IMG/VR virus record: IMGVR_UViG_3300045988_183576
Coordinates: 1-36,794 of that record
Strand: one strand, 5' to 3'
DNA: 36,794 nucleotides
From: a virus
In this document: piece by piece, positions 1 through 36,794 of the stretch
Numbering within the stretch: the stretch's first letter is position 1
Layout of the letters: each line of letters begins with the position of its first letter
The notes under the pieces: generated by a model
Databases searched by the model: none
What the model was told of the DNA's origin: nothing
What the model saw: the letters and a program-made list of their open reading frames with translations, nothing else
Translations under genes and position numbers: made by a program

Positions 1-119
1 ATTTATGAGCGATTTGGACGAGATTATTTTGGCTGATAAATTGGTAAAAAAATACAACATGTTTTTTTCTCGTTGCGATTATCTGTGCGACACCGACTCC
101 ACATTGATTATGTCTGAGC
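1..119. repeat. Left copy of the 119-bp terminal overlap (identical to 36676-36794)
   Basis: Direct base-by-base comparison of both ends: ATTTATGAGCGATTTGGACG...ATTATGTCTGAGC. Confidence 0.95.
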
Positions 120-130
120 AGGGCAAATAA
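2..130 (+). CDS. 3' part of the junction-spanning 125-aa hypothetical protein (same gene as 36428..36794)
   Basis: With 36676 equated to base 1, the frame opened at ATG 36428 continues from base 2 (FMSDLDEIILADKLVKKYNMFFSRCDYLCDTDSTLIMSEQGK) to TAA at 128-130. Confidence 0.65.
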   Translation, partial: FMSDLDEIILADKLVKKYNMFFSRCDYLCDTDSTLIMSEQGK

Positions 131-152
131 GTTAAGGCAGGCTGGTGATAGT

Positions 153-344
153 ATGGACAATCAATATACAGTTAGGTCAACGATTAGACAGCTACGCGCC
201 TCTACGGGGCTATCGCAAAGTAAATTCGCTTTGCTTGTTCACGTACCTGTTGCCACTATCCAGACTTGGGAGCAAGGGACGAGAAAGCCACCCGAATATA
301 TTCTCTTTCTGATTGAACAGTATCTTAAATCTTTGCAAAAGTAA
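153..344 (+). CDS. Small XRE-family helix-turn-helix protein (antitoxin-like or Aca-like autoregulator)
   Basis: 63 aa. The stretch IRQLRASTGLSQSKFALLVHVPVATIQTWEQGTRKPPEYI matches the HTH_3 signature with the WEQG.R.P tail seen in HigA/MqsA-type antitoxins and small phage regulators. It starts 22 nt after the upstream ORF. Confidence 0.75.
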   Translation: MDNQYTVRSTIRQLRASTGLSQSKFALLVHVPVATIQTWEQGTRKPPEYILFLIEQYLKSLQK

Positions 345-348
345 TATT

Positions 349-388
349 AAAAGGAGCAGATTTTTTCGTCTGCTCCTTTGTTTGTTTT
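349..388. terminator. Bidirectional rho-independent terminator shared by convergent transcription units
   Basis: 9-bp stem AGGAGCAGA (352-360) / TCTGCTCCT (369-377) with an 8-nt loop. TTGTTTGTTTT follows on the plus strand and TTTTAATATT on the minus strand. Confidence 0.75.
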
Positions 389-524
389 AGTTATCTTTTT
401 TATTATCTTTTTTGTCTTCTTTTTTGTCGTCTTTGTCGGCGGATGTTACCAAAAGAATAGTACAAACATAAAAAGCTACCAACGCAATTCCGGTAAATAT
501 GTACGCCAATAAACCTGCCGTCAT
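387..524 (-). CDS. 45-aa single-pass membrane peptide with highly charged C-tail (holin-like); below the ORF-track cutoff
   Basis: Hand translation gives MTAGLLAYIFTGIALVAFYVCTILLVTSADKDDKKEDKKDNKKDN. GGAG lies 10 nt upstream of ATG 524 and TAA is at 387-389. It follows the 66-aa gene directly and abuts the terminator. Confidence 0.5.
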   Translation of the reverse strand: MTAGLLAYIFTGIALVAFYVCTILLVTSADKDDKKEDKKDNKKDN

Positions 525-549
525 TCTTCTATTGCTCCTTTATGGTGTT

Positions 550-750
550 TTATTCGTAATTGAGGTAATCAATTGCCTCTTTGGCGTTGCTTATTCTTGC
601 TTCGCCGTCTTTTACAAGCACCACGAGAGGCAAGCCTACGCAAGGATTACCGGTATAAACGGGAATATACACCTCGTAACCGTTCCACGATTTGCCTTTT
701 TTATAAGACCTTGCGCCGAGTTCTTCGACGAGTGTTTTTATTTCATCCAT
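550..750 (-). CDS. Hypothetical protein (66 aa)
   Basis: ORF track. It overlaps the end of the upstream gene by 8 nt (coupled) and has no recognisable motif. Confidence 0.6.
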   Translation of the reverse strand: MDEIKTLVEELGARSYKKGKSWNGYEVYIPVYTGNPCVGLPLVVLVKDGEARISNAKEAIDYLNYE

Positions 751-1654
751 TTTTCTTTACTCCTTTCATGATTTTATCGCAGAATTTTTCATCGATTGTG
801 CAATCGGTCAAATCCATTTTTTTGAAACCATAACCACGAGATATGAACGAATATGCCGATTTGCCACTATACTTCGTGTTCGTTTGCGGGTCATATAAAT
901 ACGTCCCTTGTCCGTCGTTCATCATCAGGACGATATGTCCCGAACTTCTGCCTTTCCAAGCCCAACGCAAAGCATACGTCTTTCCGGGTTCGCTCATTAA
1001 CGAGCCGTCGCTACTTTCTTGCTTCGGGTGATTTCCGTCTTTATCGAGATAAGCAAGCGATACGTTATGCGATAGGTCTGCTATGTTTTTGTTGTTGAGG
1101 TTCGGCAATGCTTTTACATCGTAGCCGAGTTTTCGAGCAACAAATGTTGCCACGCAAGTTTGACAGTTGGTTACATAGCCGATTTGCTCCGTTCCATAGT
1201 ACGGATTTACGCTTCCGCTGTCCGCCTGTTCAAATGTCATCGGCTTACCTTTTGCGGCACCGGCAATCTTACCGTCCTCGTGAATATAATTTTTATCCGG
1301 ATTATGCTCAGGGTTTTTGAGTTGCGCTTTCTTGATTTCGGCACGTTTTTTCCACATGGCAACGCGCCCGGGGTTCTCTTTGCGCCACTTTTTATCTTTC
1401 TCGCGCTTTTCTTCTTTCAGGTGTTTGGCGTATTCTTCGTCAACATCTTCGACATATCCGCCGTTCTTTAATGCGTTCCAAGCGTCACGAGGTGTCCACC
1501 AATCCTGTATCTTTATGCCTTTTGCTTTGCACAGTGCGAACGGCAAACGAAGTGCTTTGTTTCCGCCGCCCTCGGGGTCGTTTTTGAAATCGTCGTCATC
1601 ATTGTTTTCGCCCATTCCGTCCATAAGTCCGGTCTTTTTGAACTCTTCCGCCAT
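743..1654 (-). CDS. Two-domain protein: novel N-terminal module (paralogous to 35633..36280) plus C-terminal papain-fold Cys-His domain (CHAP/NlpC-P60/Tox-PL-like)
   Basis: 303 aa from ATG 1654, with GGAG 8 nt upstream; the track start at 1699 lacks an RBS. Catalytic-type Cys lies at a helix start (TNCQTCVATFVARKLGY), followed by His in a beta-strand (SSGHIVLMM) and then Asp (YLYDPQ). Confidence 0.6.
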   Translation of the reverse strand: MAEEFKKTGLMDGMGENNDDDDFKNDPEGGGNKALRLPFALCKAKGIKIQDWWTPRDAWNALKNGGYVEDVDEEYAKHLKEEKREKDKKWRKENPGRVAMWKKRAEIKKAQLKNPEHNPDKNYIHEDGKIAGAAKGKPMTFEQADSGSVNPYYGTEQIGYVTNCQTCVATFVARKLGYDVKALPNLNNKNIADLSHNVSLAYLDKDGNHPKQESSDGSLMSEPGKTYALRWAWKGRSSGHIVLMMNDGQGTYLYDPQTNTKYSGKSAYSFISRGYGFKKMDLTDCTIDEKFCDKIMKGVKKNG

Positions 1655-1689
1655 AATGCTTCTCCATAACAAAAAAGCATTACCTTTGT

Positions 1690-1718
1690 ATTTTAACACA
1701 TATTTTACTATGTGTCAA
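1690..1718 (-). promoter_or_regulatory. Sigma-70-type promoter for the 743..1654 unit, with a palindrome in the spacer
   Basis: Minus strand reads TTGACA (1718-1713), 17 nt, TGtTAAAAT extended -10 (1698-1690). The palindrome ACACATA-N6-TATGTGT (1696-1715) overlaps the spacer and -35. A second extended -10, TGTTATAAT, lies at 1790-1782. Confidence 0.55.
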
Positions 1719-1802
1719 TGGTAACGCTTATCTTTTCGCAACTTTTTCTCTTTCGGTCGCTTTATATTTCTTCACGCTACCATTATAACACATATTTTCT
1801 CC

Positions 1803-1830
1803 AAAAAAGTGCAAACTTTTTGCACTTTTT
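1803..1830. terminator. Rho-independent terminator ending the early operon (usable in both directions)
   Basis: AAAAGTGCAAA (1805-1815) pairs with TTTGCACTTTT (1819-1829) around a 3-nt loop, with U-tracts on both strands. It lies 6 nt downstream of the stop at 1836. Confidence 0.7.
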
Positions 1831-1835
1831 ATGTT

Positions 1836-2027
1836 TTAAGGCGGTTTCGAGGTTTTTTCTTCCCTTTTGTTCGTCTGCTTCGGTAAAGTTATCTTTATGT
1901 ACACATCTCCCCTTTCCTTTGATTCTCTTTCCCAATTTTTACGCGCTTCTCGTGAAATGAGTAGATATTCTTCTCGTGAAAGGGGCTGATATTTTTTGAG
2001 AAATTCTTCCCACATAGAACTATTCAT
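1836..2027 (-). CDS. Hypothetical protein (63 aa)
   Basis: ORF track. It overlaps the upstream gene by 8 nt and is the last gene before the terminator. Confidence 0.6.
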   Translation of the reverse strand: MNSSMWEEFLKKYQPLSREEYLLISREARKNWERESKERGDVYIKITLPKQTNKREEKTSKPP

Positions 2028-2424
2028 CTTTAATCACTCCCAACTCGTACGCCCAACGCTCCGCCGTTATAAGCACTCTGTCAAGCCAATAGCAATACGT
2101 TCGTTCCGACACGTTAAGGTAACTTATGACGCTGTTTCGGGATATGTGATTGAAATACCGCAGTTTGATGAGTTTGTATTCATACTCGAAGCGGAACGTC
2201 GTGCAGGTCTTTTCAACCACTTCACACCACAGGTATTTTTTGTACTCTGCAAGCTTAACTCCCGATAACGCCGTCGGGTCGCTTATACCGCTCCCGTGAC
2301 CTAAATTCTCCAACACCGGGGATTTGGTCGAGCATAAGTCCGATATGTACTCCGCCGCTTCCATACGGTTTTTTTGATAGTCATAGAACGCCCTTTCAAT
2401 CTCTCTTCTTCTACCGTTGTCCAT
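2020..2424 (-). CDS. Putative late-gene transcriptional activator (RinA/ArpU-like, sigma region-4-like C-terminus)
   Basis: 134 aa. The N-terminus REIERAFYDYQKNR and the C-terminal HTH-like YLNVSERTYCYWLDRVLITAERWAYELG resemble RinA/ArpU-family regulators. Its position at the end of the early region is typical. Confidence 0.5.
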   Translation of the reverse strand: MDNGRRREIERAFYDYQKNRMEAAEYISDLCSTKSPVLENLGHGSGISDPTALSGVKLAEYKKYLWCEVVEKTCTTFRFEYEYKLIKLRYFNHISRNSVISYLNVSERTYCYWLDRVLITAERWAYELGVIKDE

Positions 2425-2596
2425 TTAACGCCTCCCGTAAACGTTTTAATTCGTCCGCCGTCATTTTTATGCGACTGTATTGTTTGTGTCCCTCATAACA
2501 CGTACCGCCACTTATCGAATTGAAGCAGTGCATTGTCAATCGATAAATACATTCGTTGCAATTTCGGAAACTCGTTTTTCTATGCGGCTTATTCAT
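2411..2596 (-). CDS. Hypothetical Cys-rich protein (61 aa)
   Basis: Start trimmed to ATG 2596 (GAGG 7 nt upstream, 8-nt overlap with the upstream stop). Sequence begins MNKPHRKTSFRNCNECIYRLTMHCF... Confidence 0.5.
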   Translation of the reverse strand: MNKPHRKTSFRNCNECIYRLTMHCFNSISGGTCYEGHKQYSRIKMTADELKRLREALNGQR

Positions 2597-2861
2597 TTTC
2601 GACCTCTTTAAGCCATTTATAGAAAACCTGCATAATGTACTCGGCAACGACATCGTTTTCAACCTCGTAGCAGAGCCTGTCCGCGAACTTTCTCGCGCCG
2701 GCGATTCGCTCGTTCTTGTTTTTCGTGTGCAACGCTTTCTTTAACCGCGCGTATCGCTTTTGTTGAAATTCGGCTTCCGAGCGTTCAATATCCAATTCTT
2801 GCAGTAAATCGGCTGTTTCTTGCTTATAGTAGCAATCTTTGCTGTTTTCACATATTTGCAT
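2589..2861 (-). CDS. Hypothetical protein (90 aa)
   Basis: ORF track, with a GGAGAGGAACA RBS immediately upstream of ATG 2861. Confidence 0.6.
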   Translation of the reverse strand: MQICENSKDCYYKQETADLLQELDIERSEAEFQQKRYARLKKALHTKNKNERIAGARKFADRLCYEVENDVVAEYIMQVFYKWLKEVENE

Positions 2862-2871
2862 TGTTCCTCTC

Positions 2872-3285
2872 CTATGCTACATCCGACGTCGGCAACGGAA
2901 TATACCACTTTATTTCCCACCGATACGGATTTGTCGAAATGTTTTCAGTCTGCTCAATCACGTAACAAACATTGTTTGCAATGCTGAAATAGTGCATTTG
3001 GTACGAGTTGGCACCCGTTTTTATCAAAATCCCGATTTCTTGCTGTCCTTGATAATCGTTTGAATAGGTTGTTTGCACCGAAAAATAGCCCTCTACCGAA
3101 TATAAAACCTTGTCCGAATACAGATTGACGAAAGTCATCTTTCGGTAAACGTCAAAGTTGTCTGCCTGCTTTTGGATATTATCCCGAACTGTCGTTGCTT
3201 TGTTACAACTCTCGGTCGCACAGGCGGACAATCCCAACAGCATTACACACATAATACATAAAATTATTGCTTTGAATTTTTTCAT
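2872..3285 (-). CDS. Phage-encoded lipoprotein (137 aa)
   Basis: N-terminus MKKFKAIILCIMCVMLLGLSAC has a Lys-rich n-region, a hydrophobic core and the lipobox L-S-A-C. ATGA overlap with the upstream gene. Confidence 0.75.
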   Translation of the reverse strand: MKKFKAIILCIMCVMLLGLSACATESCNKATTVRDNIQKQADNFDVYRKMTFVNLYSDKVLYSVEGYFSVQTTYSNDYQGQQEIGILIKTGANSYQMHYFSIANNVCYVIEQTENISTNPYRWEIKWYIPLPTSDVA

Positions 3286-3683
3286 TTCTCATACTCCTTT
3301 AATAATTCGTCAATTTGTTCTGACAATACAACTTTTTGAAAATGCTCATAATAATCAAAACTTGTTCCTGTTTTTTCTTTCAATTTTTCCGCAAACTCTT
3401 TGACGGCTTTCACTTGCACTTCGGACGTGAATTTCTGCAATGAAGCAATATAATTTTCACGCTCGGCAAGGGCTTGCCTTAAATGTGCGCATTGCTTCAA
3501 AATCGCATTATAATTGTCCGTCATTTTTCGGAGATTGGCTTTAACCTCAAGGAACTCTGTAGCGGTAGCTTCATACAGCTTTTGCCAATTGATTCCAGCT
3601 CTTACTGCTCCGCAGACCGTCGAACAGTCGGCGGCATCTCGTTCCGCTTGCGGAACAGGACAGATTTTACATATATCTTCCAT
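3282..3683 (-). CDS. Hypothetical protein (133 aa), Cys-rich N-terminus and helical C-terminus
   Basis: Start trimmed to ATG 3683 (MEDICKICPVP..., GAGAGG upstream). The track start at 3719 is a TTG codon. Confidence 0.55.
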   Translation of the reverse strand: MEDICKICPVPQAERDAADCSTVCGAVRAGINWQKLYEATATEFLEVKANLRKMTDNYNAILKQCAHLRQALAERENYIASLQKFTSEVQVKAVKEFAEKLKEKTGTSFDYYEHFQKVVLSEQIDELLKEYEK

Positions 3684-3742
3684 TTTTCTTGACCTCTCTT
3701 TTTTGTAATTTTTCCTCAAAAATTTTTTTCATGACTATCCCC

Positions 3743-3841
3743 TTATAAAATACCCGCTCTGTGGAACTCAAGCAGTACACATAGCAAACCTGTGACAACG
3801 CAGATGATTCCTAAGCCCAACGTTTTCTTCCATGTTTTCAT
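3743..3841 (-). CDS. 32-aa membrane micro-protein (untracked)
   Basis: Hand translation gives MKTWKKTLGLGIICVVTGLLCVLLEFHRAGIL. ATGA overlap with the stop of 3838..4473; TAA at 3743-3745. Confidence 0.4.
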   Translation of the reverse strand: MKTWKKTLGLGIICVVTGLLCVLLEFHRAGIL

Positions 3842-4473
3842 AGCAATATCTCCTCAACATACATCCACGATTGTGGCGGACGGGTTAGTTTTTTAACGGC
3901 ATAATCCTTACCGTAACCATTCTCTTTGTAAAAACAGTTGTCGCATAATTTGCATTTACTTTCAGGGATATTGCACTTCGCATAAAACAGGCTCAACTCT
4001 TTCGATTTGTCGTAAATCTTTAAGTCGGAGATGTGCCAGCCGTAAATATTATTTTTATCTGACCTGCTCCCCACATAATCTTGAAATTCTTTGAACGATA
4101 ACGCTGTTTTTTGTAAAACGGTCGGTAAAATATCCGTCATATAATTTTCGGGGTTGCCGTTTGTATTGAAAAGCACTTCTACCTTATCGCAAATAAACTC
4201 GCCGATTACTCTACCGTTTAAGCCTTGATACTCGTCACCATCCGCCCAAAACTTAAAGCCGTCACTTATCTCGACTTTACCGTTTGCGAGCCATAACAAC
4301 TCGTCGCTTGTACTAATTGCCCCGCACTTATAAAACTTTTTGGGTTTTGTTGCGTAGATGTAAGCCTTAAACGGGACTTCTTTCGGTGCGGACTTACGGA
4401 CGAGAATTTTACATTGTCCACTTGCAATTTTCTCGCACCATTGCGGTTTGATTGATATTAAAACGCTTTTCAT
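3838..4473 (-). CDS. ASCH (PUA-like) domain protein
   Basis: N-terminus MKSVLISIKPQWCEKIASGQCKILVRK and the C-terminal RPPQSWMYV match the ASCH pattern common in phage early regions. Confidence 0.65.
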   Translation of the reverse strand: MKSVLISIKPQWCEKIASGQCKILVRKSAPKEVPFKAYIYATKPKKFYKCGAISTSDELLWLANGKVEISDGFKFWADGDEYQGLNGRVIGEFICDKVEVLFNTNGNPENYMTDILPTVLQKTALSFKEFQDYVGSRSDKNNIYGWHISDLKIYDKSKELSLFYAKCNIPESKCKLCDNCFYKENGYGKDYAVKKLTRPPQSWMYVEEILL

Positions 4474-4721
4474 TCTTCCACTCCTATTCTAAATTGACCA
4501 ACAAATTTATATTTAGTCAGTCTATTATATAATTCCCGTCCAAATTCTTGACTTCCAACAATTACAACTCTCGGTATATCAAAGAAATGCCATTTATCAC
4601 TTTCAATCTTTTCTGCTTTGTCTTGATGGTGTTCTAACAACCATTTTTTATCTTCTTCGGAGAATAAAACACAATACTCTCTTTCAATCTGCTCTATCGA
4701 TAAATTACCAAGATATATCAT
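4470..4721 (-). CDS. Hypothetical protein (83 aa)
   Basis: ORF track. ATGA-type overlaps on both sides. Confidence 0.6.
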   Translation of the reverse strand: MIYLGNLSIEQIEREYCVLFSEEDKKWLLEHHQDKAEKIESDKWHFFDIPRVVIVGSQEFGRELYNRLTKYKFVGQFRIGVEE

Positions 4722-4873
4722 TCTTTCGCCTCACTTTTAAGCCAACGAAGCCACGCCTTATAACATAGTCCGTCACACTTTCTAAGAGTACAATTCCCGC
4801 AATCCACCAAATTGGACAACCAAAGCGTAAAATCTTCTATACCCATATCCTTTATCTTTTCAAAATTTGTCAT
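4718..4873 (-). CDS. 51-aa Cys-rich protein (untracked), paralogue of 11078..11266
   Basis: Hand translation gives MTNFEKIKDMGIEDFTLWLSNLVDCGNCTLRKCDGLCYKAWLRWLKSEAKE. ATGA overlaps at both ends fill an otherwise empty 150-nt gap. Confidence 0.55.
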   Translation of the reverse strand: MTNFEKIKDMGIEDFTLWLSNLVDCGNCTLRKCDGLCYKAWLRWLKSEAKE

Positions 4874-5070
4874 TCTTCCACCCCCTGCTTATGATAAAGT
4901 TTTTTTATGTTTTCTATTACTCGTTCTTTAATCATTATGTATTCTTGGTCGGTACAAGCCATTGTTACAAATTCCGCGCAAGTTTTACACTCAATCTGTT
5001 TTTTATGAAAAAGTTTACTGACTTCTTCCGCAGTCATTTTATCAAGTTCTATTTCACTCATTTTAATCAC
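4870..5070 (-). CDS. Hypothetical protein (66 aa)
   Basis: ORF track, with a GAGGTGATTAAA RBS upstream of ATG 5070. Confidence 0.6.
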   Translation of the reverse strand: MIKMSEIELDKMTAEEVSKLFHKKQIECKTCAEFVTMACTDQEYIMIKERVIENIKKLYHKQGVEE

Positions 5071-5136
5071 CTCAATATTTAATAAAATCTTTGCCGTAAA
5101 GGCGGTTTAATTCTCTCAAATCTTCTTTGGTTCGCG

Positions 5137-6345
5137 TCATCCCAACACCTCTCGTATTTTTGTTCCCCAGTCATCGTTTCGGACTTGAAATGCGTCGCCC
5201 ATTTCGATAATATCGGGATAATTCGACATTGCGATTTTTATCGGATATTTATCGATTTCGTAGGCAATATATTTAACGTTCGTAAAGCCCATTTTTTCAA
5301 GGCAATAACGCCCGGTAGCAATGCCGTCGTACATCGATAACACAACAAGTTCCTCGTCTTTCGGCACGTTTTTTAATGCGTTAGACAGGATGTGTATAAT
5401 AACTTCTGCCGTCCACCCATTGCCGAGGGCTTTATAGGCTTGACTGTTTGAAACCGCTTTACAGTAGTTGTCGGGCATTGTTTGCAACCTTGCACATTCT
5501 GTTACCGAAAGTTTGCGAAAGTAATAATCTCCGTCGGGAAGTTTTACCGAATAATATTTCCCTTTTATTTCTACTTCGCCTTTTTTAACGTGATATATTC
5601 TTGCGTTTGTCCCGCATATATCGTTTTTGCTAACAACACAGTCAAAGGTTTGTTTATTTGGGTTGTTGCTGAAAAAACTCTCAATAATATGTTGTGTGCC
5701 TTTGTTGCTATACCCGGCAGTTACACATCTGCTCTTTGTTTTGCTTATCGGCTCTAAAATCAGATTATTTTCTACATAACTCCCGTTTGCCGTCAGCGTC
5801 GGGGCTTTTTTATGCTTAATGCCACCCACGTTATATCCGTGTCCACGCTGGAATATAACTCTTTCGGCTACCATTTCGTGACGATTTTTACTCAAAGTAT
5901 CTTCGGGAATAGCACCATTGCAACGTGTCGTTAAACAGTAACTCTTTTTATTACAACTCAAACTTTCACCGCTTTCTAAAATATCCGAAAGAAAAATGTT
6001 TCTATCAACAGGCAATTGAACCTCACCGCAATTATGCACATAAAAGCGTTGTCTGTTCTGCGCCGAAACTAATGCCGAATTTATCTCGATGTATCTTGAA
6101 CCGCTGTCGTCCATAAACATTGTGCCGTCCCATACGCGCAACTCTTCTTTTATTTGGTCTTTTATCGCTTTTGCCGCAGAAACATTGTTTTCGTAAAGAA
6201 AATAATCGGGTTTGAATTTTTCTTTCGCTATAAGATAATTTTTGAATAATTCCCAACCTATCCCGCTCGCTTCCGTTTCTCGGTTATTCTTTTGCGCTAT
6301 GCTCCAATATGTACAAGGCGAACCCCCGATTAAAAGTTTAATCAT
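5137..6345 (-). CDS. DNA (cytosine-5)-methyltransferase, circularly permuted (motif order IV-VI-VIII-TRD-IX-X-I-II-III)
   Basis: 402 aa from ATG 6345 (ATGA overlap with the upstream stop). Motifs in order: GGSPCTYWS (IV), YENNV (VI), QNRQR (VIII), LQTMPDNY (IX), GNGWTAEVI (X), then LSMYDGIATG (I), YEID (II), MGD (III) at the C-terminus. Confidence 0.85.
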   Translation of the reverse strand: MIKLLIGGSPCTYWSIAQKNNRETEASGIGWELFKNYLIAKEKFKPDYFLYENNVSAAKAIKDQIKEELRVWDGTMFMDDSGSRYIEINSALVSAQNRQRFYVHNCGEVQLPVDRNIFLSDILESGESLSCNKKSYCLTTRCNGAIPEDTLSKNRHEMVAERVIFQRGHGYNVGGIKHKKAPTLTANGSYVENNLILEPISKTKSRCVTAGYSNKGTQHIIESFFSNNPNKQTFDCVVSKNDICGTNARIYHVKKGEVEIKGKYYSVKLPDGDYYFRKLSVTECARLQTMPDNYCKAVSNSQAYKALGNGWTAEVIIHILSNALKNVPKDEELVVLSMYDGIATGRYCLEKMGFTNVKYIAYEIDKYPIKIAMSNYPDIIEMGDAFQVRNDDWGTKIREVLG

Positions 6346-6533
6346 CCTCTCATTGCCTCCCACACAGCCTCTTCGTCCGAGCAAATCACGAACACGTCGC
6401 CGTCCTTTTGCTGATATTTCTGATAATACCAACGTTTGACAAACCGCATATCCGCTATTGCTCGAACAGATAAAACCGTTCTAACTTTATCGCCGTTTTT
6501 TACGACGACCTTGTATATGTAACGTTTACTCAA
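6342..6533 (-). CDS. Hypothetical protein (63 aa)
   Basis: ORF track. Translationally coupled to the methyltransferase. Confidence 0.55.
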   Translation of the reverse strand: MSKRYIYKVVVKNGDKVRTVLSVRAIADMRFVKRWYYQKYQQKDGDVFVICSDEEAVWEAMRG

Positions 6534-6539
6534 ACTATT

Positions 6540-7094
6540 TTACTCCTTATCCTCAGGAGCTTCGTTTCCCCAACAGTCCCAGCCTTTCGCATATTGCCGT
6601 GCAAACAGTTCTATCCGTGAAAAATCACCGCAAAATTCTATTATTTTATCTCGCACAATGTCTGGCTTTTTGCTGTGTTCCTCACGTACGCTTTCGATAA
6701 TTTGCGAAACTTTGTTTGATACTTTTGGGGGCTTCCCTTTAACGCCTATTAAACAAACCTCTGCATTAGACTTGGTGTACCACCCTACCCCAAAGAAGTT
6801 TGAGCCATTTTTGTTTTTCTTTATCCATGTGAACCCTACTGTTTTATATTCAAAACCCCATGCTTTTATCGTATTCAACGCTTCTTGCATTTTGGGGAAT
6901 GTTGCCCACATAAATAATATCGAATTGGGTTTAGCTAATTGCCCTATCGGCAAAGCTTCAATATCCTCTTGTTTCATCGTAGAATAGTGGCTGTTCGCAG
7001 TGGCTTGAATATTTCCCATGTTGCGGTATGCCCACGGGGGATCTGCATAGATAATGTCATACTTTTTGTCCGTGTTAAAAATGTCTACTTTCAT
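6540..7094 (-). CDS. MT-A70-family DNA N6-adenine methyltransferase
   Basis: 184 aa from ATG 7094 (GAGGTG 6 nt upstream; the track start is TTG). Motif YDIIYADPPWAY (DPPW catalytic motif) plus the LFMWAT / WGF.YKT pattern. Confidence 0.85.
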   Translation of the reverse strand: MKVDIFNTDKKYDIIYADPPWAYRNMGNIQATANSHYSTMKQEDIEALPIGQLAKPNSILFMWATFPKMQEALNTIKAWGFEYKTVGFTWIKKNKNGSNFFGVGWYTKSNAEVCLIGVKGKPPKVSNKVSQIIESVREEHSKKPDIVRDKIIEFCGDFSRIELFARQYAKGWDCWGNEAPEDKE

Positions 7095-7102
7095 ATTGCA
7101 CC

Positions 7103-7528
7103 TCAAAACGGAAAATCATCCTCGGCTTCTTTCAGGTCGGTAAACTTTTTGTTTTCGCTCTTATCCGCAACCGTCGCAGTATGTTTATCTTCCGCAGGCT
7201 GTTTATCCTCGTTTCTCGGAGATAAGAACTCGACCGTATCGGCGGATATATCGAACTTTGTTCGTCTTTCGCCTTTGTCGTTTTCGTAAGTCGAAACGTT
7301 CAATTGACCCTCGACGGCTATTTTATTACCTTTAACAAGGTATTTATTGCAGTTGTCGGCAAGCCCTCGCCACGCCGTCACCGGGATAAAATCCGTTATT
7401 CTATCGCCGTTGGAATCGGTATATCTGCGATTGACCGCAATAGTGAAGCGCGAATACGATATCCCGCTTGTAGTCGAACCTCCCTCGGGGTCTTTGGTTA
7501 AGTTTCCTATAAAAACGCATTTGTTCAT
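7103..7528 (-). CDS. ssb: Single-stranded DNA-binding protein
   Basis: OB-fold N-terminus MNKCVFIGNLTKDPE...FIPVTAWRGLADNCNKYLVKGNKIAVEGQL and an acidic C-terminal tip DDFPF. Confidence 0.9.
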   Translation of the reverse strand: MNKCVFIGNLTKDPEGGSTTSGISYSRFTIAVNRRYTDSNGDRITDFIPVTAWRGLADNCNKYLVKGNKIAVEGQLNVSTYENDKGERRTKFDISADTVEFLSPRNEDKQPAEDKHTATVADKSENKKFTDLKEAEDDFPF

Positions 7529-7638
7529 TTTCTTTTTCTCTCCTTGATTTTATTTGTTATTTTTTCACCTGCTTTCCATATTCCGTAAAGCGTTAAGATG
7601 AACACCTCGGAGAACAACACGAACGCTAATTCTTCCAT
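7525..7638 (-). CDS. 37-aa membrane micro-protein (untracked)
   Basis: Hand translation gives MEELAFVLFSEVFILTLYGIWKAGEKITNKIKERKRK. ATGA overlap with the ssb start fills the 112-nt gap. Confidence 0.4.
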   Translation of the reverse strand: MEELAFVLFSEVFILTLYGIWKAGEKITNKIKERKRK

Positions 7639-7640
7639 AA

Positions 7641-8378
7641 TCACAAGTCCTCGTAATCAAGATTATTGAACATTCCGTTGAGTTGCTCACTTGTGTAACT
7701 CTTTTCGGGCTTGTCCTTTTTCTTGCGTTTCAGGACGTCCCACACAACGCCTTTATATCCGTTAGCCATTGCTTCGTCTATCGCCTTTATAACGTTGTTT
7801 TCGCCGCAACTTTCTATGTAGTTTTGAAGTTGTTTTATAAACGACTTAAAGCCTTGCTCCGAATACTTGAATTTGTGCTGCTCTTTTTTGTACTCGACCC
7901 ACTCGCCAACCTTGCTTTTCATAGCCTCGGACAATTCGTAATCATCGATTGAAAAAGAGTTTTTTTCTCCCGAAATCCCCTTTGGGGGGTAAGGGGGGTT
8001 ATTATTATAATATTTAAAATATTCATCCTTATTAAGGGACGACATTTTTGTCGTGGGGGAAACGACATTTTTGTCACGTGGTGACAATCGGTACGTTTGT
8101 ATCGATATACAACGTTCGGCAAGTGCGCCGCTATCGTCACGGAGATAGTTTTTGATGATGTAACCACACGAAACGAGAGTGTCTATCCAGCGTTGAATAC
8201 TGCGTTCAGAAGTGCCGTAAAGTTTGGCGAAATACTCGTTTTTTGCCCAACAAAAACCGTGCATATTGCAGAGGGCGGTTATCTCACCGTAGAGCAGTTT
8301 CGAGTTCGCCGTAAGCCGCGCGTCGTATCTCACGTCCGCAGGTATTACTGCATAAAAACTTTGCTGTAAATCTTCCAT
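7641..8378 (-). CDS. Replisome organiser / DnaD-like replication initiation protein with N-terminal winged-helix
   Basis: 245 aa from ATG 8378 (TAATG overlap, GGAGAGAGG RBS). FYAVIPADVRYDARLTANSKLLYGEITALCN...SERSIQRWIDTLVSCGYI is typical of phage replisome-organiser N-domains. The C-terminal helical repeat is DnaD-like. Confidence 0.6.
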   Translation of the reverse strand: MEDLQQSFYAVIPADVRYDARLTANSKLLYGEITALCNMHGFCWAKNEYFAKLYGTSERSIQRWIDTLVSCGYIIKNYLRDDSGALAERCISIQTYRLSPRDKNVVSPTTKMSSLNKDEYFKYYNNNPPYPPKGISGEKNSFSIDDYELSEAMKSKVGEWVEYKKEQHKFKYSEQGFKSFIKQLQNYIESCGENNVIKAIDEAMANGYKGVVWDVLKRKKKDKPEKSYTSEQLNGMFNNLDYEDL

Positions 8379-8896
8379 TAACCTCTCTCCTTTTGCAGTT
8401 CGTACTTTTTCGCAATCAGCGGCGTTTCCTGATAAGAGTACACACGCTTCTTTTTCTCGTAAATGCCTATCTGCTTGTCGCAGTCGGCTATCGTCGTTGC
8501 CAACGCCCAACCGCCGCCCTCACGGTCGATTATCGGGTAAGCGCAGCGCGTTTCCATTACAGCCGCTCGTATTTCGCGCTTATCGCTCGTCATAAGCGTC
8601 ATCGCTAAATCTTCGTAGTTTGTAAAGCCGTTTTGCTCTATCCTTTCCATAACTCGCTCGGCAATGCGGTTGCAACTTCCAAATTTCGCCTCTGTTGCGT
8701 TTTTTGCTTTCGGGAGTGCAGTTTTACGTTTGAGCAGTTCCTCGGCTCTGAACGCCAAAAACAGGTACGTTTCGATTATTCCGTTCTCTATGCGTGAGAT
8801 GTCCGCTTCGGTTGCTCTCAATCCCTCTTTGTTCAGCGCGGCTACGAGTTCGCTTTGACGTACGCCGACGCTGTTTCTCAATTCTTTAAGATTCAT
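8378..8896 (-). CDS. HTH (XRE-like) domain protein, function unknown
   Basis: 172 aa from ATG 8896 (GGAGG 8 nt upstream). Sequence begins MNLKELRNSVGVRQSELVAALNKEGLRATEADISRIENG. Confidence 0.5.
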   Translation of the reverse strand: MNLKELRNSVGVRQSELVAALNKEGLRATEADISRIENGIIETYLFLAFRAEELLKRKTALPKAKNATEAKFGSCNRIAERVMERIEQNGFTNYEDLAMTLMTSDKREIRAAVMETRCAYPIIDREGGGWALATTIADCDKQIGIYEKKKRVYSYQETPLIAKKYELQKERG

Positions 8897-9551
8897 ACGG
8901 TAACCTCCATTTTTTACACAGTTTTTTATCAAGCACTATCGGCTCGATATGGTATTTTTTCAAAAACACCTCTTTCGTGACGTTGTGCGCTTCCGTGTGA
9001 TGTTCCCGGCACAACGGCAATGCTCGCAAACCCTCATGTACTGCCTTGCTTCGGTCGTATTTGCTCCCGATAGCGTCGTAGTGGTGCAAGTCGGCTTTTC
9101 TGCCGCATACGCAACAGACTTTTTGCATTGCACACGCGTAAACGTATTTTTGGACATCTTCGCACAGTTCTGCAAGCGGCACTCTTGTCGGAATTTCGTG
9201 CGCTATTATGAAGTCAATCAAATAGGTGATAAATTCTTTTGCCGTAGTCACGTCGCAGTCCGAAAGCGAAAATATGCCGTCCGCAAGCCCTTTCATTGTG
9301 TCATGTATGAATTTAAGTTTGAACAATCTCTTCGTGTATTCGGGAATTTCGCCCATATACTCGGATATTTCGTTTAGAAGCGCATATGCTTTTTTTCTCT
9401 GTTCGGCGGATATTTCCCGGCTATCGTTTAAGACGATTCGGCACGTTTTGAAGTCGCGATTTATGAACCGCTCGGCGTTCGGATAATCTGCAACGACCGT
9501 GAGTATTCCGCGCTCGTCATAGTCCTTTACTCTTCCGTCGATGATTTCCAT
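8886..9551 (-). CDS. HNH-motif / zinc-finger nuclease-like protein (DUF968-like)
   Basis: The C-terminus CCVCGRKADLHHYDAIG...LPLCREHHTEAHN shows a Cys/His HNH-type pattern. It is adjacent to the annealase, as in many Firmicute phages. Confidence 0.5.
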   Translation of the reverse strand: MEIIDGRVKDYDERGILTVVADYPNAERFINRDFKTCRIVLNDSREISAEQRKKAYALLNEISEYMGEIPEYTKRLFKLKFIHDTMKGLADGIFSLSDCDVTTAKEFITYLIDFIIAHEIPTRVPLAELCEDVQKYVYACAMQKVCCVCGRKADLHHYDAIGSKYDRSKAVHEGLRALPLCREHHTEAHNVTKEVFLKKYHIEPIVLDKKLCKKWRLPYES

Positions 9552-10171
9552 TCTTTAAGCTCCTTGATAAACGCTTTGAAATTCTCTTCTTTCGCTGTCG
9601 TCAATTTCAAGCAATCATGTTTGGAAGCAAGTGCTTTCAACTCCGCTACCGTCATATCCTGCGGCTTATTAGCCTCAATCAGTTTTGCCCGGTCGTCTTT
9701 TATTAACTCTTCTTTGCTTTTCTTCGGCTCTTCCGTGTATTTGGTCTTGTCGTTCTCCCAATATACATTTGCGCCAATTCCGAGGTTTCTACAAGCGTTT
9801 CCGAAAGCGTCGGTTACTGCCATTTTGTACGCTTCATCGCTCGGTCGGAAATCTTCGCTCTTACGAACGTATTTCAGCATTTTATTACCGCCGATACCCG
9901 CGATAGGCTTGCTCCATTCTCCATCGCTTTTAATGAAAAGTTCGATTTCCGCATACGATAAGATTTCGCCGCATTGGTCGCCGAGGTTCTCGCTCCACAA
10001 GCGTTTTATATTGTAATACCACCCAACGCCGCACGCTCCGAATTTCTCCGTAAGCACCTTTATACGCCACATAGTATTTATATCCGTGCCTTTGAAAGTG
10101 CCGTTATCGAACGGTTTTTGTGCTTCTTTCGGGACATTTGCCCAGCCCTTGTATAATTCCAAGTTATCCAT
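9527..10171 (-). CDS. Rad52/Sak-like single-strand annealing protein
   Basis: KPFDNGTFKGTDINTMWRIKVLTEKFGACGVGWYY matches the Rad52-family N-terminal pattern. It sits between Gp157-like and SSB genes. Confidence 0.55.
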   Translation of the reverse strand: MDNLELYKGWANVPKEAQKPFDNGTFKGTDINTMWRIKVLTEKFGACGVGWYYNIKRLWSENLGDQCGEILSYAEIELFIKSDGEWSKPIAGIGGNKMLKYVRKSEDFRPSDEAYKMAVTDAFGNACRNLGIGANVYWENDKTKYTEEPKKSKEELIKDDRAKLIEANKPQDMTVAELKALASKHDCLKLTTAKEENFKAFIKELKEWKSSTEE

Positions 10172-10179
10172 ATGTCACC

Positions 10180-10689
10180 TCACAGTATCTGCACGGAGTA
10201 GTTCGCTTGCATTTCTGCGCCCGGTACGGTTTCGCCCGCTTTTATCGCTTTCGTAATATCCGTTTTGGAAATGCTCGTTTCCGTTTTTGTCTTAATGAAT
10301 TGTTCGGGGATAAGCGTTTCGTCCGTAAGCACGCACCGCATAGTCTTTTTGACTTTCATTTCGATTTCGTCGTCCTTAAAACCTTGCTTGTCCGTCGCAA
10401 ACAGAAGATAATCTGTTAAGCCCGTAATCTCTCTTTCGAGGGACTTTTTGATTTTGTTGTAGTTGTCGAGTTTTTCTCGTATGCTTTCGAGTTTGCAGTT
10501 CAGGTCGTCGAGATACACGACAACGCTTTTGATTTTCTCGTTCTTCTCAACCGTCAAGGCGTTCAGTCTTTCCGCAAGGTTGAACACCTCGCCCGTTTCC
10601 GTATCAACGCCGTTTTCGCCCATTACGATGACGGCGTTTTTATCGAGTAATTTTTCAATATCGCTGTTTATCTCAAAGAGTTTACGCAT
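10180..10689 (-). CDS. Siphovirus Gp157-family protein
   Basis: 169 aa with a coiled middle region. The C-terminus DETLIPEQFIKTKTETSISKTDITKAIKAGETVPGAEMQANYSVQIL matches the Gp157 family tail. Confidence 0.6.
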   Translation of the reverse strand: MRKLFEINSDIEKLLDKNAVIVMGENGVDTETGEVFNLAERLNALTVEKNEKIKSVVVYLDDLNCKLESIREKLDNYNKIKKSLEREITGLTDYLLFATDKQGFKDDEIEMKVKKTMRCVLTDETLIPEQFIKTKTETSISKTDITKAIKAGETVPGAEMQANYSVQIL

Positions 10690-10835
10690 ATGTTACTGCC
10701 CTCCATTTTTACACACACAATTTTGTCGAAGTTCCTCGTCAAGGCTATTTCCCTCATTTTCGCCAACGCCGCTTTTTCGTCAAACTTTATGTATGCGTTG
10801 CACGCTCTTCCATGTCTGATTACTACCATGTACAT
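10668..10835 (-). CDS. Possible 55-aa protein (untracked)
   Basis: Hand translation gives MYMVVIRHGRACNAYIKFDEKAALAKMREIALTRNFDKIVCVKMEGSNICVNSLR. GGAG lies upstream, and it fills a 147-nt gap and overlaps the next start by 22 nt. Confidence 0.35.
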   Translation of the reverse strand: MYMVVIRHGRACNAYIKFDEKAALAKMREIALTRNFDKIVCVKMEGSNICVNSLR

Positions 10836-10836
10836 T

Positions 10837-11085
10837 TTATTTACTCTCCTTTTTTATTTGTTCTACAAGTTTGTCCATTTGTCCGAGCAAGTCGGTCATA
10901 ATGAAGTCTACCTTTTCAACGGCTTTCCCGATGTCGTACGCAGTTTCCCACGCTTTGCCGTCCCACGCTCCGTTTTGCTCCAAAGCGAGCCTCTTTTCTT
11001 TGCAGGTCTTTTTCCAACAATTGAGCTTTGAGCGCATATCTTCCGCTTCGAGCGTCATTCTGCATACATCGCTTACGTCAATCAT
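10837..11085 (-). CDS. Hypothetical protein (82 aa)
   Basis: ORF track. 8-nt overlap with the upstream gene. Confidence 0.6.
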   Translation of the reverse strand: MIDVSDVCRMTLEAEDMRSKLNCWKKTCKEKRLALEQNGAWDGKAWETAYDIGKAVEKVDFIMTDLLGQMDKLVEQIKKESK

Positions 11086-11266
11086 TGTTCAAGTCCTCCG
11101 CCGTCTTTTTTGCTTTCAGCCAACGAAACCACGTTTCTTCACAATCTTCGCAATCGGTTTCGTTGCAGAAAGCGCGAATCGGACAATGCCGACAGTCGGT
11201 TGCGTATTTAAGCACACGCGCCAGTTCTTCCGTTTTTAAGTTTTTAATAAATTCTTCGTTAGTCAT
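11078..11266 (-). CDS. 62-aa Cys-rich protein, paralogue of 4718..4873
   Basis: Start trimmed to ATG 11266 (GGAGGA 7 nt upstream). Sequence is MTNEEFIKNLKTEELARVLKYATDCRHCPIRAFCNETDCEDCEETWFRWLKAKK. Confidence 0.6.
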   Translation of the reverse strand: MTNEEFIKNLKTEELARVLKYATDCRHCPIRAFCNETDCEDCEETWFRWLKAKKTAEDLNND

Positions 11267-11298
11267 TATTCTATCCTCCATTGACTTTATTGAAGCTT

Positions 11299-11490
11299 TT
11301 ACATACCGAGCAAATAGTCGGTCGTTACGCCGAAAAGTTTTGCTATGAGTTTAAGGGTTTCGACCGACGGATTCATAAAGCCGCTTTCCATTTTCCATAC
11401 GGCTTGACGACTTACGCCGATTCGTTCCGCAAACTCTACTTGCGACAGCCCTTTTTTAACTCTTAACTTTTCCAATCTCTTTGCGTCCAT
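11299..11490 (-). CDS. Cro-like XRE-family HTH regulator (first gene of the early operon)
   Basis: 63 aa: LRVKKGLSQVEFAERIGVSRQAVWKMESG...LIAKLFGVTTDYLLG. AGGAGG RBS. Divergent from the CI-like gene. Confidence 0.8.
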   Translation of the reverse strand: MDAKRLEKLRVKKGLSQVEFAERIGVSRQAVWKMESGFMNPSVETLKLIAKLFGVTTDYLLGM

Positions 11491-11518
11491 TTAGAACACC
11501 TCCTTTTTGTAAATCTTG

Positions 11519-11547
11519 TTGACATTTTTTATAAACTTTGCTATAAT
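11519..11547 (+). promoter_or_regulatory. Perfect consensus sigma-70 promoter firing rightward (toward CI-like gene and int)
   Basis: TTGACA (11519-11524), 17 nt, TATAAT (11542-11547). Confidence 0.65.
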
Positions 11548-11586
11548 TGAAATCAACTGCGTTTGCTTGACTTTGTTTACACTTAT

Positions 11587-11615
11587 ATTATATAGGAAAA
11601 TTTCCTAAATGTCAA
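11587..11615 (-). promoter_or_regulatory. Perfect consensus sigma-70 promoter firing leftward (toward cro-like early operon)
   Basis: Minus strand reads TTGACA (11615-11610), 17 nt, TATAAT (11592-11587). Confidence 0.65.
11594..11606. promoter_or_regulatory. Candidate operator palindrome AGGAAA-A-TTTCCT inside the spacer of the leftward promoter
   Basis: 13-bp perfect palindrome, read directly from the sequence. Confidence 0.45.
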
Positions 11616-11623
11616 GCGATTTT

Positions 11624-11636
11624 CGGAATTTTTCCG
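11624..11636. promoter_or_regulatory. Second candidate operator palindrome CGGAA-TTT-TTCCG
   Basis: It shares the GGAA/TTCC half-sites with the first palindrome and lies 30 bp centre-to-centre from it. Confidence 0.4.
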
Positions 11637-11670
11637 AACTTTTTAAGAATTTTTTCTATGGAGAAAAATT

Positions 11671-12021
11671 ATGGATATTATTTTGAATAAAATTTATGAG
11701 TTAATGGAGAAACAAGGGCTTAACGCTCGAAACTTTGAGATTAAAGTGGGTATTTCCAATGGTTCTATACAAAGTTGGAAAACAGGGAAAGCCGCCCCCT
11801 CTCGGCGCACGCTTGCAAGAATTTCCGAAGCGTTTGATTTGCCCGAGAATTATTTTTACACGGAGCCTGCTCCGAAAGCGGCTCGTACACAATCAAGTAA
11901 CTTAACATCACAAGAGATAGAAATGCTCGCTCTGTTCAGGCAACTGACAGCAATACAGCAGGGAAAAGTTCTCGGCTATGCCGAAGCGTTTCTTAAAAAC
12001 TCGCAAAGCGATGTAGGTTAA
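11671..12021 (+). CDS. CI-like repressor (XRE HTH, no peptidase domain)
   Basis: 116 aa: LMEKQGLNARNFEIKVGISNGSIQSWKTGKAAPSRRTLARISEAFDLPENYF. GGAG RBS. It lies upstream of int on the same strand. Confidence 0.75.
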   Translation: MDIILNKIYELMEKQGLNARNFEIKVGISNGSIQSWKTGKAAPSRRTLARISEAFDLPENYFYTEPAPKAARTQSSNLTSQEIEMLALFRQLTAIQQGKVLGYAEAFLKNSQSDVG

Positions 12022-12045
12022 ATATTTTTTGGAGGAGTATATGGA

Positions 12046-13284
12046 GTGGAAGATGATACAAGGAGATTGCTCGACCTTTTGGCGGAGGCTTTACAAAAAG
12101 CCTCGTTATTGTGTGGCAAAATAATAGGAAACGACGATTTCGCAAATGAACCGATTACGCGTGAATCGTCTTTTCGTATTGTAAGTGAGGGCGGAAAGCC
12201 GTCCCCTTATCCCGACGTTACTTTCAGGTTATTATCGGATATTCAGGCGGAGGAAAATATGTCTGTTTATCTACCTTTCGGGACAGGCTCCATTCGGAAA
12301 CGTTCCCGAGAAAACAAAAATAGCCGCTACACGTGGTGGGAGGGTAGATTCCAACGCCACACGGTAACGGCTAAAACTCAAAAGGAGGTTATTGAAAAAT
12401 TAAAGAATATCCCTTTAAAAGAAAAGGAAAAAACGGAACGCGTCACAAAAAAAGGCTCGTCTTTTATCGAATGGGTTAATTATTGGTATGAAACATATAA
12501 AGAACCGTACTTACGCTCGAACTCGAAAAGGGGCTACATGGACGCATTTAATAAGATAAAGACAATCGCAACGCCTATGGAACAACTTACGCCCGATATT
12601 TTGCAACAATTCTTTATTTCTATAAACGGCGAAAACTCACGGCGTAAAGTATTCGACGTTGTTAATTCCGCTCTTCGTCAAGCGGTCATTTCGGAGAAAA
12701 TACGCAAGAACCCTTGCGAACTCTTGAAACGCCCGAAAGTTAAGTCGGAGCATAAACGTGCTTTTACTGCGGAAGAACAAACGGCGATTCTTACGGCTTT
12801 ACCCGAAAAGTATAGTCGGCTCTTTACCGTCCTTTGCTGTACGGGTATGCGCATAAGCGAATTTTTGGCTCTCACGCCCGACGACATCGGCGACGACGAA
12901 ATACGGGTTAATAAGATGATGAACCGCGACGGTATCATCGAACACGACACGAAAAACCGCACGTCACAACGTTTTATCAATTATGACGAGAGTTTACGAG
13001 AAAAACTCGACTACTGCGTTTCGGAAAATTATACCTACAACGCCGTTAAACTCGCTTTCGGCAGAACTTTTGTAAAATTAGGCTTTACCGACGTTTCCGT
13101 TCATTCTACACGGCATACTTTTGCCACAATGTGCCATTTAACGCAAATTGACGACCTTTTAACCAAAAAATGGCTCGGTCACGCTACTTTATCGATGACA
13201 AAAGACGTTTATACGCATTTTATGAAACGCGAAAAATCGCCTTTTACTGATTATTTTGTAAAACTTAAACGCTTTGAGGGCTGA
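12046..13284 (+). CDS. int: Tyrosine recombinase / phage integrase
   Basis: Catalytic residues: R in CTGMRISEFLAL, H-x-x-R in HSTRHTFAT, H and Y in LGHATLSMTKDVYTH. GTG start at 12046 follows GGAGGAG. An alternative in-frame ATG at 12259 follows GGAGGA and would give a canonical ~341-aa protein. Confidence 0.9.
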   Translation: MEDDTRRLLDLLAEALQKASLLCGKIIGNDDFANEPITRESSFRIVSEGGKPSPYPDVTFRLLSDIQAEENMSVYLPFGTGSIRKRSRENKNSRYTWWEGRFQRHTVTAKTQKEVIEKLKNIPLKEKEKTERVTKKGSSFIEWVNYWYETYKEPYLRSNSKRGYMDAFNKIKTIATPMEQLTPDILQQFFISINGENSRRKVFDVVNSALRQAVISEKIRKNPCELLKRPKVKSEHKRAFTAEEQTAILTALPEKYSRLFTVLCCTGMRISEFLALTPDDIGDDEIRVNKMMNRDGIIEHDTKNRTSQRFINYDESLREKLDYCVSENYTYNAVKLAFGRTFVKLGFTDVSVHSTRHTFATMCHLTQIDDLLTKKWLGHATLSMTKDVYTHFMKREKSPFTDYFVKLKRFEG

Positions 13285-13297
13285 ATTTTTCTAAATC

Positions 13298-13333
13298 AGT
13301 ACCCAAAGTAGTACCCAAAGTAGTACCCAAAGT
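13298..13333 (+). repeat. Three tandem 12-nt repeats AGTACCCAAAGT (candidate integrase arm-type sites, P arm)
   Basis: Copies at 13298-13309, 13310-13321 and 13322-13333, directly after the int stop. Confidence 0.8.
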
Positions 13334-13354
13334 TTTCCCTTTAAAATAAAAAAT

Positions 13355-13380
13355 AGCCCGTTCTCATAAGAAAACAGGCT
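13355..13380 (-). terminator. Possible leftward terminator hairpin between int and the attP core
   Basis: AGCC(C)GTT / AAC(A)GGCT imperfect stem. On the minus strand it is followed by ATTTTTTATTTT. Confidence 0.3.
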
Positions 13381-13417
13381 AAAAAAAATAAGTAGTCGTT
13401 TACATAACCACTTATTT

Positions 13418-13462
13418 TGGTGGACGATCAGGGGCTCGAACCCTGGACACCCTGATTAAGAG
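13418..13462 (-). other. attP core: 45-nt 3' portion of a tRNA-Lys(CTT) gene (anticodon loop to CCA)
   Basis: Minus strand reads CTCTTAA (anticodon loop, CTT), TCAGG, GTGTC, CAGGG-TTCGAGC-CCCTG (T arm), ATCGTCC-A-CCA. The upstream sequence cannot form the anticodon-stem 5' strand or a D arm. Confidence 0.75.
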
Positions 13463-13531
13463 TGAACAAAAAGTACTGAAAAACGCTTAAAATCTACTAA
13501 AAACTCCTGATTTTTCCGATAATAACATTTC

Positions 13532-13542
13532 AGTACCCAAAC
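13532..13542 (+). repeat. Fourth copy of the AGTACCCAAA arm repeat (P' arm)
   Basis: TCAGTACCCAAA is identical to the first copy at 13296-13307 and lies on the opposite side of the tRNA-like core. Confidence 0.6.
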
Positions 13543-13547
13543 TTTTT

Positions 13548-14507
13548 TTACATCTGTTCGCTCGATTTTTTCGGGAGTGTTTCAAGGAATTGCTGAACGA
13601 AATCTACACGTCCGTTTACCGCCGGGACAAGCACCTGACGAATATATTCTATACCCGAAGAGCCGCCCGCGTACAACGACATTGAACCCCAAAAGACTTT
13701 TACGGCAGTTGACCACAAAAGCGTGTAGTCAAAAACAAAGCCTTGCGGCACGAGCGTTCCGAGGAACGTCGTAAACAACAGCATAAATACGATTTTTTTG
13801 ACAAAAAAGTAAGCGAACTCTTTCGCGTTGTTCACTTCGTAATTGTCGGCAGTATTGTCGGCTATCTTTTCCGCTGTTGAAAACAATATCGCCGTTCTTA
13901 TCGGGCGATAACCTTTAACGCGCTTCCAAACGCTGTCCTCTTTTGCCGTCTGCAATTTAGCAAGCATACCGTTGTATTCCGACCTGTTTTTAAGGATTAT
14001 CTTCTCGTACTTCGCAATAACCCACGGACGTGGATTCGTGCTTTCTTTTTCGTACTGCAATTTCGTAGCGTATTTATCTACGTTCTTTCGTGCTTTCGAT
14101 TTATCCGCTTTACGCTTTATCTGCTCGACGTACATTTTGAATTTTCGCTCGGCGTTTCTTTCATCGACGAATTGTTTCAACTCTTTGTTGTGGTTGTTTT
14201 GATATATGTATCTTTTCGCCGATTCTATATCGCATTTCATCTTAACGAGTTCGCCGTTAAGCCTTGATTCCCTGTCCCTCATTACCGAACGGAACGCCAC
14301 GCACATTGCTATGTTGATAATGTTGTTAGCGATAAGCCCCGCCCAATACGAGAAAGACATCAGGAACGAAAAATCAAACCCGACTTTTACATAGTCGGAT
14401 ATGATACTCACCGAGAACGACGCAAGCGTGATTATGCCCATTATTATGTCGAACAAAACCACGCTTCCTATATTCTTGCGTTTTTTGTCTATTTGCTCAT
14501 AAGTCAT
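13548..14507 (-). CDS. Polytopic membrane protein (319 aa; 2 TM, ~150-aa Lys-rich helical loop, 2 TM)
   Basis: Hydrophobic segments VVLFDIIMGIITLASFSVSII, YWAGLIANNIINIAMCVAF, FFVKKIVFMLLFTTFLGTLV and LLWSTAVKVFWGSMSLYAGG. It is the last gene of the late operon, next to attP. Confidence 0.65.
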   Translation of the reverse strand: MTYEQIDKKRKNIGSVVLFDIIMGIITLASFSVSIISDYVKVGFDFSFLMSFSYWAGLIANNIINIAMCVAFRSVMRDRESRLNGELVKMKCDIESAKRYIYQNNHNKELKQFVDERNAERKFKMYVEQIKRKADKSKARKNVDKYATKLQYEKESTNPRPWVIAKYEKIILKNRSEYNGMLAKLQTAKEDSVWKRVKGYRPIRTAILFSTAEKIADNTADNYEVNNAKEFAYFFVKKIVFMLLFTTFLGTLVPQGFVFDYTLLWSTAVKVFWGSMSLYAGGSSGIEYIRQVLVPAVNGRVDFVQQFLETLPKKSSEQM

Positions 14508-14975
14508 TTATACCTCTCTTGCCGCAAGCACCGCAAATACGATACCGACGGCGAAACTTGCCGTTATCAGCCCCGCAAGGCTGGACAAAGTTATCATTTC
14601 CGCTTCTAACGCTTTTGCCAAAACCTGAATCATGCAGAATATCAACATCGGAATAAACGCCCGAATCAGCACTATGCAAGTTTGATATTTCTGTATTTCC
14701 TGCTTTGCCCTCTCTTTTTTCTCTAAGTCCGTTTCGATTTTATAAGCCGAAACATAGTTGTTATATTGCGCTTCCCAATTGCGAAGTTTTCGGTCGAGAA
14801 TAACCTTTTTTACGCCGTAGAACACGAGCGCAATTAAGATTATGCCCGTAAGCGATATTTTGAACGCCGCCGAAGTCGGTTGCACATAACCGTATTGATA
14901 AATAACCAATGCGACAGGCACAACCGCCACGAACAGCACTTCAAAAAGCGTAAATATCAATTTTGCGCCTTTCAT
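14508..14975 (-). CDS. Polytopic membrane protein (155 aa; 2 TM, amphipathic helix, 2 TM)
   Basis: Hydrophobic segments LIFTLFEVLFVAVVPVALVIY, ISLTGIILIALVFYGV, IVLIRAFIPMLIFCMIQVL and LAGLITASFAVGIVFAVLAA. Its stop abuts the next start. Confidence 0.65.
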   Translation of the reverse strand: MKGAKLIFTLFEVLFVAVVPVALVIYQYGYVQPTSAAFKISLTGIILIALVFYGVKKVILDRKLRNWEAQYNNYVSAYKIETDLEKKERAKQEIQKYQTCIVLIRAFIPMLIFCMIQVLAKALEAEMITLSSLAGLITASFAVGIVFAVLAAREV

Positions 14976-14983
14976 AGTTCACC

Positions 14984-15796
14984 TCACTTGCCGAGGTTGT
15001 CGAACAATCCGCCCGTTTCCCCGCCCGTTTCTTTGTCAGGCTCGGACTTTTCAAGTCGCACGACGACTTTCTCTTTTGCTTCCGCCTGCACGGTTTCATC
15101 GAGTTTCTTCGCTTCTGCGGCAAGTTCTTCCCTCTCTTCCTGCGTCAAAGTTTTAGATTTTGCCAAAGCACCGCACACAAGCGCAAGCGAACGGCGCATA
15201 TTCTCAACGCCCGCAAGCCCGTCTTGCAAATTCGCTTTAAGTGCCGTGCCGATAGCCATTATTTCCTTTCTCGTCATAGTTTCGAGGTCAACGGAAATAT
15301 CCTTATTCGCTATATCTTCGACAACAGATTTCGCAATCGCTTTCGTATCGTATTTTTTCGCAATCGCTCTGCTTATAAACCCTGCAATTATAGTGCCGCT
15401 GAGTAATGCCGACAAAACATAAATAACAAAAGGTCGGATTACTTCCCATAGTTTATCAAGCCCCTCGTCGTTCTTCTCCGCTATCAACTCGTCAACCTTT
15501 TTAATAAGTTCTTCAAGCAATGCGTCTTTATCGACGGGCTTGTCCTCTTTCGGCTTATCCCCGGGAGTTTCGTCCGAACCGTCGCCGGGTGTTTCTTCAC
15601 CCTTGTTTATATCTTCGTTTTCGCCCGAAATTTCGCCCGTAGAGCCGTTTTCAGTCTTTCCGTCCGTTTCCTCGGTTTGTCCCGTTTCTTCGGTTGCAAC
15701 TTGCAAATTCGGCGTATTTTCCGCATATACGACGGAAATACCCGCAGTAAAACACAAGCACACAAGGATAGCGAATATAATGGTTAATTTTTTCAT
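14984..15796 (-). CDS. Secreted/membrane-anchored protein (270 aa): signal peptide, acidic low-complexity region, one TM, helical C-terminus
   Basis: Starts MKKLTIIFAILVCLCFTAGISVVYA-EN, followed by a Glu/Thr/Gly/Asp-rich stretch and the TM segment FVIYVLSALLSGTIIAGFI. GGAGG RBS. Confidence 0.65.
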   Translation of the reverse strand: MKKLTIIFAILVCLCFTAGISVVYAENTPNLQVATEETGQTEETDGKTENGSTGEISGENEDINKGEETPGDGSDETPGDKPKEDKPVDKDALLEELIKKVDELIAEKNDEGLDKLWEVIRPFVIYVLSALLSGTIIAGFISRAIAKKYDTKAIAKSVVEDIANKDISVDLETMTRKEIMAIGTALKANLQDGLAGVENMRRSLALVCGALAKSKTLTQEEREELAAEAKKLDETVQAEAKEKVVVRLEKSEPDKETGGETGGLFDNLGK

Positions 15797-15811
15797 TGTT
15801 TTATACCTCCG

Positions 15812-16369
15812 TTATTTGGTTAAAATGTCGTAGTCGGCTTCCATGTTCTCTACACGCTGAATGACGTCGTTTATCTTTGCGACATTCTCGTCATAGAGTT
15901 TGTGGAAGTTTGCAAGGTCGTTTTTAGCCGCAGTAAGTTCCGTTTCGAGAGTGGCTACTCTTGCCAATGCTTTTTGGAGCATTTCCGCCATAGCATAGCA
16001 CTGCGCCATTGCCGATTCCGCTTTGTCCCTTACATCTTCCTTGCCGAGCGCGTTTTCGATATACATCAAAAACAACGCCTTGTTGTTTACGCGAAACAGC
16101 TTTATCGGCTCACACGGTATTGCCGTTATGCTCTCACCGTCCGCCCGATAAACAACAAGTTGGAGTGTCTGCTCCGTGAAAAAGGTTTTCGGCAATTCGA
16201 CTTTACCGCCTAAAACCTCTCTCTTTTCGGTTGTAGTGCCGATAAACCCGACGAAGTAAGTTTTATCATCGGGGATTTCGACATCTATGTAGTTCTTTTC
16301 TCTTACATCGATAATGAGCGGTGCATTATCTATAATGACCGCTCTTTTCTCTTCAACTTTAATTTTCAT
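15812..16369 (-). CDS. Hypothetical tail-fibre-region protein (185 aa) with C-terminal coiled coil
   Basis: ORF track. Beta-rich N-half and heptad-like C-terminus (LETELTAAKNDLANFHKLYDENVAKINDVIQRVENME). Confidence 0.55.
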   Translation of the reverse strand: MKIKVEEKRAVIIDNAPLIIDVREKNYIDVEIPDDKTYFVGFIGTTTEKREVLGGKVELPKTFFTEQTLQLVVYRADGESITAIPCEPIKLFRVNNKALFLMYIENALGKEDVRDKAESAMAQCYAMAEMLQKALARVATLETELTAAKNDLANFHKLYDENVAKINDVIQRVENMEADYDILTK

Positions 16370-16378
16370 AAAAACTCC

Positions 16379-16849
16379 TTACGAACCTTTTCTCCATGTT
16401 GCCGTATTACTGTTTGGCGCATAGCCGTTAGCTTTTGCTGTTATTTTTGTTGTACTGTCTGAACCTGTGGATAGTTTTTGATAATTTGTTAAATTAAGGC
16501 TGGCTAAATCTTGCATAAAATCATACTTAACGCCTTTGCCGCCCGTTGCCGACTTTATCCACTCGTAAGCAGTACTTCCAGATTCAATGCTATGAATAGT
16601 AATAACACGACCGTATTGCTTTTCATAACTAAAAACACCAGTTGCTGGTTTTGAACCTATTGTACGCCTCGTATTATTATCGCTATCAGCTCTAAGATAT
16701 ATGGTTCCGCCTGATGTGAATTGTGTAAATTTGCTGTAAGTATCCTGACTGCTGCCTATGGAAAATGTTATGCCTGTTAAACTGCTGCCAAGCGTAGCCG
16801 TGTCCCAAAGGACGGGATTATCGCCCAAAGCCCAATATTCGTCCGCCAT
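16379..16849 (-). CDS. Hypothetical tail-fibre-region protein (156 aa)
   Basis: Start trimmed to ATG 16849 (AGGAGGTAAGT RBS). Ser/Thr/Gly-rich and beta-type in composition. Confidence 0.55.
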   Translation of the reverse strand: MADEYWALGDNPVLWDTATLGSSLTGITFSIGSSQDTYSKFTQFTSGGTIYLRADSDNNTRRTIGSKPATGVFSYEKQYGRVITIHSIESGSTAYEWIKSATGGKGVKYDFMQDLASLNLTNYQKLSTGSDSTTKITAKANGYAPNSNTATWRKGS

Positions 16850-16859
16850 ACTTACCTCC

Positions 16860-17297
16860 TTATATCTCGAATGTCGAAACAATCCACGACTTGCCTTTGA
16901 CCTTTATCACAGTAAGCGTTACCGTTTCGCCCGTTATCTCACTTGCGGCGTAGCATTTAACGTCGTTTAATTCGTTAAGCATAACGAATCCCACTCCGTT
17001 CCTGATTATGTCTGCGCCCGATTTTATCTTTTCGTATTCCGCTGTCGTAAATTCTCCGCTGTTTCCCGAAATTTCCACTGTATCACTCACAACAGCGGCT
17101 TGCGTAGACACACCGCTTATAGTGACTTCCAATAGCCCGCAATAGCCGTCGTCGGCTCGGACTGTGCCTGCCGACGCGGTTACGGTTTTAGATTGTAATT
17201 TCGGTTTAACGAGAATAACTCTGTCTACAAACTTATTTGCAGTTTGCAAAATTACACCCGTTGGGTTCTCCAACGGGACTTCATATTTTTTAGCCAT
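16860..17297 (-). CDS. Small fibre-associated protein (145 aa) carrying one copy of the fibre KTVT...D.GY.GL..VT repeat
   Basis: SKTVTASAGTVRADDGYCGLLEVTISGV matches the six repeats at the N-terminus of the 1055-aa fibre. Confidence 0.55.
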   Translation of the reverse strand: MAKKYEVPLENPTGVILQTANKFVDRVILVKPKLQSKTVTASAGTVRADDGYCGLLEVTISGVSTQAAVVSDTVEISGNSGEFTTAEYEKIKSGADIIRNGVGFVMLNELNDVKCYAASEITGETVTLTVIKVKGKSWIVSTFEI

Positions 17298-17306
17298 ATT
17301 GCCTCC

Positions 17307-20300
17307 TTATAAATCAAAGTTGAGTGTTATGCCTGCTTTGAACTCTTCGGGTGTTATTTCCGCAAATGACGACGGTGATGTGCCTTGTCCGAGCAAGAAC
17401 TTTTCTACATACAGCTCGCCCGTATCGCCGAACGTAAAGCTTATAGGCGTATCGAACGAACCATTTGCAATCGTGCTTGTTAAACCTGTATCCGCGTCAT
17501 AATACGACAGTGTTATACCTGCTCCGCAGAAAATTTCAAAGTAACAACCGTTGGTAAACATAATTCTGACGGTATTACCCGAAAAAGGTGCTTTGAAATT
17601 GTAACCACCCTCCGTCAGCGAAATTTTTTTATTATTGAAATTGTAGTTTGCCGCTTTTGCTTCTACGAAGTTGTGTATGTCGTATATTGTTCCGAAATCA
17701 TATGTGTTAGAACCTTGTGTTACGCTAAACGAATATTGAGTTGCATTTTCAACTCTATTCCAAAACATAAATCTTTCGCATGCCGCAATGACCGGTTGCG
17801 ACAGCTGTTTTAACAAACTACCGCCGAAGAAAAAGTTATACACATCTTGCGGAACGTTTTGTTCGGTCGTTACAGTGATAGTCTGCGCCGTAGCAGGTGT
17901 CCATGTTGCGCCGCCCGACATCGAATATACGGTAGTATCGTTATATTTGATAAAATCGTTGTTGCCCGAAGATAGCTTCGTATAGCTCGTGCCGCCACTT
18001 GTGAAATTGAAATTCGCTTCTACCAAAGTTGAAGAAAGCGTGGGGTCTGTCGTCCAAACATAAGTGCCTGCGGCAATGGTCGCTTGTTTTGCCGCGTTGA
18101 TAGTTACCACAATCCCGCTCGCATAAGTCGCCGCATTTATATTCGCAGAATCAAACGAGAACGTGCCGTTGCCACTGCTTCCAACACTCCAAGTATAGGT
18201 TGATAAACCTTGCACCTCGATTGCTTCGGGCAATTCATTACCCGAATCGGGCGTTATCGTGTAAAAATTGGACGAAGCATTGCCGAGCGCATATGTCTGT
18301 GTAGGCTTGCTTGCGCCCGCTACGTTCCATGTCAAAGCATACACAGAAACCGTAATAGCGTCGCTGTAATTGCTATCGTCATACACTCCCGTAGAATCTA
18401 CAAGCTTGCATACATAGGTATGCGCGCCGATAGTGAACGGTCCTGAATACGGCAACTGCACGGAACCGCCGTCACGCGTATGCTCTGCTATCTGCGTATA
18501 ACCTTGCGACGTTTCCTCGTAAACTATGCCGCCTGTTGCGTGAGAGTCCATATAGTCCCACGAGAACAATTCAGAATATCCGCTGATAGCTTGACATCGA
18601 AAATCCGCCGCCGCTGTCAGCCTGTACACGGTATAGGTAACAGCATTGCTCGCGGAGCTATCTGCAAAACCGTTTGCTTTCGCTATAACGGTAATATTGT
18701 GCGAGCCTGCGCCCATTGTCTTACCATAAGTAGAAATATTGAACGAAGTGCCGCTCGTAGTTGCAAGAGTTGTGACACCAAAGCGTATTTCGTAAGAAGT
18801 CGCATTTGCAACCGCTGTCCACGAAACGACAGCACCCGTAATTTTGATAAAAGGTGCGCCGAGCTTTTGCTCCATTGCGTTATTGAACCACAAGAGGAAA
18901 TCAGCACTCACGTGCGCAGTGCTTGTTACTGTTATAGTGCGAGAATCGCTCCAAGTAGTCCCGTTATACGCTTGTACAACAGTATCTCCGTTTCGGTAAT
19001 CTATATTGCCGCTTGAATATGCACTCAAAGCAGTATAGCTTGCCCCATTCGCCGTGAAGTTAATATCTTCGGTAAGATTTGACTGTATTGCGGTTGGGTC
19101 AACTTTAAATTTGTAAGACCCAGCTGTAATGGTTGCGCTCGTATCTTTTACACCGTTCGCCGTAACGCTAACGCTCATATTGTTAGGCGACGATAAAACC
19201 AAAACGCCGTTGCTGTACGAATCGAGCTGTGCCGAAACCACAACGGGCGTTGACGGATATGTATACCCAAACGCCTTATTAAACGTTATTGTCGCAGGTG
19301 TATTTGTTGTAAAATATTCAGGTGCGCTCAAAAGCGACGTATTCGTAAGCGTGTATTGTATTTTTGCCTTTATCCAATTGACGGCGTTGCTGTTTGGCGT
19401 TTCCAAATCGCTTGTAAACGCGGTAACACACAATGTATAATTTCCAACAGCCAAGTTCAACAAATCGTATTCAGTAGCGGTTATTTCTGCGATAAGTTCA
19501 TATGAAGATGAGCTTGTCTGTTTATATATTTTATATCCGTCGGCACCTAAAACCGCTTCCCACATAAGAGTGTTATCTGCAATGCTTATGGTCGGCGGAT
19601 AAAGACCTGCGAAATATTCGCCGTTGTACTGTGGCATTGTGCCATATGCTAACGAGCCGTTTTTATCGTAAAAAGCTTTACCCGAAACAACATCCGCAGG
19701 CACTGCCGTTACTTTCGTAAAATCCGTACCGGGTACGTTTGTGTTGATAACCACATGCGACAGAGTTTTTCCCTCGTCCGGGAATACGTAAGTCGTTTTA
19801 TTGTTCTCGGTAACTGTTACGGTTTTTACTTGTGCTTCTGCTCTTGGAACGTTTACAACCACTTTGGAAAGAAATTTACCGTCGCTCGGCTCATACGTGC
19901 CGTTCGAGGTAATCGTTTTCTCTTCTGCCGGTACGGCATTTACCTTTACACGAGTAAGGTATTTACCCGTAGTCGGCAAAACATAAAATTCCGTTGCGGC
20001 AGGCGTAACGGTTTTTTCTTCTGTAAGAATTGCTTCAACCGTTACTTGGCTTAACCCATTATATCCTATATCGGGGCGGACTTGCTGTTGCTCCTGCGTA
20101 GGCGCAACAGTTTTTTCTTGCAAAACAACTTCGCTCCCCTCGACATTGGTTATTACAGTTACTTGCGATAATGTTTTCCCCGTATCAGGCTTGACAGTCT
20201 GCGTGCCGTTTGCCGTGACGTTTATCGTCTTTGCCTGTTCGGGCTTATTCCCACCCTCGACATTGGTTTCGATAATAACGTCGCCTAAAATCTTGCCGCT

Positions 20301-20474
20301 ATCGGGTTTAATGGTCTGCGTTCCGTTCTCGGTTATAGAAACGCTCTTGTCTTGTTTTTCGGGGATATTGTCCGCTATGTTCTTGACGAGCATTTTTGCG
20401 CCCGAATCGTTAAGACCTCGTACCTTATCCGCTATTCTTCGGAGCGTTGTATCTTTGATTATCCAATCTGCCAT
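17307..20474 (-). CDS. Tail fibre / receptor-binding protein (1055 aa) with tandem N-terminal repeats and FN3-like domains
   Basis: Six ~30-aa repeats occupy aa 43-250. Three W..V.(G/N)A..Y FN3-type signatures are present (LMWEAVLGADGYKIY, VSWTAVANATSYEIRF, FWNRVENATQYSFSV). A ~200-aa module is duplicated (aa ~372-565 vs ~712-915). Confidence 0.75.
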   Translation of the reverse strand: MADWIIKDTTLRRIADKVRGLNDSGAKMLVKNIADNIPEKQDKSVSITENGTQTIKPDSGKILGDVIIETNVEGGNKPEQAKTINVTANGTQTVKPDTGKTLSQVTVITNVEGSEVVLQEKTVAPTQEQQQVRPDIGYNGLSQVTVEAILTEEKTVTPAATEFYVLPTTGKYLTRVKVNAVPAEEKTITSNGTYEPSDGKFLSKVVVNVPRAEAQVKTVTVTENNKTTYVFPDEGKTLSHVVINTNVPGTDFTKVTAVPADVVSGKAFYDKNGSLAYGTMPQYNGEYFAGLYPPTISIADNTLMWEAVLGADGYKIYKQTSSSSYELIAEITATEYDLLNLAVGNYTLCVTAFTSDLETPNSNAVNWIKAKIQYTLTNTSLLSAPEYFTTNTPATITFNKAFGYTYPSTPVVVSAQLDSYSNGVLVLSSPNNMSVSVTANGVKDTSATITAGSYKFKVDPTAIQSNLTEDINFTANGASYTALSAYSSGNIDYRNGDTVVQAYNGTTWSDSRTITVTSTAHVSADFLLWFNNAMEQKLGAPFIKITGAVVSWTAVANATSYEIRFGVTTLATTSGTSFNISTYGKTMGAGSHNITVIAKANGFADSSASNAVTYTVYRLTAAADFRCQAISGYSELFSWDYMDSHATGGIVYEETSQGYTQIAEHTRDGGSVQLPYSGPFTIGAHTYVCKLVDSTGVYDDSNYSDAITVSVYALTWNVAGASKPTQTYALGNASSNFYTITPDSGNELPEAIEVQGLSTYTWSVGSSGNGTFSFDSANINAATYASGIVVTINAAKQATIAAGTYVWTTDPTLSSTLVEANFNFTSGGTSYTKLSSGNNDFIKYNDTTVYSMSGGATWTPATAQTITVTTEQNVPQDVYNFFFGGSLLKQLSQPVIAACERFMFWNRVENATQYSFSVTQGSNTYDFGTIYDIHNFVEAKAANYNFNNKKISLTEGGYNFKAPFSGNTVRIMFTNGCYFEIFCGAGITLSYYDADTGLTSTIANGSFDTPISFTFGDTGELYVEKFLLGQGTSPSSFAEITPEEFKAGITLNFDL
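19725..20348 (-). repeat. Coding tandem repeats (six ~26-37-aa units) in the fibre N-terminus
   Basis: The units are SITENGTQTIKPDSGKILGDVIIETNVEG, INVTANGTQTVKPDTGKTLSQVTVITNVEG, KTVAPTQEQQQVRPDIGYNGLSQVTVEAI, KTVTPAATEFYVLPTTGKYLTRVKVNAV, KTITSNGTYEPSDGKFLSKVVVNVP and KTVTVTENNKTTYVFPDEGKTLSHVVINTNVPG. Confidence 0.75.
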
Positions 20475-20484
20475 ACATTCCTCC

Positions 20485-21342
20485 TCATACGCTCTGTGTT
20501 TCGGCTATCGGCAAAGATACGCTTATTTCTTGCCCGGTTATATTTATGCCATAGCCTGCCGTGTATGGTTCTGCGTATGTTTTAAGCGCAAATTCTTTAC
20601 GAGAATACGACGAACCGTTGTTGTACGAATAACCGTAGATAAATGTCGGATTACTCGGCATTCCTCCCGTACTGTCCCTGTTTGGAGCGTTCATTGCGAT
20701 AAACGTAGCGTTTTTGCTTGTTTTGTTGTCCACCCACACAAGCATATCTTCATTTGTGTTAATAAGCGCGTCGGTAGTGCTAAGAAATTTAAGCCGTATC
20801 ATTCCGCCCGCAAGCAGTTTGTAATAGCCTGTTTTCAAATCCCACATATTATCCACGCCCGATATAGCGGTCACGGCGTGTTTTTCCATGTCCGCTACTG
20901 CTGACGATAGCGACGATATTCCCGTAAGCAACGACGTCCACGTTGCGTCCGAGGGTATGTCTTTTCCCGCCTGAGGGATAGTCACCGCGCCTTTCAATAC
21001 GTTCATTTCTATCGGGGCAACGGCAAACTCCTGATTCGTCCCGTCGGAACCTGTTATAGAAGCGGTGAGTTGTATCAGCAGTTTACCCGAAACACCCGAA
21101 AAAATATTGCTCTTTACGTTCAGCGAATACACATAGTAATCCACTTCGTCAGGAACTTTTGCCGGGTTCATAAACAACGGATATTTTTGCGTTATCGTTT
21201 CATCGGGCAATTGAAACGAAACCGCAATTCCGACCGCAGGCGGAGCAACGACAAGCAGTCTGCCGAGTGCCGCGTCGCCCTGCGTTATGGTCATATCGCT
21301 CGTCGCTATCGGACGGTAATTTTGGTCAAGTACTATAAGCAT
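20485..21342 (-). CDS. Baseplate/fibre protein with BppU-like N-terminus (285 aa)
   Basis: MLIVLDQNYRPIATSDMTITQGDAALGRLLVVAP resembles the BppU_N pattern (..QGD....l.f.l). It sits between the large tail protein and the fibre. Confidence 0.45.
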   Translation of the reverse strand: MLIVLDQNYRPIATSDMTITQGDAALGRLLVVAPPAVGIAVSFQLPDETITQKYPLFMNPAKVPDEVDYYVYSLNVKSNIFSGVSGKLLIQLTASITGSDGTNQEFAVAPIEMNVLKGAVTIPQAGKDIPSDATWTSLLTGISSLSSAVADMEKHAVTAISGVDNMWDLKTGYYKLLAGGMIRLKFLSTTDALINTNEDMLVWVDNKTSKNATFIAMNAPNRDSTGGMPSNPTFIYGYSYNNGSSYSRKEFALKTYAEPYTAGYGINITGQEISVSLPIAETQSV

Positions 21343-21343
21343 A

Positions 21344-21562
21344 TCAGTCCTCCGGTATATCTATTCCGCAGAGTTCCGAGGCTAACTCCGTGAATTTGAT
21401 AATGTGGTTAAACTCGTCGCCGATAATCTCCGTATACTCATCCTCGATTTCGCTTGTATCGGGTTGCTCGGCTAATCGCGCAAGGTATTCCGCTATCGTG
21501 TCCGCTTCGTCACGCGCTCCGCGAATCGCCAATATTGCCTGCGCTATCTTCTCTTTGTCCAT
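21344..21562 (-). CDS. Small acidic two-helix protein (72 aa) with ferritin-like E...ExxH motif arrangement
   Basis: AILAIRGARDEADTIAEYLARLAE ... IIGDEFNHIIKFTELA. See findings. Confidence 0.5.
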   Translation of the reverse strand: MDKEKIAQAILAIRGARDEADTIAEYLARLAEQPDTSEIEDEYTEIIGDEFNHIIKFTELASELCGIDIPED

Positions 21563-21566
21563 ATTT

Positions 21567-24500
21567 TTACCTCCAAGTAAATATTGATAACTCCACGTTT
21601 ACGGCATTCGAACTATATGTTTTCCCGACTATATGCCATATGCCGTCTTTGTCCTGTTTCGCCGAAAATTTATTTGTGCTTATCCAAACGCTATTGTCGT
21701 AAGCGGTAGTATAATCAACAGTATACATTTTTCCCGAGCTTATCGGTGTGACCGTCACTGTGTCAGTTGTTTTTTGCGAATATGCAAACGGCAAATAATC
21801 GTGTGCCATTGTAATTTGCAAAGGATTTGTCCCGTCGGAAAAAATATCGTCACCAACTGCAAAGTCTTTGTTTTCGCCGAATATGACCTCTCCGTTTTTT
21901 ACTAATGCCCACGACTTGATATTGCTATAATTATCCGTGATAATAAAAGGCTTAAAAAAGGCTTTTCGACCGTCGGCGGACAATTCAAAACCCGGAAAGC
22001 TTACACGAAAACTTTGCGAAATATCATATGTGCGCTCAAATTTATTCAAACGCTTCTTGCTCAGCCACAACCATACAGCCGTATTGTCATAGCCGTTCAC
22101 GAGCGAACAGTACTTTGCAAACCCACTTCCTATAACTATACTCCGACAATTGCTTACGAAATCAATCTGATAATTTATGCCCAAAATCTCAGTTGAGCCT
22201 TTTTTTACCCACAAGGGGTTATCTCCTGTCGTTATCAAAGCCGAACCGTCGGGTTGTAAATATTTGGCACTCGGCAACGAACTTGCAAGGTCGAATTCGT
22301 GGTCGGCAAGCGGAGAACCGCCCGTGTAATAATCGAACCGCAACTTTTCTGCGTTACCGAACGCATCGGTGTATTGAACGCCCTGTTGGAAATAACCTTG
22401 TATTTTATTTACAACCTCAGACAATGCTTGCGCTGAATCGCCTGCGGAATAGTTATCCGCATATTTTGTCAGAAACACTGCGGCATTGCCCGAAGCAACC
22501 GCTTGTACTGCCAACGCGCGCTTGCCACATGTCTTATCGTTTTCGTTTAAGCCCTCGCACACCGCCAAAGTCAATGGTTTATCCGTTTCTTCGGGGTTGT
22601 TTATAAACTTTATAACGTTTCCGACAGAAACAAGCGCAGCACCGTATGAGGTGACACTGTCACCTATAATGCAATAATCACGATATGAAAGCATACTTTC
22701 ATATGCTGCTTTTTCACTTATTTCGTATTGTCTTTTTTGTCTGTTGAGCGAAACATAAGCCGAATATCTGTTGAAATCCTGCGAAAGCGCAAGCGTTATT
22801 TTGGTTGTAAGCGGTTGCACCTCTACGGCGACGGTCGAAATATAATAATCGTCGTCATATAACGTGCCGACTTTCGGAATTGTCGGAAGTCCTTGCTTTA
22901 CAACCGTTACCACCTTATCTACGTTGCCCAAACGAGCGACAACACCTTTGAGGCTTTCACCGTAATATCTGCTTTCTACAACATTTTGTCCTTGATTGTA
23001 CGGCGTTGTAAAATGCTTTTTCGCAACAATAAGCGATTTATTCTGCTGTATTCTTGCAGGCATATACGCTTGATAGGTTATGCGGAATTGCATTTTAGGA
23101 TATAAACCTATATTAGGGTTACTACCCATAACGGCGGTTAAAATATTAACTATCGCATAATTTTTGAAAACATTTGTAATAGCCGCTTCTTCTTTGAAAT
23201 TAAAGCCCTTTATTCCTCGTGAACCGCGCGTATAATAAAGCGCATATGCTTTTGCATACGGATATGAATCCTCGTACGATGACATTTGATTATAGTCCGC
23301 AGATTCGAATACATACGACGTTATATCGTAAAACTTGTTGTTCGTGTCATCGTAATACTCGAATTTCTCAACGCTGTTTATCCCAAACTTTGTCGGAAAA
23401 ATCATATTGCTTTCCGTAACTCTCGCATATAGCGTTTCGCAACGCATAGACATCGCCGCACCAGCGAAAGGCTCTACAAATACGCCTTTTGCGTACCCGA
23501 GCGAATTGACGAGGTTGCCCACGCTGCTGTCGATGTTCGTGGTGTATCTATCGAGCGTGCGCGATACTTCTTTTGCGGCATACACACTGTACGGTTCTGT
23601 TTGTTCAGAACTTCCGTACATGTCATAGTAAATTTCGTGTCCTTTTAATCTCGGCTCGCCATGTATATATTGCCCTATGCCTTGTAATATTTCGCGTAAG
23701 TTAGATTGTGTGAATTGGAATTCGGGGACTTCGATTTTTTCAAACTCCGCCGCCTGTTCGGGATTGAGCCAAAAACGAGGACAATCTCCCTCTCGGAGCG
23801 GTTCAGCAATAATCAAAGCACGTTCGATTGCAGAACGAGCATTCCAAGCTTTGGGAAGCACCGCCGTGTCTACAACCGTCAAAGCGTAAGTATATGCACA
23901 GGATATTATTTTCGCCGTAGATGAAGAACTGCCGTTGTTTACGCTCCCATATAGATTGTAAATAACATTGACTACCCCCAATGACAAGTTCACCGTGACA
24001 GTCCCACTCGCCGTCATATCAACGCTCGTGTCTGTTCTCGAATCGAAAACTCTTTCGCCACCTTGCTCCACCAAAATATAATTTTTCTGATAATCTTCAA
24101 CCGGGGCAACCGATTTATCGTATAATGTAATTTCATAGTCACTTTTTTGCGTTAAAATACTTCTACACGTTGGAAAATTGTATGTTGTTTCCGATAAAGG
24201 CGATCCTATGTCGTCAATGTTATAATACCGAATCGAGCCGCTTGCCGCACCCGAAGCGGTATCACCCGAATATGCGTACAATGACGGCGTTTTCAACACT
24301 GTGTTGTAGTAATTGTTGAGTGCATTCACATATCCATGCGACCTTACTATAAAGCCCTCTAAATACTTTGTTTCCTCTATCAGATACAAAGTGTGATTAT
24401 ATTTGCCGCTTCCTACGGGCAATTCGTGTGCTTCGTCGTTGGCAATCAAAAAATTGTGGGTTATAACTTTTGTTGTGTCGCTTTCGTTCCATATTTTTAC

Positions 24501-24674
24501 GGTTACATTGACAAGCGGCTCGAAGTTTTCTATCGATACACGAATAAGTTCGAGCGTTGCTTCGTCAAGTTGTTCGTCCAAAAGCGCGCTCCACTTAAAA
24601 GAAAACGGCACGTGATTTGTGTAATCCGTACCGTCTATAAGGACTTGAATTTTGTTAAATTTTAGCTCTTCCAT
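21567..24674 (-). CDS. Large tail/baseplate structural protein (1035 aa; Dit/Tal-position)
   Basis: Called from size, beta-rich composition and position upstream of the fibre genes. It has no coiled-coil or TM character, so it is not a tape measure. Confidence 0.6.
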   Translation of the reverse strand: MEELKFNKIQVLIDGTDYTNHVPFSFKWSALLDEQLDEATLELIRVSIENFEPLVNVTVKIWNESDTTKVITHNFLIANDEAHELPVGSGKYNHTLYLIEETKYLEGFIVRSHGYVNALNNYYNTVLKTPSLYAYSGDTASGAASGSIRYYNIDDIGSPLSETTYNFPTCRSILTQKSDYEITLYDKSVAPVEDYQKNYILVEQGGERVFDSRTDTSVDMTASGTVTVNLSLGVVNVIYNLYGSVNNGSSSSTAKIISCAYTYALTVVDTAVLPKAWNARSAIERALIIAEPLREGDCPRFWLNPEQAAEFEKIEVPEFQFTQSNLREILQGIGQYIHGEPRLKGHEIYYDMYGSSEQTEPYSVYAAKEVSRTLDRYTTNIDSSVGNLVNSLGYAKGVFVEPFAGAAMSMRCETLYARVTESNMIFPTKFGINSVEKFEYYDDTNNKFYDITSYVFESADYNQMSSYEDSYPYAKAYALYYTRGSRGIKGFNFKEEAAITNVFKNYAIVNILTAVMGSNPNIGLYPKMQFRITYQAYMPARIQQNKSLIVAKKHFTTPYNQGQNVVESRYYGESLKGVVARLGNVDKVVTVVKQGLPTIPKVGTLYDDDYYISTVAVEVQPLTTKITLALSQDFNRYSAYVSLNRQKRQYEISEKAAYESMLSYRDYCIIGDSVTSYGAALVSVGNVIKFINNPEETDKPLTLAVCEGLNENDKTCGKRALAVQAVASGNAAVFLTKYADNYSAGDSAQALSEVVNKIQGYFQQGVQYTDAFGNAEKLRFDYYTGGSPLADHEFDLASSLPSAKYLQPDGSALITTGDNPLWVKKGSTEILGINYQIDFVSNCRSIVIGSGFAKYCSLVNGYDNTAVWLWLSKKRLNKFERTYDISQSFRVSFPGFELSADGRKAFFKPFIITDNYSNIKSWALVKNGEVIFGENKDFAVGDDIFSDGTNPLQITMAHDYLPFAYSQKTTDTVTVTPISSGKMYTVDYTTAYDNSVWISTNKFSAKQDKDGIWHIVGKTYSSNAVNVELSIFTWR

Positions 24675-24687
24675 TATTTCACCTATG

Positions 24688-24712
24688 AAAAAAGCAAGCC
24701 TTTCGACTTGCT
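24688..24712 (-). terminator. Weak rho-independent terminator after the 153-aa membrane-protein gene
   Basis: Minus strand reads AGCAAG-tcgaaagg-CTTGCT followed by TTTTTCAT. The stem is only 6 bp, so readthrough is expected. Confidence 0.35.
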
Positions 24713-24718
24713 CGTGTT

Positions 24719-25180
24719 TTAGATTTTTTTCTTCTTTGATATTACTGCAACTACTATTTCAACAATGCCGATTATCAATACAGCCCCGAAACCTATTTGC
24801 AACCAAATGGCTGTTTGATTTGTATATTTGTCTTCACCTCGCCTATATACAAATGCGGTTATATTTCCTGGCGTGGTCATCATTCGTTCGGAGTCATAAT
24901 AGATGCCACCGTTAATCCATACAGGTTGATAGCCCTCATCAACTTCAATATGAGTACCATCTTTTTTGTAAAATCCGTTCGAACTATATTTAAGTTCACC
25001 GTTAATGTAAGATCGCATATCATATGTATTGTCGTAAAAAATATAAAAGGAGTCGTATTCTGCGTTTTTTTTATCGGTATAATACGGTGTTCCCTTGAAT
25101 ATGCCTGCCGTATTCATAGCAATAGTGCCGCATATCGCTATAATTATCAACAAAACCCCAATAATTACCCTCTTTTTCAT
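24719..25180 (-). CDS. Bitopic membrane protein (153 aa): N- and C-terminal TM helices flanking a Tyr/Gly-rich extracytoplasmic domain
   Basis: TM segments are VIIGVLLIIIAICGTIAM and IWLQIGFGAVLIIGIVEIVVAVI, followed by KKKKI. The gene is visibly AT-richer than its neighbours. Confidence 0.65.
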   Translation of the reverse strand: MKKRVIIGVLLIIIAICGTIAMNTAGIFKGTPYYTDKKNAEYDSFYIFYDNTYDMRSYINGELKYSSNGFYKKDGTHIEVDEGYQPVWINGGIYYDSERMMTTPGNITAFVYRRGEDKYTNQTAIWLQIGFGAVLIIGIVEIVVAVISKKKKI

Positions 25181-25215
25181 TCTTTTTTCTCCTTTTAATA
25201 AAAATTATATAACAG

Positions 25216-25244
25216 TATATACAATATATTCGGCTATTAGTCAA
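25216..25244 (-). promoter_or_regulatory. Candidate internal promoter for the 153-aa membrane-protein gene
   Basis: Minus strand reads TTGACT (25244-25239), 17 nt, TATATA (25221-25216), within a 69-nt AT-rich intergenic gap. Confidence 0.45.
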
Positions 25245-25249
25245 GCGAT

Positions 25250-25960
25250 TTAATCGTTTTTTTCGTTTTTTCTTAAAATTTCGTTGTAAACGTCGTCGAA
25301 ATCGGGTAATTCTTCGTAATGAATGGGCTTTTCTTCCGTCCTCGCAACCGCTTTGCCCGCTATTGCATTTTTATAGAAAAGCAGACGTTCGGAGTATGCA
25401 ACGCATATGCCGCTTACGCACAGAATGGTTATGATAGCATAAGATATTTCGTGGATAATATCGCCCGTAAGTATTCCGCTCCAAGTCTTTATCTCATAAT
25501 CGAGAGATTGAGCCAAGTACGGCGTTTTAACGCTTTCGGGGATATTGACAGCCGTCCAAAACGAAAGCTCCGTTTGCGTGTCTTTTATGCGCCCCGAGTT
25601 AATAGCCATACCGCTTATTGATACGGCAATTATACACAATAATATAATCGTCATTGTTTTCGGTGCTAATATTTTGGGGAATATTGTTATAACCTCTGCG
25701 AAAAGCAATGCCACTTCTCCCACTATCATAAGAGATAACACAACGACTTGCGCAACCCATTTCGCTTTGTATTCATTGAGCCACGCTTGAATTTTTTCGT
25801 CGTCTTGTACGATACCGTCGGCGACTTCCTGTTCGTATCCCTCTTTTCGCCAAGTGTATTCGTATTTGTAATCTTTGCATATTCGTATCTGCCACATTAT
25901 CGGGAAAAGCATTGCCGCAATTATCACGGCAAATATAATTATCCAAGATTTGCGCTTCAT
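25250..25960 (-). CDS. Polytopic membrane protein (236 aa, ~4 TM)
   Basis: Hydrophobic segments WIIIFAVIIAAMLFPIMW, VVVLSLMIVGEVALLFAEVITIF, IILLCIIAVSISGMAI and ISYAIITILCVSGICVAY. Confidence 0.65.
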   Translation of the reverse strand: MKRKSWIIIFAVIIAAMLFPIMWQIRICKDYKYEYTWRKEGYEQEVADGIVQDDEKIQAWLNEYKAKWVAQVVVLSLMIVGEVALLFAEVITIFPKILAPKTMTIILLCIIAVSISGMAINSGRIKDTQTELSFWTAVNIPESVKTPYLAQSLDYEIKTWSGILTGDIIHEISYAIITILCVSGICVAYSERLLFYKNAIAGKAVARTEEKPIHYEELPDFDDVYNEILRKNEKND

Positions 25961-25978
25961 TTATTTCACCTCTTTTTG

Positions 25979-26458
25979 TCATCTGTTGCCGTTTATATAA
26001 GCAAGCGAATTGCCGCTTCTTATTCTTGCTAAGCCGAGAGATATATTCTCCAAGCTTCTTTGCGTGTTGTACCTTATAATCTTTTGACCGATGTTTATGC
26101 TCGCTTCGACGGCTGTATAAGCCGTTGCGACAACCGCTCCTACACCCCCGCCCGTCAATGCTCCGACAGAAATATTTGTTATGGCATCGCTTACCTGCCC
26201 TAAAATATCGTAAGTAAACTGCATGCGCTGTTGGCGTTCGACTTCGCCCGTTCTTAAACTCACCATAGATATTTCAAACGATATAGCCCTTTTTACATAG
26301 TTCGCTACCTTTTGAACAACCATCCACCCGAGCGCAACGTCGCCGCTATTGCTGTCGGTTTTTGTTTCTTTACCGCCTTTCTTTTCACCGGCAATAGGAG
26401 ATACGTTACTTCCCGTTTTGTCGTAAATGGTTATGGTGTAATGTCTGTCGTCTGCCAT
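25979..26458 (-). CDS. Hypothetical virion protein (159 aa) with Gly-zipper hydrophobic segment
   Basis: VGALTGGGVGAVVATAYTAV. GAGGTG RBS. It follows the putative tail-tube gene. Confidence 0.5.
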   Translation of the reverse strand: MADDRHYTITIYDKTGSNVSPIAGEKKGGKETKTDSNSGDVALGWMVVQKVANYVKRAISFEISMVSLRTGEVERQQRMQFTYDILGQVSDAITNISVGALTGGGVGAVVATAYTAVEASINIGQKIIRYNTQRSLENISLGLARIRSGNSLAYINGNR

Positions 26459-26459
26459 A

Positions 26460-27344
26460 TCACACCTCGAAATACTCTAAAAGATTTATCTCCATACCAA
26501 CGTTATTTATTTCCTGCGCGGTAATATTCCCCACGTCGAATATCATTCGTTTGGTATTTTCTTTAACGGTAGCGTTGCCTTGCTCGTCGGTTACGGTCAA
26601 TTCGCTGAACTTTATAACTACGTCGTACACTTTTTCAACGCCGTTTATTACGTAGTCCGCAAACTCTTTCGTCAATGTGTTATTGGTCAATGCGGGTACT
26701 GTAACAGTTACTTGTAGTGCGGTGGACGAGTGCCACGACTTTGCAACGCCGTTCGTATTACTAAATGCTCCGCCGTCCGTAGAGGGCGCACGAACAAGCA
26801 CAAGGCTTGTGAAAGGTATCTGTTCACCCTCGAACGTTACCGACTGATTCTGACTGTTTACGCCGTTTTGCACAACCGAAAAATTGCATACCCAATTATA
26901 GTCAATGCTGTCGCCGTAGCCTTGCCGTATTTCTCTCGAACCCGCTTCGGGCTGCGAACCGTACATCGTTACGGTGTATGTCTGCTCCGCCCCTTTGTTG
27001 TCGGCAACTGTATAACTGAACACGTCGGGCGTGGACATATACGTCGATATAGCTTCGCGAATGTATCTCACGCTTTCGTCAAAGCCTTTGACCTTGTTTA
27101 TCGGAACGCATACGGAAACACCCACCGTTTCGGTTGCAACTATAATACCGTTTACGGGCGTTATAGTCGAGCTTATAATGTCCGCTTCGCCGTCTATGCG
27201 GTAAAGTATATCGTTCGAGCGCGCTTTTCTTGCCGACGGAACATACGTTCCGCCGTCACCCATTATCACAAACTCCGTGTTATCGGGAGCAAGCGCGTTT
27301 AACTTCTCTGTTAATCTCTCCGCTATTGTCTGTATCGAAATCAT
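26460..27344 (-). CDS. Putative major tail (tube/tubular) protein (294 aa)
   Basis: Start trimmed to ATG 27344 (ATGA overlap with the upstream stop). Called from position after the neck genes and from beta-rich composition only. Confidence 0.35.
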   Translation of the reverse strand: MISIQTIAERLTEKLNALAPDNTEFVIMGDGGTYVPSARKARSNDILYRIDGEADIISSTITPVNGIIVATETVGVSVCVPINKVKGFDESVRYIREAISTYMSTPDVFSYTVADNKGAEQTYTVTMYGSQPEAGSREIRQGYGDSIDYNWVCNFSVVQNGVNSQNQSVTFEGEQIPFTSLVLVRAPSTDGGAFSNTNGVAKSWHSSTALQVTVTVPALTNNTLTKEFADYVINGVEKVYDVVIKFSELTVTDEQGNATVKENTKRMIFDVGNITAQEINNVGMEINLLEYFEV

Positions 27345-27712
27345 TTTATTCTCCTTATTGCCCCCGGTCTTACTTTGAATTGTCTGCCTATGTTCTTTGC
27401 AACGACATAAGTCGCACGCCCGAACCAACCCTCGTTCGGGTTCTTCTTACCTTTCCACTTCGGGGAAATCCATTTTTCATTAGTGTACGGCACATACGGT
27501 GCTATGTTTTCGTCTATATATATTTCACATACGCCTTTGTGCGGAAAGCTAATCTTCGACGCATTGAACGCCATATTGCCCGTTGAGCATTTACATCTAT
27601 GCCCGTACTTGTTTATATAATATCCGCTCCCCCTCGTTTTCGGGTTAGGCACATAGTCCTGAAAAGCGGAAAATGCCGTGTTGCAACTTTTTTGGAATTG
27701 TTCTCTTGTCAT
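27341..27712 (-). CDS. Putative neck/tail-completion protein (123 aa, HK97 gp10-like?)
   Basis: STGNMAFNASKISF...IAPYVPYTNE loosely resembles the gp10-family TGNL...YA.YVE pattern. The position is also consistent. Confidence 0.3.
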   Translation of the reverse strand: MTREQFQKSCNTAFSAFQDYVPNPKTRGSGYYINKYGHRCKCSTGNMAFNASKISFPHKGVCEIYIDENIAPYVPYTNEKWISPKWKGKKNPNEGWFGRATYVVAKNIGRQFKVRPGAIRRIK

Positions 27713-27758
27713 TTCACGTTTTTCTCCTTGAAACCGAATACGGGCTAAATTTCGGTGC

Positions 27759-28379
27759 TTAATCGGTTTGCCCGAAAAGTATTTTCATCGAAACGGTATT
27801 CACGGCGGAACCCGTTCCCGAAATGCGGATATTCTGGTCTTTAATGATAATGTCCGCTCCGTTATCGTATTCCGTGCCGTTGACGTTGAATTTCTGGACA
27901 TAACCAAAAACTTCTATCTTGTCGCCGTTTTGTAGAATGTACTTTTCGGGGATGTGATATTCGTTGACTTTAACCGTCACGCCCGTCCTGTATAGTTGAT
28001 ATTCGTTTCTGAACTTTTTCAACGGATTGTCTACCGCTACGAGCGACAAGACGTATTCCGTTGCCGGGTTGCTGTTTATAATGCGTAAAACGTTGGGATT
28101 ATGCTTTGTCAATCTCGTAGTATAGTCTACGACCTGCCAGTCGGTGCCGTCCTGTAATTCGACGAAACCGAGCGTGTCCCAGCCCATATCCCACGTCGTA
28201 TGAATAATCATATTCGACCTTGCGGACATAACGTTTTTGATAAGCATATTGTACGCCGTTGTTTTGTCGCTTTCTATGCCGTACTCAAAATACGCTTCGG
28301 GCGCGGATTCGCTGTTTTTGTAATACCCAACCAAAAACTCTTTTTTGCGGTCGTGAGCGAGAAAATCCGTTATATCCAT
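27759..28379 (-). CDS. Hypothetical head-tail joining region protein (206 aa)
   Basis: ORF track and synteny only. Confidence 0.5.
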   Translation of the reverse strand: MDITDFLAHDRKKEFLVGYYKNSESAPEAYFEYGIESDKTTAYNMLIKNVMSARSNMIIHTTWDMGWDTLGFVELQDGTDWQVVDYTTRLTKHNPNVLRIINSNPATEYVLSLVAVDNPLKKFRNEYQLYRTGVTVKVNEYHIPEKYILQNGDKIEVFGYVQKFNVNGTEYDNGADIIIKDQNIRISGTGSAVNTVSMKILFGQTD

Positions 28380-28380
28380 A

Positions 28381-28842
28381 TCAGTAATGCCCCTCTTCGT
28401 AAGTCGGAATGTAGGTTAAAAAGCCTCTGTAAATTCTATACAAAACCGACTTGCCCGTTTCGTCTATCGGCTGTAAAAGCGCGTTATAAGTGGTTTGAGA
28501 AACTTGCTCTTTCTCTTTTTCGCCGTAAGTTACAAGGTCAAGCAATTGATTGCTCATTGCTTCGAGCAGGACTTTACGCGCCGACGGACTTTTCGCGAGG
28601 ATATACTCCATAAGTTGCTTGTCCTGATGAGCGTATATTGCCGAATAAATCTTGAATGAAATGCGGTTATCCAAAAGCACGTTTATAGCCGTAGTCGTGT
28701 TGACCGTACGTTTGCCGCCCATTTTCTCGTATAAGTCTATGCCGAGATTGTTAAGCACGTACTCAGGCGTGAGTATGTATCTGTGTTTGGTGTAGTCGTA
28801 CACCATTGCGTCGTCGCTGAGCGGATATGTGGTATCTAACAT
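28381..28842 (-). CDS. Hypothetical head-tail connector region protein (153 aa)
   Basis: ORF track and synteny only. Confidence 0.5.
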   Translation of the reverse strand: MLDTTYPLSDDAMVYDYTKHRYILTPEYVLNNLGIDLYEKMGGKRTVNTTTAINVLLDNRISFKIYSAIYAHQDKQLMEYILAKSPSARKVLLEAMSNQLLDLVTYGEKEKEQVSQTTYNALLQPIDETGKSVLYRIYRGFLTYIPTYEEGHY

Positions 28843-28905
28843 AATAAACCTCCGTGTGTTGTTGCCGTTTTGCCGAGTTGCACGGCTATACTCTTAACGG
28901 CATAA

Positions 28906-28936
28906 GAGCGACGGGAATTGAGGGAAACCGTCGCTC
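28906..28936. other. Strong 9-bp hairpin in the 120-nt gap after the capsid genes
   Basis: GAGCGACGG (28906-28914) / CCGTCGCTC (28928-28936) with a 13-nt loop. Smaller hairpins lie at ~28863-28885 and 28891-28908. Confidence 0.6.
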
Positions 28937-28962
28937 CTTTAATAGGGGAAAATGGAGAGTAA

Positions 28963-29316
28963 TTATTCGCCGAAAGTGTTAAGTTTGTGCATTGTGTCAT
29001 CTCCCCACCCGGGGTAGTAGCCGGGCAGTGACCGTTGGTCTGTCGAACCCAATGTTTTGAGCATAACAAATTCGTCGGATAATTTGTCGAGTGTTTGTTC
29101 GGCAGGCGCACCGTTTGCGTCGCGCGTGTACACTATTCTGCCGAGTGTTTTGTAAGTCTTACCCGATACCGGGTGAGTAACTTCCGGAGTGACCAAGTCG
29201 CCCGTTCTGAGCGTTTCTTTGCCTAAATAGTTATAGACTTTCCCGCCCCCGTTATGCCCGTAAAGCACACCGACGAGCCGACTTGTATCTTCTCCGAAAA
29301 GGTTTAACTTACGCAA
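28963..29316 (-). CDS. Hypothetical capsid-associated protein (117 aa), TTG start overlapping the capsid gene end
   Basis: The ORF has no ATG before aa 85. The frame opens only 9 codons upstream of the TTG at 29316. N- and C-termini share KLN.FGE. Confidence 0.45.
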   Translation of the reverse strand: MRKLNLFGEDTSRLVGVLYGHNGGGKVYNYLGKETLRTGDLVTPEVTHPVSGKTYKTLGRIVYTRDANGAPAEQTLDKLSDEFVMLKTLGSTDQRSLPGYYPGWGDDTMHKLNTFGE

Positions 29317-30586
29317 GGGTTTGAGTTCCGTCTGCCTTAGAGGTCAAAGTGGAAGCCCGTGCGACCTTGTTGTCGTTGTCGTACGAGAGGTTGGGCAGAA
29401 CCATATTGATTGCTTTGAGAATAGCAACGATAGTGGTTTTTGCGTTGTCCACGTTGGAAGTGGCACCCGTCCACTCGGTACCGGACACGACGCATTTAAG
29501 AGCGGTACCGGAAAGGCAACGAACGCCCATATTGACCTTAGGCTGAATAATGACGCCCTGAGTATCGGGGTCGTCTACGGTTTTGAACGAAGTGGGACGC
29601 AGTCCGCGAATGGTTGCGTTTGCAGGCGCAATCATTGCCTGAATATCGTTGAGATATCCTATAACGGTTGCGTCGTCGGTATCGTCAAGTCCCAAGTAAT
29701 ACCAAGCGGAATTTTTGACCTGCTGGCTTACTTCGTACAGAGGCATACCGTCGAGCCAACCGACATAGCCTTTCTGGAAGTCCGCAACGGTCTTTTTCTC
29801 GGAAGTGAACGCGTTCATTCCGCCGCCTGCGAGCATACGGGTTGCAACGTCGGAAGCAGACATCGAAGCGGTTTCGGAAAGGTCTACAAGGTAAATCGGG
29901 TCGAACAGGAACGCCTGTCTTGCGTCTGCCGGGAAGTAATCCGCATACAGCTTGCTGTCGCCTTTGCTTACTTTTGCGTTGGAAATCTTGAACGCACGGA
30001 TTGCGCCCGTCTTGTTGGTCGAATCGTAAGTGTACTTTTCGAGTGCCGCTTTGACTTCTGCGTCGGTAATATCCGTCGCCGCCGCCGAAGAGCCTTTTGC
30101 GTAAGCCGCCGCGAACGATTCGGTGAAGAACGCAAACAGCTGTGCTGCGAACGTATAACCGTTTACGTTGATAGCAATATCCTGCTCAATCTGTTCACGA
30201 CAAATCTGCTCGAACGATTCGTTGAGGCTTGCCGCTCCGGTCATTTCGATTTCGTCCTCAGAAACGGCAATGTTGAAGTCGTATCTTTTGAGGATATCGA
30301 TAGTGAAACGTCTTGACAGAACGTGATTACGCTGTTTGTTCTCGTTGGGGGCGTTGTTGGTGTTAGCCCATTCGCCGTTGGAGCTTGCGCCGCGCATGCG
30401 GAATCTGCCGCCGATAGGAATCGGGACGAAAATATCAATCATTGCGGCTTTGGTCTGGTCGGGGGTGATAAATCTGTCGGTGATACCGAATCCGTCCTTG
30501 TGAACGATGTCCGGATACAGATTCTTGTAAACGGTTTTAGATACCAGTTTTGCGACCTGCTGGTTGTTAAGGTTAAAAAGTGACAT
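29309..30586 (-). CDS. Putative major capsid protein (425 aa)
   Basis: It lies immediately after the scaffold gene and has a typical size. No motif-level confirmation was possible. Confidence 0.6.
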   Translation of the reverse strand: MSLFNLNNQQVAKLVSKTVYKNLYPDIVHKDGFGITDRFITPDQTKAAMIDIFVPIPIGGRFRMRGASSNGEWANTNNAPNENKQRNHVLSRRFTIDILKRYDFNIAVSEDEIEMTGAASLNESFEQICREQIEQDIAINVNGYTFAAQLFAFFTESFAAAYAKGSSAAATDITDAEVKAALEKYTYDSTNKTGAIRAFKISNAKVSKGDSKLYADYFPADARQAFLFDPIYLVDLSETASMSASDVATRMLAGGGMNAFTSEKKTVADFQKGYVGWLDGMPLYEVSQQVKNSAWYYLGLDDTDDATVIGYLNDIQAMIAPANATIRGLRPTSFKTVDDPDTQGVIIQPKVNMGVRCLSGTALKCVVSGTEWTGATSNVDNAKTTIVAILKAINMVLPNLSYDNDNKVARASTLTSKADGTQTLA

Positions 30587-30607
30587 ATTTTTTATTCTCC
30601 TGAAAAA

Positions 30608-31375
30608 TTATTTGTGCATTTTTAATCCGTCGCAATCGTCATACAGGCAGTTATGTTTAACCGCTCCGCCGATTTTGGACGAATACCCGAACGCACCCTC
30701 GGTTTTTGCCTTTAACTTCTGATTTTCAGCCTGTAACGCAAGTATTTTCGCGTTCAAGCCGTCAATAATAGCCTCGTAATCGGCAGGCATGTCCGATTCT
30801 TCTACGGCAGGTTCGTTGCGCATTTCGGGAATGTCGTCGGCAACCTCTTCGGTTTCTTCGGTTTCTTCGGGAGCGGTTTCCGCTATCGCTTCGGTTTCTC
30901 CGTCGCCCGTGTCGTCGCCCTCGTCCGCTTCAACGCCTTTCTGCATAACCGGTTCTTCTTCCGTTTCGGGAGCTTCCGTTCCGACCTCTTCGGTTTCCTC
31001 TTCTTCGGTTTCCTCTTCTTCGGTTTCCTCTTCTTCGGTAACTTCTTCGGTTTCTTTCTTAGGCTCCGTATTTTCGCCATTTTCGGGCGTTTCTTCTTCT
31101 GCGGTCGTTTCCTCGGTTGCTTGCGTTTCGTCGGTTGCAACTTCCTTTTCTGCGCTGTTTTCGCCGTTTCCGTCCGTTTCGGGTTCTTCCTTAACTTCGT
31201 CCTTGACTTCCGTTTTCTGTACGGGGTCTGCAACCTTGTTTTCGGGTTCTTCCTTAACTTCGGGAGCGGTTACGGTTTCCTCGCCGAGTGCGCTTTTAAG
31301 TTCGCTCTTTACCTCGGGAGGTGCTTTTTTCAGTTCGGCAATCAATTTATCCAACATTGATTTTATCAGTGCCAT
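30608..31375 (-). CDS. Putative scaffolding protein (255 aa), extremely acidic Glu/Thr-rich with C-terminal coiled coil
   Basis: It lies between the portal and capsid genes and contains EEETEEEETEEEETEEV repeats and LNAKILALQAENQKLKAK. Confidence 0.6.
   Translation of the reverse strand: MALIKSMLDKLIAELKKAPPEVKSELKSALGEETVTAPEVKEEPENKVADPVQKTEVKDEVKEEPETDGNGENSAEKEVATDETQATEETTAEEETPENGENTEPKKETEEVTEEEETEEEETEEEETEEVGTEAPETEEEPVMQKGVEADEGDDTGDGETEAIAETAPEETEETEEVADDIPEMRNEPAVEESDMPADYEAIIDGLNAKILALQAENQKLKAKTEGAFGYSSKIGGAVKHNCLYDDCDGLKMHK
30991..31035 (-). repeat. Three perfect tandem 15-nt repeats (CGGTTTCCTCTTCTT on plus) encoding EETEE units
   Basis: Copies at 30991-31005, 31006-31020 and 31021-31035, with degenerate copies flanking them. 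Confidence 0.85.
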
Positions 31376-33053
31376 TAGTCAGCCCTCCTTGTGCTGTTTT
31401 ATTTAACGTCGCATTTGTGTTTTGGGTCGTCGGTTTTGGGTTCTCCGCCGCTCCGCTCTCTTGCGGTAAACCGCCGCCCATTGGCATTTGCGCTTTGTTA
31501 CTGTGAGAAATAATAAATTCTTCGAGGTCTTTTGTTTCCCTGTACGAGTTAGTGCCGAGTATCTTTTCCGCAAGCATACGAGCGGTAACCTTTCCGCCGT
31601 TGTACAATTCTGCGTACTGCTGTATCTCTTCCGCCTGTATCTCTTGGCTTACGGGCATAATACGCATTTCGGGAGCCTCGACCCCGTAATAATGAAAATA
31701 GATATCAATCAAGTCCTGCAAGGGCTGTGAGATGATACCTATCTTGTCTTTTATGAACGTTTCGGTGTTACTTCGTCCCGCTTTGATTTCCGTAGCGGAT
31801 TTCTGCGTCGTGCCGTCGGATAGCCAACTTGCTATTGTAGTACTCGATAGCCCGAGTGCCGCCGCCGTGTCGTTCAAAATATTCTGTTTTTGCGTTTTTA
31901 TCTCGTCCGCTCGTAGTTCAGGCTGTATCGGGAGCGGCTTGCCGTCTTTCTCGCCGTTAAGCAAATTCTCGTAGTAATTGAAGATTATCGGGTCAAGCGC
32001 ACGCCGTCTTTCTTCGGGGTCGTTCGGATTACTGTTGCAGTCGTCCATCATTACCCTTGCGCGTGCCGCATATACCTCCACACGCTCGAAGAACTTTAAC
32101 TGCTCATACTGATACAGTTCGTTTTGTAGAAAGTCCGCAAGCGGCATACCGAACGGCATTTTCGGAAACGACGGAATGTTACGAGTGAATTTAATCAGCC
32201 TTACGCCTAAATCGTCGTCGAACGGCAACAGCGTGCAGCTCTGCCACATGGTAGCGTACTGCCTTGACGAATCATTCGTCATCGTGTATGCGTCGGTTTT
32301 GTCTATATCGATTTCGCCGTAATCGCGTTTAAGGCTGTTTCTTACTTCGGGCGGAACGTCTGCCCAACGCACGGGGTCTGTCGGAACAGCGTCGTATGTA
32401 ATATTCGTCGTGGTCTGATAAACCGTATAATGTACCATAGGGAAACGCTTTTTAACACTTCCGATAGTCGTGTACTTGAAGAACCGCTCCTCGCATAAGT
32501 GATACTCTGTCGTCGCCGATATAGTGTCGTGATAAGTCGCTATAAAGCACTTAACGCGCTCTATATCTCCGTAGCCGTCAACTTCGATAAAGAACTTGTC
32601 CATTGGTATTGCTTCAAACCGCAAATCGCCGTTACCGTCGCGATTGAGCTTTAACAGCCCCGTACCGCCTGCCTCGCAGAAATCGTACGCTTCGACTTTT
32701 GCATTGTCGAAATTGCTCTTTTTCTTGAACTTCGTATCGATTATGTTGTTCGTGTCGGGGTTATACGAGTTAAGCACGACGGGATTCGAGAACAAAAGGC
32801 TCTTTATTCCGTTGCCTATCTTCTGCAAGAATTTTGTCGGTATAACGCCGTATTCAAGATTGTGAAAGCCCTCTATCCAGCCCGTATACATTCCGACAAG
32901 CGGCTTGATATACGAAGCGTAAAAAGTGTAATAACGCGGAGCGGCAAGCAAGTACGTGTTTGAATACTGCACGACCTTGAAACTGTCTGCGGATAATTCG
33001 CTCCCAACTCCGAGCGGCATAAAATTTTTGTCGTCTATAATTTCCATAAGCAC
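31347..33053 (-). CDS. Putative portal protein (568 aa)
   Basis: Called from size and its position downstream of terL and upstream of the scaffold gene. Confidence 0.65.
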   Translation of the reverse strand: MLMEIIDDKNFMPLGVGSELSADSFKVVQYSNTYLLAAPRYYTFYASYIKPLVGMYTGWIEGFHNLEYGVIPTKFLQKIGNGIKSLLFSNPVVLNSYNPDTNNIIDTKFKKKSNFDNAKVEAYDFCEAGGTGLLKLNRDGNGDLRFEAIPMDKFFIEVDGYGDIERVKCFIATYHDTISATTEYHLCEERFFKYTTIGSVKKRFPMVHYTVYQTTTNITYDAVPTDPVRWADVPPEVRNSLKRDYGEIDIDKTDAYTMTNDSSRQYATMWQSCTLLPFDDDLGVRLIKFTRNIPSFPKMPFGMPLADFLQNELYQYEQLKFFERVEVYAARARVMMDDCNSNPNDPEERRRALDPIIFNYYENLLNGEKDGKPLPIQPELRADEIKTQKQNILNDTAAALGLSSTTIASWLSDGTTQKSATEIKAGRSNTETFIKDKIGIISQPLQDLIDIYFHYYGVEAPEMRIMPVSQEIQAEEIQQYAELYNGGKVTARMLAEKILGTNSYRETKDLEEFIISHSNKAQMPMGGGLPQESGAAENPKPTTQNTNATLNKTAQGGLTNGTDKINVG

Positions 33054-33054
33054 C

Positions 33055-33408
33055 TCAGATTATCAACTCTTTCAGGTACGAGAGAAAGAGCGGGTTTTTC
33101 TTTATGTCGTCTATACTCTCAACTTCCGCGTCAAACTCGGGGTGTTTCTTCCAAATACGGTCTAACCGCTCCCCGATATAGATTTCTTCCGAGTGTTTCT
33201 CCAATATCTCGCCTATCTTGATATTTACCACTTCGGTTATCTTTCTGCAACGTCTTTCGGATATAGCACGCTTATTCGTTCGCACAAGCTCCAAATGCGG
33301 ATAAAACTCTATGCTTATTCCCGGGTATGCTTTTTCTACCCATTCGCGTATCTCTTTCTCCGCACGCGTGTATGCTATATCTCCGTTCAAAAACTCTCTT
33401 AATCTCAT
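33055..33408 (-). CDS. Hypothetical protein (117 aa) wedged between terL and portal
   Basis: Start trimmed to ATG 33408 (TAATG overlap with the terL stop). The longer track ORF to 33759 overlaps terL out of frame. Confidence 0.5.
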   Translation of the reverse strand: MRLREFLNGDIAYTRAEKEIREWVEKAYPGISIEFYPHLELVRTNKRAISERRCRKITEVVNIKIGEILEKHSEEIYIGERLDRIWKKHPEFDAEVESIDDIKKNPLFLSYLKELII

Positions 33409-34844
33409 TACAGTTCTCCATATTTCAGTTTTTCGAGGAACGCTTCCGCTCCGTTGTCCGCGTCGTAAATAGCGCGTCTTTCCGGGAACGACAAACGATA
33501 CGGATTCGCAAGCACGGTCATAACCGCGTACTGCAATGCGTCCGTACAGTCGTTCGGAATGGTCGGGTCTATCTTCTTGTTGTCCAAGTACCGCAACGCT
33601 TTTATCTGTTTGACAAGCATAGCGTTTGAATACTTCGGCGAATACCTGTCTACGTTTACGACTTTCAATATCCCGTTCGCAAACGCCGTGTTTACTTCGT
33701 CCAGTTGTTCCTCTTTCTCGCCTTTGGTTGTGTAAGGCTTTAATAACACGTTTCTCCAACGCATAAAATTGCGGTCTGTCCGTTTCATAACCGCCATTTG
33801 TCTGTACATACCGCTTGCGCAGTCAAATACCATTATTACCGGTATCGCACGCTCGGGATTGAAATGCGCCTGTATGTAGTCGAGATACTCCGCTACGATA
33901 GCGCACCGCTCCGTAAGTGCAGGCTTTACGGGTAATTCCTTGCAAGAGAGATACAATCCCTCGTTGACTTTCATATTCCCGTTTCTCTGCACCATAACGG
34001 CTTCGCCCGCTATTGCGTCCTTGCTTTCTGCGTCGTCTATGCCGATAACGATAGAGTGGAGCATATCGCCCGTTTTTTGCGGAGCGGCAAGCAACTCTTC
34101 TCTCAGTATATAATGCTCTCTTTCGATAAACGAATGAAATGTTTGTTCCCAGCCCGCTACGTCGAGGTCGCCTAAGTATATTTGAGCGTACGACACCGGG
34201 TCGGTTTTTCTCATCATCTCGATTTCGTGAATTAGTGCGTCAGGAAGCCACGCTATAATATCGAGATATGTCGGCTTTATGACCGTCCACTCGTCATCTT
34301 CCGACTTGACTTTGTAGTAGTCATCAAACCACATCGCCGCACGGTCGGGGTTTCCTGCAAGGATAACCTTGCTATGCCCTGCTTTCATTTGTCGTAAGAA
34401 CGTGGATAAACAATTATCCAAAATGCCCTTGTTATGCAACTTCTGCACTTCGTCCATTACGAACAACGATACCGGACGTATGAGCTTCTTCGACTTCGTT
34501 GCGTTCACGTTGTCTAACTTATTCGTCTGAACGGCATACGAGCGTATCTGATTACGCGCGCCTTTCATATAGCACGACTTAGCACTGAATACCCAATCGT
34601 CCGCAAGGTTCTCGCTTTCGAGGAAAGACTGAAACTCGCTCAATACGCCGTCGCCCGCGTTCGTAAGACTGTCTACACCTATCGCCACGTCATAATCGGG
34701 GAAATTGATATAATACAACCACAATATACGACCTAACGCCGACGATTTGCCGCACGCTCTTGGTGCATACCATAGGTTTTTACAACACTTCGGCGTGGAC
34801 ATATCGAACGCAGGTTCATATACGTCCGCAATCTCAACTTTCAT
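33408..34844 (-). CDS. terL: Terminase large subunit
   Basis: Walker A YAPRACGKSSALGRI, Walker B LFVMDEV, and a C-terminal nuclease-type acidic motif (VIGIDDA). 478 aa. Confidence 0.9.
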   Translation of the reverse strand: MKVEIADVYEPAFDMSTPKCCKNLWYAPRACGKSSALGRILWLYYINFPDYDVAIGVDSLTNAGDGVLSEFQSFLESENLADDWVFSAKSCYMKGARNQIRSYAVQTNKLDNVNATKSKKLIRPVSLFVMDEVQKLHNKGILDNCLSTFLRQMKAGHSKVILAGNPDRAAMWFDDYYKVKSEDDEWTVIKPTYLDIIAWLPDALIHEIEMMRKTDPVSYAQIYLGDLDVAGWEQTFHSFIEREHYILREELLAAPQKTGDMLHSIVIGIDDAESKDAIAGEAVMVQRNGNMKVNEGLYLSCKELPVKPALTERCAIVAEYLDYIQAHFNPERAIPVIMVFDCASGMYRQMAVMKRTDRNFMRWRNVLLKPYTTKGEKEEQLDEVNTAFANGILKVVNVDRYSPKYSNAMLVKQIKALRYLDNKKIDPTIPNDCTDALQYAVMTVLANPYRLSFPERRAIYDADNGAEAFLEKLKYGEL

Positions 34845-35292
34845 CGCTGACGGTCGGACTTTGCTCTCCGACTATTTTCGGGTCGGTTTCCGTTTTAGAA
34901 CGCTTGCTCTTGTCTACAAACTCTATTTCAACCTTACGGAGCGGTTCTTCTTCCGCACCTACTACTTTGGTGGACGGATTCTCCCCGATAATATCACGCA
35001 GATATTCAAGGCACTTTCTGTCGCCTTTCAAAGCTCCCGCTGTTACTTGCGCACACCACATAGCATAGCCGTCGCCGCTTGTGAACTCGTCCGTTACGGG
35101 ATTGTTGAATTTGAACTGCTCTTTAAGAAGCAATTTCATTGTTTCTCTTAGCGTTTTTTTCTCTTTGCGAACCTGTCCCGACTTAATGCCGCCCGCCTTG
35201 CCTTTTGCTCGCGCTTCCTCGGCGGTTAGCGGCTGTCCTAACCATTCGGCTCTGTACCGCTCCTTCGGCTCTGAATTTTTCTTTTTTGACAT
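34834..35292 (-). CDS. Putative terminase small subunit
   Basis: 152 aa directly upstream of and overlapping terL. The basic N-terminus KGKAGGIKSGQVRKEKKTLRE is typical of small terminases of Firmicute phages. Confidence 0.55.
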   Translation of the reverse strand: MSKKKNSEPKERYRAEWLGQPLTAEEARAKGKAGGIKSGQVRKEKKTLRETMKLLLKEQFKFNNPVTDEFTSGDGYAMWCAQVTAGALKGDRKCLEYLRDIIGENPSTKVVGAEEEPLRKVEIEFVDKSKRSKTETDPKIVGEQSPTVSDES

Positions 35293-35296
35293 AGCC

Positions 35297-35632
35297 TTAC
35301 TCCTTATGTTCGTTTTTGTATAAATCCCATATAATTAAACGGTCTTGAAGCGTTCCTGCATACGCTTGCATGTGTTTGAGCTGTTGTTTCATAAGCTCAC
35401 GCATTTCAGGCGTTACAACGCGTTCCGGTATCTTTCTGCCGTATAGAAAGCAAGTCAATTTAAGTATCTTTTCGTGTAACTCGTCTAACTCTTGCTCTAC
35501 GCGCTCTTTTGCTGTATTCGGATAGACTTTCTCCTTTATCTCTTCTTCCGTTGATATTATTCCTCGCCCGCTCGGATTTGCACCCATCATGCGTTCCATG
35601 TCTTCGCGTGTTAAATTTGTTGCCATAATCAT
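35297..35632 (-). CDS. Hypothetical helical protein (111 aa)
   Basis: ORF track. It lies between the first late gene and terS. Confidence 0.55.
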   Translation of the reverse strand: MIMATNLTREDMERMMGANPSGRGIISTEEEIKEKVYPNTAKERVEQELDELHEKILKLTCFLYGRKIPERVVTPEMRELMKQQLKHMQAYAGTLQDRLIIWDLYKNEHKE

Positions 35633-36280
35633 TTACTCCTTATAGACGTATTTATGAGTTAATTGCTCATACTCCGTTAAGTCTTTTATTGCATATCTTG
35701 CATAACCTTTGTCATCAAGATACAAATAGCCGTTTGCGTTGATTTTGAAAGCCCCGCCCTTTGTTTCTTGTATGTCGTACCAATGCCGGTCGTTTGCGGT
35801 TTTATTGTCTATCGATACAAAAAAGCGTTTGCCGTTGACATCTGCTGTAAAGTAATAGCCAATGCCGTATTTAGACGGATTGACCCACACTTCTTTTAAG
35901 CTGTACGGTTTTACGGCTTTCCATTTATCTTTGTGTATTCTTGCGTGCGTTTCATTGTTTTGAACTACCGAATACATGGTTTCTTTTTTCGGTGCTTCGT
36001 TTTGTGCCGCTTCCTTTTGAGGTTGCTTGTCCGGTTGCGTATCGGTTGTCTTGTCTTTCTTCAAATTGTCGTAAAACTCTTTGTATTCCTTTTCGACTTC
36101 ACCGATATGCCCGGCGTTCTTCAAAGCCTCCCACGCGTCACGAGGTGTCCAGCCTTTTTGTATCGCTATTCCTTTTTGTTCGCATAAAGCAAACGGCAAA
36201 CGGTACTTATTCGCGGTTTCGTGCGTTTCTTCGCTTTCGCCCGCTCCGTCCATTAAACCGATTTTCTTAAATTCATCCAT
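35633..36280 (-). CDS. Two-domain protein (215 aa): N-terminal module paralogous to 743..1654 plus an unrelated beta-rich C-terminal domain; first gene of the late operon
   Basis: MDEFKKIGLMDGAGE...NKYRLPFALCEQKGIAIQKGWTPRDAWEALKNAGHIGEVEKEY aligns with MAEEFKKTGLMDGMGE...NKALRLPFALCKAKGIKIQDWWTPRDAWNALKNGGYVEDVDEEY. GGAGAAG RBS. Confidence 0.7.
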   Translation of the reverse strand: MDEFKKIGLMDGAGESEETHETANKYRLPFALCEQKGIAIQKGWTPRDAWEALKNAGHIGEVEKEYKEFYDNLKKDKTTDTQPDKQPQKEAAQNEAPKKETMYSVVQNNETHARIHKDKWKAVKPYSLKEVWVNPSKYGIGYYFTADVNGKRFFVSIDNKTANDRHWYDIQETKGGAFKINANGYLYLDDKGYARYAIKDLTEYEQLTHKYVYKE

Positions 36281-36350
36281 AGGTTCTTCTCCAAATAAAA
36301 AAACAACCCCTTTTTTGAGATTGTTTTTTTAGATTTTTATTAAAAAACGC

Positions 36351-36379
36351 TTGACAAATGTCATTCAATGTTGTATAAT
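36351..36379 (+). promoter_or_regulatory. Perfect consensus sigma-70 promoter of the plus-strand moron
   Basis: TTGACA (36351-36356), 17 nt, TATAAT (36374-36379). Confidence 0.65.
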
Positions 36380-36399
36380 ATAGTTGCAAAACAACAAAT

Positions 36400-36415
36400 G
36401 ACCGCAACGGCGGTC
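36400..36415 (+). promoter_or_regulatory. Inverted repeat GACCGC-AACG-GCGGTC in the moron 5' leader (operator or mRNA hairpin)
   Basis: It lies between the -10 and the GAGGAG SD at 36416-36421. Confidence 0.4.
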
Positions 36416-36427
36416 GAGGAGTAAAAA

Positions 36428-36794
36428 ATGAAAAGTTCTTATAATTTGAATCACGAAATCATCTCTGTCAATGATTTCCCGTACGGAAAAACGCAAGCCG
36501 TAATCGTCAAAGTTGGAAAAAGGCAATACTACATTGATGTAGACAAATGTTCTCAGTCCATAACATTATCTGTGTATGATGTAGTTTCTAAGGCGCGCAA
36601 AACCTTTTCAAAGTACGATGCAAATCTGCGTTTTATAACGCTGAGTACAAAAAATCTGCATTATATCGATAGACAATTTATGAGCGATTTGGACGAGATT
36701 ATTTTGGCTGATAAATTGGTAAAAAAATACAACATGTTTTTTTCTCGTTGCGATTATCTGTGCGACACCGACTCCACATTGATTATGTCTGAGC
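36428..36794 (+). CDS. 5' part of the junction-spanning 125-aa hypothetical protein (no stop in window; continues at 2..130)
   Basis: ATG 36428 follows GAGGAG. Hand translation gives MKSSYNLNHEIISVNDFPYGKTQAVIVKVGKRQYYIDVDKCSQSITLSVYDVVSKARKTFSKYDANLRFITLSTKNLHYIDRQFMSDLDEI..., open to the last base. It is absent from the ORF track because it lacks a stop in the window. Confidence 0.65.
   Translation, partial: MKSSYNLNHEIISVNDFPYGKTQAVIVKVGKRQYYIDVDKCSQSITLSVYDVVSKARKTFSKYDANLRFITLSTKNLHYIDRQFMSDLDEIILADKLVKKYNMFFSRCDYLCDTDSTLIMSE
36676..36794. repeat. Right copy of the 119-bp terminal overlap (identical to 1-119)
   Basis: Direct comparison of both ends. Confidence 0.95.

Follow-up and report, generated by a model that had tools for sequence, protein, structure and literature searches.

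The 36,794-nt viral sequence analysed here (the window) carries two genes, A and B, the products of which share an N-terminal module, here called the header, followed by different C-terminal domains (Table 1). BLASTP comparison of the two proteins (215 vs 303 aa) aligned the N-termini alone, with 40/73 identities (55%; E=2e-21), which bears out both the common module and the unrelated C-termini recorded in the first-pass annotation. The relationship is also visible at the DNA level, the 16-mer quoted at that stage (CGTCACGAGGTGTCCA) being present in both genes within a 17-nt identical run (1482–1498 and 36135–36151), and the similar RBS context that had been pointed out takes the form of TGGAGAAG before the ATG of both A and B. 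In B this ATG is at position 1654; a longer version, starting with the GTG at 1699, would overlap the promoter.

The two ends of the window are a 119-bp direct terminal repeat (1–119 = 36676–36794), and the sequence is therefore a circular unit of 36,675 bp. On the circular map the distance from the start of A to the stop of B across the junction is ~1.14 kb, in agreement with the earlier estimate of ~1.1 kb, with the moron lying between the two genes. Read along the minus strand, the order of features is activator-like gene, hairpin, promoter, B, 66-aa ORF, hairpin, moron, A, crAss001_48-like gene, TerS-like gene, TerL and portal. The 125-aa ORF of the moron was missing from the original ORF list because it spans the circular junction; a search of the PDB returned no relative of its product. 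The gene for the 134-aa activator-like protein occupies an equivalent position in loci L007, L011, L029 and L030, and the 152-aa TerS-like protein is conserved in relatives, its assignment as TerS being by position only. The presence of a tyrosine integrase indicates that the phage is temperate. No DNA-level relatives of the A region were found among GenBank phages.

Table 1. Position and properties of the features of the window discussed in the text
Feature	Position	Strand	Basis of assignment
Second moron gene, 63-aa HTH_3 (Xre-type)	153..344	+	PF01381, E=9.5e-9
Hairpin with 12-bp stem and A and T runs, bidirectional terminator-like; between the plus-strand HTH gene and the B/66-aa unit	350..379	.	
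66-aa ORF, overlaps the stop of B; candidate cognate immunity/inhibitor protein	550..750	-	
Gene B, 303 aa; header, helical K/E/R-rich linker, papain-fold Gln_amidase domain	743..1654	-	
B Gln_amidase domain (PF15644), aa 162-259	878..1171	-	Pfam E=1.6e-7, 32.8 bits vs cutoff 24.1
B header core, aa 33-84, KALRLPFALC..GI..WTPRDAWNALK..EEYAKH; predicted helices 33-44, 55-63	1403..1558	-	
B promoter, sigma70-like, TTGACA-17-TAAAAT with TG	1690..1718	-	11/12 matches; consensus match only
Palindromic hairpin with A and T runs on either side, bidirectional terminator-like; upstream of the B promoter	1804..1830	.	
Activator-like protein, 134 aa; candidate late-gene activator, upstream of B	2020..2424	-	phrog_36, phrog_248 'transcriptional regulator/activator'
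Tyrosine recombinase/integrase	12046..13284	+	phmmer vs PDB: XerC-like recombinase E=1.6e-5, phage integrase E=3.2e-5
Portal protein	31347..33053	-	phrog_533, E=2.2e-14; PF12236 weak
Large terminase subunit (TerL)	33408..34844	-	PF04466, E=2.2e-9
Putative small terminase subunit (TerS-like), 152 aa	34834..35292	-	position just before TerL; phrog_2412 (function unknown)
crAss001_48-like protein, 111 aa, directly after A; in the conserved packaging block	35297..35632	-	PF21825, E=5.5e-13
Gene A, 215 aa; header and orphan, predicted beta-rich cargo domain; first in the block crAss001_48-like/TerS-like/TerL/portal	35633..36280	-	
A cargo domain, aa 112-215, predicted beta-rich, conserved IDNKTANDRHW motif	35636..35947	-	
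A header core, aa 24-75, KYRLPFALC..GI..WTPRDAWEALK..EYKEFY; predicted helices 28-35, 46-54, 65-75	36056..36211	-	
A leader, aa 1-16, MDEFKKIGLMDGAGES	36233..36280	-	alignment with B
Moron promoter; moron on the strand opposite to A and B, between them	36351..36379	+	perfect sigma70 consensus, 12/12
Moron 125-aa ORF, continuing over the circular junction to 130	36428..36794	+	

The header and its distribution

The shared N-terminus had been described as a single module of ~70 aa. The module is real, and is now better defined as a composite: it starts with a leader specific to the lineage, continues with an acidic spacer and ends with a core of ~50 aa that is conserved widely. Inspection of the N-termini of relatives revealed the same bipartite build, in which the spacer is acidic or Asn/Gly-rich and the helical core is often preceded by GGHGNT. 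The leader has the form M.EFKK.GLMDG.GE in the lineage of the window; in most other lineages its place is taken by a basic helix, single or in two copies, with the pattern MD.AV.KYR.RR..RLD (F/Y-R-x-R-R-x-x-R-L). The motif of the core, [RK][LI]P[FY][GA]LC..GI..WTP.DAW.AL (on to.G.G), is almost invariant, the columns P, L, C, P, A, W and L being fully so across 44 diverse members. Leaders combine freely with second modules, and the leader of the window also heads cassettes with a different second module in L007, L010, L011 and L029.

An exhaustive search of metagenome proteins with a profile of the header, as proposed in the first-pass annotation, yielded 434 protein clusters (defined at 50% identity) at E≤1e-3 and 133 at E≤1e-10, with Gln_amidase, ADP-ribosyltransferase and ADP-ribosyl cyclase domains among the C-terminal partners. 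Chance does not account for the similarity between A and B, as hundreds of independent clusters show the core motif almost unchanged. The header proteins range from 50 to 1886 aa, and the header is nearly always N-terminal; a few members are very large (1095–1886 aa), P0044 having two header cores. All of the named members of these clusters are annotated as 'hypothetical protein'. A word-indexed search with both headers returned only short or truncated proteins, and tblastn detected the header in 0 of 50,697 GenBank phages and 0 of 72,556 plasmids. The host range is poorly sampled, given that just three loci in species-representative genomes matched the one degenerate header pattern used.

AF2 predicts the core to be made up of two or three short helices in a helix-loop-helix arrangement (pLDDT about 70–76 in A and about 56–72 in B), followed in B by a long helical-hairpin linker. 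That the header belongs to no named family, as had been thought, is consistent with the library searches: it is not covered by any Pfam, PHROGs or NCBIfam model in A, B or >130 relatives, and Pfam searches of 44 isolated cores were equally negative at E≤10. Homology of the core to HeH/SAP/HhH domains or to CW_7 is a lead that found no support, the PDB profile search giving weak matches only, to Cpl-7 repeats (E=0.011) and uS13 (E=0.12). The header is not a cryptic piece of MuF, for which hhalign returned a probability of 0.15% against an alignment of six Phage_min_cap2-type (MuF2) proteins. The string LPFALC, when read as a lipobox or part of a signal peptide, has Leu at position -1 and an acidic upstream sequence with no hydrophobic stretch, and this possibility was likewise discarded.

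Cargo domains, neighbouring genes and cassette turnover

The 184 distinct tails found behind the header fall into at least 30 unrelated BLAST components. Among 120 header proteins scanned, 18 possess a Gln_amidase domain, four an ADPrib_exo_Tox (ADP-ribosyltransferase, ART) domain and two an ADP-ribosyl cyclase, while ~90 contain nothing known; the long members contributed one further ART and two weak, sub-threshold matches to DUF3626. The common architecture in a full-length search with A was the header plus Gln_amidase in proteins of 286–325 aa, which is the B type, and the beta-rich domain of A is rarer among header proteins than Gln_amidase.

The C-terminus of B had been identified from the sequence as a papain-fold Cys-His domain, and this holds: it matches PF15644 (Gln_amidase, 'Papain fold toxin 1') with a score above the gathering cutoff, has a conserved Cys-His pair and is predicted to adopt a papain-like fold. 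The candidate catalytic residues, invariant in 10 homologues, lie in the motifs NCQTC (C164, C167), SGH (H240) and YDPQ (D255). Foldseek with the model of B (pLDDT 72.6) gave PDB matches to a papain-like toxin/immunity pair (9l5u), the C39 peptidase domain of PCAT1, AvrPphB and OspI. The best reading of the B cargo is a putative papain-fold Cys-His enzyme, either a protease or a deamidase.

This type of cargo is also found on phage head proteins. Against BFVD the B model matched entries named 'Minor capsid protein' (E=1.6e-13), 'Capsid maturation protease and MuF-like fusion protein', 'VIP2-like toxin' and 'Papain fold toxin 1'. In GenBank phages, tblastn with B picked up Acutalibacter and Bacteroides phage genes annotated 'minor head protein' and 'Mu protein F like protein', the alignments being confined to the cargo part (aa 102/129–258/294). 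Other header proteins are similar to the 'head morphogenesis' families phrog_324 and phrog_4728, at the C-terminal ends of the latter. On the basis of these BFVD, tblastn and PHROGs matches, MuF and the header are alternative carriers of the same cargo domains. The gene order in Acutalibacter phage Fontainebleau (ON453893) is TerL, portal, a 632-aa minor head protein and a 78-aa ORF; the latter, which follows the MuF-Gln_amidase gene, is not homologous to the 66-aa ORF located after B.

In at least eight loci (L008–L012, L031, L032 and L035) the header-Gln_amidase gene is immediately followed by a homologue of the 66-aa ORF. Such homologues are also present in bacterial chromosomes (L004–L006), beside DUF7675, after a remnant in which an in-frame deletion of the toxin domain has joined the header straight to the C-terminal tail of B. 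Neither a signal peptide nor a match to known families was found in the 66-aa protein. Its conserved adjacency would fit an immunity or inhibitor role, and other header genes are also trailed by ORFs, of 69–126 aa. In its sequence signals B looks like an autonomous unit and, having its own sigma70-like promoter and terminator-like hairpins on either side, it may be expressed from the prophage, instead of or besides late in infection. With this promoter, the flanking hairpins and a conserved immunity-like partner, B cannot be classed merely as a late gene. A itself lacks a sigma70-like promoter.

The C-terminus of A had been described as beta-rich, and seven strands are indeed predicted, in a low-confidence model (pLDDT about 50 for this domain; the whole AF2 model is poor, with pLDDT 44). 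Foldseek with the A model found no fold match, and the A C-terminus has no match in Pfam, PHROGs or NCBIfam. A relationship to Sac7d-derived affitins was rejected, phmmer reaching only E=0.073. The relatives of A include cluster P0031, which is 99% identical, and P0051, a full-length homologue with 47% identity and the same architecture. The cargo domain also occurs without the header in stand-alone proteins of 107 aa (P0213–P0215; about 50% identity), the gene for which in another phage is one of three in a unit on the opposite strand, with the replication genes on one side and a ParB_N/terminase/portal block on the other. This header-less occurrence on the opposite strand suggests that the domain of A can act without delivery. 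There is no lineage-specific partner downstream of A, the next gene being kept in relatives lacking A. That gene, the crAss001_48-like ORF of 111 aa, stands before TerS throughout the window and the sister phages compared, and was rejected as an immunity protein for A because it is retained before TerS in L010 and L011, both of which are without A.

The gene neighbourhood was examined in 34 distinct loci, each of at least 7 kb, and TerL or portal is located ≤4 kb from a header gene in 28 of them. Two layouts were observed: header gene-small ORF-TerS-TerL, as in L012, L023, L031, L032 and L035, and header genes inserted between TerL and portal. Arrays are frequent, with two or more header genes (two to four) in 11/34 loci; L017 has four in a row between TerL and portal, specifying proteins of 791, 552, 478 and 1241 aa. 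The terminases of these phages are unrelated, and several of the phages also encode a separate, toxin-less MuF.

Sister phages, the flanks of which are 93–97% identical, differ in their cassettes. The window contains B with the 66-aa ORF and also A. In L007, L029 and L030 A is present and B is replaced by a protein of 254–265 aa accompanied by an 80–81-aa ORF; the replacement protein has the leader of the window, a second module ..RWITVKGNHVPIKKGQS..EAIKQAF and a different C-terminus. In L010, B and the 66-aa ORF precede a 309-aa cassette of the L007/L029/L030 type with an 81-aa ORF, and in L011 they precede a copy of that cassette truncated to 123 aa; A is absent from both.

Function of the header

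The grammar of these proteins matches that of polymorphic toxin systems, MuF toxins in particular, and it is for this reason that the header is read as a MuF-independent loading or delivery module. On balance we favour the view that A and B are members of an undescribed phage polymorphic cargo (effector/toxin) family. A common targeting or adaptor module on varied cargo, as originally suggested with virion-packaged effectors and polyvalent proteins in mind, is supported by the at least 30 C-terminal families, toxin domains included, by the terminase/portal neighbourhood and by the cargo shared with MuF. The header would be made along with the head and packaging proteins and would do the job of the MuF domain, directing the cargo into or onto the procapsid, the portal or the DNA complex, so that the cargo would travel in the virion and act in the next cell. 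The leader may provide lineage-specific docking and the core may bind a universal partner, with a Lys/Glu-rich, flexible or helical linker joining the header to the exchangeable C-terminal domain. In the producing cell the B enzyme would be restrained by the co-transcribed 66-aa protein. Gene A might have originated through recombination of the same header with a small beta-rich domain, which is also found circulating by itself as a moron gene. Several observations weigh against the cargo reading: the core has no relative of known function in the Pfam and PDB profile searches, B has a promoter of its own, A is followed by no partner specific to its lineage and has a cargo domain that also exists header-less, and header genes do not take the slot behind portal that MuF genes occupy. 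We infer encapsidation, delivery, toxicity and immunity for the header proteins; packaging has been inferred from gene neighbourhood elsewhere too (PMC5512222, PMC9503650).

A more elaborate proposal is offered tentatively, as a possibility that we would not bet on. The header might be a portable two-part encapsidation tag, the leader docking to the procapsid or portal of its lineage and the core binding packaged DNA or a component universal to heads; in this way siphophages infecting gut and rumen Clostridia would load effector arsenals, in arrays of up to four, independently of MuF, and slippery poly-A tracts in the linker might switch cargoes on or off.

The predicted core, with two or three short helices around a conserved G-I turn and faint sequence similarity to the uS13 N-terminal motif (GTKRIPFALTKIRGIGI) and to other helical repeats, might instead represent an intracellular localisation or nucleic-acid-binding domain (e.g. 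HeH/SAP- or HhH-like). Such a domain would tether enzymes to DNA or to the terminase complex, and the proteins, unpackaged, would act late, in host takeover, competitor exclusion or packaging control. A core that is conserved universally, beside leaders that differ by lineage, suits a universal ligand, for instance DNA, and header genes adjoin TerS and TerL. However, the best PDB profile match (E=0.011) is to Cpl-7 repeats, which are not a DNA binder, no SAP, Rho_N or HeH family was returned by Pfam at E≤10, and the toxin-type partners, the immunity-like neighbours and the cargo shared with MuF would be left unexplained. We consider this rather unlikely, and as DNA binding is compatible with co-packaging it is in part a sub-mechanism of the loading and delivery reading.

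Somewhat less likely still is that these are interbacterial or addiction toxins that do without capsid delivery. B and the 66-aa ORF would then constitute a prophage-expressed toxin-immunity, toxin-antitoxin or abortive-infection moron, and the header would mediate release on lysis, uptake by neighbouring cells or regulated activation. The autonomous-looking promoter of B, with hairpins on both sides, is in line with this, as is the persistence of a toxin-deleted header with its immunity remnant in bacterial chromosomes by DUF7675. Relatives with a papain fold are T6SS and CDI toxins accompanied by immunity proteins (PMC12136450), and the MuF toxin study of Jamet et al. (2017) leaves both the capsid and the non-capsid delivery routes open (PMC5576092). 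Yet the header has no signal peptide, TM segment or domain of a size suited to translocation, and its N-terminus is acidic. In most other lineages, moreover, nothing points to autonomy: the header-Gln_amidase gene is part of the late operon, where it immediately precedes TerS or follows TerL. Header arrays lie between TerL and portal. Trivial paralogy, in which A would derive from a partial duplication of the 5' end of B and the shared N-terminus would be functionless, accounts for two genes 1.1 kb apart with a common RBS and a 17-nt identical run, but is hardly credible in the face of the header distribution data, the core keeping its invariant residues over 434 clusters, at least 30 C-terminal families and phages with unrelated terminases, and the 47%-identical homologue of A keeping the architecture of A.

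Were the header to be a signal for loading or delivery, temperate gut phages would have a second, MuF-independent route by which to carry toxins and host-modifying enzymes, and there would be hundreds of variants and dozens of uncharacterised cargo domains to mine for toxins, anti-defence proteins and immunity proteins. Should a ~70-aa tag suffice for encapsidation, it would also offer a practical means of getting proteins into phage particles. Even if its members are unpackaged, this is a large family absent from curated domain and phage-protein libraries and from cultured phages, and the header marks a hot spot for recombination immediately ahead of the terminase genes.

Comparison with known systems

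The kind of system to which the header proteins would belong is already known, phage polymorphic toxins and virion cargo both having been described. The header itself, its bipartite build, the position of the genes and the multi-gene arrays appear undescribed in the libraries and literature searched. In phage T4 a short N-terminal capsid targeting sequence, of ~10 aa and cleaved, suffices to load diverse internal proteins. By analogy, these targeting sequences and the Dar proteins of phage P1 may serve as a functional model for the leader, with which they have no sequence relationship.

Polyvalent proteins (Iyer et al. 2017) combine ART, peptidase and other effector domains, are encoded next to portal and terminase genes and are predicted to be injected with the DNA (PMC5512222). 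The header proteins resemble them in having effector domains near portal and terminase, and a few are also very large. Unlike polyvalent proteins, which contain 2–15 domains each, A and B have one cargo domain each, and no Pfam family of the polyvalent repertoire (LPD, ArdC-N, MPTase, MuF, methylase-helicase) was found among the header proteins scanned. Polyvalent proteins are also carried by conjugative elements, whereas none of the 72,556 plasmids contained a header.

In polymorphic toxin systems a trafficking module that stays constant at the N-terminus is joined to a toxin that varies at the C-terminus, and the immunity gene is adjacent (Zhang et al. 2012, PMC3482391). Exchange of C-termini by recombination with cassettes is seen here in the site swap among sister phages and in the stand-alone 107-aa version of the A domain. 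The carriers in those systems are T5SS, T6SS and T7SS, in contrast to the phage packaging module here, and the header is outside the catalogued trafficking domains. The predicted structure of the B domain is similar to that of the papain-fold toxin of Cpe1/Cpi1 (PMC12136450, PDB 9l5u).

MuF polymorphic toxins are specified by packaging-module genes of temperate phages of gut Firmicutes, and their delivery by the virion has been proposed (PMC5576092). The header proteins differ from them in several respects. No match to PF04233 or PF06152, the N-terminal MuF domain, was found in A, B or >130 header proteins, and the header, at ~50–70 aa, is short beside a MuF domain of >100–250 aa. MuF genes come immediately after portal, whereas header genes are situated before TerS or between TerL and portal, often in arrays of two to four; A and B are upstream of TerS/TerL, though in the packaging neighbourhood. 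In other respects the likeness is close. In both families a phage module is conserved at the N-terminus, the toxin domain at the C-terminus is exchangeable and a small ORF lies downstream, the putative toxin-type variability and immunity-like neighbour being represented here by PF15644, at least 30 tail families and the 66-aa ORF. The niche is also the same, that of temperate phages of gut Clostridia (PMC5576092), and the Gln_amidase domain of B itself occurs as the C-terminal domain of MuF proteins.

Exchange of N-terminal modules and cargo

The header, the N-terminal module common to protein A (215 aa), protein B (303 aa) and their metagenomic relatives, is accompanied in the loci retrieved by a second N-terminal module, also undescribed, with the motif W[IF]T[VT].G.HV.[IV]..G[QE][ST]..EA....F; 16 distinct ORFs there contain it, and Pfam gave no match to it. 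This module occupies the same cargo slots as the header genes, in one case directly 3' of the portal gene, and the leaders found with the header core also pair with it. The largest cargo array observed lies on a single contig of 13.7 kb (L048), where seven ORFs carry a header or leader: the header core is present in three and the W.T..G.HV module in two, and a further two have a basic leader alone. Leaders were called here by a loose regular expression. The core is internal in the 1886 aa protein P0044, with its motif at residue 872; two stretches were matched, the best profile match being to residues 1364-1459. The 662 aa protein P0069 contains a degenerate copy of the core followed by a canonical one. 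Giant polyvalent-like proteins can thus carry the core internally or in duplicate.

The sole fold lead for the C-terminal cargo domain of A is a weak phmmer match, not significant (E=0.073), to PDB 4cj0, an affitin derived from Sac7d; its fold is a small, DNA-binding beta-barrel of SH3-like type. In another phage, a stand-alone homolog of this domain forms one opposite-strand unit with ORFs of 77 and 51 aa; the unit has the replication genes on one side and the ParB_N/terminase/portal/MuF2 genes on the other.

Coordinates of the features discussed (L, metagenomic or genomic loci; P, homologous proteins)
Feature	Location	Strand	Remarks
W[IF]T[VT].G.HV module	L007:6177-6941; L010:1142-2071; L029:6066-6863
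W[IF]T[VT].G.HV module, further loci	L019:10403-13357; L020:9326-10219; L021:5633-6565; L025:13190-13873
Cargo domain of A	window 35636-35947		aa 112-215
Stand-alone homolog of A cargo	within L061:7001-7773		107 aa; ~50% identity
Linker frameshifts	L001:6251-6258; also L002, L003		proteins P0192, P0194, P0198, P0199
Header remnant	within L004:1233-1762; also L005, L006		85 aa; bacterial chromosomal contexts
Repeat 5' of B, upstream copy	window 1782-1798	-
Repeat 5' of B, downstream copy	window 1690-1706	-
Protein with lipoprotein-like N-terminus	window 2872-3285	-	137 aa; Pfam PF25682 'Mycobacterium phage VG64', E=3.8e-28
Direct terminal repeat	window 1-119 = 36676-36794
Moron between A and B	window 36351-36794 + 1-379	+	opposite to A and B

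Linker frameshifts and a toxin-deleted remnant

The poly-A (Lys-rich) linker is a site of recurrent frameshifts that separate the header from its cargo. In three assemblies, an A8 run results in a 92-aa header ORF and a 201-aa Gln_amidase ORF in the +1 frame, and deletion of one A from this run restores a B-like sequence. In another cluster, five of 15 members terminate in '...AKKNLLII*' where the full-length members have '...AKKKKERQ'. These frameshifts could reflect phase variation, transcriptional slippage or decay.

In the header remnant the toxin domain is deleted and the header is fused straight to the C-terminal tail of B. It follows a DUF7675 gene and precedes a 91-aa homolog of the window's 66-aa ORF, among PTS, glycerol-3-P dehydrogenase and ABC transporter genes. 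The arrangement has the appearance of an orphan immunity island, or else of a prophage end in decay.

Repeats 5' of B, early region, circular closure and the moron

Two copies of AAAATATGTGTTA[T/A]AAT, 92 nt apart, precede B. The B promoter takes its extended -10 from the downstream copy, and the upstream copy shares sequence with a possible ORF of 21 codons that has a GGAG of its own. The gene with the PF25682 match is one of the early-region genes of this phage, which is of Clostridia type.

The terminal repeat is exact (119 bp), and the window, as assembled, closes into a circle whose unit measures 36,675 bp; ORFs that span the junction are missing from the ORF list. Such an ORF (125 aa), for which no relative was found in PDB, belongs to the moron, together with a gene for a 63-aa Xre-type HTH protein, a strong bidirectional hairpin and a perfect sigma70 promoter (TTGACA-17-TATAAT). 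Sister phages carry other genes at this position. The order of the moron, a large ORF and then the HTH gene, is similar to that of HigBA-type toxin-antitoxin pairs.

Follow-up and report, generated by a model that had tools for sequence, protein, structure and literature searches.

A plus-strand operon of two genes that wraps the contig junction of a temperate gut phage is, with a probability that we would put at roughly one half, an accessory slot for acr-aca-like anti-defence cassettes, as judged from its sequence and from the sequences of related loci. The stretch of DNA analysed here, referred to throughout as the window, comprises all 36,794 nucleotides of IMG/VR record IMGVR_UViG_3300045988_183576. 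Within it, the operon carries a single promoter and a single terminator and encodes a basic 125-aa protein followed by a 63-aa helix-turn-helix (HTH) regulator of the XRE family (Table 1). Across about 40 related metagenomic loci, the promoter, leader hairpin, ribosome-binding site, HTH gene and terminator formed a conserved frame, and the small genes between leader and HTH, which we call the cargo, were exchanged. A first-pass annotation of this DNA had left two models standing side by side, an acr-aca-like operon and a toxin-antitoxin or abortive-infection (TA/Abi) pair; the former is now favoured, in that the frame is kept while the cargo is swapped and the best solved relative of the HTH is Aca10, and the latter has become unlikely. 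The architecture of the locus is unsurprising to a specialist, and the family to which the 125-aa protein belongs is unannotated and has no recognisable match in fold.

Table 1. Features of the operon and of the other convincing plus-strand genes in the window (positions are those of the window).
Feature	Position	Strand	Remarks
Sigma-70 promoter TTGACA-17-TATAAT	36351..36379 (TTGACA 36351-36356; TATAAT 36374-36379)	+	12/12 consensus match
6-4-6 inverted repeat GACCGC-AACG-GCGGTC / 5'-UTR hairpin	36400..36415	+	Possible operator and/or RNA motif recognised by the HTH
Ribosome-binding site GAGGAG	36416..36421	+	6 nt 5' of the ATG; unchanged in all leader variants
Cargo gene, 125-aa basic protein, pI 8.7	36428..36794, continues 120-130	+	ATG at 36428; stop at 128-130
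Duplicated end and cargo 3' end	1..130	+	1-119, overlap copy; 120-130, last codons and TAA stop of the 125-aa ORF
Gap between 125-aa ORF and HTH gene	131-152		22 nt
63-aa XRE-family HTH, DNA-binding domain only, last gene of operon	153..344	+	PF01381 HTH_3
Bidirectional intrinsic terminator hairpin	350..379	.	Shared with the convergent minus-strand genes; kept together with the HTH in relatives
HTH repressor	11671-12021	+	Other convincing plus-strand gene
Integrase	12046-13284	+	Other convincing plus-strand gene

Sequence comparison revealed that bases 1-119 of the window are identical to bases 36676-36794. Because the first 119 bases thus repeat the last 119, the record represents a circularised genome of 36,675 bp, and the names of sister contigs (k119_...) suggest that the 119-nt duplication is a k-mer overlap artefact of assembly. 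The G+C content was 43.7%. The context genes define a temperate phage of the siphovirus type, an assignment based on a tyrosine integrase, a CI-like HTH, a Terminase_3 large subunit, a crAss001_48-related protein and a RinA/ArpU-like late regulator. The initial description of the locus was accurate with regard to its setting: the operon is the sole convincing plus-strand unit outside the lysogeny module, it does wrap the junction, and it is bracketed by two paralogous minus-strand proteins of 215 and 318 aa that have a common N-terminal domain (49% identity over 84 aa, E 1e-22). The flanking genes are on the other strand, with one minus-strand block ending on one side of the operon and the packaging block starting on the other, and the operon promoter and the first packaging/late gene diverge.

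The control elements were likewise as first described, with small refinements. All 12 promoter positions agree with the consensus. Only two further sigma-70 sites in the window are perfect, at 11519 (+) and 11587 (-), and these flank the repressor/integrase switch; a scan allowing at most one mismatch found four sites in the window against 0.29 expected. The inverted repeat directly abuts GAGGAG and is present as a single perfect copy within the window. For the shared terminator, reported earlier as a 9-bp stem, the folding tool gave a terminator-like hairpin of 12 pairs with a G+C-rich core (GGAGCAGA/TCTGCTCC) of 8 bp, followed by a T-run.

The related loci were gathered from IMG/VR relatives, from an exact-pattern metagenome scan for the 3' end of the HTH gene, and from look-ups of an HTH variant, P0088. 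Their sources were human gut metagenomes. In Clostridia MAGs (UMGS1795, and contigs that encode Spo0A), degraded prophage remnants adjoined tRNA genes, and an intact prophage copy was found on contig CAAFYO010000030.1 of GCA_900767265.1; from these sequence relationships the host is to be placed among the human-gut Clostridia. An att site inside the operon, marked by host-chromosome copies of the 3' end of the HTH gene, was considered and rejected; these copies are pieces of degraded prophages that lie by tRNA genes, accompanied by further scattered phage fragments, the integrase-proximal region among them.

Contigs encoding an identical 125-aa protein belonged to near-identical phages with the same arrangement. 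In blastn alignments to sister phages, homology covered the promoter, stopped at about 36383-36398, shortly before or after the leader hairpin, and returned at window positions 158-180 (HTH codon 2-10) to continue through the terminator. The promoter itself was kept in all sister phages regardless of cargo, with small spacer changes. Between these boundaries, the cargo consisted of the 125-aa gene in the window and in L001-L010; of genes for 73, 53 and 109 aa in L011; of genes for 106 and 117 aa, the commonest state, in L024, L054, L061, L075 and others; of a truncated 106-aa gene together with the 117-aa gene; of genes for 106, 118 and 71 aa in L026; and of a single 92-aa gene in L027, L056, L060 and L083. 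In L057 and L077 the slot was essentially empty. Among phages that are otherwise syntenic, the HTH was 93-100% identical and was preceded by at least five unrelated cargo sets or by no cargo, and an identical 55-aa HTH, P0088 (171 index blocks), was paired with four of the cargo states. Both genes are under purifying selection, strong in the case of the HTH, with dN/dS of 0-0.19 for the HTH (7 synonymous and 0 nonsynonymous differences between the window and L024) and 0.18 for the 125-aa gene (window vs L011). Based on these sequence comparisons, we concluded that the locus is a conserved frame with variable cargo, and that the cargo genes are exchanged within that frame, probably by recombination. 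Three of the alternative cargo proteins are very acidic (pI 4.1-4.5), and none of the alternative cargo matched Pfam, PHROGs, NCBIfam, the PDB or the PADLOC defence models. Many anti-CRISPR proteins (Acrs) are small and very acidic.

The leader hairpin was located directly 5' of GAGGAG, at the same position in every leader variant. Leader pairs were read directly from the sequences; MAFFT set the two main leader types out of register. The arms were GACCGC/GCGGTC in the window, GACCGA/TCGGTC in L011, and GGACGA/TCGTCC in L024, L026 and L027. G.U-compatible arms were seen in L057 and L083 (GGGCGA/TCGTCC) and in L025, L054, L061 and L081 (GGACGA/TCGTTC), and in L077 (GGACGA/CCGTCC) the innermost pair was mismatched. 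Hence three positions were changed on both arms between the two main types and two single changes retained G.U pairing, in a set whose independent leader variants are too few for covariation statistics. An RNA hairpin was predicted in all leader variants (z -1.5 to -3.2), and a search of Rfam gave no match to it. The GGACGA type was seen with a 106-aa or a 92-aa first gene and the GACCGx type with a 125-aa or a 73-aa first gene; each leader type is therefore paired with differing first cargo genes, which makes the hairpin part of the frame and not of the cargo. The G.U-compatible variants favour a constraint on the hairpin at the RNA level. Since the outer GAC...GTC is constant, a DNA operator contacted at its outer bases is possible as well.

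Upstream of the hairpin, inverted repeats over the -35 hexamer differed in spacing (TGACA-2-TGTCA in the window vs TTGACA-6-TGTCAA in L024), and comparison of the promoter variants defined no operator in the promoter or spacer that was common to all variants with the same HTH. To this extent the locus may differ from known acr-aca operons, in which an inverted-repeat operator overlaps a strong promoter at the -35 and -10 elements. In the operons of aca1, aca2, aca10 and aca12, a DNA motif in the promoter is accompanied by an RNA hairpin in the 5' UTR, and binding of RNA has been demonstrated for Aca2 and Aca1 (PMC13551039). The leader hairpin described here fits this published acr-aca architecture (PMC13551039).

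The HTH protein, which follows the 125-aa ORF after the short gap originally noted, matched PF01381 HTH_3 with 35.6 bits (gathering cut-off 23; E 9.5e-9). Its best PHROG was phrog_2104, of unknown function (E 1.9e-12), and its NCBIfam matches, to the MqsA family, YiaG and NadS, were sub-threshold. The best solved relative was the anti-CRISPR-associated repressor Aca10 (PDB 7XI5; E 1.5e-4), followed by Atu1735 and by the antitoxin HigA2 (E 7e-4). In the alignment with Aca10, 20 of 46 residues were identical (~43%), including Q22, Q37 and R44 (DNA binding) and H30 (dimer), all found to be important in the study of Aca10, as well as W39, E40 and G42. Judged by sequence, this likeness is a modest one and of the same order as that to HigA2 and Atu1735. 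More distant homologues of the HTH occurred in unannotated gut-phage records, in mixed gene contexts. In Clostridia genomes, a gene pair encoding a 225-aa HTH fusion and a 244-aa protein gave no Pfam assignment besides the HTH.

A signature typical of HigA/MqsA-type antitoxins had been claimed for this protein. Its W-E-x-G-x-R-x-P motif is indeed present, and it belongs to the same XRE subfamily, but the parts of MqsA and HigA2 that bind their toxins are absent. Alignments were confined to the HTH part of MqsA (profile 69-117 of 131), of TIGR03830 (65-117 of 127) and of HigA2 (residues 44-86 of 103). The protein covers just the DNA-binding portion of these antitoxins and therefore has no toxin-neutralising segment, neither the N-terminal one of HigA2 nor the zinc-binding domain of MqsA.

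These comparisons bear directly on the reading of the operon as a toxin-first type II toxin-antitoxin or abortive-infection pair, with the 125-aa protein cast as the toxin and the HTH as an antitoxin and autorepressor of the HigA/MqsA type. As in HigB2-HigA2 and MqsR-MqsA, the first gene precedes the HTH gene by a short gap, here of 22 nt, and the motif and the matches to MqsA, HigA2, NadS and YiaG, although sub-threshold, are what such a pair would show. In addition, Pseudomonas phage Shamal has a 45%-identical HTH that carries an annotation as antitoxin in a toxin-first pair, and members of the 125-aa family occur together with this type of HTH in three lineages, represented by the window and L011, by L013-L015, and by L016. 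In L016, an HTH of the same type (50% identity, motif WETGRRKPPEY) directly follows the family member, and in L013-L015 one gene lies between the two and the promoter is homologous. However, the same HTH stands behind five unrelated cargo sets and also alone, and homologues of the 125-aa protein often lack a nearby HTH, as in L017, L021/L066, L023, L068 and L070. On co-occurrence in related genomes, a point raised in the first-pass annotation, the outcome was accordingly divided, as the two genes were found together in three independent lineages and each was also found without the other. Nor is the 125-aa protein similar to RelE, ParE or MqsR by family or by fold, and unrelated genes can take the place of the one that encodes it. 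With no neutralising segment, no toxin fold upstream and no fixed gene pair, this reading fails on three defining points, and we regard it as highly improbable.

The 125-aa protein itself had no matches in Pfam, PHROGs, NCBIfam or PADLOC. A word-indexed search of 5.8 billion proteins returned only the protein itself and a 109-aa variant with 87% identity, and an exhaustive phmmer search against 1.84 billion representatives recovered 76 relatives (E <=1e-3), nearly all of them 95-115 aa long and 25-47% identical. Two giant repetitive proteins, P0062 and P0072, were ruled out as relatives when their sequences were read, the similarity being a compositional and repeat artefact. Judging from these alignments, the 125-aa protein and its relatives make up a family of basic, unannotated proteins about 105 aa in length, with a median pI of 9.2 and the motifs NLN, GKT, GRKxYxxDIxK, SKY and LDRxFFENIxEIxxAQ. 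No family member had a significant Pfam domain, and a profile built from the family alignment found nothing in the PDB. Among the isolate phages of INPHARED, no match was obtained by megablast with window positions 30000-36794 or by tblastn with the 125-aa protein and the family member P0014. The homologues were located in phages, prophages and IS-associated elements, showing a family restricted to mobile elements; its members frequently occupied the first position after a near-consensus promoter, and one adjoins an ArdC-N-like gene.

Structure prediction from the single sequence was unusable (AF2 pLDDT 32), and an alignment of 62 sequences gave a confident model (pLDDT 87.7, pTM 0.74). The model consists of four to five strands and a long helix, with the last 20 residues disordered; the strands at residues 20-29, 32-40, 45-51 and 69-74 are followed by a helix at 82-101, giving a predicted beta-beta-beta-beta-alpha order. 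Foldseek searches of the PDB and BFVD with this model returned nothing below E 0.02, with TM-scores of 0.34 at most. The modelled topology resembles the PUR/Whirly-like fold of Pur-alpha and bacterial DUF3276, but differs from PUR repeats in having an additional loop, on which the conserved SKY motif lies, and an N-terminal NLN strand. Further hints came from sub-threshold Pfam matches (DUF3276 in two members and PurA in one, E>0.01); from Pur-alpha repeats (5fgo, 8cht) among the top Foldseek matches (E 0.4-0.7, TM 0.21-0.25); and from hhalign, which aligned GRKxYxxDIxK with NKRFYLDVKQN over 25-29 columns (P 0.002, probability 12%), the PURA sequence used having been checked against 8CHT. These are three weak and independent signals, all below significance, and the suggested PUR likeness of the family is a lead only.

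Were the lead to hold, the 125-aa protein and the HTH could form a regulatory module intrinsic to the phage, in which a PUR/Whirly-like nucleic-acid binder and a DNA-binding partner control development, for example the expression of late or packaging genes from the divergent intergenic region. The basic character of the family, the predicted topology, the PUR signals from different methods and the orientation of the promoter away from the first packaging/late gene are all in line with such a role. Against it, the PUR signals all fall short of significance and sister phages with the same late genes carry other cargo or none. Because the cargo is dispensable, we consider a phage-intrinsic role very unlikely.

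The reading that we favour, an acr-aca-like anti-defence slot, derives from the layout as a whole. In known acr-aca operons, such as acrIC7-acrIC6-aca10 of Pseudomonas citronellolis (Aca10, PDB 7XI5) and the aca1 and aca2 operons, a strong promoter precedes one to three unrelated small genes, and the last position is taken by an HTH of about 55-65 aa (PMC9410881; PMC13551039). The locus shares this plan, and it also shares with them an HTH that is kept while the upstream genes vary among related elements, and an inverted repeat or hairpin located after the promoter and ahead of the first ribosome-binding site. Since a retained HTH behind front genes that are swapped is the layout of anti-CRISPR-type loci, the 125-aa protein is a candidate inhibitor of immunity rather than a toxin. 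The differences from the known operons include that no cargo here is a known Acr and that the host belongs to the Gram-positive gut Clostridia and is not a proteobacterium. Searches of Pfam, PHROGs, NCBIfam and the PDB, and for the 125-aa protein also of Foldseek, identified no known Acr or other anti-defence protein among the cargo, and the anti-defence function is therefore a putative one.

If this reading is correct, the operon might work as follows. From a host sigma-70 promoter of consensus strength, whichever small cargo fills the slot would be expressed immediately. The product of the last gene, a minimal Aca10-like XRE HTH that presumably acts as a dimer, would feed back on the operon by binding an inverted repeat that lies within, or close to, the promoter or leader, and could possibly also bind the leader hairpin that abuts the ribosome-binding site, as Aca2 and Aca1 do. 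What we infer here is that the HTH represses the operon, which operator it binds and that the 125-aa protein inhibits a host defence. Counting against the proposal at the level of sequence, the basic 125-aa family is unlike those Acrs that mimic DNA; moreover, the strong promoter, the separate terminator and the opposite strand also fit a moron expressed in the lysogen.

Such a moron, whose cargo would be made in the prophage state and would shield the lysogen through superinfection exclusion or abortive infection, with the HTH as a local regulator, is the main rival because anatomy alone cannot separate offence from defence. Phage morons likewise have their own promoter and terminator, lie on the opposite strand between two phage operons and vary in content, and since the operon faces away from the flanking lytic operons it would be insulated from their transcription. 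Hot spots with swapped cargo are also known for prophage defence islands, and the HTH persists in the prophage remnants of Clostridia chromosomes. On the other hand, the cargo proteins, at 52-125 aa, are soluble, have no enzymatic or membrane features and match none of the PADLOC defence models, and classical phage morons lack a conserved autoregulator in a fixed frame. A small conserved HTH 3' of stacked small genes is, from established knowledge, the pattern of acr-aca operons rather than the usual one of defence morons (PMC13551039, PMC9410881). On balance, we judge a moron for lysogenic conversion or defence to be an unlikely explanation of the locus.

A bolder combination of these elements can be formulated, in which the 125-aa protein would found a new phage-encoded family, basic and PUR-repeat-like, whose members would bind nucleic acids and counter host defence, for instance by titrating away a guide RNA or a single-stranded nucleic-acid trigger, and in which the leader hairpin would be the RNA target of the Aca10-like HTH. 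We consider it distinctly unlikely that all of these parts hold together. If the anti-defence and RNA-binding readings were both to fail, the locus would be an ordinary moron hot spot.

To our knowledge, few anti-defence loci are known from phages of gut Clostridia. The frame of promoter, leader hairpin, Aca-like HTH and terminator could be used as a search anchor for anti-defence genes in these phages, and the loci compared here already provide at least seven uncharacterised small candidate inhibitors of immunity, namely the 125-aa family together with cargo proteins of 106, 117, 92, 73, 71 and 53 aa. If the HTH does bind the leader hairpin as RNA, this would broaden the recently described translational control mediated by HTH proteins, and the dual control of DNA and RNA by Aca2 and Aca1 would extend to phages of Gram-positive gut anaerobes.

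The accessory operon is bracketed by two minus-strand genes (Table) whose 318-aa and 215-aa products have a paralogous N-terminal domain of about 80 aa in common (49% identity, E 1e-22), and at the DNA level a 120-nt segment of the two genes is 72-74% identical. The two genes form direct repeats, which could favour recombination around the slot. The C-terminal domain of the 318-aa protein has a papain fold and is glutamine-deamidase-like. The near-perfect promoter directly upstream of its gene contains, in the spacer, an operator-like palindrome with 7-bp arms (ACACATA-N6-TATGTGT), to which a phage regulator could bind as a second target. On the other side, the 215-aa gene and the operon promoter diverge from an intergenic region with an AT-rich inverted repeat; this repeat could have a regulatory role or terminate transcription weakly in both directions.

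Table. Features of the window and of the two sister phages L011 and L024
Feature	Location	Strand	Remark
318-aa Gln_amidase-like gene	window 743-1699	-	brackets operon
Near-perfect promoter (1 mismatch)	window 1690-1718	-	directly upstream of 318-aa gene
Perfect promoter TTGACA-17-TATAAT	window 11519-11547	+
Perfect promoter TTGACA-17-TATAAT	window 11587-11615	-
CI-like HTH gene	window 11671-12021
Integrase gene	window 12046-13284
215-aa gene	window 35633-36280	-	brackets operon
AT-rich inverted repeat	window 36296-36331		11-nt arms TAAAAAAACAA / TTGTTTTTTTA
Elements 5' of internal cargo genes	L011 9735-9790 and 9950-10000; L024 440-495

Within the slot of the two sister phages, each internal cargo gene is preceded by a GC-rich hairpin and then AAACGC(G/A)AG(G)CAAGGAG before the ATG, and in L011 one such junction element of about 36 nt is present twice. 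Such elements could be recombination linkers or signals for RNA processing or stability.

Among the relatives of the 125-aa cargo protein, an additional N-terminal domain of about 80 aa (RYFAN...LTRYSYPDK) or a partial tandem duplication was seen (P0013, P0044, P0067, P0052, P0058), and P0052 has an N-terminus similar to the 92-aa alternative cargo (MKYYEVVE...TGT). A homologue with 43% identity lies in a phage region (L070, 1962-5330) that also encodes Ro60/TROVE-vWA, ArdC-N-like and crAss001_48-related proteins; the spacer of its promoter contains the perfect palindrome TATGTAATTACATA.

An HTH 50-55% identical to that of the operon forms the N-terminus of a protein of about 216-225 aa in many Clostridia MAGs (L028-L045; e.g., L028 2968-4390), where it is followed by a conserved 244-aa protein. 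The two genes constitute a conserved two-gene module, and Pfam returned no matches for the C-terminal domain of the fusion or for its 244-aa partner.

The first and last 119 nt of the window (1-119 and 36676-36794) are an exact direct repeat. Because the sister contigs bear k119_... names, this terminal repeat most likely arose as a k-mer overlap when MEGAHIT assembled a circular molecule, in which case the true genome size would be 36,675 bp.

The two further perfect promoters, which face each other directly upstream of the CI-like HTH and integrase genes, presumably constitute the lysis-lysogeny switch. Scattered fragments of the window phage adjoin a tRNA array in a Clostridia chromosome (L053 6638-7687, on a 171-kb contig; UMGS1795), with which four further loci (L046, L063-L065) were grouped. 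They comprise the 3' end of the HTH gene (its last ~23 codons) together with the terminator, part of window 1608-1748, and the integrase-adjacent region (window 13306-13463), which overlaps a tRNA-Lys. The L053 fragments are a decayed prophage, which suggests tRNA-Lys as the integration site.

In other bacterial chromosomal loci (L058, L062, L085-L088), an HTH 78-82% identical to that of the window persists beside tRNA genes, together with a truncated gene upstream of it (MLEKCT...) and, on the minus strand, three genes of 107, 96 and 126 aa; Spo0A_C and EamA proteins are encoded on these chromosomes as well. If a host keeps an Aca-like repressor in this way, the repressor could in principle silence the operons of incoming phages.
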